From Chlorokybus atmophyticus (lineage: Eukaryota > Plantae > Mesostigma and Chlorokybus algae), in NCBI GenBank assembly GCA_009103225.1, contig RHPI01001327.1, forward strand, positions 282,666 to 346,665: 64,000 bases of DNA. Reading direction: 5' to 3'. The notes below the pieces were generated by a model. The model saw only the letters and a list, made by a program, of their open reading frames with translations, was not told the DNA's origin and searched no databases. The position numbers and the translations under genes were made by a program. Positions 1-64,000 of this stretch are shown in pieces. Position 1 is the first letter of the stretch; each line of letters opens with the position of its first letter.

Positions 1-428
1 AGACAGATGCAAGACGAGCAGCAAGGTAAGCAGCACATGAACAATTACGTTACTTGACAAAACGCAATTTGAAACATACAAGGCCAATACACGAACCACT
101 CATCCAGGCAGTGGCTGACATGTACTCAACAAAGGCCAGCAGCGCCTGGACCTCCCGTTTCTCACCTGCCCAGCCAGGCTCCACCGAGGCGGCAAAGAGA
201 AGGACTCTGCCCTCAACGAAACCTTTAACGACAACGCCCGCGACGACACCCTCCCAAGCAATCGCCCGTCCCGCCACCGCCGCCGCCGCCGCCGCTGACA
301 CGTTGGTAGCGCATTCCAGCCACTACACTTGTGTGTGTTGACTACAGCACGCCACTACGTTTCGCACAGCAGGCTGAGCAGGCGGCGGAGGCGGTGGAGG
401 TGGGTTTTATCTGCTTGTTGTCGGCAAC

Positions 429-1930
429 ATGGTCGGGCACATCGTCGACCCTGCGCAAGCAGAGCGCGAGCAGGTAAGCGGTGAGGAAGCTTCAACTTTG
501 TTTGTTTAGACGTTGCTTGTTCATGGCTTGCGTTCTTCGCATCCTAAATAGTGGTTTTTTGATCTGAAGGCAAAGCGGATGATGGTGGAGAGGGACGGCC
601 TGGAGACAGAGATCGCAGTCATCGCTGAGCGGCTCAACGCGCCTGGCGGGCCCGGCGAGCATGGCCCCCTCGTCGACAACGAGGTAGAGGTGGTGGTGGT
701 GGTGTTGTTGTTGTTGCTGTGACTGTTGCTGTAGTCGTTGTCTTCGTTGCAGCTGTGGTTGTTGTCGTAATTCACCTGAACGGCAACAACCTAGCTGCTT
801 GCGTTATTGTATTGTACGCACTGCTGCATGTTACGGAACGTACGCTATTTCAGCTATAGCAATAAACTGCAAAAGTGGCTGCAAAACTTTTGGCAGCAAT
901 TCCGAGTGGCAGGCATCGTGCATGCTTAAAGGACTACTGTCTCCCATTGTGCAGGGCTTTCCGCGGGCAGATATTGATGTTTTTCAAGTGCGCAAAGACC
1001 GCAACCGGCTTGCTGGTATGAATCTTGATTACTCGACGTGTGTCAAGGATCTTGTCATGCCTATGCGACTCACTGGAAATACCGTTAAATCAAGTGTGTG
1101 TCACATGCCATCTCAACAGCGCTACACACGGATCACAAAGAGCTGACCGCGCGCATAGAGAAGCTCATGTACGACGTCATGAGCAAGACTGCCAACTCAA
1201 GTTTCCGACCAACACCAAGCGCAGGTGTGACAAACACAGATACACACTCAATTAGCTGGACAAACACAATAGCAACACTTGCACCAAATCACAAGACTTG
1301 TGCGCAGCCCCTGTTCGCGCGACACCATTGCCAGCAGCGCAGCAGTCTATTCCACTCCCCACGCCATCGATTACAGCCGCAGCGCCGCTCCCGAGACCAT
1401 TTGCAGTCATAGATGAGGTGGCCGAAGGCTCGCCAGCAGCTGAAGGCGGCATACAGGTTTGTAGTGTTTTGTGTGCATGTGTGTGACAAATAAAGAGGGA
1501 TGAGGATCAAGCAATTAGCTGATAACACACATGACCTGTACAGGTTGGAGACCAGCTTGCGCGCTTTGGGTTGGTAGATGCTGCCTCCAGCTCGGGACAG
1601 GCAATGCTCGGATTGGTTGCCAATGAGTTGCAGTCGCGAGCGAATCAACCTGTTGAGGTATGGTCACCCATGCTGCCTCGCACATGATACTAGGCTGACC
1701 AACATGTTTGGTCTTTCTTATCTTGCAGGTGATGGTCATCCGGCGAGGGCGCCGGGCAGACCTGAGCGTTACACCGCACACGTGGAGTGGGCGAGGACTG
1801 TTGGGGTACTGTTGTGTTGATGTTTGTTGCTGTGTATGTGCATATGCATTGAGCTGAAGTGCTGCCACTCGTCGCTTTTGCGTGTGACATTGACGGAATG
1901 TCTGGCAGGTGTTACCTGCAGCCTTTGTAG
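429..1930 (+). CDS. PSMD9: 26S proteasome assembly chaperone PSMD9/Nas2/p27 (N-terminal Nas2 domain plus PDZ-like domain), about 8 exons
   Basis: Spliced by eye at GT-AG junctions: MVGHIVDPAQAEREQ|AKRMMVERDGLETEIAVIAERLNAPGGPGEHGPLVDNE|GFPRADIDVFQVRKDRNRLA|LHTDHKELTARIEK...RPFAVIDEVAEGSPAAEGGIQ|VGDQLARFG...|VMVIRRG...TPHTWSGRGLLG|CYLQPL*. The LVDxEGFPRADID, PFAVIDEVAEGSPA and WSGRGLLGC motifs are diagnostic. Confidence 0.93.
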
Positions 1931-2167
1931 CGTGAGCTCAAGGTGGAACTGTACTCCAACAGCAACAAGTTACCCAACATGTGTGTGAATGCATGCTGCC
2001 TGTATGATTGGCACTTGTACAGTGTTACATAAGCTTGCAACATGCTAGACTGGCAAGCTGTGAGGTGGATCGGGTTGTAGTTCGGTAACAACCACGCGCC
2101 ACAGCAGTTCTATTCCGTGAAGCTGTTTGCAACATGTAGCGTCCACATTTGACACAACTGCAGAGTC

Positions 2168-3459
2168 TCATTGTTTGGATGCAACAAGGCATCCCATAAG
2201 TCCAGCTGCAATTTCATAAAACATAGCTCTTGCAAATCCCGCCTCCACAGCAAGAGTCTCCAGTTCTGGTCCTGTGGGATAGACCTCGATTGACGGGCGC
2301 AAGTACTCGTACTGCGGGCCAACTCCGAATGATTTTGCCACTGGCACAACAACGTTGTCCAGCATCCAGCCCTGTCACAACAGCAGTGCATGTGACAAAC
2401 ATAAGATTTTTGTAAACAGCAACATGCAATGCAAGGCTCGAGGTTTACTCAGTGTACCTGCGCTGATGATGCAAGAGCGTCAGTGCTATTGTTGAAGTCC
2501 AGGATTGCAACTCTTGAGCCCGGCTTCAAGACTCGGTGGAGCTCTCGCAAGCACTGCATGGGAAGCACACCACAGTGTGAAAAGAAGCATGAGGGCCCAA
2601 CACTGCGAACATGTACCATGTGGCGCGTGCTCAGCATGCCAGCTTGCTAGCTATACCTTTGGAATGTCAACAACGTTTCTCAGCCCATAGCTGATGGTTG
2701 CTGCATCAAAGGAGTTGTCTTCAAAAGGCAGATTGAGTGCATCTCCCTGCTTGCACACACAGCTACCAGTTGGCTTTGCAGGAAAGCAGCTGTGGACACA
2801 ACAGAGGAACCAATCACGACCTACCTCAATGAACTTGACAGGCACATTACACGCAGGGTACGATGTTGCATGTCGTTTGGCTGCCACCTCCAGTTGGGCA
2901 CGAGCAAAATCAAGTCCTGCCAGTGTGTATTTGCGTCTAATGTTAACTTGCATGAGCACGAAAAGTGTTGATGCATGGATTTCTTGTACCTGTTACGGAA
3001 CCTGCCGGCCCAACTGTTTCGGCAAGGCGCAAAACTACATCCCCGCTGCCGCAGCACACGTCCAACACGGACTGCCCCTGACGTGCCCCGGCCCACTTCA
3101 CTGCCATCCTCTTCCACACACGGTGTTGACCCAAACTGTGCACGCATATGAGGCAATAAACACAGTCACACGCCAAACGAATTGTACTCCCAATTTATTG
3201 ACGTTGTTTACCTTAGCGCATCGTTGAGGACATCATACATTGGCGCGATGCTATCGAACAACCCTTTCCGGCCCTCAGCACCTTCACCGACTTTAATGGT
3301 GGCATCCGATGTGGTGGCCACATTCGTTACTCTGGTGACCCTTGTGCTTGTTACAGCACGCTGAGTACTCAACCTTGGCCGTGCGCGTGAAACGCCAGTG
3401 CAATGACCGCTTGTTTTGTTCACAGCCAGTGGTAGCGTACATATATATGCTGACACCAT
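2168..3459 (-). CDS. MENG: Demethylphylloquinone/demethylmenaquinone methyltransferase (UbiE/MenG family), with probable plastid transit peptide
   Basis: Exons give [94 protein letters not shown], and YEYLRPSI...[14 protein letters not shown]. The S/T/R-rich N-terminus from the ATG at 3459 is in frame. The start codon is less certain than the body. Confidence 0.92.
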
Positions 3460-3669
3460 CGTTGATCCACTGCGTGCAAAGAAACCTGGTCAATACGCAA
3501 AAGATACAAAGCTACACATACGCTTTCACGAGGACTGTCAGCATCAGCGCTTAATTACCAACAAGGTGCGACCTGGCTTACACACCAACACAGTGATACC
3601 TGGGAGGGTTGTAGTGACACAGTAGACTGTGCAATGGGTCTTTTACAAACTGATTGGGTGCAGGAGTGA

Positions 3670-4437
3670 CTAGTCCTGGGGCTCAGCTGCAGCAAACAGC
3701 TGTTTCCAGACGTCCAGTGACTTCAGTGCCTTTGCCTGGCTGGCATGCAGTCTGCCACCTTCAGCAAAGAGCGCGTTGATGGCGTGCACGCGCTCCACCC
3801 TGCGAATGCCCTTGCATTGAGCTTCACATGCCGCACATTCACAAAGGCATGAAACGCACTCTCATTTCGGTACAGAAATTGCTTGCATGCATACTAGACG
3901 CGAGAAACATACATACATGCAGTTGGTGGGTGGGTGGGTGGGGGTGGGGGATGTGTTTGAACTGGCAGCAGAAATTAACCAACGGAACGCGCAAGCATTG
4001 GTTCATTTTGCAATCAGGGTGACACTGTAACCTGACAAGCAAGGCTTCGAGTAGACAGTGCAGCCAGTGCGAAGCCAGCTTGATCGCAAAGCTGTTAAGG
4101 TAGGGCCGCGACTAAGCAGCCTAGCCAGCAAACAAAGCATTGACTGGCTGACAGACAAGCAGACAATGAGCATTTCACTGCTTACAATGCATGCATGCGA
4201 CGCAGCAGCAATACATTATTGTCAAGAGTTAACCAGCACGCACTGGAGGCAGGCTTACGCGCTATTTACTGTGCTGAGTGTGGCTCTTAGCTCCAGCAGC
4301 ACCTCTAGCTCTTCTTTGGTCAGTCCGCCAGGCAGTCTACCCCCTCCCTCGCTGCCTCCCTCTCCTCCTCCTCCTCCTCCTCCTCCTCCCTGTCCGCCGC
4401 CGCCGCCAGCACGCACCCCTGCCGTCTGCATTGACAT
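3670..4437 (-). CDS. Hypothetical protein with a Gly-rich N-terminus
   Basis: First exon MSMQTAG-polyG-LTKEELEVLLELRATLSTVNS ends at a GTAAGC donor. The terminal exon reads CKGIRRVERVHAINALFAEGGRLHASQAKALKSLDVWKQLFAAAEPQD*. The middle exon is unresolved and no family was recognised. Confidence 0.55.
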
Positions 4438-4490
4438 CCAGTTGGAGCAGACAAACTTAAGCTCAGCACCACTGTGGCGGCGGCGATAGC

Positions 4491-5937
<1,447 letters not shown>

Positions 5938-6790
5938 CGGCGCCTTGCTCTCTTTGCGGTACCCTGATGTATATGTTAATCTGCTAGGTTTCCTTCAACT
6001 TACACGATCTATGCACTCTATACGAAGAGTGTTACAATGAGATCACTCATTGACAAGGGGTGATTGCAAGCTCAGTTGGTTAGGTTAGCAAATGGGTTGA
6101 CAATTTGAGTACATAGCCATGCCGCATGCAGCGTTGAAAGCTTGTAGCTTGCATAATAAGCTTGCAACTGCTAGGATGAATTGCTTTAGCATGTTGGTTG
6201 TAAACAAACGCTTTATAAACCATGACGCCCACGTGCTTAAACAGCTTGTTCACTATGATATGCGTGCCCGCATGTGTGTGAAGTGCAAGTGTGTGTACAA
6301 AGATGGAGTGCTGATAAGACCGCAGGCATGCGGTCATAAGCATGAGACATGCATGTTGTCATGCACAGAATGCTCTTGGAGATATGTACACGCCGCAAGC
6401 AAACGGTAGGCAGCAGTCATAATGCTATGTCACTACCCGGCTAGGTAATTCTAACACGCTAAGCTACCACTACTTGGCTCCCCGTTAGTCATGCATGCAT
6501 GTATGTTCCATTATTTGGCAGCAGCAGTCATGCACGTATGTGTGAAGAATTGCAACCCTAAGTTGCTGACTTATGTTTGCTTACAAGCGTACACTCAACT
6601 GGTCAAACAGCCACACATAGTATTGGTGGCTTGTACATATCGTTTACACGTTTTATACAAGAGTTGAGCATATAAAATTATCTCAAGCAATGGTTCCATT
6701 CAAAGGCTGAATTATTAATATGAATATAGATTACAAGCGAATGCAAAAAGACTGTTGATTAACTATATGAAACTGCATTTATAAGAAAGA

Positions 6791-7705
<915 letters not shown>

Positions 7706-8007
7706 GGGCAATCCCACAATGAAGTATATATACATATAATCATTTACATACATGATTGATGCATTTGTTAGTTAATGGTTATCATGCATGTCGCAGGCTC
7801 GCACGCCTGCACACTATACATGTGGCAATTTTGTCAGCTGTGGTTGTATGTTGGCTGTGTATGGGGTTATTGCATTTGTTTTTTATGCTATACCCTTTGT
7901 GATCAACATATCGATCTTATTCACAAGTGATGTGCTCGTGCAGTTTTCGCTCATAAAGTATATCCTTATAGCCCGGGAGGTTAATTGCGCAAATACGGCG
8001 CTCGTCA

Positions 8008-8097
8008 GGCTCCAGTATCACTTATACTGGAGCCCGTGCTTATACAGTATAAGTATACTGTATAAGCAAGCGCACAAGCGTGCATTGTCCTTGTGCG
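8008..8097. other. Three adjacent perfect inverted repeats (hairpins)
   Basis: GGCTCCAGTAT-cactt-ATACTGGAGCC (8008-8034), GCTTATACAGTAT-aagt-ATACTGTATAAGC (8038-8067), CGCACAAG-11 nt-CTTGTGCG (8071-8097). Confidence 0.85.
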
Positions 8098-8329
8098 ACT
8101 GCGCACTTAACCCTAAGACCCGGGCCTGCAGCCGGTTCGCATGACAGAATCGACTGCAACCGGGCTCACCAGTAAAGCCCGTCTCCAGCCCAAGCGTTGC
8201 GGGCGGCGCCTACGTGGGTCTCTTTGCCGTCGTCGCTGCCGCCGGGGTCGCCGTCGCTGTCCGCCGCCGCGGCAGGGGTGATCGATTACTTGTTGGCCAG
8301 TAGCCTGAGCGTACAAGCGTTCTTCCAAG

Positions 8330-9591
<1,262 letters not shown>

Positions 9592-9869
9592 ACTTGACGC
9601 GCTGTATCTGTACCTTTGGCAGTGGAAGCTATTTCACACTTATGGTCCCTGCATCATATTGCATGGTGCTGTCAGTTGTGTATGGTTTGTTGTGCTAGCT
9701 TCTCACCGTCAACTTCTTCAACCTGCATGACGGTGGTGGGTTGTGTGGCGATAGCGTAGGCCTTCACAGCTTAGTTTGCACAGTACAACCGTTTTATGCA
9801 TTGCAGCCTCTATCCACGGGATCATGCATTATGTAGCTACGCAACATGCAAATCAATACCGCATTTACC

Positions 9870-10018
9870 TATGCAGAACCTCCCCCCTGCTACAAGCCCC
9901 CTTGGCTGAAAATGGTGGGGGGCTTGTGCAAACAATGTCGCTTTTTTGGTGAAAATGGGCTCTATTACAAGCCCCCTTCAAACAGGGTGGGGATTTATGG
10001 CAAAAGGGGGTTGGCATA
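9870..10018. mobile_element. Short MITE-like element
   Basis: Imperfect terminal inverted repeats (TATGCAGAACCTCCCC ... GGGGGTTGGCATA). Internal ACAAGCCCCC occurs twice forward (about 9892 and 9967) and once inverted (about 9917). TGAAAATGG occurs twice. Confidence 0.4.
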
Positions 10019-11307
10019 CGGTACGCAATGCAGGACAGGCAGGGAAATTCGTCACATTTATAGTGGAGGGTGTGCAGCTGACAAGCCTTTGCTGTATGCA
10101 AAAAATATAGGCTTTACTGATTGCCACAATGCAACCACAGGTTGTCACCAAGTTGTTGAACATCTGAAGGTGCTTGCGACATTCACTACAGCATACAATG
10201 CTGCAGTGCCACGATCACATGCGGAAACAACTATTTTCAGAAGCTGCTTCTATAAAGTTTCTATCAAAAACTTCAGCTTTGTACCACGTGTGACTGCCCT
10301 TAAGCAACACTTCTTACCAGCGGCAAAACCACATGTATCATTGCCACAATGTCTCGCCGCCATTCCACCCCTTGTGCCACCGTTGCCACCCTCTGCAGAA
10401 GACTGTTGGGCTCTCCAAACAATTCACTTGATGATTACCCGACATGGGCTTCTTACTGCCTGGCCCCTCAAGGCTTCAGACTTATGCACTTGGTATAAGG
10501 TATAAAAATGGCTGTGCTCACTCAAATGACACCAGCAGATGTACACAAGGGGTGTGCTACTATGCCGGCATGCATTGTTTGCCGAGACATGCAAGCGACA
10601 TGCATAACACTCATGGGTAAACACATTCTATTCTCCACCGGGCTAGTATTTCTATGCTATACCAACTGTAGTCTGCCCCGTTAGCCATGCAGTCAGCATG
10701 CAGAATTGTATTCACCTGCACCACGGCTGCGTTTAGCGGCCACCCTCCACAACAGTGACGACAGCAACAGCAGACTGTAGGACTCCCCCCGCCCTCCTGC
10801 ATAGCCTTGACAATGGCAAGTTCATTGCGAACAACTTCACTCTGGTACTCAGACTTGCACAGTACGTACAAAACTAACTTGAGGTTGATCTGCGCTCTAG
10901 GAGCATGTCCAAGCACACTACTACTACTTCTTACTTCATGCAAGCGGCCAGACATTGCACGTGTGTGTAATCTATACTTATTCTCGTTACTTCCCTTTAC
11001 ATCTTACCTGCTGCATACCACCACGTTGCGTCACCGCACAGATAGCGCACACCAGTGCAATATTACAAATTAACCATGGTCATGCAGGGTAGTAGTGTAG
11101 CCAACAGGTAAGCGCGTGCAATTTTGAAGCCATTTTGTACAAAGCAGCAGTTGACTGGTCATCCGAGCAGTGATCCATGTACACCTGCAGACAGTTCTCT
11201 GCGGCATAGCTGCGGCAAAGCTGGTGCAGCAAGACTTTTTACTCGCGAGCCGACAGCTTGGTCGGCCCAACTTGCCGCAAACATTTCAATTACCAAATGC
11301 AGCTTGC

Positions 11308-14300
11308 TCAGTCCTGATGCTCCCTCCCATCTTGTTCTGCTGGTTGCCTTCGTGGAGCTTCAGCAACAGGTGCTGCCTCATCAGGACCCTGCAATTAGTA
11401 ACGTATAAAATCAGTAATGGTTGAACAGTATAGAAACAAGTCGCAATATGCACTTGACTGCTGAATGGGTACCTGCCAGCCTGGCAACAGCGATGTGAAA
11501 AAGCCAATCACCAGCAGCTGCACTTCACGTATCAACGATGCCAGCATGCCCTGGGGCGGGGGATCGGCAACAGGTGCAGCAGCACCATCCTGTCCTGAAA
11601 AGTAGCGATCAAGGGTGAGGTTCCTGCATTTGCCACGCAAGATGAAATGCACCAACGACTTACCGGCCGCTTCTGAAGGTACTGCTCGCGGTCTTGGAGT
11701 TGGAAGCCGGGGGCGTTCAAACCTAGCTACGAAGCGCCTCAACCCCGCAAACATTCCAACATGGTACCTGGCAAAGACATTGCATGTCTGTAACCTGACA
11801 TACTCCCGTTAAGTGCAACAAGAGGCACTGCTGGGTCACTTACAAGTAGATCAACACTGCTCCAACACACAACACCACAAGGCGCGTGCGCGATGTGTCT
11901 CCACCTTGACTAAGAATGAACACCAGAAGAGCCAACTTGAACATGAGGGTAAGGTCTACGCGCACCTGCAGCCAACACATGCACGATCATGCACTCAGCA
12001 GCTCTGGAAGCAAGCAGTCACACAGGCGGTGAGTTAGTCACCTGCAACAGTATTCGGCGCGGCTGCCCTGCAGCGGCACCTCCAGGTGCTTGAGGCACAT
12101 TTACTCTGCCATGTGCCACGCCAGCCACACCAGCTCTTTGCTGAAGCCCCACAGCTGCAGGTGGTACACCAGCTGCAGGAGCCTGCAAAGCTTACACACC
12201 AATTCATGACAAGGCCAACCTACATCTCCAGATGGTGTTTCATGCGCCTCGCACAAATTTCGTTCAAAAAACCAAAGGTCATGATGCTACCTGACCGGCA
12301 GGGGCTGCGGCGGCAACAGCTGCACCATGTGCTGGCACAGTAAACGCCATCTGCATTGGAGCACCACTGCACACAGGATGGATACCGCTGTGAGTAACAT
12401 GCACGCTAAGCACAAGTCAGCTTTGCAACAGCAAGATCGACAAACTGTCAGCAGATCTTTCATTAGACTTACACAAAGTAGCCGGGTGGAAACACATTCG
12501 GCGGCATGCCATTGAATGGCGTGGCCATAGGGGCAAATGGAAAGAACGGGTTCATTTGGTTGGGAAAAAAAGGCGGCGGCATCATCGCAGGGGGAGGGCT
12601 TTGTAAAGAACTTGCACTGGTGCTGGGCTGGCTAACAGCAGTTGCACCCGGGAACATTGGAGGAGGAAACATGCTGGCTGCTAGAGCATATGGATTGGGC
12701 ATCATCATTTGTGCCAAGTATGGGTTTGCGAGAAACATTTGCTGCGCATACATATGTAGTGGTCAGAACACCAGCACTGCTGAGCATGCTGCATGGAACA
12801 AGCTCACCATTTTGTTTACGTCCTACGCCAGTCAGGTTGCTACTCATAAAAAGACAGTTGTGGACCATGCCCAAACAACCTGCTCATCCAACCTGTAGTG
12901 CAGCAGGGTCGAGTTGTGGAAACTGATGGCTTGGTGCTCCAGACTGTGAAGACGATGCGCTGGTGGAAGGGGCTCCATCTACCGTGCTGGCTGCAGGTGG
13001 AACAGGAGGGAAAGGCATCCCCGGGAAGGAAGGGAAAAAGGCCGACATGTTGGGATGCGGAGCGCCGTGTGGTGACAATGGCACAGTCTCTGAGCCCGGT
13101 GGGACACCTGCAGATCTGCAATAGGTAGTTGTGAGTTTATGAGCAAACAGGTGCCCAACCTGATATCTTCAAATTCAGCAAGCTTGGCAGGGTTTGTTTG
13201 CTGTCCATGCGGTTGGGCGGATTATACTGCCGATTGCAGGAAGCCCGGGCATAAGGCACTCACGTTGAAGGTGTTGGGACTGGGGCTGTCGGGGCTGCAG
13301 CTGCAGATGAGCCTGGTGCTGCTTGAGCGGCGGAAGCAGCAGACGGCGGAAGCACCGAAGGCGGGACGGGTGGCGGTGAAGGCTGTATGATGGGCTCCGT
13401 TGCACGCTGTGACAATGCAGCTGAGGGCTGTGTACGGGAAGGAGACGCAACCTGCCATGCATGACAGTTTTAGCCACACATGCTTGTTGCAAATTGTTTG
13501 CGCATCTCAGCATGGCCAACCTGAAGCTGACCTGTGCTGAAGCGGCAGACTGAGATGGTCTGCTGGGAACGGTGCCAGCAGGCGATGTGCCTGTGGAATG
13601 TGCTATAGGAGCTGCATTACCAGCGTTGGTCACTGATGAGGATGCTTGTTGTGCAGTTGATGATGATGGCGTTGCCATTGACAGCTTCACCACCATGTGA
13701 ACAACCTTTGAACCACACAGAGCGTGTGACAAGACGGAGACCAATTCCGTTCTTCAGTCAAGCAGCCTGGCAGCCTGACACAGCTGCATTGCATGCATGC
13801 ATCCAACCTTACCTGGGGTGTAGAAGTGTCCACCGTGCTGAACAAGTCAGCCAACATTTGCTCGTTGTGCAGCACATGGCCGGCATAGATCAACTGCTGC
13901 TGCGCAGCCTGCCGATGATATAATGTCAATCCAAACTGACATGCGATTAGAGCTGCTATCAAGCTGCGTGCTCCGTGCAACGAAGAGGTTTCTCAAGCAA
14001 CCAAGTTCAACATTACCCAACGGAACGAACAGTGCATCACGACACCGAACACCAGTAGACGCCGCACAAAGGTATGTGTGTAACTACCAGTGCTGGACAC
14101 GAACCACCACAGCTTGCATGTGCATGCATGTACAAGCCACGCAGAATAAAAGTGCTTACAAATCAAAACCACCACGCTGAACAGACGAATGGTAACGATG
14201 ACAATCAGACATGCATTTCCAAGCACACCTCAGGTTGGCCAGGGTACTGCTGAGCAAACACCTCCTTCAACTGCGCGACGGTCAGCGACAGAGGCACCTG

Positions 14301-14390
14301 CGTCTGGAAATCAGGCCTGCCAGCAGCAGCTGGGTTCTTGACCACAATGCTCACAATCAACTGCTCCTCTGGCCGCTTCTCCCCCTCCAT
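11308..14390 (-). CDS. N-terminal ubiquitin-like domain, Pro-rich linker and C-terminal membrane segments (HERP/EBS7-like ERAD factor), multi-exon
   Basis: UBL: MEGEKRPEEQLIVSIVVKNPAAAGRPDFQTQVPLSLTVAQLKEVFAQQYPGQPE...QQLIYAGHVLHNEQMLADLF. Pro/Met-rich middle exons follow. C-terminus: VDLTLMFKLALLVFILSQGGDTSRTRLVVLCVGAVLIYL|YHVGMF...LASLIREVQLLVIGFFTSLLPGWQ|GPDEAAP...REHQD*. Confidence 0.8.
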
Positions 14391-14807
14391 GACTACGCCG
14401 CCGAGGCCGGCAACACCGACGCCAACACTGCAGCTCCCACCGCAACATCCCCGCAATAAAACCCTAATTTACGTTTACGCACCGTCACTGCCGGATACGT
14501 AAAGTAACGCAATGACGCCAAGACACGCAGCGCAACTTGCTAAACAGATTCTCGAAGATTCCCAGTTTGGCTTCAATATTGCATTATTTTGACATGGTTG
14601 AATCTCAAGCATTCGTCGCTTTGCGACGCAGCTTGCCAGCAGCATCACTCATTGACATCGACGTAGTCAAGCACTATCGCCGGGATTTCTGCTGTCCTGG
14701 GGCTCCTGGATTATGGATATCAGCACTTGGTAGCTTATATCCAGCCTCCAATGCACAGTGGTTCCAGAAGTGCAAACCAGGCTGTTGTGAGCGCTGAAAC
14801 GGGCGGT

Positions 14808-14856
<49 letters not shown>
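14808..14856. repeat. (GGTGTC)n hexamer repeat, about 7 units
   Basis: Directly visible in the divergent intergenic region between the UBL gene and the DLH gene. Confidence 0.85.
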
Positions 14857-15024
14857 TGCGTGTCCTTTGCTATTAAGGTTTGATTGCGTAGTGAGTGTTG
14901 TTGTGAATGAATGCATGAGTGCGTGAGTTTGAGCGGATGAGTCAATGCTGGTGGTGCTGTGAGTGTTTGGCAGCATGCACAGCTGACAGTGTGGCTCATG
15001 CGTAGGCAGTAGTTCGCTGCGAAG

Positions 15025-16238
15025 ATGTCGAACACCAAGCACTGCGAGGACAAGGGCCACGTCGTGGCGCATGAGTCCCTCGGCAAGGAGGTGAAGTACA
15101 ACGACCTGGACATCTATATCAACGAAGATGGCCATGGCAAGGTCGGCGTCATCCTCGTCACCGACATCTTTGGTAAGCTACTAATGCCTGCATTTTCTTC
15201 AACAGTCCAATGAAGGCCACTGAAAAATGGGATGCCTCTTGAACGCACTGGAAGCAATACCAACAGCTTGACATGCCATGCACGCAGGCTGGGAGTTCCC
15301 TAACGCCAGGAAGATTGCTGACCGCTTTGCTGCCGCCGGCTTCGTCGTCGCTATGCCCAACGTCCTGCGTGGCAACTACTTCGACGCTGAAAAACACACT
15401 GACCTGATGGCGTATATTGCACAACACCCCGATGTAAAGCACCACGCATGCAAGAGATGACGCTGCTCGACCTCATGCATGGGGGGACGTATTGATTTGA
15501 AATGCTTGCCAGGAACGGGTATGCGGCGACATTGATACCACCATCCAGTTATTGAAGAGCCTTGGTTGTGAGAAGATTGGCGCATTCGGCTTCTGCTGGG
15601 GAGGTATGCAACATGATGATGCCTGGCCACCTGCGAGCACTGATGAAGTGTGGGCACCACTTGTGTAACAACTTGTCTCAGCACAGTCTGATTGTCTGGG
15701 TGGTATCGTGTGTGACAGGCAAGTATACCACCCAGTATGCTGCGGATCCCAGCAAGATCCAGGCCGCTGCGGCTCTGCATGGAAGCTTCTTGAAGATTGA
15801 GACTGTCAAGGGTACTCATGTCTTTGACAGTATGCTGTGTGCTTTGCGGCAATGGAAGGGTGTTCTTATCAGTGTTTGATCGCAGAACACAAGGTGCCAG
15901 TCCTGTACGTGTTCGCCGGCAATGATGAGTACTACCCCAAGGAGTTTGTTCAGGAGCTCCAGCAAACCATCAAGTCCACTCCTCCGGTATGTCGCGTCAT
16001 GCTTCTAGTCATTAGCTTTCCATGCTTTGCTCTGCTGTAGCGTGGTGGTAGCAACTTTCTGGCATGCGTACCGCATTCCAACTTCCACCTTATGTGCATG
16101 CAGCATGACTTCAAGGAGTATGCGGGAGTTGGCCATGGTTTTGCCGTGCGCGGTGACTTGAACGACCCTACAACAGCAAAGGCTCAGGATGCTGCTCTCG
16201 AGGAAACCATCAACTGGTTCAAGAAGCACCTGCAGTAG
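15025..16238 (+). CDS. Dienelactone hydrolase family protein (alpha/beta hydrolase), 6 exons
   Basis: GVILVTDIFG|WEFPNARKIADRFAAAGFVVAMPN, nucleophile elbow KIGAFGFCWGG, AAAALHGS, PVLYVFAGND, and YAGVGHGFAVRG...WFKKHLQ*. The Cys-Asp-His triad is present. Confidence 0.92.
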
Positions 16239-17086
16239 GGCAGGCAGCCTCTGTGAGTTACAAGGACAATTTCCTGCAAGCCAGGCGTAATGTATGCAGA
16301 CATTGTTAAGGTGGTGTTGCTAAGAGGCATGTGATCTCCGTTGGTAGTCAGAATACGTCATATGCGTCACAATGCAGTACTGCCTTGCCTAGGTCGGCTT
16401 GGTGCATGTAAATGTTCGAAGGTGACCACCCTGTTTCCTATGTAAAGCCACACAGCCTGCTTAGTTTGTTAAGTTGTTAGCTTCCTGCAGCCTGTCCACG
16501 AGGTGCTTCAACTATGCTGTGCTGTGTGCGCAACCGTAGCTGACTTATTCACTAGAATTGATCCACAACATGCTACACCTGTGCAATCACATGCTTGGCC
16601 ACATACTCAGCCAGTGCAACGAGCTTCGGCTCACACAGCCATACTCAAACGTGCAGTTGCTGCGTGCAGTTGCTGCAGTGCAGAAAGCTCATGTACTGAA
16701 GTGTGATTGTACGAGAATATGAACAATCCTGCAGCCTCCATCATGCAGACCTTGCTCAACGTGTATGCACAGTGGATGCGATGGAAGCACGCTTATGTGA
16801 GTCACCAGAGTGGCAAGCTACATCTGCGAGACAATGGCGGTCAGCACAAGGTGTGATGACTCACGAAGTCGTCCATGGCTGGCGGTGAGTCACCGCCAGT
16901 GACACTACAACGAGTAGGCGACAGCAATGTTGGTGCGGCGTTTCCAGCCATAGGAGACTTACTAGAGCACAGAGTGATCAGAATGTCATGTGAAATAAAT
17001 GCGCATACTATACAATCAAGTAATATCAACATACAGATGTGCCCCCTGGCTGTGACGCTTTCCCGGCACCATTCCTGCAGGGGTTG

Positions 17087-18880
17087 TCACTCTTCCACCG
17101 CGACAAGCCACATGAGGAACCACTCAGCGATGTCAAGAGGAAGTAGTAGCAGGCTCAAAGGGAACGGAAGGCCAAAGCCGTTGGAAATCTGCTGATAAAA
17201 GCCAAACAGGGCAAAGGCGCCGGCAATGCCAATGAATGTGATCGATGACTCGTTGATGTCCGAAACTCCATCATTGTCAAAGTCTATGAACTTGCCTCTG
17301 CGTGCACAGTACTCAAGCAGGGCCTGTCAAACGTTTTGCAGATGTCAGCAATGCACTCTCTGTATCTGGTGCACGTCACACCTGTAGCCTCAGACAAGCT
17401 ACTGTTGCAAAGGGGCTGATATTGTCAATGGCACAACAGTGCGGTGTAGCGCAGCATTGGCTGTGGTTGGTTGTGCACAAAGATTCCATGCTATGTTAAC
17501 ATGACTGTCTTATGGAAACGGATGTGACAACAAATTGAGACCCACCTTGGTAAACATATGGGCGCCACGCAGAGCTGAGTGGAAGGAGCTGATGATGCGT
17601 TGGATAAACCAGGCAAGGCTGACACCAGCCAACTTGCAAGCGTAGTGCAGAAGCACTGGCACCCACTTTGCATACTCCCGCGGGACGAGCTGCGCATGAT
17701 GTAGCCACGTTGTAGAATGCCATCTCTCAACAAAACTGGCAAACCATGCCAACATGCAGTGTCATGACCATATGTTCAAATCGGCGACTGTCAAAGAACT
17801 TGCCGGCAGAATGGCTGGGCCCAGCACTCTATTCACAGCAGCAAAGCATATGTCGCCAATGGACGTCCCCAAAGCTATTGTCTTTGCAAAGCGTATGCGC
17901 AAGGCAGCCACTACTGCCATCAACCCTGTCCCATGCAGAGTGCTCCTGTGAGCACAACTGCAGCAGCTTGACAGCTTTGCATAGAAGTTCCGAAGTTGCT
18001 AAAATGCTATGTCATGTACCTGCATAGAGGGCTCCAATTGCTGTGGAAAGCCGGTTGGGGTCTACAGACTTCAGCGCGAGCGCAATCTTGCGGCGAGCCC
18101 ATTCTTCGTTGCTGATCTGAAGGACGTCAGCGATGCCATCTCGATTGGCATCCACCTAAACAGACGTGTCTGGCCTTCAGCAAGGCACTGAGAGGTGACA
18201 CAAGGTTGAAGTTCAATTGCAGTGCTGACCTTATCATCTTTATGCGATGCTGCCTGAGCCAACTTGAAGTTGTGCACCATATCTTGCAAAGCCTGCAATG
18301 CAACGGCAACAGCATATTATACATTTAACATCAACATGCATGTTGACCTGACAACTGCTGATCTCAGCATGTTCTCCAGTCTCCTACATTTCACTTGGAC
18401 TGGCAAGCAGAGTGTTATAGCATGGTCAGTGTCATGGCAGTCAAGTACCGTTTGTGTGGATGACCAGCCAACTATCCTGTAAGCTTCCACGGCAGCAATC
18501 AGTGTCAAGAACCTCCCGCCAAAGAACACCATGACCAGACCGAAGATCATGGGCAGCCATTCCTCGGGATGGTACGGCTGCAGCTTCGCATAGACGGCAA
18601 GGCTCGCCCGCCACACAGCAGCAACTGAAGGTTAAACAGCAATTTCAAGTAATCTGAAGATTGAGCAGCAATAGGCTTCTCTGCAGCAAATAACAAGCAA
18701 TGCAATATTGAGTGGCTGAAACCCTAGCCCCTGCATGCACATGCAGGCACCTGCAGGGACGACCGCCCTGAGAGCGCCCACGGCGCTGAGAGCTACGGGA
18801 GTGGCTGACGCAAGTACGCCTGTCAAAGCAGACGAAGACACGGACGGCTGCCCCGAGCGGGCGGTGCCGGCCGCCGCCAT
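17087..18880 (-). CDS. Multi-pass membrane protein of unknown function with two DxD/NxDG loops
   Basis: Consistent GT-AG exon chain: WLPMIFGLVMVFFGGRFLTLIAAVEAYR, DDK|VDANRDGIADVLQI, LMAVVAALRIRFAKTIALGTSIG, WVPVLLHYACKLAGVSLAWFIQRIISSFHSALRGA, IDFDNDGVSDINE...GFYQQISNGFGLPFPLSLLLLPLDIAEWFLMWLVAVEE*. Confidence 0.8.
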
Positions 18881-20136
18881 TGCCTCCAACCAAGACCACG
18901 ACTACGACACCTACGTCCCACTCTGGTGCTGTCAACGCCGCAGTATTGTTGAAGGCACGTGAAAGCAGCAGCGCACGACATGGAGCCTAACCTATGTCGT
19001 ATCATTGGGGGGCACCGAAATGCAAAATTGGAACCCTTTTGTCTACGAAGACCCGCGGAGTCACCGGGCGGCCGGCGCCCCCGCCGTCGGCCCGGCTCCG
19101 GTTAACCGTGGTGTCGGCGGCTGACGCCCGTTGCGCCGACGCTGGGGCGGTGGTGTTGGCGGGCGGGCGGGAAGGCGGCGAACTCCTTGCCGCCTGCGCC
19201 CGGCAAGCAGCGGAGCGAGAGCGGCGGAGGGCAGGGTGGTGTGAGCGGGCGGAAAGGCGAGCTTCCCGCCGTTCACTCGCAGCAATAGACGGCGGCGCAG
19301 GGCAGGTTGGTGTGGGTAGGCGGGAGACAGCCGGGCAGGAGCGAAGTAGAGGGGCGGGAGCGAAAAGCAGCCGGTTTCTCATATGTAGGTTGGTATCATA
19401 CCTGTTGCTTGGTCTTGTGAGCAGGCGCTAAAGTCGCAGGGTTGTGCTTTGTGCAGGCTGTGTATTTTTGTCGTATGGTTGTCTTGTTAGCAATCGATGA
19501 AGTCGCAGGGTTTGTGCTTTATGTAGGCTTGCTACTTTGTTTCGTTGGTAATAGCTTCATTGTTGACATATTAAATGGCTTGACTTATTGCAATGCTTTA
19601 AGATTGTGTGCATGACTGGCTAACGCATACACTCAGACTGCATGCAGCAGTGCACATGATCGGGGACTGAATAGTTACAGGATTTGTACAAACTGTTGGC
19701 GCGCACACGCACACACACTGCATGCAGTTGTACGAGTGTAAGAGTGTGTACATGACAGGCGACAGTTGTAGGGTTTGCTGTATGTGTAGGCACACGCATG
19801 CCCTCACACCCACACACGCGCACGCACACACATCATGCCACACACATTCACGCACACACCCAGCAGACACCAATTTCGACCGAATTAGTGCACTTGTGAA
19901 CTACTGGAACTATGCAGGCGCACATGCAAACGCACATGCACATGCACACACGCACAGTGCACGCAATAGTTATATGAGTGCAAGAGTGCGACAATTGCAG
20001 GGTTTCTTGTATGTGTATGCACGAACGTGCACCCAGCAAGCAGTATGCACGTGCACGCACCTAGCAAACAGCTGCCCAATTATACCACTTGTATCTCGAC
20101 TTCAGGCATGATATTCAATGTGGCACATGCACATGC

Positions 20137-20880
20137 TCAACTCTCAACTGAATCAAGGCATGCCTCCTTTTCTACTTCATCATCGTCCGGAGCTTTGCGC
20201 TTGCTGGAACGTTGCGCGTGCAGCTGTGTGATCGACATTGCTTTTCCTAAACGGTGTTGTGCTGGGTCATTCCTGTGAGCATCAAGTTGCGATGCTGCAT
20301 CCTCGGAAATGTGAAGGTCCTTGGCCGTCTTCATTACGTGCTGATATGTGATGTTGCGCTTGTCAAAAGCTTCGCCATGGCGCGGTCTCCCAACCACCAC
20401 GCAGTCTTATACAATTGCACAAGCTCTCTAGCTGCTGGCCCACCATCCAAGCCAGATGTGTATTCCGTCCAGATGTCTATCACAGTAGACAACTCCTTCT
20501 GCAACTAATACCTTGGTGGAACGTCGCGTGCACTCTGAGCTTCAGGAGGTTGTCGCGATGTTGTTTGACGATGTGCATCTCTTGTAGACGCTGCAACAGA
20601 GGGTACGCCATTGCATGCTGAGCTGTCCGAAACGAATTGCACTCCCTGCTGTGTGAATCCTCCACAGATCATACGCTCCATGCGAGCAAGTTAGCATCCA
20701 CATATGCCTCAAAGGCAATTAGCATCTGCTGCTGCGCTGTTACATCGTGCATCACCATCTGCAATAGCCGCTTTTGCTGTCGCATGATGACGGCAATCTT
20801 GACAAGAGTCAATATCAACATATGTTGATTCATACATACATGCATGCTATCAATTGTGTATAAACAGTTTGACACAATAG
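20137..20880 (-). pseudogene. CryptonF-type relic: coiled coil plus GCR1_C-like domain, frameshifted
   Basis: The reverse strand reads ELSTVIDIWTEYTSGLDGGPAARELVQLYKTAW..., then after a frameshift FDKRNITYQHVMKTAKDLHISEDAASQLDAHR. This aligns by eye with the GCR1-like domain at 59836-60080 (ATVVDVWTEYVRGIDGGPAVQELDRKFGSAW...KRNVLY...ISEDDAARSLD). Confidence 0.75.
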
Positions 20881-21746
20881 AATACATATTTATGAACAGA
20901 TACACATCATACATCTCGGAAACTTACCCGGGACTGCGGCCATTTCACCGTCGTTAATGGTAGTCAATATCATGTGTTGCATGTCAGGCTTGGGCCAGCC
21001 CTTGTTGCCTACTGACGGTTGCTGCTTGTAACACCTGTAACTTACGCATAATCATCACATATATGATGTTATATACGTACGGCTAACATGCGCTTTGATT
21101 ATTTTCTCATACGTTTTGTTAAAAACGAACGTTTATGATATGCTATGTACAATTATGATATAATTCAAATCTGATAAAAGCGCATTACAGAAATACGTGT
21201 TTATCAAGCAAACTACTGTAAATTATTGCTACATAAGCGTATTATTATCAACATAGATGATACATCGTGTTACAACATCGTACAATAATAAAGATCACAA
21301 TGTATTATAATGGTTCAACCGAATTCTCAAGGACTGTCAATTATTGCAAAGATTAAAAGCCACATCAATGTTGATGTGACTATTTTGATAAACACTTGTA
21401 TACTTGCACCATAATACCAATTTAAACCTGCCACCCATAGTCATACATGATCACACTTTTTGCCTTGCTTGTCTTGTGCAAATAGCACCAGGTATCGGTA
21501 ATAACACTGTTGCTGGGGCGTAGGCATCTTGGCGCAGATTCTTGCAGCCGGGGTCTGCTCCGCTCTTACCAAACCGCGGCATTGCAGCCGATTCAGACCT
21601 TGAACCTGGTACCAACAGCAGCCGACTTAAGACCCGACACCAGCGCAACAGCGTCGGCGAAGGATGCCCGCCTGCTAAAAAGCAGCGCGGATCGCAGTGC
21701 GCTACGCACGGACGAGAAAGCGCCGCGCATACTGCAAAGCCTCGGC

Positions 21747-21754
21747 TAGGGTTT
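21747..21754 (-). promoter_or_regulatory. Telo-box (AAACCCTA on the minus strand) about 140 bp upstream of the eEF2 ATG
   Basis: TAGGGTTT lies in the GC-rich 5' region of a translation-factor gene. Confidence 0.45.
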
Positions 21755-21891
21755 TGTGTTGGCCCTCTTGCGCGGCGCCGGTGTTGGCGTAAGCGGCGGC
21801 AGCGGCGGTGGTGTTGAGGGTGGCGGTGTCCCCCTCGTTTGCTCTGTCCTGTACATCGCCTTGGCGGCGCGGGTGACAGAGGGTCGTCAAG

Positions 21892-24800
21892 ATGGTAAGA
21901 AGTTTCGTTGTGTGCAGTATGCTGCGCGTACAGCTGCCAGCTGTACGCGCCGGTTTGCATGCTGCTTAGATGTCATCGGGTTGCCAACAAGTTGCTGGGG
22001 TAGTTGTTGTCCAGATGGAAGGATGCACGTAATTGCTTGTTTGATGGTACCTCGGGTTCGGAATGACGTGCGTTTTGCTGTGGAAGCTATGTGCTTTGCA
22101 GATATGGGCTTTCATGCGGTTTCTTGGGTCGCTCTCTGGGTTTGCGTTTGGGCGCTATGGTCTTCCAGAGCTGTGGTTCGCAGCTTCATACCGTTCGTTG
22201 TTGGTACGGTTGCTTATGCGATGGCTGTGCGAACAGGTCAAGTTTACGATCGAGGAGATTCGCGGTATCATGGACAAGCAGAACAACATCCGTAACATGT
22301 CTGTGATTGCCCATGTCGACCACGGTGAGTTGCCCGCTTACTGTGTCTAGGATGCGTGCTGATGCTCATATGTAGCAACGTAAAGGCAGTCAATATCATT
22401 GTTAGGGTTAGCACCGCTAGTTGCTGTGCGACTGCAGGTCGGCAGGTAAAGCCGCTGAGCTATGGTTGTGCTGCAGGCAAGTCAACACTGACAGATTCAC
22501 TGGTGGCCTCTGCTGGTATCATTGCTGTGGAGTCTGCTGGCGATGTCCGCCTTACAGATACCCGTCAGGATGAGCAGGATCGCGGTATCACTATCAAGTC
22601 TACCGGTATCTCCTTGTACTACCAAATGAGCGAGGCTTCTCTTGAGGTGTGTTTAGTTCCGGAATGCTTGTCATATGAAGGCAACATTGATGCTCAACCG
22701 CATCAATTTGGTAGGGGCTGGAAGGTACTCGTCAAGGCAACGACTTCCTCATTAACCTGATTGACTCTCCTGGGCATGTCGACTTCTCTTCAGAGGTGAC
22801 GGCTGCCCTGCGTATTACTGATGGTGCGTTGGTGGTGGTGGACTGCGTGGAGGGAGTGTGTGTGCAGACAGAGACAGTGCTTCGCCAAGCGCTTGGTGAA
22901 CGTATTAGGCCTGTAAGTTTTGTTACTCAATAGATGCCTTATTTGTATTCACCATTGCTGTTGCAACCTTGCTAACCTCTGTGAGTGAACAGGTGTTGAC
23001 TGTGAACAAGCTGGATCGTTGTTTCCTTGAGCTTCAGCTTGAGGCCGAGGAGGCTTACTTGACCTATCAGCGTGTGATTGAGAATGCCAATGTCATCATT
23101 GCCACCTATGAAGACAAGCTGCTTGGTGATGTGCAGGTAAGAGTTCCAAGCTTATCTACTGCCCTGTTTGTCATGTCCGGTACCCGTGACTATGACGCCG
23201 TAATTGTCTCTCACAAACGCAGTTGATTTAGTGCCCTGTTTGTGGCAGGTTTACCCTGAGAAGGGTACTGTCTCTTTCTCAGCCGGCCTGCACGGTTGGG
23301 CCTTCACACTGACTTCCTTTGCCAAGATGTATGCTGACAAGTTCGGCATTGATGTCAAGAAAATGATGGAGAAGCTGTGGGGTGACAACTTCTTTGATCC
23401 TGCCACCAAGAAGTGGACAAAGAAGTCAACTGGCACGGCCACCTGCAAGCGTGGTTTCTGTCAGTTTGTTTATGAGCCCATTCGTGTTGTGATCGATGCT
23501 GCCATGAACGATCAGCGCGACAAGCTATTCGCTATGCTTGGAAAGCTGGGCGTTGACAAGAAGCTGAAGCCGGAAGACAAGCAGCTCATGGGCAAACCAC
23601 TGATGAAGCGTGTCATGCAATGCTGGCTGCCGGCTAACGAGGCACTGCTGGAGATGATGATTCATCACCTCCCCTCCCCGGCAAAGGCACAGAAGTACCG
23701 TGTGGAGAACTTGTACGAGGGTCCGTTGGACGACAAGTACGCACAGGCCATCCGGTCTTGTGACCCTGAAGGGCCTCTCATGATGTATGTGTCGAAGATG
23801 ATTCCTGCCGCAGACAAGGGTCGGTTCTTTGCCTTCGGGCGCGTCTTCGCCGGCAAAATCTCCACTGGCATGAAGGTCCGCATTATGGGCCCCAACTATA
23901 TCCCCGGCCAGAAGAAGGATCTGTACAACAAGAGTGTCCAGCGCACTGTGCTGTGCATGGGCAGGCGACAGGAGTCCGTGGAGGATGTGCCTTGTGGCAA
24001 CACAGTCGCACTTGTTGGTCTGGACCAGTTCATTACCAAGAATGCCACCCTCACTGGCGAGAAGGAAGTGGACGCTCACCCTATCAAGGCCATGAAGTTC
24101 TCTGTCTCCCCTGTCGTGCGTGTCGCTGTTGAGTGCAAGGTGGCCTCCGATTTGCCCAAGCTGGTGGAAGGTCTGAAGCGGCTTGCCAAGTCGGACCCTA
24201 TGGTTCTCTGCAGCATTGAGGAGACTGGCGAGCACATTATTGCTGGAGCTGGCGAGCTTCACTTGGAAATTTGCCTCAAGGATCTGCAGGACGACTTCAT
24301 GGGTGGTGCCGAGATTCGGGTTTCTGACCCCGTCGTGTCGTTCCGCGAGACTGTTGCTGACAAGTCAGATCACACCTGCATGTCCAAGTCGCCAAACAAG
24401 CACAACAGGTTGTACTTTGAGGCTCGCCCTCTTGAGGAGGGTCTTGCTGAGGCGATTGATGAAGGCCGCATTGGCCCACGCGATGAGCCCAAGGCTCGCG
24501 GAAAGATTCTCACTGAGGAGTTTGGCTGGGATAAGGAAGTTGCGCGCAAGATCTGGTGCTTTGGCCCTGACACTACGGGACCCAACCTGGTGGTGGACAT
24601 GTGTAAGGGAGTGCAGTATCTGAATGAAATCCAAGACTCCATTGTTGCCGCATTCCAGTGGGCAACCAAGGAGGGCGTGCTTTGCGAGGAGAATATGCGC
24701 GGCATTGCCTTTGAAGTGTGCGACGTGGTGCTGCACACAGATGCTATCCATCGTGGTGGTGGCCAGATTATCCCAACTGCCCGCCGCGTGTTCTATGCTT

Positions 24801-25183
24801 GCCAGCTTACCGCCCGCCCTCGTCTGCTCGAGCCCGTGTACCTTGTGGAAATCCAGGCACCTGAGAACGCCTTGGGCGGTATCTATGGTGTCCTGAATCA
24901 AAAGCGTGGCCATGTATTTGAGGAAATGCAGCGTCCCGGCACCCCCATCTACAACATCAAGGCATACCTGCCTGTCACAGAGTCTTTTGGCTTCACAAGC
25001 ACCCTGCGCGCTGCGACATCAGGACAGGCCTTCCCCCAGTGTGTGTTCGATCACTGGGACGTGATGAACAGCGATCCCCTTGATTCAACAACCACCTCCG
25101 GTCAGCTGGTGCTGGATGTGCGCAAGCGCAAGGGCATCAAGCCAACGGTACAGCCCCTCGCTGAGTATGAGGACAAGTTGTAA
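21892..25183 (+). CDS. EEF2: Eukaryotic translation elongation factor 2
   Basis: ATG|intron|[21 protein letters not shown]|[16 protein letters not shown]-type motif (DRGITIKS), [30 protein letters not shown], and the diphthamide loop [13 protein letters not shown]. The long last exon ends EYEDKL*. Confidence 0.99.
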
Positions 25184-25649
25184 GCTGGGCATCTTGGACA
25201 TTTTGTCACTCGTAGGGCTGTGTATTGCATATTACAGTTGGAACAATGACCATGGCGCAGCTAGTAGGGCTTATTAGTAGCGCAGGTGGCACGCATCTAT
25301 AGCATGATTTTCCTGTTGTTTGTTTATACTGGTACAGTGGGTTGCGTTGTTGCTGTCCATGTGTGCCAGTGCTGTGCTCTTGTACTGGTTGATCATTTGC
25401 GTGTTGCTTGCGCAGAGGTTGTCTGCTTCCCATTTCACAACTCTATCTGCAGAATGTTTGCGCCTGCTCTGTGTGGCAGTCTGGCCAGTGCCTGCCTGGC
25501 TGGGCGGATTCATCAAGGACTGTCTTAAAATGCGCTGGCAGACTTCACGCAGAATGTAGCTCTGGGGCCGTACGCGCAGTTAATAAGTCTTAGAGCATGT
25601 CTTTTTCGTTGGCTGCATTTCGTTCATTGAGATAGATCACTCTGTGCGA

Positions 25650-26097
25650 ACCATGAAGGTTTATTTTCTAGGGATGAGCTGCGTACATAAAACCAATGCA
25701 GTGTGCAGAAACTCTCCAAGACTATTCTACACATGCAATAATTGACTTGCACGCATGCAACATGTTGAGCACCAACTTGCGCCTTTTGTCTGGTAAGCTC
25801 GGTTGCATACTGTGCGTTGCTGCGATGTGAATGTATACAGAAAATGCGCAACACGTATGCACATGCACGATTGTGCTCACCATGAAGGCTATTATTCTAG
25901 GGATGAGTTGTGTACGTAAAACCAATGCAGTGTGCGGAAACTCTCCAGGACTATTCTACACATGCAATAATTGCCTTGCACGCGTGCAACATGTTGAGCA
26001 CCAACTTGCGCCTTTTATCTGGTAAGCTCGGTTGCATACTGTGCGTTGCTGCGACGTGAATGTGTACAGAAAATGCGCAACACGTATGCACATGCAT
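25650..26097. repeat. Tandem direct duplication with a unit of about 229 bp, 2 copies
   Basis: ACCATGAAGG...CACGTATGCACATGCA occurs at 25650 and again at 25879 with scattered substitutions. Confidence 0.9.
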
Positions 26098-28740
26098 GAC
26101 ACATGCAATGGACTCAGCATGACCACATTGTGTTTGTTATTAGCATTACTCATAATAGTTCAATCACTGTTGCAGCCAACCATGTCTCGAGGGCAATTGA
26201 GCAAATTTTAAATTGATACTGTGCATCGACCGTTTTATAGCGCCATCATTTTAAGTTGATACGGTTGGTTGCAACCGGCAATAATATGTGCTATATCATG
26301 TGCACATACTTGAAGTGATCGGAGCTGTTGTTCACGCAAGGCTTGGCCCGCATTCATGCATGCAGACTGTGCATGTTCTTAAATGCTTTTAGGCTGCTTG
26401 GCATTTTCGCTTGCGTACAGCAATGTCATGAGCTATCAATGTTTCGTAAATAAACTTGAATATCATTAACACATCAACAACAACATTGAGCAATGGTTTT
26501 ATGAATGTGTCAATGAGCTCCAGAATGTTATAGTAATTGCGAGATCTTTATTAATTTTGGGAAGTGTTTTGCATACTCAACATGGTGCAGTTCTCCAATC
26601 ATTGAATTGTTAGCAATGCGCATGCATGGTTAAATTCAATACAAAATGATTACAACATGCATTGATAGCAATTTTAAATAATATTCGTATTTAAAACAGC
26701 AGTGGCAGTAAAGATACCAACATTGATACATGCATGACTAACGAGGTCATTTTATTGCTAGAGTTGGTGGCAGGATGGTAGTAGCCCTGGTGGTCACGCA
26801 TATGGAAAAGAAAAAGGCCCTCCGTCGCATCAACAGCAACACGCACAATTGTGTCAGAAGCCATGTGAAGACCCAAATCTAGTTTTGGAACATATAAGAA
26901 TTCCAGATGAGGTGCAAAAGTAAAATTGAGGCTTGAAGAACGGCAAGGTTGTCACGCCTATAGGTTGGCGAAAGTCATTCTCTGTTTCTTACTTATGTCA
27001 ATATGAAGGACTAAGTTGAGATTCCGGATGTCAAGTTGTGTAGTGCTTCGCAGGTGTATTCATGCGGTCGTGCTCATGTTTCTTTATGAGTCGTGGGCAC
27101 AATATACTACACAAGGCATTTATGCGAGGCTAGCATAGAGCATAGAGATGGTCAATGCCTATGGCATGTGAGCCTTTATTATTGCGAGTATTGCAAGTTG
27201 CCACCAGAAGTGGCGGTTACAAGATTTTGATCCAAGCTGGCAAACCACATGATGTGTACTGTGGAAGTGTGATTTGCCACATGTGTAACAGTTGCAAGGC
27301 AAGTAGTGCCTGTGGGCAATCCGCAAGTACATGTGTAGTATGAGAGCCTGAGGTTGAGATTCCGAGGTTGAATTGTTACTTGTGGACCCGAGGTGGTTTG
27401 ATACTCCCGAGGTGGAGTTTTTTGGTTCCGATGTTGGAACAAGGTCAGCGCATAGTGACAAGGCTTAGGTGGCCTTGGACATCCTGTGTCAGGTCGGGAC
27501 AGCAATATGTGGTATATATGATGAGTTGCATCTTTGGGTGGGGATCCGATTGGTAGTGACAACAGTGTGTGGGGTGCTTGGTTGTTAGTTGAAGGGGCTC
27601 TCCCCCTAATCCCTTGTGGGGTGCGGTGTTGTGGTTGGGGTGGTGCACGTGGGTGTGTTGGGCGTGCGTGTGTGCCTGGGGCTTGAGTTGCGTGAGCGGT
27701 AGGTGGTCATCCTCTCCCCCCTTTCTGCGCTGCTGCAACTTCCCCTGCACCATGGTGCTGGTAGGACTTCCGCTGCAAGTTCTTGGTGCTTGTGCATAAC
27801 TTTGCCAAGCCCCGATCAGCAAGTAAGTACTGGTATCATTGCAAAGGTGATAAGTTAGGTAATGATGCATGCAAAATACGATTTTAATTATTATTAATAC
27901 CATCACCATGCTTATTTAGCCGCCCCGCGTGTTTTCCCTCATTTCCCCACTGTAAACTGCCCGAAGCAACAGATGCTGCAAGGAAAGTTATCTGTGCAGT
28001 ATCTGCCAGCTGGTCTTCATGCGCCATGTGTAGGCGTGAGGTGAGAGCTGAGACAGCGTAGTAGTATGGATTGCATGAGCATGCACAATGTGTGTGTGTC
28101 GATTTATGTGCATGTCGTGCTTGCAACATGATCGATGTGTGCAAAGCACTCGGTGCATGCTATATTGGCATTTCAGATAAATGCACACAGCTTTGCATGA
28201 CATTGTTGCAAGGCAGCTTTAACTTTGTAAATCTTGCGTTAATATCTCTTCTTTGTTGATATATGCTGTGAGTGGCATAGTGCCACGTCTTCACCCATTG
28301 TAGCTACTACTCTAGCTATCATTGATAATTACCAATTTACTTCATTCTGCACAGAATGAGAGTTAAGTGCTCGATGACTCCAAATCCTTGTTGCCAGCTG
28401 CTGCTTGCATCAACATCTCACCCGTCACCCGTTTACCGTCTTACGGCCGTCACTTAAAGTCGCCAGAACAAAAAGGGCCCAACAAATATCGCGAACAGCC
28501 GCTTTTCCGGCACTTTCCAGCTGGGCACGAGTTGCGGTACGATCGCTGGTCATCAGCAGCGATCAATCGACCGACCGATTATCGAGTGTTTTGGGCCAAA
28601 ACGTTTCAGTGGGTTTGCTAGGCGGCTCGGACAGCCTGTGAAGAGTCCCAGACTGAACTTGGCCGCAGGCATAAGCATTAGCCTAGTGTACACAACTCAG
28701 CTAAGGCAGAGACGGCGGCGAAGTGTCGGTGTTGGTCAAC

Positions 28741-31700
28741 ATGGCGGCGGTGCATGCCATGAGCTCCTGCAGCTGGGTGGCGCCTGCGACTGTCGCTCTT
28801 GAGAGGACTGCTGCCAGCGCAAGGCGCAGCGTCGTGGACGTGGTGCCGCATGCCGCTGCTTCTGTGTCGAGCCGCAGCGAGTTCCTGCGTGGAGCTGGTC
28901 AGTGAGGGTGCAGCTGGCCTGTATTTGCTTAAAACTGTGGTCGTCGTGGGCTGGACTGGAAGGGTTCCTTCCGGCTCGTCATGCAGGCACTGGTGGGTGC
29001 TTAGCAGAGCTTCTGTTTCTTGCATTTTGCAGGTAGCAAGCAGCAGGCTGGCCTGCGGTTGCAGGCGTCCACGCCAATGTGCAGGCTTTCTCCTGCTCCC
29101 AAGCACATCACAAAGGCAGCCGTTAGTACTGACCTCTCCACTGACACGTAAGCTGCGCGGTCAAGCGGTTCTTGTGTTTTGTTGCAGGGAGGCATTTGTA
29201 CCTTGCATGTGTTGGCAATCTCATCGCCGTGGCGTTGTTGAGTCTGCAAGACCCACAGCGTCTATGTGCGAGCAGGCAAAGCAAGAAGCTTACACAGAAG
29301 TCTCGAATAGGCCTCATTGGCTTGGCAGTCATGGGCCAGGTAATGATCTGTTCATATGAGCTGACTTCAGGTTATGCCAAACCCATCAGGGCAGGCGCAC
29401 CCAGTATGTTGTCGTTCTACACAAGCGGTTGTCCTGCAGAATCTCGCACTCAACATTGCAGAAAAGGGCTTCCAGATATCGGTGTACAACCGCAGTTCAG
29501 ACAAGGTTGACGACACTGTCAGGAGAGCTGGTGAGGAAGGTGATTTGCCCGTCGTGGGTTTCAAGGATGTCAAGGCATTTGTCGAGTCAATTCAGAGGCC
29601 CAGGTGAGCAAGCAACACGCAGGCAGGCACCTCACCAGGCATCGCATATAGTTGTTCTGTGTGACAATTGCTGTATCTTCTAGGGCCATCATTATACTGG
29701 TCAAGGCCGGCGCTCCTGTTGATGCTACCATAAAGTTGCTCATGGAGCATTTGGCAAAGGGCGACTGTATCATCGATGGAGGCAATGAATGGTGCGGTTG
29801 CTCATGACTTTGTTCTTCAAGTGGAGAGCCATGCGTTAACTATTGTGCAACAGGTATGAGAACACAGAGCGACGTGCAGCTGAAGCGCAGGCTGCTGGCA
29901 TACTATACTTAGGCATGGGTGTTTCCGGTGGCGAGGAAGGCGCTCGCCATGGCCCATCTTTGATGCCCGGAGGCAGTGAAGAAGCTTACGCATTGATTGA
30001 AGACATTGTTCTCAAGGCAGCTGCACAGGTGGGCAGAATGCTGTCCAATAGCATGCACGTTGGTTGTCGTTGTCGCGATGCAAACCAGCGTTGCTTCAGG
30101 TTGATGACGGGCCATGTGTCACATACATTGGCAAAGGCGGCGCAGGCAACTTTGTCAAGATGGTGCACAATGGCATTGAGTATGGCGACATGCAGCTCAT
30201 CTCTGAGGCGTACGTGCTAATTGTTGAACGCAGCATCGTCTCATGCTGTGTCCCCTCATCATGTGCGTGCATGCATTGCACGATGTGCGTACATGCTGTG
30301 TGTGCATGTACACATGCATGCACACACAGCATGTACACACATTTACTTAACTGCATACGCGCCGGTTGTTTGGCAGCTGCGCAATTTAGCTGCACTACAC
30401 CAGTTGTGCAAGGTTTTAACTATCAGGTTGCGCGTTTATGGTGACTTTCTTGCAGTTACGATGTGTTGAAGACAGTTGGCGGTTTGACCAATGAAGAGCT
30501 GCATGCTGCGTTTTCGGAGTGGAATGCTGGAGAGCTGGACAGCTTTTTAATTGAGATCACTGCGCAGATCTTTGCGAAGAAGGATGATCAAGGCAAAGGC
30601 GGCTTCCTTGTTGACAAGGTATGCTGCCCCCATGTGCTACAGCCATGCAGTTGCACTTTCTCCCATCATAACTACTGTCTGGTACATTTTGCACATCTGC
30701 ATGCCTCTGTGCGTATCAGGTGTTGGATAAAACCGGCATGAAGGGCACAGGCAAGTGGACTGTGCAGCAAGCCGCTGAGCTGGCGGTTGCTGCACCTACC
30801 ATCACAGCCTCTTTGGATGGCCGCGTGCTCTCCGGGTTGAAGGACGAGCGTGTTGCAGCTGCAAAGGTATCATTTATGACTACCCTGCAATGCACACATG
30901 GTAGTGTACATTGCAGCACTAGCGTGTTGCATGGAATAAGTAAGCAAGAGTAGTACATTACAGGTGGGCCTAACATGCGCGCTCTCACTGCTGTTGTTAC
31001 AGGTGTTTGATAAGCTGAAAGCTGAGAAGCCCAATGTCGACAAGGCCAAGTTGATTGAAGATGTCCGCCAGGCGCTGTATGCCAGCAAGATTTGCAGCTA
31101 CGCCCAGGGGATGAACCTTATCAGAGCCAAGAGCATGGAGCAGGGTTGGGATATTGACTTGGGCAGTCTAGCAAAGATCTGGAAGGGCGGCTGCATCATC
31201 CGCGCCGTGTTTCTGGACCGGATCAAGCAGGTAGCACTGCGTAACACACTGTTGGCGTGTCGTTGGCAGGCTTGCTTGTGGGTATAAGCAGTGCAGTGCA
31301 GTGCAGTGCAGTTACACCAATTGTTGACAGGCGTATGAGCGGAATCCTGACCTGAAAAACCTTCTTGTTGATCCCGACTTTGCTGAGGAGCTGATTACGC
31401 GACAAGCAGCTTGGAGAAGGGTTATCACCACAGCAATTGGCGCCGGGATTAGTGTACCTGGAATGATGGCCAGGTGAGCAAGATGCTCAGGAGCAGTTGA
31501 TTGCGTTAATATGTGGGTGTTGAACCGCTTCACTTGGTTTGGTTGTGTGGTTTGATGCACTATGTCTTATGTTGACCATTTGTGACAGACTACAGTAAGA
31601 CGTGTTGTGACTTGGAAGGGTTGCCGGGTAGCGTGCTGATAGTTGTTGCCTGCTCGCAGTCTGGGGTATTTCGACTCATACAAACGAGCTTCTCTGCCCG

Positions 31701-31798
31701 CCAATTTGGTTCAAGCGCAGCGCGATTACTTTGGTGCCCATACGTATGAGCGAGTTGATATGAGTGGCGCGTACCACTCACAGTGGTCCAAGCCTTGA
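28741..31798 (+). CDS. PGD: 6-phosphogluconate dehydrogenase (decarboxylating), plastid-type with transit peptide, many exons
   Basis: [11 protein letters not shown]|[19 protein letters not shown]|[66 protein letters not shown], and [20 protein letters not shown]. The N-terminal exon is Ala/Ser/Arg-rich. Confidence 0.97.
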
Positions 31799-33081
31799 GT
31801 ACTGCGCGAAATTAACAGGAGACTCATTACTACGTTATAATTGGTGTTTGCTCGCATTGAACTGGACATATATAGTTGCTGCAGAGTCGTCTAGTGTAGC
31901 TCAGCCCCTATGTTCATGTGCCATTGATATTTGCATTGCTGTTTGAATTTCCTTGCTCAATTGGAAGTAAGACGAAAGGTATATGCTAGTACTGTGGTCG
32001 TGTGCATGCTTGCGTGGCATTTACCTCATAAGGGTGGATGCCAGATACTTTCCTGTTTGCAGTGCCGTGAGTGACGACATCGTACACCAAGTTGTTTGTA
32101 CATGTTATCAACTCTGGAGCATGATTGTCAGTGCACTGCTGTGCGCAGTACGATGATACGTCGCTACTGTTGATGTGCCTGCTGAAGAAATTGGTACGCA
32201 GTACCGGCACTGTGACTGCATGCGATGAAAGCACTACAGTGCATCAGCCCTGCATGCATTTACCTAATAAGCATACAAGCTTCACAAACCACAGCAGCTG
32301 GAGGGAGATGGGACATGATTTGGGTTGGTTGAGTCGGCTACCCAAGTGTGGCAGTAGCAGGCAGTGCGCAGGGCCCTTAGCGACCACTAGATGAACGACG
32401 CAGGTCAAGGCAAAGCCTCACACCTGCTGAGGACCAACCAATGAAAGCCCGCCAGCATTGGGGTCACTGCACCTTTACTGAGGTAGACAACCAGAGTGTA
32501 GAGCATGTAAACATGCCATGTGTCGGCATGTATGGTCAAGCACCCACCACACAGCTCTGTAAGGACCAACCACAGGGACTGATAGGTGCGAGTTCATTTA
32601 TGCGCGCCGCCGTGGCAAGGCGATACTTGCATTCACGCAGCATTGCCGCGGGCATATTATACCGCCTCACTTATCAGCAAGAGCTCTCTGTCTATCAAGG
32701 CAACCAGCAATCATGCGCATAATAATTGCCTGCATCCTGCGTACATTGAGACACCAACTACCACAACGACAGGTAATGTCAATTAACAGTAAGCCCGCTC
32801 CCCACCCCGCTCCCCACCCCGCCTATCCACACCCTTGCAATGGCAATGCCTCATGCCTCCATTGGGTTTCAATTGCTATAATATGGTCCAGCAAGCAGAT
32901 AAGGAGGCTGCGCGTTCAAAACTAATTACTACTGCTTGCAACAGGCAAGCAAGTACAAGTTATGCATGGATACATCCCTGTGTTTAGCTTGTGGCCGTTG
33001 TGATACTATGTCTTGCTACGTGCTAATGGCCCGATTGCTCTACCATATGGATACATCACGCACACGCTCACACTGCACGCA

Positions 33082-33084
<3 letters not shown>

Positions 33085-33132
<48 letters not shown>
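33085..33132. repeat. (GA)24 microsatellite
   Basis: Directly visible. Confidence 0.95.
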
Positions 33133-33133
<1 letters not shown>

Positions 33134-34300
33134 GTCCCCCAAGCAGGCCTCAAAGTGCGTGTTGGGAGTTCTGCATTGGCCTTCCGGTACACATCATGCC
33201 ATACGACAAACTAACGTAGAGCCTCAATGGCACGCTTTCATCTCTAAACTGTCAAGTCTTGTTGCGTAAACCTTGCTACCTACTATCTCCCCAACCTGCC
33301 TCTACGGCCAAGCTCAGCCGCACCGCCAGCGCCACCGCCGCCGCCATCGCCACGCACGCTCTTGACAAGACGCCTTTACTCAGCTTTGCCTACGCTGTGT
33401 GGCGTACCACAAGCATGCACGGTGCGCGTTCGAGGTAAATGTCGCGGGCGGGCACTTCAAGTGCGCCTTTTGCAATGCGTGGGCCAGGGCAGCCTGGCAG
33501 GGTGTTGTTGCTGACCGAGGCGGCGGTCGTGGCGTCGTCGTCGCGGTGAAGGAGGAGCAGGAGGTGCAGCCAGGAGCTTGTAGTTGACGAAGCGTTCTTT
33601 GGCGTGGCGTTTGTCAGCGTGATCGCGGGGCGTGCGAGTTATTTGGGATCGCGCCAGCTGCTTCGCCGGTGAGCAATGAATGGTTGCGTATTTGTAGTAG
33701 GATCTGGCTTCACTGTTGGTTCGTACTCATGTTTTCTGCTGCTAAACGAACGCGTCTCATTGCAAGCATTGCAGTGTCCCTTCTTTGGCTTGGCTGCTGC
33801 GTTGATTTCGAGGTGTGTCCTTAGTGTCAAGCTGACACTGTCAAGTCTCTTTTCTTGAGCTCACTGGCTGCCTGCCGAGATCTGCTCAGTTTTGCAGCAG
33901 CAATTGTGAAACATGCATTTTGCTCAGTTACCAAACAGATGTTGACTGCATCTTTAGTGGTCTGCTATCTCACTGGCAGCGCTGTGTTGTGCACCCAGAT
34001 AGTGCGTGAAGGATGGTGGGCTTTGAAGCTAGCCCTACAGTCTCGTTTCATGCACGTCAGCAATGACGTGAGCAAGGTGGCGTAACGTTTGTTCATTGCT
34101 TGCTGCATGCGTGTGTGGCCGCTGGCTGGCAGTGCAATTGCTATTCATGTTCAATGTGTCCAACAAGTCTCACACACAATTGCTGCAACTCTGGTCGATT
34201 ACATGACAGTCGTCACATCAGACTACTTTGCTGAACCATGATGTTCTGCAGTTGGTGCAACGCGTGACATTCGCCCAAACATATTGCAGCTTGATGCAAT

Positions 34301-37300
34301 ATGGGCAGAAGCAAACACAAGGGTAAACACAAAGGTGCTGAGGCTATACAGGTGAAGGTCAACTTGGCGCTCGCCTCTGAGTTGCCTTCAGATGATGTCG
34401 ACCAGACCACGCCGACTTCAGAGTCGGAGGAGCAGTTGACCCCTCTGCTGGACGTCAGTTTAACGCCATCAGCCTCTCATGACGGGCCATTACCTGCCGA
34501 GGAGCTGGCAGCGGAACGCTCTCAACAGCTGAGCAGCAATGTTGATGCAACCAGTGAAGTGCCAGCACCTGTACAGGATGCTGCAACGGACAACGTGTCG
34601 TCCACAGCTATTGCAGCAGACTTGGATTCGGAGCTGGATGCTGCACCGTCGAGTCCCCCGCTGACTGATGAAGTCCATGAGGAGCCCTCAACAGTTTCAA
34701 TTGAAGAGGCAGCTGCAGTTGTTGGGACAGACGAAGTACCTGCACCTGATGCTAAGGCGGCAGCTGCTCTCCCTGATGAGCATGGCAACTCATCTAGTTC
34801 TCTACCATCTGTGGCAATTGCTGGCGAGCCCGCCGTCGGACTGGACTCAGACACTCAGGAGGTGGATGCGGCGCCATCAAGTCCCCCACTGCCTATTGAA
34901 GTCCACAGCGAGCTTTCAACAACTGCATTTGGAGAGGGCGTGCATTTGCAAGACGCGATAGCTACAGCTCATGATGTTGAGACGGCAGCTGCCCTTCCTG
35001 ATGAAGCCCACGATGAGCCCTCAACAACTGCAGCAGGAGGGGGTGTCAATCTGCAGCATGCCACAAGTCATGATGGTGACACGGCAGCGGTTCTCCTTGA
35101 TGTTGTCCACGCCAAGCCCTCAGGAATTGCAGCAGCAGAGAGCGTGGATTCGCAGGAAGCGGCAGCTCATGATGGTGAGACATCTGCCCTTCCTGATGAA
35201 GTCTACGATGAGCCCTCAACAAGCGCAACAGGAGAGGGCGTGGGTTCGCAGGACGCGGTAACTCATGTTGGTGAGACAGCAGCGGCCCTCCCTGATGAGC
35301 GTGACAACACAGTCAACTCTCCTCCTCCTATGGCAATATATGAGGAGCGCAGCGCTAGCCAGTCTGCTCCCGTGCCATTAGAAGGTGTAGGAGCTGTGGC
35401 CTCAACATCTGCAACAGGCGAAGGCATGAGTTTGCAGGACGTGGTAGCTGCCGGTCATGATGTTGAGATTGCAGTTGTTCTCGCCGATGAGCGTGACAAA
35501 GAAGAATCCACTCCTCCACCACCTGTGGCAAGCGAAGCCAACCTCATGGCCAGCCAGTCTGCTCCAGTGCCATCACCAGTCAGTTTACTGGAACCAGAAA
35601 GTGCAGGTGATTCTGCTGTTTGGGCCAAGCATAATGGTTCAACATCATTATTTCCTGCATTAGCGCAGGCCGATGTGCATAGCAACTCATTGCTGCCGAC
35701 AGATGGCATGGAGCCTGCGTTGCCAGCAGCCCACGCAGTTGAAAGCAATAATGTCAAGCAACTTGATGGTTTGATGTCAGCATCCCCTGCGATAGTGCAG
35801 GCCGATGTGCACAATAACTCCTCCGTGCTAGACAGCATGGAGCCTGTGTTGCCACCGGCCCCCGCAGTCGAAAGCAATGTTGCCATCGCAGCTCAGTTAC
35901 CCGAGACAAGTGTGCAAACCTTGTCTGTGGCAGCAGTTCCTGCAAGGCAAAACACGTCGGGCAGTGGCCACATATCATCACCTACGCAAGCTGTTAAAGA
36001 TGATATTGATAGGCGCTTGCAAGCTGCTGAGGTTGCCAGCCTGAGGCAAGCTAAACAGGAGCTAGAGACCAAGCTGATCAAGTTGCAGAAAGGGCTTAGA
36101 AACCGCATGAAGGAGCTTGCAAACGAGAAGCAGGACATGCAGCTGCAGCTCGATACGGCTTCCCAACGGGCTGCAGAGTTGGAAGCGCAACTTCATGAAC
36201 AGCGAGCACTTGCCGAACAACAGGCTGCTGCACATGCAGATAGCGCTGCGCGGTTGCAGATGCAAATCGGAAGGCTTGCTGAAGAGCTGGCAAATTCTCA
36301 TTCTGAACTTGAGCTGCGCGAGCGGGCGCTGACTGAGTCCCGGCGTATGGCTTCTGCCAAGGAGCAATCTGTTCTTGACCTGCAGCACACTTTGGAGCAG
36401 TTGAATTTGCAGCACAAGGACACTCAAGCTCAAGAGGAAGAGAAGTTTGCTCAGCTAACTGCACAGTTGGCCCAGTCACAAGCAGATCTGCAGCACAACC
36501 GCGATGAGCTCGTGCAAGCGAGAGCCCACACCGATTCACGCATTGTAGAACTGGAAACCCAGCTTGCAGCCGCTGCTGCTGATGCAGAAACTGCCTCCGC
36601 CAAAGCGGCAGAGGAGGCCGCAACGCTAGAGGCAGCGCTTGAGGTCGTCAAGGCAGACCTCAACAGGCGGACCCGCGAGCAAGACGGCGAACGCGAGCGC
36701 GTGAAGGTGGCAATGGTTGAGATGCGGAAAAAGGTGGAACGGGCAGAAGCCGCCAGGCGCAAGGCTGTTGCTTCAGCCGATGGGGTGAAGGAGGTGTTGG
36801 AAAATGAGTTACAGCAGTCCAACACAGCCCGTAACATTTTAGAAGAAGAGCTCGCTGCTGCCAAGGACCAACTTGTCAGATTACAAGAAGAGCTCAGGTC
36901 CTACAAGCAGCGTGCGCAGATGCTGCTGAAACGTAAGGTGGGCAACTGCAGTTCTGACCATAACATCATGTGCGTTTCTTTGCACAGCTTACTCACAATC
37001 ACAATGCTTGCAGGACGAAGAGTTGTTGGCTTCTGCCACCGCCAAACGCAACCAAGCTGCCGAGCAGGCCCTGCATGAAACCCAGCAAGCTTTGCAAGAG
37101 ATTCTAGCAGAGCGAGATGCTTCTGTCAGGGCAATCAGTGAGATGGCCCAGCAGCATCAAGACGAGTTGGCGACATACGAAGAGGCTGCCATCGCCCGCG
37201 AGCAGCGCATAGCAGACCTCCAGCAGCAGTTTGACTTGGCAAGCATGGAGGTGGTTCGCGTTGCAGATGAATGGCGTACACGCTGCGAGACAGTTGAACG

Positions 37301-38306
37301 CACTTGGCGGGAGCGCTGTGAGGCGATGCAAGCACAGATTGCAAGCTTGGAGAGAAGCAGCAAGGTGTGTCAAGTTGCTTCAATCATACCGCCAACAATA
37401 AGCGATTGGCAGACTTTTAGTTAGTCGCATGTTGGTGCAGCCATGAGCTCAAACCATCATGACATATCTCTGATGCCCCTTGTCCACTGCAGGTTGCTGC
37501 TCGTACACGATCAGAGTTGGAGTCGCTGCGCAAGGAGCGTGACAGGCTGAAGGAGGAGTTCAACAGCTTTCGAGACATTGCTAGCAGCATGGTGGAAGCG
37601 AAAGACACGGAGATTGCAAAATTGCTGGATGACATGGCTGCATTGCGAGTGCGTCATGTGCGCCAGCAGTCCGATGCCGCCTCGCATCTCAGCGACGATA
37701 CTCACACACCGCTATCCAGAGCCAGCATGTCCTGGTCCTCAATGACAGAGAAAGTTAACGGGAGAACTGAACGGTTCCATGATCCGGTCAGCGAGGACCT
37801 GGCTTACCAGTTGCACCTGCAAGACAAGCGAGATGAGCAGCTGGCCTTTGCGGAGGTACTTGCTCTTGCATCAAGGACTCTGCTATGGCATGACTTGTGT
37901 CAAGCATTGTTTACCTGTGGATTATGTATTGCAGCGCAAGGTGATGGAACTACAGGAAGAGCTGGTCGAAGCGCAGCAGGAGATCGAGTTACATACGGCT
38001 CAGGAGACTGCCCTGAAGGAAGCTATACGGGAGCTTGAGCGCAGCAAGCGACGAGAGGGCGTGGACATGACCTATCTGAAGAACATTGTTTTGAAATTGA
38101 TACTGTCAGGGGAGGTGGAGACACTGCTGCCTGTTGTTGGCTCGCTGCTGCAGTTCACGCCTGATGAGATCAAGCGGTGTAAAGATGTGTATGACACGCG
38201 GCAGGCAGTGCCGTTGAGCGCAGCAGTGTCTGTGGTGGATGCAATGGCCCAGCCAACGCACTCGCTGTTTACTTCATTAGCAGCGACTTTTGGCAGCAGA
38301 ACCTGA
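34301..38306 (+). CDS. GRIP-domain golgin (trans-Golgi coiled-coil tether) with a long acidic repetitive N-terminus
   Basis: The 925-aa first ORF turns into heptad coiled coil. Further exons end in the GRIP motif VDMTYLKNIVLKLILSGEVETLLPVVGSLLQFTPDEIKRC. Confidence 0.88.
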
Positions 38307-39779
38307 TTGTTTAGTGTATGATCTTGCCGCTTTCGTGTGGGCATTGCCTACAATGCTGCATGGCTGTTACTCCTATGCAGCAACACCTGCACGCTATCTT
38401 GCAGTTTCACAGCAGTTGGTTGAAGCAATGATGCAGACCATGCAACCAAGCACCGAGGGGTAGTGTTCCCAGGCGGCAAGCATGCCATTGCCACCCGCAA
38501 CATCAATAGTGACAGCTGAGTGGCTTTGTGGGTTGTACTGCAGACAAATATGATGCCTGCCGCATGCAGCCGCTGTGTACAAAGTATGCAATGAGGTGTA
38601 TGCGTAGTGTATGCATCATGGCACACAATGCGCATGCTAGCAGCAATGCATACGCCAACACCCACTGAACACTAGCTCATCAATCACTCGACGCGCACTT
38701 ACTCAACAACAACCTTGGCAGCAAACCGAGCAGCGACGGCTTCAACTACACACGCCCATGTGGGCAGGTGATTACCAACTGCATGTTGACTGCTGCATGT
38801 CTAACGGGGTAGAGGCGGTAGATTAGCGTGCTAGTAGTAGCCCGGTGGTCAACTGAATTTCATTTGATGTACCTTGCATGTGTTGCTGCGTGCTGACTTG
38901 ACTACACGTTGTGCATGCGCATGCATGTCTTGCATTTGATGTACACGGGCCCCTAACTCTTATGCCATTTGCACGTTACAAGCGCTTGCTGTCTGCCACC
39001 ATGCCTAAAGATGCACGCAATGCACAATGTCTACCTATGTGAGTGATGCGTCCACCTCAGTGGTCAGGGGACAATGCGCCGACGATGTCAAGCCTAGCAT
39101 GGCCGTCACTGTCGCTGCTCCCCACTCCATACTCATCATGGCCTGTGCGCGCTGCAGTGTGCAGGCTACATGCTCATGGCAAAGACGCACGAACCTTCCT
39201 TCAAATCGCTGCTCCTTCCTAAATCTCTACATCTTGTGCCGTATGTACAGGATATGCGCGAGACAATTGTGTTATGCATGTATGTGGGGATATAAGCTGG
39301 TGAAAGGGTGCTCGTAATAGAATGCAATTATTGAGTATCGAAAGATGGAGACACTAAGCACAAAGAGCATGTGCCGCTTTAAATCCATCTCCATCTTATT
39401 TGCAAACACTGCACTGCCGAATTCTTACTGCCAATAATTGGTGTATTTCCAAACATGAATGATTGCAGGTTGAACATAATACAACCAACTTACATTTGAA
39501 TGTCAAGAAGTGATGTTAATGACTTAGCTGTAGCAGCACTTGCGAAAACGAGTAGATATACCAACGAGGTGTAAAGGCTGCGTACCGTAGCGCCACACAC
39601 TTTTTGAACAGTAATCTATTGCAAAAAGCCTCGATATTGAACCGTAAGCATACAATCGAGGCCATTTTATTTTGAACATCAATGCAATGTTTTTACTTCT
39701 TTGCTTAAGAATTTACTGCGTAAATTGGGACCCGAAGCGAAATGTACCCGGCGTTACGGTAGTGCAGTATAAGTTGTTT

Positions 39780-40150
39780 GTTAGAGACCTCTGAGTAAGA
39801 GATCTCACATTGTAAGAGACATTTTTAAGAGAATATATCCTTACTAGTCAAATCTCTTCATTCTAAAAGTAAGAGACCGCACCATAAGAGACGTCAACAT
39901 CATCATTTTCTCTAACACGAAGGGTGCGATTGTGAATGCAAAGATGAGTGTGCTTTATATTTTACCGGATATAAGCAAGTGTTATACATATATAGTGTGT
40001 CACATCATGACATAGCATCACACGCTATAAGTTGCGTGATGTTGTGACGTAACCTTGATGTAAGCGATGACCTTCATGTAAGCAGAGTCTACATGAAGGA
40101 AGGAGACCCTTTGTGTAAGAGACAATGTGTAGAGAATAAACGTGTCTCCT
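39780..40150 (-). mobile_element. Degenerate member of the same MITE family as 57009-57471, lacking clear TIRs
   Basis: TAAGAGA(C) occurs at about 39796, 39813, 39826, 39870, 39885 and 40116. TTAAGAGAATAT, GTGACGTAAC and GAGAATAAA match the reverse complement of the MITE's internal motifs, in the same order. Confidence 0.5.
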
Positions 40151-40412
40151 AGAAGTTGCCACTCACAACCGTGAAACATGCGATTCAAGGTCTCCGATCA
40201 TCTGTGACTTACGAGCAGTTTGCCACAACGACAGGCCACCGTGCAGCCGTACTACTGTGTTCCTGCCAGATGGCAAGCCACCGTGGCACGCACACACAGA
40301 ACTAACGTTCAGGGCGCTTGCACACAAATTAGCTGCTGGTGAAGAAGTGTGGCGGCGGAGGAAGTGGTGAAGGAGGAGGAGCTGGTGGAGGAGCTGGAGG
40401 AGGGCGGGTTAC

Positions 40413-42883
40413 ATGTCACGACGTGTGTTGGAAGTGGCGCCGTCGCTGTTGCGGCGCGGCTGCCAGCAGCTCGCCGCCCCTACCGCAGCCGCTCGGACAG
40501 AACGCTTGCTGTCTACAAAAGCCGCCGCCGCTGTGACTGCTGCTAGGGTTTGGGATTCGCCATCGCATGCCAGCTATCATTCCTACAGTCGTGGTGCGTA
40601 TGCTTCCTTGTCTCACTGGCATTTGCGCGTGCCGCACAGGCATGACATGCAATTGTCCCGAACTTACGTATAGTTGCGAGATTTGGTGCACATACGCCTG
40701 TGAGCATTGGAGTCTTCTGCTAGCGTTACACCGAATCAGTGCAGCTATATCTGTTTCAGTGTTGCACTCAATAGCCCTTGCTTGTGCTCGCCTATTAGAA
40801 TTGCCAGCCATTTGCACACAGTGACTAGCAATCAATACTAGCAATCAATTTCACTAATATACATGTACTCTTGCATTTTCCCTGTAATGTGTCTTGCTAC
40901 TTTTACACTCTGTTACCAGCGACAGTGCATGTTAATTTTGAAATCAGTGGCGGTTAGCATGCACAGTGTGCAGCATGTACCAACCGCTTCATCTATGCAG
41001 CAGGGCAAGCGAGTTCACAGATTGAGGCGACAAGTAATGTAACGCCTACAAGTTCAACTGCTGCGAGCAACCCATGGGCACACGCTGCCCGCAGATATGT
41101 ACATGCACAAGCCAGGTTTGGGTGCGCTGCTTCAAATGCAGCGGTGCTTGAAGAATCGGACGCTGATCAGTCTGAGCCCAGCTCGAGTGAACTTGCTGAA
41201 CTGCGGCATCGCGCAGTGCTTTTGCCACAGAGTGATTATCACGATGATGATGACGATGGCGATGAGCAAGAGGTTGTGTGCGAGATAGACCTCGACAGGG
41301 AGTACATAGACCAGTTCACCCTACGTGCCACGGATGTGTCATGGCCTGTACAGGCGTACTACATTGCTCGCAACATTGACACCAGACAGGTACCCGCTCG
41401 CTAGTGCTGTGGTTTTCCTCTTGGATATGCCTGACATGTACGGACAACATTGATTCTGTTGCAGTTGGTGGAGCAAGCTTTTCCAAGAAGCAAACAGCAC
41501 AACACTCCCAAGGATTCCAACAACTGCGTGGTGATTGCGCTTGATGGACATGAAGCCTTGACTGCGGCCAAACAGGCATGGTGATAAGTAGCAAGTATGT
41601 TTCAAGCAGTATTGTTTCTTTCGTTTCCAATCATTGATCCCCAGCAGGCAGAGCCTAGCAAGTACTTGGTTGTATATACATATGGGGCGGTGGTGGGGTT
41701 CAAAGTCAGCGAGGATGAGATGCAGCACTACTTAAGTATAGTCGAGCAGTATACAATGGGCCTGGATAAGGACGTGTCCATGGTCAAGGAAGGTACGCAT
41801 TGACTAATTATTATTGCAGCAATCTCGCAAATGTCTGTTGTTTCAGACTGCACAGGCTTATGTACATTGTATGCAATTGAACAGAGTATCAGGTAGTGGT
41901 CAGACCTGAGCTAGAAACATGGAGCAAGTACGACCCAAGGGCGGACTTCCTTTTGCTGCAGACACTGGACGTTCCAAACATCCGCATCATCTCTAGTGTG
42001 CTCGCACTGAGCGTGGCTCTCAATCGCTATGAGCGCAAGGTGAGAATTACTGCCCGTCAGCATGTAGCGAGCATGGCAAGTGCACACTGTGGCTGTGGCA
42101 GCCTGCCTGCTGTTCTTATGCAACTCCAAGCCTATCAATGCGCGGCCCAGGTGGATTCTGTGCTGAAGCAGTTCGGCACTGTCAATGACGAGATGCAAGA
42201 TACGGGCACGTTCTCGTTGAAGAAGAAGCAAGTGTTTCAAATGGTGGCTACTATCAACAACGTGTTCACAGACGCTCTTCACAAAATACGTGTTATGGAA
42301 AGGTGATGTCTTTGGCTAGGACACCGCCTTTCATTGCGTGTCTTGGAATTGAAATGCTGACATTGAGACTGCAAGTAGGTCCGAGCTCGCTTGGGAGTCT
42401 GCCAAGTATAACACTATCTGGGAGCTATTGCGCAAAGAGTTTGAGATTGCGAACCGTTACGCCACAATGAAGGACAAGCTGGATCTTGTTCAGGTAATGG
42501 CCATTTTGCCCGCACATTTATGTAGGTCAGTACACTCTGAAGTTCAATGGTGTGACATTGCTCTCGCAATGATGGAGCTGCTGACATGTTTTATGTCTGT
42601 TTACAGCACAATCTGCGCTTCTTCCTGGAGGTACATTTGCCTTGCATGTCGCATGACACATTGCAAGCGTTCCATTTGAGAAAGCTCATGCAACGTGTCT
42701 GATATTCTTATAGTTTGCGCTTTGCCAAACTTTTATTGCGTCACACAGGTCATACAGAACCGGAAGTCAGATTTTCTCGAGTGGACAATCATCTGGCTCA
42801 TTGCTTTAGAGATTTGCGTCAGCTGTTGGGATCTCTTCACCCGTAGTCACGCTGCGGATGCAGTGCAATCAATACTGCAATAG
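40413..42883 (+). CDS. RMD1/RMND1-like DUF155 protein with an organellar targeting-like N-terminus
   Basis: VQAYYIARNID, YLVVYTYGAVVGF, IRIISSVLALSVALNRYE, AWESAKYNTIWELLRKEFEIANRYATMKDKLDLVQ|HNLRFFLE|VIQNRKSDFLEWTIIWLIALEI. This is the typical DUF155 C-terminal LEWxIIxLI plus a TM segment. Confidence 0.88.
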
Positions 42884-42884
42884 T

Positions 42885-43435
42885 TCATAAAACTAACTTT
42901 GACTTCAGCTCTTGTGTTGGCATTGTCTGGGACAAGCATTTCATTGTGGTTACTGATGCGTCCACCCTGAAGTGTGGTGCGATACTTGCAAGACGGCAGA
43001 CCATGTGCTTATGAGAGTAGGAAGTTCCCAGCAGAGGTGAACTACACTACCACAGAGCAAGAGTTGCTCGGTATAGTAAATGCTCTACAAACATGGCGAT
43101 GTTATTTGGAGGGGGTTCAGCTTACAATGGTGACTGATCATAATCCATAGGTGTATTTCTCAACACAGCAAAACTTGTCACGAAAGCAAGCTCGCTGGAC
43201 TAAGCTTCTGTCACGGTTTACCTTTAAGTAAATATACCGGCCAGGCGGAACCAATGTTGCTGATCCAACAAATCGCTGTGCGTCATTGTTAGCAGTTATG
43301 CATGCATAGTTGCTTGCGACGCGCGATACATTGCCACCTGATGATGAGTTTGTGCAAGTAGTTGTACAAGGGTATGCTTTAGACCCATGCTTTGCAAATT
43401 TTACACGGTGACTGACTAAGGTCCGAGGGACTGAC
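42885..43435 (+). mobile_element. Decayed Ty3/Gypsy RT-connection/RNase H fragment
   Basis: LTLTSALVLAL, then DKHFIVVTDAS, AYESRKF..AEVNYTTTEQELLGIVNALQTWRCYLEG..LTMVTDHNP, LSRKQARW..LLSRF..IYRPG..NVAD. Frameshifts and stops are present. Confidence 0.88.
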
Positions 43436-43906
43436 ATGTGCCTGAGCCTGCTTGCCGCTGCCTGAAATGTTACTTTTTTATTGTCAGGTTTGCCGTTGGC
43501 TTATGTAGACTAACGCGGACGAAAGTGGTTGTCAGTGGCACTGACCGGCCAAGAGTTGTCAACCAGTTACCCTTTGGTCGATGTGCACAGACGGCCGTTA
43601 GCCGGTAGTTACGGACAGCTGACAGCACTAGCTGGCAGTTTCCTTGCCATTACACTGCTGTCAATATACGACCCTCACCGTTTGACAATTCTTGCCGTAA
43701 GCCAACACTAACATACCATGCAGCTTGTACAAACCTTGGACTGGTTGTTTGGTCTTGCAACCATTAGCCACAACATGTACAATATACCAGCAATGGTGAG
43801 AGTATGTCCACTTGCAACTGAGCAGCCGACTTGCGCATGAAACTACCTACAACATTGAATCTAGCTGTCGCACTCATGCGCAGCTTGTCAACCCGTGGTG
43901 CCTGCC

Positions 43907-45373
43907 TCAGAACTCTTCCCCAACCCCCTCCTCCCGTTCCTCCTCCGATAAGTCTTCTGCTTCAACATCGGAGTCATCTTTATTTGCTGCCTCGCTCGCT
44001 AACAATACAGCGGCTACTTCATCCTTCAGCTTGAATGTAGGCACCTCGCCGTACACGCGCATGCGCTTGATGGTCGCTTTTACAGTGATCACTTGCATTT
44101 GGTAATGCTATAAGAGTGGCGTGTTGCCAGAGGATTAGCCCATCAGCATACACATGCTTACCTTGTCTTTCGCTTTGTCGCACTCCGTCAGGCAGACAGT
44201 CAGCCTGCCGCGCTGCTCTTGGTTCTCTCTGACCAACATGGCCATTTGCAAGCATATTGCTTAATTGATACTCATAGGGGAGGGACTTATGACCATCCTG
44301 GTCACGTTAAAGCCTGCGTGATATAGACCGACACTGGCACCGCCACCGCCGCAGAGCAGAGCCGAAAGACAGCAGGTCGAGTGCTCTTGGTCTACGTGTG
44401 CGTCCAAGCTTGTTGTCAAATGGCGTGTATGTGGTCGAGGCTGGCCGTGGTGTTGGCCAGGGACTAACAATGATGCCTTTTGGGCTTACTTTGCAACTGA
44501 CATTCTCCCCTCCGGCACGCGCAGAACATGGCGTGCCCCGTCAACTGATGTGTATGCAAATACGTTGTGCCCTTTGAAGTTGATAGTTTGTGGTCGATTA
44601 CCGTCATTGAATACAATACGGTGCTGTCTTGCAAAGCCATTCTCGTTTGCACCATGCATATATGATGCGTCCTTAATCTCGCACTCCAAGAAGCGATGTT
44701 AACTAAATGCTTGCTTGACTGATTCCACAAGGCGCGCATACCATTCCCCATCCAGCGGCCAATGCACCATGACACTCACACCGATCAGCTGATTGCATCG
44801 CAGATTAAATGCGTTCCGCAGCCGATGCCGTGCGCTGTCCAGTAATCGATGGTCTACCTCTTCTGCAGCGGCAAGGGGGTGGAACTGACCACGCCCACAC
44901 CGTGAAAGGCTGCTTCGAGTGCGACAACAGCTTCAACATGAAATAAGCATATGTCTAACATAATTTGCAGTGATACGTCGCTGTCCACTTTGCCGAGTTA
45001 CCTCCACAGCATCCACCACGTGTTCACTAACCACATGTTTTGGTGTTGTTCATGTGAAGAAGCGCATGGGTTCCCCTCACCACTCGAAGCATAAGCGCGA
45101 GCACGATTCGCGCACACACTACAAGCATTGGAAAAACTCGGGTTCCTTGCACACTTTGCCGAGGCGGCAGCCAAACACGTCAACATTGTGTGCGATGTGG
45201 TGCCAGCAAGCATCAATAAAACCGTGGCACACTGTCTGCGCTCGCTGGCATTCGGTCAAGTGTGCTCGCATTTGCTGCCTACGGCCATTGGCACATCCGT
45301 ACGCATTGCATTGTGGGCACACCAAGCATGGCCTCCCAGGTGAGGGGGATTCAACTGCTGCCGCCGCCATCAT
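43907..45373 (-). pseudogene. Decayed multi-exon gene with Cys/His Zn-finger-like and Tudor-like segments and an acidic tail
   Basis: CPQCNAYGCANGRRQQMRAHLTEC; VMVHWPLDGEWY...HRIVFNDG (Tudor-like); phase-consistent GT-AG exons ending DDSDVEAEDLSEEEREEGVGEEF*. There are in-frame stops at about 45050-45120. Confidence 0.45.
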
Positions 45374-45989
45374 GCAAGATATGAATCAGCACGGCTGCCC
45401 ACAAAGTGAGCGAGACTTTAGGGTATGGGCATTAATTCAGGTTTGCCAGCTTACGAACCCCAAATGAGTCCCACTTCAAGTGAAGCACGACAATACCATG
45501 GACAGTACCACACTATGCATGGTATTACATGAATATAATTGGTACTCCACGTAATAATGGTACTACAGTACAAGGATACTCGCATACTACCGATTGTAGA
45601 GTAATACTGTGATGTCATTCAATGGAACCAGAGCGCTGTCCGAGTTTGTTGCTGTTAACCACGCTCTGAACCAATGAGGTATGCAAGCCATGCACTGACT
45701 CATGCGCCGTGCAGACATCATACACATGTACAGCCAGTGCTTCTAACAATAGCAGATCTCGGGTGCACCATGCACCATGCTACAACTATACATGTACCTA
45801 CTTGGGTTACAGGTGTTCAACACAAAACTACAATACATGCACAATTGTCATCAAGGCGGGGGCTAGATCATCGCCGACACATTGGCGTCTTGCAACAGGC
45901 GTGGCGACCAAAACGGGTGAGGTTGCTTGCAGAAGGGACACGTTTGTAGGTTTTCTTTTTTATTTGCCACGGTCTTCTGATGTGCTATA

Positions 45990-48260
45990 ATGCAGGCATG
46001 GCACATCGCTTTCTTGCAACAGGGCGTCTCCCCATCCGCTGGGGGGGGGTGGCTCTAAAATGCGACAAATCAGCACACATGGTGCACGCGGGTGTGCAAG
46101 CGGCCTCTGCCACGAACCTCTGTTATCGCGTTGCATGCGTAGCGACTCCAATCTAAATGGTGCAGCATACGCTCGATTGCATGCTCGCTTACCTGGCGCC
46201 CACCTGCCACACACCACCTGCTGATCATGATGGTCTCGTCCAGCATGCGCTCATCCAGGCCCTCGACATGGCTGTTGTCACTCGTGTACTCGCTCGCATC
46301 GTCATCTTCGTCGAGCTTCCATAGAATCAGCTCGACGTGCCGTATGACATACAGCCACTGCCAGTCAAAGCATGCCAAATACAGTTCCAATGGTTTTACT
46401 TGCCACCCACCCAGTATATTTGCTCACGTAGTGGCACACATCCCGACCCGCATCAACAGGTACATCGGTTGCAGTAGGTCGAAGTTCTGCTCCGCAAATA
46501 GCTCTTGCACATTGCCGAGTTGCTGCGGCAGCAACAACACCATCGTATCGAGGACGGCGAGGGGCAACAACATACTACGCATGGCCATGTCGTGTTTGGG
46601 TTCCAACCATGGCCAATCCTCAGAGGTCTGTTTAGACCGCACTTCCCGCGTTTGCTCCCACGCATACTTTTGTCACCCACCTCAAGACATGTCGCATGCG
46701 GTGATGCAGCGCGTCCTGGGCGTATTGTAGGGCGATCAACTCCTTTGCACTACGAGTCAGCCTCTCAAAGTGTCGGCGCGTCGGTGGTTTGAGCTTAGGC
46801 AGCTCATGCCGCACCGGCTGTTTCTTGGGCGATGCTGAGCAGCCACATGACGCTGTAATCCCCCCTGTGCCTACTTAGGGCACATAATCAGCCCCCGTGA
46901 GGCTTCAAGGCGCTGTGCTTCGTCTAACTACATTGCAACAGTGCCTCACCTGTGCTTTTTGGTCCTGTTAGCGTCTATTGTTCCAACAACCTTCTTTTTC
47001 TTTTTGTGGTCGGCCAGCACATACTGGCAGGCGCTCTCCGTGGCACTGTCACTTAGAGGAGGTAAGGCGTTATCTTCTTGCTCCACAGCCTTGCGCTCAC
47101 TGGTTGCCTCCCGTAACTTCACGACCTAAAGTTGCGCCATGAGGTCGAGCATGTTTTTTTTTATCCTTTGGCGCAAATTTCAGGACACCTTGATCAATCT
47201 CTTTACCATCAAGACAGGCTTGGATCGTTGTGGCAAGCTTAAACTACGAGGGCGAGCTACCGCTGCTTCTTAATGAAGATGCCTCCGGTTGGTCAGAGTG
47301 CGGTGGCAAGTAAGTCTCCGTGGCAGGAAGGGAGGGTGCTGAATTGTTATTGCGAGCATATGGCTGTGGTTGAGGGGAGGCAAGAAACGCAGAACAGCCG
47401 GCTACTTCTTGCCTAACACACGAAGGTGAGGCCTGAGGCGTTGGCGTAGCACCCTGGGGAGCAGCTGGTGGTAGCGGGGAATTGGCAACGCCATTCCGCC
47501 ACTCTCCAATCAGGTCTGTTACCTCCGGTGGCCCTTCATGCATAGGCCACGACCATTGTTTGTTGCTTGCAAGCTTGAGGAGCGAAAAAATCTGGCTCAT
47601 CTGGAGCAGTGTTGCCCACCACCAGGACAGAGTTTGGGGCTTCTTTATTTCCAACCCAAACTGCGCTGCCGAGCCGTGGCATCCACTCCGCGTGCTCGCG
47701 CTGAACGGTCACGCAGCTAATCAACAAGCCCAGCTTGTTGGCAAACATGGTCCTTTGCAGGTGCTCTAAGTACACATCTTTTCTCCGCACGAGCTGTCGC
47801 ACCTTGGCTATGGCTATGTCAATGTTGCAATTGACATTAGCCAACATGGTTGCAGTTTGTCGTAATACTGCGCCATCTCTCCCGCGGCACTAGTAGCTCT
47901 ACAGAAGTTTAAGATCTTGCTTGCCACGCCTACATCACCAGCTTTGGCGGTTATTTTGCAGAGAGTGTCCCCCCAGCCGTCATCCATGGTGTCCAGCATG
48001 GCCCAAAATCTGCTCGAGCTGGGGCGCTTGCGATCATCCAGGACACTTTGCGCTATGGATGGCCTGGCGCAAAATACACAATGGTAGAAGCAATTACCAT
48101 CCATTGGCGCATTGAAGTGGTCCCATGAGGCGAGCTGGCCACCTAGCATGACTGATGGATGTACGCGAGCTGCGGTCAGCTCCTCTGATGGCTCGCTGGC
48201 AGGTGGTGACCCCTGCATGCGCATACAGCACTCAAATGGCGTGTCCAATCTCGACGGCAA
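45990..48260 (-). pseudogene. Decayed multi-exon gene with an OTU-like cysteine protease motif
   Basis: WDHFNAPMDGNCFYHCVF (OTU catalytic D-G-N-C), followed by YLEHLQRTMFANKLGLLISCV, a Pro-rich linker, a basic KKKKK segment and helical exons. Several in-frame TGA/TAG stops and frameshifts are present. Confidence 0.5.
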
Positions 48261-49399
48261 CAGTCACAGTAACTGATAAAGTACCTGAGCTTGGGGCAGA
48301 CCGCCGGCTTAAACTTGCAGCGGGTGGGGTAAGGTAGGTGCAGAAGCCACAGCGGTTGTTGCATTGTGCTGTGGTCTCGCCGGTTGCGGCAAGAAGGATT
48401 GTTGCCCCGCAATCATCGAATGCTGCTCGTGGAGGAGACGGCAGTGCATGAAGGACTGGTGCCGCGGAATGTGGATGCGCTCAGGCTGCGAGGGGAGCAG
48501 GTGCGGCAGGTGAGACCACTTGTGCATGTAGCAAGGGGGGCTGTATATAGGACTTAGGATACGATGGCTTGCAATGTTGCAAAGGACGAATATAAGCATA
48601 TGCATGTGCCTGACGCATTGTTACCAAGGCACAATCACAAAAGACATCGACTTACCTCAATGGCCCGTGGGCTGCGGAGCAGGGGAAGCCACGGGGGCTG
48701 TCAAGGTGGTATTCGGTGCACTCTCCCTGCCCCCCTACATCGCAGAATCGTCAAAGAGCTCGTGAGCCATGGGCACAGGATGCGCCATTGCCCCAATGGA
48801 CATGTTGGGATTCAACAAACTAACATGCATGTTAACGTAATGCCGCACTGCCGCAGCGCCCATCAGCAAGTGGAATTGAAGGACCAATTGATGGGACTGA
48901 ATCCAGGCTTGCATAAGAGCTCCAACAGGACCTAGTGTACTGTGGTGCTGTCAACCATTCACATGTGGGTTAATTGCATGCTTGCAACACTGCAACTGCA
49001 ATAGTCAACTGCGTTACACCGTCATCAGTTGCTTGCTTCAAACAGTCACCTGCGGCATTGCCGGTTGATGCTTAAATGATAGCATGAATTGCGTGATTGC
49101 TGGTTGATGCACCATTAGTTGAATGCCGGATGAATGGCCACACGCTCCTGTGCTCAGAGCCAGCCTACTTTGTTCGGCACGCGCGCGTGACTTCGCACGC
49201 TCACGCACATCCTAGCATGCAAAGGTAGGCATACATTGAAGGTGCATGCACTCAACATGCACAGCGAGATTGGCAACAACATACCGCCGCCCAGCTCTGT
49301 CTATCTGCTCTGGCTTTTACAATGTCGGCTTGACTGCCAGTCAACAGTGTGGGGTGGAAATGGGTGAATAGTGGAGGCATGCAGCCACGCTACATGTAT

Positions 49400-49730
49400 C
49401 ACATGGACTGCGCCAAAAAACAAAATGCTCTTACAAGGAAACGCATGTGACTGTTGAGCGTACCTCTGCATTCCTTTGTGCTTGTTCCCGCATGGTTCTG
49501 ACAAGGGGCTCCAAGGACTGCAGCTCCTAATCCACTCTTTGTTGCAAAAACCGAGCCACCAAGCAGCTCTCTATGTGAAGATGGTCCTTGTTGGCTTGCT
49601 CGCTCGTTTGTCCAATGTTGGTACTGCATGTTGGACATCCCCATTGCTGACGCCTGCCATGATCCATGACGTGGCGCTTGGGTTTTGATGGTTTCACTGC
49701 TTGAACTCTTACGACCACAATTTCTTGCAA
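49400..49730 (-). pseudogene. Zn-finger-like coding fragment
   Basis: WGCPTCSTNIGQTSEQANKDHLHIESC, then an in-frame stop. It diverges from the plus-strand gene across a (GCC)8 run. Confidence 0.3.
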
Positions 49731-49811
49731 GATGTGCCACGCCGCCGCCGCCGCCGCCGCCGCCTTCTACTCCTCCTGCTCCTCCACCTCCTAGTTGAAC
49801 CCAGGTCCACT

Positions 49812-52096
49812 ATGCCAGATATTCGCCCCGTCATCGACCTGATGCCCCTGCGTGCCATCATCCGGCCATCAATGAAGCTGTGTGGGTGAGTGCACGCTAA
49901 CTCCCATTAGGGCTAGTCAAGCAAATGCCTATGTCGTATCATGGATGGTACGACAGAGCCATTGTACGCCAATGGCTGGGGTTGGACGAGAGATGCCTTG
50001 GTCATACCATGAATGTTACGCTCAAGCTATTGTTACCCTTGGTTGTACAAAGCATGGATGATATGAATGCATAAGTCGTACCATCAACCATATGAGATAA
50101 GGATGCACTACAAGTGCGACTCTAGTGCGGGACACCAGACTTTTAAAACCGCCTCATTTTCGTCTTCGCGCCTCGTACATTTGAGCGGACTAACTGGCGG
50201 CCTCAGCATTGGATGCGGCAGCGCCACCATCAGCTAAGTAGGCGGCACCCAACTATTAGTTAGGCAGATGCTTCGTGGTCCATACGTAGGTGCACCTCGT
50301 CGTGGAGGTCGGCGCCCCAAGTCCACATTGCCCTCAGTGTTCCACCAGGCAACCGTCGCCAACCAACAGCAGCCACTTTTGGCCAACCAATCGCAGCAAG
50401 ACCCCGCGCTAACGCCCAGCCCGTCACAACAACTCCACCTGACACCGCAGTCGCAAGGGCAAGCTAAAATGCATGCGTTCTTGATGCACTGTGCACATTG
50501 CTTCTTGCTCAACTTTAAACTTTGATGCTTACTTTATTAAAAACTGGCACAGTGACTCACTGCATGCATTCTGGATACACTGTGCACGTTGTTCTTCTTG
50601 CTCAACTGTGAGAGTTGCATCTTTCATGGCTGGCAGCATGACTCACGTGGTTGTGCTTGCAACGGGTCGATTGGAACCCCCAACCCAAACGCATTTGGCC
50701 GCAACGTAGCAACCTCGGCCGTTAGCAACCCTTCCCCAAGCAAGTGGAAGATTGGCAACAAGGTAAGCACTGTGTGACACCGTGACAGCGAGATGCCGTT
50801 TATGATTTCAACGGCCTCGTTGAAATCATAAACGGCCACTGAGTAGAGAGCCACATTTATCCCAAGGAGGATGCTATTCGTAACGTCATGTGTTAGGTGG
50901 TGTGAATGCTTCATGACCTCACTACACCGTGACACTGACCAACCCGCCCATGACAGGTAGTTGGCTTCGACCATGACGACGAGGCCGATGCGGCCAAGTT
51001 CAATGAGGTGTACTGGACGCCCAAGGAGTGCCCCTTCCACTGGAGTGTTGCTTTGAAGACAGCTACGCAGGCCCGGTCTGAGAATGTCACCAAGATCAAG
51101 CATGTCCTTGAGAAGGAGTACAAGTGGACACTGTCTAATAGCAACAAGCGCAAGTGAGTTGGGTCCCTCACCACCATGTCTGCTATGCAACACTGTCTTC
51201 TTACTCAGCCTCCATAAACACGTACGCATCTTGCCTATTGTAACCAATTCAATCAGGCACATTCAACACCGAAATGGACTCCGAGACCCAAAAAGCCCAA
51301 ATGCGCAACGCGATCCAAAGTAAGTCATAAGCACTATTCTAGCCTAGTGCAGGCTCAACTTAAACTATCTATATCGTAACTAATGCCTGGAAGGTATAAC
51401 TCTCGCAGACATGTCATGGCGGATATTTGAGGTGACCGACAATGTAGACTCAGAGCGGAGGAAATTCATCCATGAATGGGGCAATCCCATCATTTGGCAA
51501 ATGATTGTGCACTGCTGGTCTTACGCCGTTACTACACCTGGTCGCCGGCAGGTGACAGTCAACCACCTCGCATACCTACTGGTTATAGTGAGCACTCTGA
51601 ACTGAATAACTAGCAATTCAAGAATGCTATAGCCCCAAACTACAGGCTTGCAGACGCGCTGCAGTGAATAGTGGCTTTCAATGCCATCAAGACATGGTTG
51701 TAAACTATGTAGGTGGAGCTCACCCTAAAGGGCAAGGATGGAGACCCTCCCCTAGCTGCCAGCATGGACACACATAAAGAGTACCTCAGCGAAATCAACA
51801 CCATAATCATGTCAATGAAGCGAGAGATGAGGCAACGGTACGCAGCCCTCCAGCCATTCACTCTTATGAAACGCAGCACTGCATGTTGTGTCGAATACCC
51901 AAAAGATTCCAATCGCCGCCGGCCACAAGAGACAGCAGCTGGTGACCCGCTCGCTGAGGCAGAAGCGGCATTTGATTGGTTGGCGCAACCGTTTGAGGAG
52001 GAGGAAAAGCAAGCTCCGGCGTCTCCTCTATGTTCTCCAGCGTGTGGTGCTTTGTTCTATAATGACGTGCAAGGCGATGATGGAGTGGAGCTGTAG
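49812..52096 (+). CDS. Hypothetical multi-exon protein
   Basis: GT-AG-bounded, coding-like exons: MPDIRPVIDLMPLRAIIRPSMKLC, SKWKIGNK|, VGFDHDDEADAAKFNEVYWTPKECPFHWSVALK...EKEYKWTLSNSNKR, SWRIFEVTDNVDSERRKFIHEWGNPIIWQMIVHCWSY, VELTLKGKDGD...DDGVEL*. No family was recognised and its intactness is uncertain. Confidence 0.5.
50795..50836. other. Perfect 19-bp inverted repeat with a 4-nt loop, inside a putative intron
   Basis: GCCGTTTATGATTTCAACG-gcct-CGTTGAAATCATAAACGGC. Confidence 0.9.
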
Positions 52097-52505
52097 CGCA
52101 GTCAGTAGTCCGTTTAGCTGATAGTGCACACAGCTGGAAGGCTTTTGTGACTTGGTGTTGTGCATCTCAAACCAGCTCAGTCAATCGTCATTATGCTTAT
52201 GCATGTAACAACTTGCATCCCTATAATATACAATAGAACTGCAGGCAATGCAAGTCACATAAATGAACTACAAGACTTGGCAAGTAATTGATAGACACTG
52301 TGTACACCTCAGGTACTTGTACATAGCACATGCACATAGCGATGCTGGTTGTCAGTGACAGTCGCGTGTAGTCATGCTATGCAAATGCATATATAACGAT
52401 AGTTAAGCATCAATCACCTTCAGTTGCTCGAAGAATGCCTTATCTTGTCGACAATTACCCAATTGGTTCTTGTGAACTTGGCTCAATCGCATGCGCTGGA
52501 CTAGT

Positions 52506-52740
52506 GTGTAACCTGCAGGTGCCTGTCACATAGGCTGAGTCACCCAAGTTGGAGTGATGTGTAACTTGCAGGTGCCTGTTAATTAGGTATAGTCATTTGT
52601 TAAGACCTGATGTGTAACTTACGGGTGCCCATTAATTAGTATAGTCACCTGTTAAGGCCTGGTAGGCAACTTTCGGGTACCCGTAAATTAGGAGTGATCA
52701 CTTGTTAAGGCCTGATAAGTAACTGACAGGTGCCTATTTT
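52506..52740. repeat. Degenerate ~53-bp minisatellite, about 4.5 copies
   Basis: Units start at 52506, 52559, 52612, about 52665 and about 52718. Shared core: GTAACT..C.GGTGCC..TAATTAGG..AGTCA..TGTTAAGGCCTGAT. Confidence 0.85.
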
Positions 52741-52889
52741 TTTATTTTGTTTTTTGATTCGGCATGATCAATCGCTAAAAACTGAATTGTAACGAGAAGG
52801 GCCTGATGGTAACGGAAGTTATACTTAGGTCCTTGTATCGAAATTACAAGTGGACTGAGCCACCATAGTCTAAAGGAGTATGTTTAGGT

Positions 52890-53180
52890 GCACGACCGTT
52901 GTCAATATTTAATGGCCGGCAGGGGAAACATTTTGCGACGTGGTTCTTGTCAATGGACAATGTGCGAAAGCTTGATAAACGAGACAACATGTATTCTATG
53001 GGCACCAGTTTGGTCATACCACACCGTGCTGAGTTTTATGTAAAATGCATAGTTAATGTACACGATCAACCATATGCTGGGCACTTTGGCAGTCGCAAGA
53101 CTGTTAAAGTAGCGTAACAGTCGTATTGGTGGCCATCGCTGCATGTCGACGTAAAGCGATATGTGGACACGTGTAACAAA
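52890..53180 (+). mobile_element. Old Ty3/Gypsy integrase Zn-binding (HHCC) fragment, cut by the LTR at 53181
   Basis: LVIPHRAEF...VHDQPYAGHFGSRKTVKVA*QSYWWPSLHVDVKRYVDTCNKC. Confidence 0.85.
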
Positions 53181-53849
53181 TGTGACGGTGCTCGTGCCTT
53201 GTCACCTGTGAGTTGGTACAATCAACAACCTTCTCACCAAGGCATGGTATTCACACCGGAACCTTGCCCCTTCTGCCAAGCACACACGCGCACCCCGCCA
53301 CTCGCGTACACACGCGCATGCGCTCGAAGCTACACAGCGACTTGTGTAGCGCCTTGGATCGTCACACAAGCAAGCACACAGTAGTGGACACACGCTAGCA
53401 ACCCCTGCTAACCACCACCAAGCTTGCACACCAGAAACCAGGGAGCCAAAGGTTGTATTGCACATTGTATAATGTCGCTTTTATACCTACCAGTCTGCAC
53501 ATGCTACTGTCTAGACGATTCCCGTGCTACACAAAACTAGTTGCTAAGATGTTATTGCAGAACCTTGTGGTAGACTTCTAGACCTTTCTTAAGCACCAAA
53601 GATCTCCTGATTAGGTGCTCATATGGTCAAGTTATACTACTTGGCGCCAGGCCCTTCCAGAAATCTGGTCGAGCCCTTCTCGACGGGCCTCCGTTTTCTG
53701 GCACCTTCCGGACTGGTCCTAGGGCCCCGGTCGATATCTGCGGCAGACTCATAACTCACCGATATCTGCCACAAGTCATGAAAACGTGGTGCTCGATAAA
53801 TGGGCCAAAAAAGGGCGTAAAATCATGAAACTTGGCCTCGATTGTTACA
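53181..53849 (-). repeat. 3' LTR of the chromovirus (~669 bp)
   Basis: The ends are TGTGAC ... GTTACA (TG..CA). On the minus strand the LTR is immediately preceded by the polypurine tract AGGGGGGGAGGAG (53850-53862). Confidence 0.7.
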
Positions 53850-56800
53850 CTCCTCCCCCCCTAGGTGAGCTTCGTCCTCGAAGCTCTCGAGGATTCTCTG
53901 GTCGTCGTTGCAAATACTGTTGCAGGATATTGTGCATTGGCCAAGTGCTCCTCCGGTTCCCAAGTGGCTTCATGCATCGGGTAGCTTTTTCACTTCATCA
54001 AATATTTGCGCACGCTGCGCACCAACCTCTCACCCAATATGTCCTCCACTGCGTATTCCATATGACCTTCCATAGCCAACTCAGGCGGTGGACGCAATGT
54101 TGGCTCTCTTCGATATGATTTCAGCAGGGATATGTGAAAGACAGGTGGATGTGCATAGAGTCGGGCAGTTGCAACTTGTACGCCACGTTCGAAACCACTT
54201 TGATGACTTAAAATGGCCCAAGCCAGCGCTCACTTAACTTGCGAACTGCAGCACGCACCTGTAACTTCCTCGCAAAAAGCAATACCATGTCGCCTTCGCG
54301 AAATGTGACATGTCGGCGATGCGCGTCTGCATACTGTTTTTGTCTATCTTGTGCCACTAATAGCGCCTCTCTGGCTGCCTTATTGATGTCCGCACATATT
54401 GTAAGAAAATCGCTTACTGCTTCCACATCAACGTCACTTTGTCGCGCTGTCCACGCCGTTAGCGGTGTCAGCGGGTGTTGGCTGTGGTTCATGAGACAGG
54501 GGGTGACACCCGTGCTTGCATTGGTGTGGTTGTTGATGGCGAGTTCCAGCACTTTCAGCAAATCTGCTCAATTGTCTTGCCGAGCATTTACGTAGCAGCG
54601 CAACATATCTTCGAGCACACGGTTGGCTCGCTTCCTTTGGCCATCAGTTTGCGGGTGGAAAGCCGTGCTAAACTTTAAGGTAGTACCCAGTGCACTATGC
54701 AGCGCCAATCAATATTACTTGTGAAGCGGGAATCACCATCGCTCACAATGCTTCGTGGTAGTCCGTGGGAACGAAAGACATGCTTTATAAACAAGCTTGC
54801 TGCATCTGGTGCCGTGCAAGACTCACAACACGGTGCCAAGCGTACTATTTTGCTGGTTTTGTCTACGAACACGAGTAGTGCGTCGTACCCTTATGTTGTC
54901 TTCGGCAGCCCCGTAATCAAGTCCATAAAAACTTGCTCCCATTTGGACAATAGCACGGGGAAGAGCTTGTAGCAACCCACCTGGCTTTTGGTTGCTTGTT
55001 TTCACCCTTTGACATGCGTCGCACAACACCACATAGTCGCGTACATCACGATGCACTCTGCCGCCAGTAAAAGCATTGTTTCAAGCTTGCCAACGTCCTC
55101 TCCACTCCTTGGTGGCCAGCAATGGGTATGTCATGAGCTTCCCCTAAAAGTTGAACGCGCATATGTGCAACATTGCGGATGTACAAGCGGCCATGATGCC
55201 ATAGTAGGCCGTCTTGCTTTGTCCAATGTCCACTTGTGTCCGTTGCTGTGCTCTCCATGTCCCGCAAGACTCTCCTACCTTTTATGTCTTCGCAGAGCAC
55301 TTGTCGGATCTGATCGGCCCACTCTGGTTGCGCTTGAGCGAGTGCTTCAATCGCATTCAACCGGCTTAGCGCGTCGGCCAAACTATTAGACGTACCGGGC
55401 TTGTACTTGATCTCAAAATCAAAAAGTTGCAATAACTCCAACCATCGCGCTTGTCTTCGGCTCACATGTGGTTGTGTCTGTAAGTACCTCAATGAGGAAT
55501 GGTCCGTCTCCAGCATGAACTTTTTGCCCTTAAGCATCGCCATTGTCGCAGCGCCATCACTTGCGCCAATAGCTCCTTCTTGTGCACAGGGTTCAGCTTT
55601 GCTCCACTCATTTTTTAAGTAAAAAACGCTGCAGGTTGAAGACCCATGCCTTGGTCTTGCTGTAACCCAGCTCCCACAGCTGGGTCGGATGCGTCACAAG
55701 CCAAAATGAGGGGTTTGTCTATGTCGGGGTGAGCCAAGACGGGTGCCTCTGTCAACGCCTTCTTCAACGCAGCAAATGCATGCTCTTCCTTTGTAGACCA
55801 GCTCCAAGACTTCCCTTTCTTGAGTAGGGTGGTCAAAGGGGTTGCAATGCGCGAAAATCCCATAATGAATTTGCAATAATGCCCCGCAAGGCCCAAGAAC
55901 AACATTACCTCCTTCACGTCGGTCGCGGCAGACCATTTGCGCACCACTTGCACTTTATTGGGGTCCGGCTTGATTCCTTCGTGTGACACAATGTGGCCCA
56001 GGTACTCCACCTCGCGTAGCAGAAACATGCACTTATGTAGCTGAGCATACAACTTGTGCTCGCGTAAACGCTGCAACACGCGCCGTAGAAGACTCACATG
56101 CTCGTCCTTCATCTTCGAGTACATTAGAATGTCGTTGAGGTACACGAGAGATCCCTTACCCAGCAAGTCAGCAAGAACACTGTTCATCAATGTCTAAAAT
56201 GTCGCTGGCGCGTTCTTTAGCCCAAACAACATCACTAACTACTCATAATGTCCATAGCGCGTGTTGAACGCTGTCTTCTCCATGTCCTCAGGTGCGATGC
56301 GGATCTGATGGTAACTCCCAGCAAGATCAAGTGTGATACTTCGCACTTTGAAGCTGCTCCAGCATCTCGTCAATACGCGGGAGTGAAAAGCAGTTCTTCT
56401 TTGTAATGGTGTTGAGCACTCGGTAGTCAATGCACATACGCAGGCTCCCGTTCTTTTTTTGCATGAACAATATTGGTGCACCATAAGGTGACTTACTTGG
56501 CCGGATGTAGCCTCTTTTTCAGAAGATCCGCTATCTGCGTCTCGGCCTCCTCCAACTCTAGAGGTGACAACATATAGGCCTGTAGGGTGGCTTGTGCACG
56601 CCCTCAATTAATACCACACGGTGATCAACGCTCTGTGAGGGTGGCAGACCAGCTGGAAGTCCGTCTATCACGATATCTTGGTAGTCCTGAACAAGTTTGC
56701 ACACCTCGTGGTCCATCGTAGCTGTCTTAATGCAGTCAGCTTGGGTGCTGACTTTAATGTGCTCTGAAGCACCACGCACAACCATGCAACCTTCGCTTCT

Positions 56801-56860
56801 TGTGGGGATAGCAGCCTCTTCAATTGCACATGGGAAACATGAGCAATGCTAATCCTACCT
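53181..56860 (-). mobile_element. 5'-truncated, decayed Ty3/Gypsy chromovirus (RT, RNase H, integrase, chromodomain, PPT, 3' LTR)
   Basis: RT: SPYGAP..., [40 protein letters not shown], with YLDD mutated to YLND. RNase H: ACDAS, ETDHSSL, RRQARW. Integrase: AHDIPIAGHQG..CDAC. Chromodomain: EYAVEDILGER..KYLMK*KSYPMHEATWEPEEHLANA. No gag, protease or 5' LTR is seen. Confidence 0.95.
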
Positions 56861-56899
56861 GATTGCGCGTGCCGTGCCTTTCACACGGAACTTTTTCCA

Positions 56900-57000
56900 C
56901 GGACCAGCCCTGGTCCGCACGTACGGACGAGGGCCAAAACGCCCGGGCGGCGGACCAAGGTCGCCCGCCTTGGTCTGCACGCGGGGACTAGGGCTAGTCC
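56900..57000. other. GC-rich hairpin cluster (left part of a palindrome-rich segment split by the MITE)
   Basis: CGGACCA-gccc-TGGTCCG; GCGGACCAAGG-7 nt-CCTTGGTCTGC; GGACTAG-gg-CTAGTCC. Confidence 0.75.
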
Positions 57001-57008
57001 AAACGGTA

Positions 57009-57471
57009 CAGTCTACCCCTTTTAAAAGCATACCCTTTATTCTCCGCTATCTTATGCTCTTGGGTAATTCTCTTGACGTCCAAGAGCACGTTATGCTCTT
57101 GAGTGTCAAGAGCATAAACATGCTTTAAGCGCGGTTTCATCATGCCCATCACGCCCGTTACGTCACGCGCATCACGTCACGTCCGTCGCGTCGTCACCTT
57201 AATTACGCTGATTGCGCGTCATACTTGCCTATCACGCCCTAATCGTCACACTCATCACGCCTTATGCCACACCCGTCACGTCTCCTCCCTCGATGCTAGA
57301 AATTTACACACTCAAACTTGCAAGAATTTTATCCAAAAACATATGCTCTTCGCGGTTAGTCATATTCTCTTAAGCACTAACATTTGCCTGTAAAACCATC
57401 GATTATCTCACATTCTATGCTGTTAGCAGGGTTAGTCTCTTGGAGCGAAGTCTCTTAGCGGGGGTAGACTG
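57009..57471. mobile_element. Tc1/mariner-type MITE (463 bp)
   Basis: TIR CAGTCTACCCC ... GGGGTAGACTG flanked by TA on both sides (57007-57008 and 57472-57473). Subterminal ATGCTCTT/GTCTCTT repeats and internal ATCACG repeats are present. There is no ORF. Confidence 0.85.
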
Positions 57472-57762
57472 TACGTAATTGTCCCACGGTCCCCCAAAAA
57501 CCGAACCAGGGCTGGTGTCGGTTGAAAGCCGGTTTAGTTCGGACCGGTTATGGTACTTTGTAGGGACCATGAACGGTCCAAAATCTGGTTGTCAAGTATT
57601 ACCCGGTATTGCCTGTGACTGGAGCCATGGTTTGTACCTGGCTGGTGCGCGTCCCTTAAGGTAGTTTAGACCATGTGGTTTGTTGACCGCGTACAGCCCG
57701 CAATATGTTGAAAAAACCGGCACCGGTTAGAAAGCTGTGGATCCAATGTGCTTTGGCGGCTG

Positions 57763-57997
57763 ACTGCGGTCAGCTCCGGCAATTAAGCCGCAGCTGACCG
57801 CAGTTGGGCCGCCGTTGCAGGTGGCCTGGCGAACGGCCTGGTGCTTTACACCAAGAGCACCAGGCCACGCCGCTGGCCTGGTCATGCTGGTCGTGTCTCG
57901 TCCAGTATGACCAGGACCACGTGAAAGATGGTCACCAGGCCATAACCATGGCGTTCATAGCAGCCACCTTCACCCTGGACAGTCATGGCCTGGTGAC
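57763..57997. other. Array of four long hairpins; three carry a CCTGGT/ACCAGG core
   Basis: Stems: 57763-57804 (13 bp), 57835-57866 (11 bp), 57877-57915 (14 bp with one G-T pair), 57931-57997 (13 bp). Confidence 0.85.
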
Positions 57998-58687
57998 GTT
58001 TACCAGGCTATGACGACTACACGCATGTTCAGGCAAAATGGAGGCCTTCATGCAGCATTAGAGACATCCATTCACAAGGTTACTCTATGCCAAGCAAAGG
58101 CATATGCATGCACACAATGCATGCATCAATCACACACCAACCAAGTTGAATAGTGATAGCATGGTTAACGCTTGGTATGATGCAGCTCAACTAGCAAGCA
58201 TCATTATTTATCATGGTATGGTACTGACTACCTACTCAAGCCTAGAGCACATTGAGTACCTCACCTACACAAACGCAAACACATGCAAACGCAGCCACAC
58301 ATCAACAATTGCACATTCAAACACACGCCGACACATCACGAAGACTCATACCTGCCACAGCCAGCTACGACGTCCGCTCCTTGCTCTCCATTGAGCGATG
58401 ATACCCCACATCTGCAACCTGATTGCATGCAAATGCACCACAAGTACCAACACATCCCAGTGCACGTACCCCACATGCCTGCACGTCCATGTGCAGGTGG
58501 AACAGCACACAGCAGGCCGAGGTTAAAGAGCGAGTACGCCAGCGACAACAAGCCCAACGACTTCCGCACAACCTGCACCCATTGCGTTGTGTCTTGTGAT
58601 GCTTGTAGGTGTGGCATTGCACTATGTGTTTGTTTATTCAACACATATACGCGCAAACAATAAACTGTGCAAAGTGCCTCCTAGGCA

Positions 58688-58772
58688 CTGCACTGAACAG
58701 TGCAGCCTAAGCCTTAGGATCTGAGAGGCAGCCTATGAGGCACCCGACTATGGCAATTGCCTCATAGGCTGC
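58688..58772. other. Three adjacent inverted repeats
   Basis: CTGCACTG-aa-CAGTGCAG; CCTAAG-c-CTTAGG; GCAGCCTATGAGGCA-15 nt-TGCCTCATAGGCTGC. Confidence 0.8.
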
Positions 58773-58962
58773 ATTAAACAGTGTGGTCTATGAGCCCAAT
58801 TGCAAGTTCACATGTGCACGTGCACATTCACACATGAGCAATGTCTCACAACACACAAACATATATGCGCGCATACGCGCACACACGCACGCACGCACGC
58901 ACGCTCATGTGCTTGCCCACACTCGTCGCACCTCAAATATGGTTGTGAGGACGTGCAGCTGG

Positions 58963-58988
58963 NATATATATATATATATATATATATA
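58963..58988. repeat. (AT)n microsatellite preceded by a single N
   Basis: Directly visible. Confidence 0.85.
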
Positions 58989-59515
58989 AACATATCTATG
59001 AGGCATTCAATTAACACATGTATATATAAGTTTATTCATTATAATACACATATATACGTAACCATGTACATGTTGTGTTGATCAGCGTAGCACCCCCATC
59101 GTGTCTACACAATTGTGTGCTAGTGTCGCGTGCATTCGTCAAGTGTCAGAAGAGAATTTGGTCCTTTCTTCTAATACTTAGTCAGTGACTGGCTAAAGTG
59201 TATATGCATACAGCCTTACACACTATTGTTGTATGTGTGTTTTCCGCTTGCATATTGAGGGTCTCTTACAGTGTGCATGGCCTATCCACAATAGCCCTCA
59301 AACAAGTTGCGCATATGTGTGCATGTGTGTCTGCATCCTCCAGGGCATGCTGCATGTCCACATATTGCGCCATGAGCCATTGTTAGCGAGTCAAAGCTTT
59401 GGCAACCGCAGGTGAAAAGTGGCTTGCTTGTGGTTTATAGCAAATGGCGCTATATAGCTGTTGACATACTGCAATGGTTGGCACTGGGTAGTAATTGCAA
59501 CGGAGAAAGGGGGGG

Positions 59516-59688
59516 NNNNNNNNNNNNNNNNNNNNNNNNNNNNNNNNNNNNNNNNNNNNNNNNNNNNNNNNNNNNNNNNNNNNNNNNNNNNNNNNNNNNN
59601 NNNNNNNNNNNNNNNNNNNNNNNNNNNNNNNNNNNNNNNNNNNNNNNNNNNNNNNNNNNNNNNNNNNNNNNNNNNNNNNNNNNNNNNN
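59516..59688. other. Assembly gap (N run)
   Basis: 173 consecutive N. Confidence 0.99.
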
Positions 59689-59724
59689 AGCGTAAAAGTG
59701 CAATCTACAAGCACGGCATGCTTA

Positions 59725-62113
59725 TCAACTATCAGCACCAGTGCTGCGCTTGCTAGGGCGCAACAAGTCTGTCAACTCTGCCACTGATAATGCTCGCGAG
59801 CCTTTACCATTGTGTAGCTGCTTTTGTTGTTGCTCTCATTGCACATCCAGACTCCGAGCAGCATCGTCTTCTGAAATGGCCTTTGACGCTGCCATCTCCT
59901 TGATGGCTTTGTACAAGACATTGCGTTTCCCATATTGCTTGCGCATGCGCTCGTTGCCGCACCGCCAGGCAGATCCAAACTTTCGGTCCAACTCCTGCAC
60001 TGCTGGGCCCCCATCGATGCCACGCACATATTCTGTCCATACATCAACAACGGTAGCCATGTTTACTGCCATCTGGTACGGAGGAGGTGGTGGCGCATCC
60101 ACAGGCTCATATGCAGTCGTGGTTGCTTGCGCGGCTGTGGACTGAGCGGCAGCATCATGTACCTCAACCCTTGCCGGTGGCTCGTTCGCTCGCCTATGAC
60201 GACGATGTCGCTTGCTTGGTCGTTGACCGCGGGGATGCACCTGCTGAGTGGTCGTCGACACTAACGGTAAAGTGATGTGTAGCCCAGCTGCAATTGTACG
60301 CAGATAGCCTTCGTGGACATGCATGCGAGCCTTGATCTGCTGCAACTCAGAGTCTTGACTCTGATTGCTCGCCTTCAGCTCATGCACTGACCTCTTCACC
60401 GACAGCACCGAGTCCTGTGTCGCCTTCATAATTGCATGGTTGTCTTGCAAAATGACAGCGAGCTGTTTCACAAAACTGTGCATGTAAGAGGCTGTGCATG
60501 TAGTCTGTGTGTATGAACAGCTCTTACAACTAGTGCTGTGTATGTGCAATGCTTGCATCTGTAGCAATACGTACCCGATCCGGCAGTTCGTCATACTGTG
60601 TATTAGCGTCCACCACGGACTCATTATGCGACGCCACCACTTCGTCCGCCCATTCATCAAATTTTGCATTTTGAAACAACTCGTGTTCACAAACAGAAAG
60701 TGTAGGGAAGCCATCAACTGTTTCGCCACATAGTTGCATGTTTTCTTATCGCATAATGGCGACATCCTGCCAGCAAGAAGACATGCATCAAAGCATGCAC
60801 AAGGCACAAGTTTCTGAACAACCATAAACATACCTGCCCTACAACATCGCGCAAGTAGTCAAGCAACTCTAAATGCTTAAATGCTGCAAAGTCCCGCTCT
60901 TGATCTCTGCCATGCAAACACCGCTGCAAGAGCCAAGTTCGTATATGAGGGACATGTACGCTGGCAGCCATAAACAACGACAATGCACTTGCTTAATCAT
61001 AAGCGAGCAAGCAATACCTTTCGCACATCATTCAGTGCAATCTCCAAGCCGGGAAAATTTTGAGTGCGGATGTTTTGTGGCAAGCGGAACCGCGAACGAG
61101 CCAACACATGCTTGTTAGGGTGATTTAGATGTCCATGCCCTACAATGCAATTGTAGATAAATACATGCAAAATCATCAGACCATTACAGTGACTGTGCCG
61201 TTGTTACCTGCAATAATTGCGCATGTTGTGACGTCCAGCTGTGTGACGTAGGACAGGTTGAAATGGTCATTATTCCATCGGCCATGTTGCTTCACACCAC
61301 TTTCTGTAGCCCTGCATCATAGTAATGTCAATTTTTATGTACATCATCAAGCTGTCGATCAAGTAGACATGTCCACACCCTCCATCTACTTACCCAGCGT
61401 GCATTGCCTGCTGTGATGATTCTTTGCGCGACGCATGAACTTTAGACCTGCCCGTCACAATGCCGCATTCCCGGAATCCCTCGCATGCGTGGTTGTATTG
61501 TTGTCTGTAGGTCAGGTGCTGACCCTCTTTCTCACCAGGGAATAGAGGCTCTCCATACCTGTAACTCCGCATTCATAAGATGGGCACGCACTTGCACACT
61601 ACCGCACGCACCGCACGCACCAGGTTGCCCGTGATGTGAAGTCCGGAAATGGTCGCTGCAGCATATGGTACTTATGAAATCAATGGAATGCTAGCGCATT
61701 GTGCCAACATCCTATTGGACTCCAGTGGCGCAGACCTCCGAAATGCTCCGTGTTGCCATTCTATGCACAAGCATAGCAACGTTTGCAACTATGAAACACG
61801 GAAACGTCATGTGCCACAACATGATCGACAGATGTTAATGAGTACCTTGTTCATCTTTCCATTGCGAGATACAAAGCAAATCATCACACCAAGGTCCGGC
61901 CCTAAAGAGTTCTGAGGAAGTTTGTAATTATAGAAGTCACACTCTTCGCAAGCCCTTGCAACGTCGCCGCGCGTGAGGCATGTATGTCGCAACGCTAGAT
62001 CTAATCTGCATGTTGCCAAAATTAACAACATGAAAGATATATTGTTGTGCGTGAGCAGACTGAGCTCTCAACCATACCTTGCTCTTAAAGCCGCTGCTTG
62101 CTTGGGGATGTTA
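59725..62113 (-). mobile_element. CryptonF-type DNA transposon gene: intron-containing tyrosine recombinase (NDC10_II-like) plus C-terminal GCR1_C-like domain; pseudogenised and 5'-truncated
   Basis: Exons: ALRA|RLDLALRHTCLTRGD..VSRNGKMNK|NGNTEHFGGLRH..GCWHNALAFH*FHKYH..PFPDFTSRATW|YGEPLFPG..KVHASRKESSQQAMHAG|ATESGVKQHGRWNNDHFNLSYV..|LELLDYLRDVVGQ|DVA..HELFQ..F..; C-terminus YQMAVNMATVVDVWTEYVRGIDGGPAVQELDRKFGSAWR. Catalytic R, K, HxxR, W and Y can all be identified. There are three in-frame stops. Confidence 0.85.
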
Positions 62114-64000
62114 TTGTCTTCGGCTCACATGTGGTTGTGTCTGTAAGTACCTCAATGAGGAATGGTTCGTCTCCAGCATGAACTTTTTGCCCTTAAGAAA
62201 GCATCGCCATTGTCGCAGCGCCATCACTTGCGCTAATAGCTCCTTCTTGTGCACAGGGTTCAGCTTTGCTCTACTCACTTTTTAAGTAAAAAACGCTACA
62301 GGTTGAAGACCCATGCCTTGGTCTTGCTGTAACACAGCTCCCACAGCTGGGTCGGATGCGTCACAAGCCAAAATGAGGGGTTTGTCTATGTCGGGGTGAG
62401 CCAAGACGGGTGCCTCTGTCAACGCCTTCTTCAACGCAGCAAATGCATGCTCTTCCTTTGTAGACCAGCTCCAAGATTTCCCTTTCTTGAGTAGGGTGGT
62501 CAAAGGGGTTGCAATGCGCGAAAATCCCATAATGAATTTGCGATAATGCCCCGCAAGGCCCAAGAACAACATTACCTCCTTCACGTCGGTCGCGGCAGAC
62601 CATTTGCGCACCACTTGCACTTTATTGGGGTCCGGCTTGATCCTTTCGTGTGACACAATGTGGCCCAGGTACTCCACCTCGCGTAGCAGAAACATGCACT
62701 TATGTAGCTGAGCATACAACTTGTGCTCGCGTAAACGCTGCAACACGCGCCGTAGAAGACTCACATGCTCGTCCTTCATCTTCGAGTACACTAGAATGTC
62801 GTTGAGGTACACGAGAACTCCCTTACCCAGCAAGTCAGCAAGAACACTGTTCATCAATGTCTAAAATGTCGCTGGCGCGTTCTTTAGCCCAAACAACATC
62901 ACTAACCACTCATAATGTCCATAGCGCGTGTTGAACGCTGTCTTCTCCATGTCCTCAGGTGCGATGCGGATCTGATGGTAACTCCCAGCAAGATCAAGTG
63001 TGATACTTCGCACTTTGAAGCTGCTCCAGCATCTCGTCAATACGCGGGAGTGAAAAGCAGTTCTTCTTTGTAATGGTGTTGAGCACTCGGTAGTCAATGC
63101 ACATACGCAGGCTCCCGTTCTTTTTTTGCATGAACAATATTGGTGCACCATAAGGTGACTTACTTGGCCGGATGTAGCCTCTTTTTAGAAGATCCGCTAT
63201 CTGCTTCTCGGCCTCCTCCAACTCTAGAGGTGACAACATATAGGCCTGTAGGGTGGCTTGTGCACGCCCTCAATTAATACCACACGGTGATCAACGCTCT
63301 GTGAGGGTGGCAGACCAGCTGGAAGTCCGTCTATCACGATATCTTGGTAGTCCTGAACAAGTTTGCACACCTCGTGGTCCATCGTAGCTGTCTTAATGCA
63401 GTCAGCTTGGGTGCTGACTTTAATGTGCTCTGAAGCACCACGCACAACCATGCAACCTTCGCTTCTTGTGGGGATAGCAGCCTCTTCAATTGCACATGGG
63501 AAACATGAGCAATGCTAATCCTACCTGATTGCGCGTGCCGTGCCTTTCACACGGAACTTTTTCCACGGACCAGCCCTGGTCCGCACGTACGGACGAGGGC
63601 CAAAACGCCCGGGCGGCGGACCAAGGTCGCCCGCCTTGGTCTGCACGCGGGGACTAGGGCTAGTCCAAACGGTACAGTCTACCCCTTTTAAAAGCATACC
63701 CTTTATTCTCCGCTATCTTATGCTCTTGGGTAATTCTCTTGACGTCCAAGAGCACGTTATGCTCTTGAGTGTCAAGAGCATAAACATGCTTTAAGCGCGG
63801 TTTCATCATGCCCATCACGCCCGTTACGTCACGCGCATCACGTCACGTCCATCGCGTCGTCACCTTAATTACGCTGATTGCGCGTCATACTTGCCTATCA
63901 CGCCCTAATCGTCAAACTCATCACGCCTTATGCCACACCCGTCACGTCTCCTCCCTCGATGCTAGAAATTTACACACTCAAACTTGCAAGAATTTTATCC
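62114..64000. repeat. Near-identical second copy of 55451-57340 (Gypsy RT/RNase H, hairpin cluster and MITE left part)
   Basis: Offset is about 6663-6667 bp, with the same ORFs and only scattered substitutions or small indels. The MITE copy begins at 63675 and runs off the window. Confidence 0.95.

Follow-up and report, generated by a model that had tools for sequence, protein, structure and literature searches.

The minus strand of Chlorokybus atmophyticus DNA between about 59.8 and 62.1 kb of the window (the whole 64-kb stretch that was analysed) carries short coding pieces that resemble a tyrosine recombinase, and after them a GCR1_C domain. The question is what such a gene represents in a green alga: a transposon, a host gene descended from one, part of the retrotransposon that adjoins it, or DNA from another organism. 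Recombinase plus GCR1_C is the architecture of the CryptonF transposons, which were defined in fungi and oomycetes by Kojima and Jurka (PMC3212892), and the yeast proteins Gcr1, Msn1, Hot1 and Cbf2/Ndc10 are derived from CryptonF (PMC3212892). The initial annotation of the locus, made from the sequence, made the same statements about fungi, oomycetes and the Ndc10/Gcr1/Msn1/Hot1 regulators, and they agree with that source; it also placed the DNA in a green-lineage genome, and the host is a streptophyte alga. The analysis below makes it very probable that the nuclear genome of Chlorokybus atmophyticus holds, at this locus, a CryptonF-type DNA transposon copy that has become a pseudogene and lost its 5' part.

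Gene organization

Translation of positions 62300-59690 in three frames gives a frame-switching ladder of short open pieces, the last of which is open for 340 codons. Splice sites were picked from the sequence and then checked by script, and the splicing described here is a predicted one. The resulting model has nine exons, the first of them a fragment, running on the minus strand from 62113 to 59836 and encoding a Crypton-type tyrosine recombinase followed by GCR1_C. The eight introns are, in order, 72, 85, 62, 82, 68, 94, 67 and 112 nt long (range 62-112 nt), and all eight have GT-AG ends. When the codons are walked over the exon boundaries, which is how the stops were counted, the nine exons give 544 codons in a single frame, and the exon ends match the breaks in the profile coordinates given below. 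That GT-AG exons can be spliced into a tyrosine recombinase, as first proposed, is upheld.

The exon 1 fragment (62078-62113) is open to the breakpoint and ends in the donor AAG/GTATGG; it contains only 12 codons with no profile match of their own, and is assigned by its frame continuity with exon 2. The first catalytic arginine (LTRGD) and the catalytic lysine (NGKMNK) are encoded by exon 2 (61846-62005), and the H-x-x-R box (VHASR) by exon 4 (61394-61558). Between them lies exon 3 (61621-61760), which consists of two profile-matching pieces and bears an in-frame TGA at 61680-61682. Exon 5 (61208-61311) encodes the tryptophan (HGRWN) and the nucleophilic tyrosine (LSYVT), and exon 6 (61018-61139, containing LARSRFRLPQNIRTQNFPGLE) the region right after the catalytic tyrosine, where the model is backed by the frame and the splice sites. 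Exon 7 (60834-60923, RCLHGRDQERDFAAFKHLELLDYLRDVVGQ) has a profile match and is preceded by the acceptor CTCTTGCAG, which closes the frame. A second in-frame stop, TAA at 60746-60748, is found in exon 8 (60575-60766). Exon 9 (59836-60462, coding from 60462 to 59839) encodes a coiled-coil linker, the basic stretch KRHRRHRR and GCR1_C, and ends with the terminal stop of the gene, TGA at 59838-59836. All nine exons are on the minus strand.

A frameshift at the junction of exons 6 and 7, which would follow from an acceptor at 60961, was considered and dropped, as the stronger acceptor at 60924 keeps the frame closed. The number of internal in-frame stops varies with this choice. Three premature stops had been reported in the initial annotation where only two are found here, and the third probably came from a different choice of the exon 7 acceptor.

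The tyrosine recombinase

For the recombinase part a profile was made from eight full-length relatives of exon 9, 606-733 aa in length (P0130, P0102, P0060, P0094, P0080, P0057, P0142 and P0056). Pfam finds the CryptonF architecture in all eight of these chosen proteins, with NDC10_II (PF16787; E 1e-31 to 6e-77) ahead of GCR1_C, and the named ones among them come from Nothophytophthora (an oomycete), the fungus Tilletia indica and the liverwort Riccia sorocarpa. When this eight-protein HMM was run against the 2482 stop-free six-frame pieces of the whole window, a collinear chain was obtained on the minus strand at 59.8-62.1 kb. Only this chain and another GCR1_C remnant, at about 20 kb, reach E<0.1, and the next of the 2482 pieces has an E-value of 1.5; the profile match of the chain is not due to chance. 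Weak tblastn matches of the recombinase pieces near 13 kb were set aside as chance matches, being located in a proline-rich, host-like ORF that is missed by the profile.

Within the chain, which is entirely on the minus strand, the piece 61810-62067 (exon 2) matches profile positions 165-216 with an E-value of 2.4e-3, and the two pieces of exon 3, 61683-61760 and 61602-61679, match positions 218-241 (E 0.053) and 244-263 (E 4.5e-3). They are followed by 61393-61572 (exon 4, positions 264-317, E 1.7e-4), 61179-61316 (exon 5, positions 318-352, E 8e-4), 60717-60992 (exon 7, positions 379-419) and 60533-60745 (exon 8, positions 422-461, E 2.6e-3), and the last piece, containing exon 9, matches positions 427-639 with an E-value of 1e-30. 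The profile positions thus meet across the inferred introns, in the order 165-216, 218-263, 264-317, 318-352, 379-419, 422-461 and on to 639.

The exon searches were run one exon at a time, and the single-exon E-values are modest, from 1e-5 to 0.07. With hhalign against the alignment A1, exon 2 matches columns 173-222 (E 4.3e-5), exon 4 columns 270-319 (E 2.3e-4) and exon 5 columns 324-350 (E 1.3e-5), exon 7 is matched with an E-value of 2.1e-3, and exon 6 has a weak match to columns 366-391 (E 0.066); these placements agree with those obtained with the HMM. The A1 profile itself matches the solved Ndc10/Cbf2 structures with an E-value of 1.7e-18. In a Pfam scan of ten minus-strand pieces, with exons of 19-57 aa, no single recombinase exon piece matched NDC10_II or an integrase at E<=1, and two recombinase pieces searched with phmmer matched none of the PDB sequences at E<=10.

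The motifs named in the initial annotation (TRGD, NGK, HASR, GRW and LSY) are all present and fall on the conserved catalytic columns of the CryptonF-type proteins. In the alignment with the eight references LTRGD is located at the LxRGEN column, NGKMNK at QGKTNQ, VHASR at THxGR, HGRWN at AGRWN and LSYVT at CYLT, so that the catalytic set R, K, H-x-x-R, W and Y is complete. The assignment as a tyrosine recombinase, for which the eight-protein profile and the collinearity of its matches are the basis, appears sound.

The GCR1_C domain

GCR1_C (PF12550) is detected by Pfam in exon 9 with an E-value of 5.1e-18 (65.6 bits, cut-off 23), and the match in the last open piece spans 77 of the 80 model positions, in accordance with the domain first suggested for this region. 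The GT-AG introns join it in frame to the recombinase exons, as part of the same gene. The CryptonF architecture that had been proposed, an NDC10_II-like recombinase with a full catalytic set and a C-terminal GCR1_C domain, is supported.

Exon 9 by itself (59839-60462, 208 aa) has 608 relatives in a HMMER search of a library of 1.84 billion proteins, 45 of them at E<=1e-10, and the best identity to this last exon among the library proteins is 48%. When the last ORF piece was used in a word-based search of proteins, limited to candidates of 187-595 aa, no match was obtained. The top-scoring relatives of exon 9 (P0001-P0023 and P0024) contain 3-7 GCR1_C domains in tandem. They are mostly metagenomic, and include a protein of the fungus Gryganskiella, 1337 aa long with 7 matched stretches, and another of the chytrid Phlyctochytrium. 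NDC10_II is absent by Pfam from P0001 and P0024, the two tandem proteins that were scanned, and proteins of this kind may be domesticated Crypton DNA-binding arrays.

A second GCR1_C remnant is located at 20140-20504 on the minus strand (Pfam E 3.8e-8). It is split by a frameshift, shares about 39% identity with the main one, and lies about 2.7 kb from an elongation factor 2 gene. No recombinase pieces were found upstream of it with the eight-protein profile, and it probably marks an older or a different Crypton lineage.

The 5' junction and the state of the copy

The Crypton copy breaks off sharply at 62113/62114, where it adjoins a central part of a Ty3/gypsy pol. The fragment from 62114 to 64000, also on the minus strand but no part of the Crypton, encodes a reverse transcriptase and the first part of an RNase H (RVT_1, RT_RNaseH and RT_RNaseH_2 in Pfam). 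Over 1888 bp it shares 98.8% identity with 55451-57334; this similarity ends exactly at 62114, and from 62113 downward the sequence is unrelated. The sister copy at 55 kb goes on into the remaining RNase H and an Integrase_H2C2 domain. Both Ty3/gypsy copies of the window, 55046-57334 and 62114-64000 on the minus strand, have internal stops, and the second is cut in the middle of RNase H.

Profile positions 1-164 have no match to the eight-protein HMM anywhere in the 64-kb window, and the N-terminal part of about 160 residues, ahead of the catalytic domain, is missing from the Crypton copy. Since the start of its gene is missing, the junction is not that of a clean Crypton insertion, and since there is no LTR at 62113/62114, it is not that of a clean gypsy insertion either. 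Crypton and gypsy are both broken here, at a point of rearrangement or deletion. On the other side the stop codon is followed by 147 bp of 3' flank (59689-59835, minus strand), which runs straight into an assembly gap of 173 N in the sequence (59516-59688). CryptonF elements are expected to have short terminal direct repeats of 4-6 bp that match the target site; the break against gypsy has cost this copy its 5' end, and its 3' side enters the N gap, so that no terminus is definable here.

With two in-frame stops and about 160 N-terminal residues missing the copy is dead. The full catalytic set and 16 of 16 splice dinucleotides are kept, which suggests that the decay is not far advanced. Of the transposon described in the initial annotation, the CryptonF-type identity holds, as that of a relic; it is not an intact element, since it has two stops and a 5' truncation. 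The truncation, and the N gap in which the 3' flank ends, are additions to the initial annotation.

Other features of the window

The window contains several features of the host genome. An elongation factor 2 (EF2) ORF of 659 codons is located at 23204-25183 on the plus strand; it is 100% identical to EukProt jgi/Chlat1/8027 (Chrsp7S07764), a gene model of Chlorokybus atmophyticus, which identifies the host, and its next-best matches, mostly land-plant proteins, are 77-85% identical. Just downstream of EF2, at 25643-26096, a 229-bp unit is present in two tandem copies (93% match). In an ORF piece at 8923-9591 (+), which belongs to a host ribosomal protein gene, Pfam recognises the Ribosomal protein S12/S23 domain (E 9e-41). 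The 925-codon uninterrupted ORF at 34301-37078 (+) has no Pfam match; its N-terminal half is acidic with repeats of about 99 bp (34897-35280), its C-terminal half has many Ala, Glu, Gln and Leu residues and a coiled-coil appearance by eye, and it is probably a host structural gene. A near-perfect (AG)n microsatellite of 917 bp with about 458 copies, located at 6784-7700, causes the extreme GC and AT skew of the 6-8 kb bin.

Alternative explanations

The sharp break at 62113/62114 could also mean that the Crypton is interrupted rather than truncated, with a damaged gypsy element inside it and the missing 5' exons located past position 64000. The gypsy fragment does reach the edge of the window, and the Crypton frame is open up to the junction; however, the junction cuts through the gypsy RNase H at mid-domain and is not at an LTR end, which a simple retrotransposon insertion cannot give, and an extra deletion would be required, so we regard an interrupted copy as rather unlikely. 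The position of a reverse transcriptase and RNase H directly upstream and on the same strand likewise brings to mind a DIRS-like retrotransposon with a tyrosine recombinase, in which RT/RNase H and recombinase are found in one element and to which both the recombinase gene and the adjoining RT/RNase H would then belong. Here the reverse transcriptase is of the Ty3/gypsy type with its own integrase, as the remaining RNase H and the Integrase_H2C2 zinc-binding domain of the sister copy show, and the similarity of the two RT copies stops abruptly at 62114. The recombinase for its part has a GCR1_C domain and matches NDC10_II-type proteins, and eight introns are unexpected in a retroelement ORF, which together make a DIRS-like origin extremely improbable. 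The locus has no reverse transcriptase, LTR or DDE transposase of its own, as expected of a CryptonF, and the adjoining RT/RNase H belongs to a gypsy family with an integrase of its own; its protein is incomplete, but a defective copy is no argument against membership of the family.

A decayed host gene, once domesticated from a Crypton like Ndc10 or Gcr1, would account for the many introns, which are common in host genes, and for GCR1_C and NDC10_II, which are shared with the domesticated yeast genes (PMC3212892). A domesticated Crypton is expected to be an intact host gene that has lost its catalytic site, whereas the Chlorokybus ORF is truncated and bears stops but has kept every catalytic residue; the locus is moreover flanked by retrotransposon copies, a second and divergent GCR1_C remnant is present in the window, and introns are found in the Chlamydomonas CryptonF as well (PMC9977147). 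A host-gene origin is accordingly very unlikely, and with its two stops, its 5' truncation and the divergent remnant elsewhere in the window, the locus is a transposon relic and not a domesticated gene. Foreign DNA, either a fungal or oomycete contaminant or an assembly chimera joined over the N gap, might be suspected as the gap at 59516-59688 parts the Crypton stretch from the rest of the window and most of the named relatives are fungal or oomycete. Against this, the identity to every reference is just 25-28%, and the gypsy fragment that adjoins the Crypton shares 98.8% identity with its sister copy beyond the gap, on the same side as EF2; near-identical gypsy sequences on both sides indicate that both come from one genome, and contamination or a chimera is hardly credible.

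The truncated CryptonF copy is thus the preferred reading. An intact element of this kind would consist of one intron-containing gene encoding a tyrosine recombinase of the Ndc10-domain-II type with the residues R-K-H-R-W-Y, a coiled-coil linker and a C-terminal GCR1_C domain, whose role is probably DNA recognition. By analogy with the other members of its family such an element should have been mobile. The Chlorokybus copy is an inert relic of it, about 160 residues short, with two stops, and fused at its 5' break to a gypsy pol.

Comparison with known CryptonF elements

The closest parallel by description is CryptonF-1_cRei, which López-Cortegano et al. (PMC9977147) found to be the most active transposon of Chlamydomonas strain CC-2931. 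It is drawn with recombinase, GCR1_C and introns, ends in CACCG and targets CAYCG (PMC9977147). Like it, the Chlorokybus element resides in a green-lineage host, consists of one intron-containing gene for a tyrosine recombinase with GCR1_C, and has no reverse transcriptase of its own (PMC9977147). The two elements are here likened by their descriptions, and they differ in that the host of CryptonF-1_cRei is a chlorophyte and Chlorokybus is a streptophyte. CryptonF-1_cRei is intact, with defined ends and with insertion and excision observed (PMC9977147), whereas the Chlorokybus copy is truncated, bears stops and has no recoverable ends. As a CryptonF with introns has thus already been published from a green alga (PMC9977147), only the host is new, and the description of the locus as an under-described green-algal family overstates its novelty. 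In the CryptonF literature searched Chlamydomonas was the sole green-lineage host found, and in the literature searched no paper names Chlorokybus and Crypton together.

The two-domain architecture is shared with the fungal and oomycete CryptonF elements (Crypton-Cn1 and others; PMC3212892), with profile-level homology over the recombinase, the linker and GCR1_C, and the per-exon identity of the Chlorokybus copy to the eight references is 25-28%. It is unlike them in having a gene with eight short introns. NDC10_II and GCR1_C are also joined in the "Ndc10 domain-containing proteins" of the liverwort Riccia sorocarpa (P0102 cluster, about 714 aa), another streptophyte, but Riccia P0102 is 26% identical to the Chlorokybus copy and no nearer to it than the fungal and oomycete proteins. 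Riccia sorocarpa has at least five such NDC10_II and GCR1_C proteins (P0102 and P0152-P0155) in one 90%-identity cluster, encoded on contigs of three different lengths, which has the appearance of a young land-plant Crypton family. The recombinase-like domain II and GCR1_C are homologous to those of yeast Ndc10/Cbf2 (PDB 4ACO and 6GYP) and of Gcr1, Msn1 and Hot1 (PMC3212892). The yeast genes are domesticated and single-copy, and Cbf2 and Gcr1 have not kept the catalytic site of their recombinase-like part (PMC3212892); in Chlorokybus, unlike Cbf2 and Gcr1, all catalytic residues are present but the gene is broken.

Distribution and significance

One dead copy has little weight alone, yet the locus adds a data point, namely the presence of CryptonF-type elements among the earliest-diverging streptophyte algae, Chlorokybus being the deepest streptophyte branch. 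It also shows how CryptonF-type genes can evade ORF-based annotation, as exons of 90-190 nt are too short for single scoring by Pfam. In the green lineage CryptonF-type genes are now found in the chlorophyte Chlamydomonas (PMC9977147), in Chlorokybus and in the liverwort Riccia, and Chlorokybus probably has at least two Crypton lineages, 39% identical, in one 64-kb window. This spread might tentatively be taken to mean that CryptonF has long resided in the green lineage and has been passed on vertically there, although we regard that as doubtful. If it were true, the fusion of recombinase and GCR1_C would predate the split between plants and the fungi and oomycetes and would not reflect a recent horizontal transfer, and the Ndc10/Gcr1 DNA-binding module would be older than the fungi.
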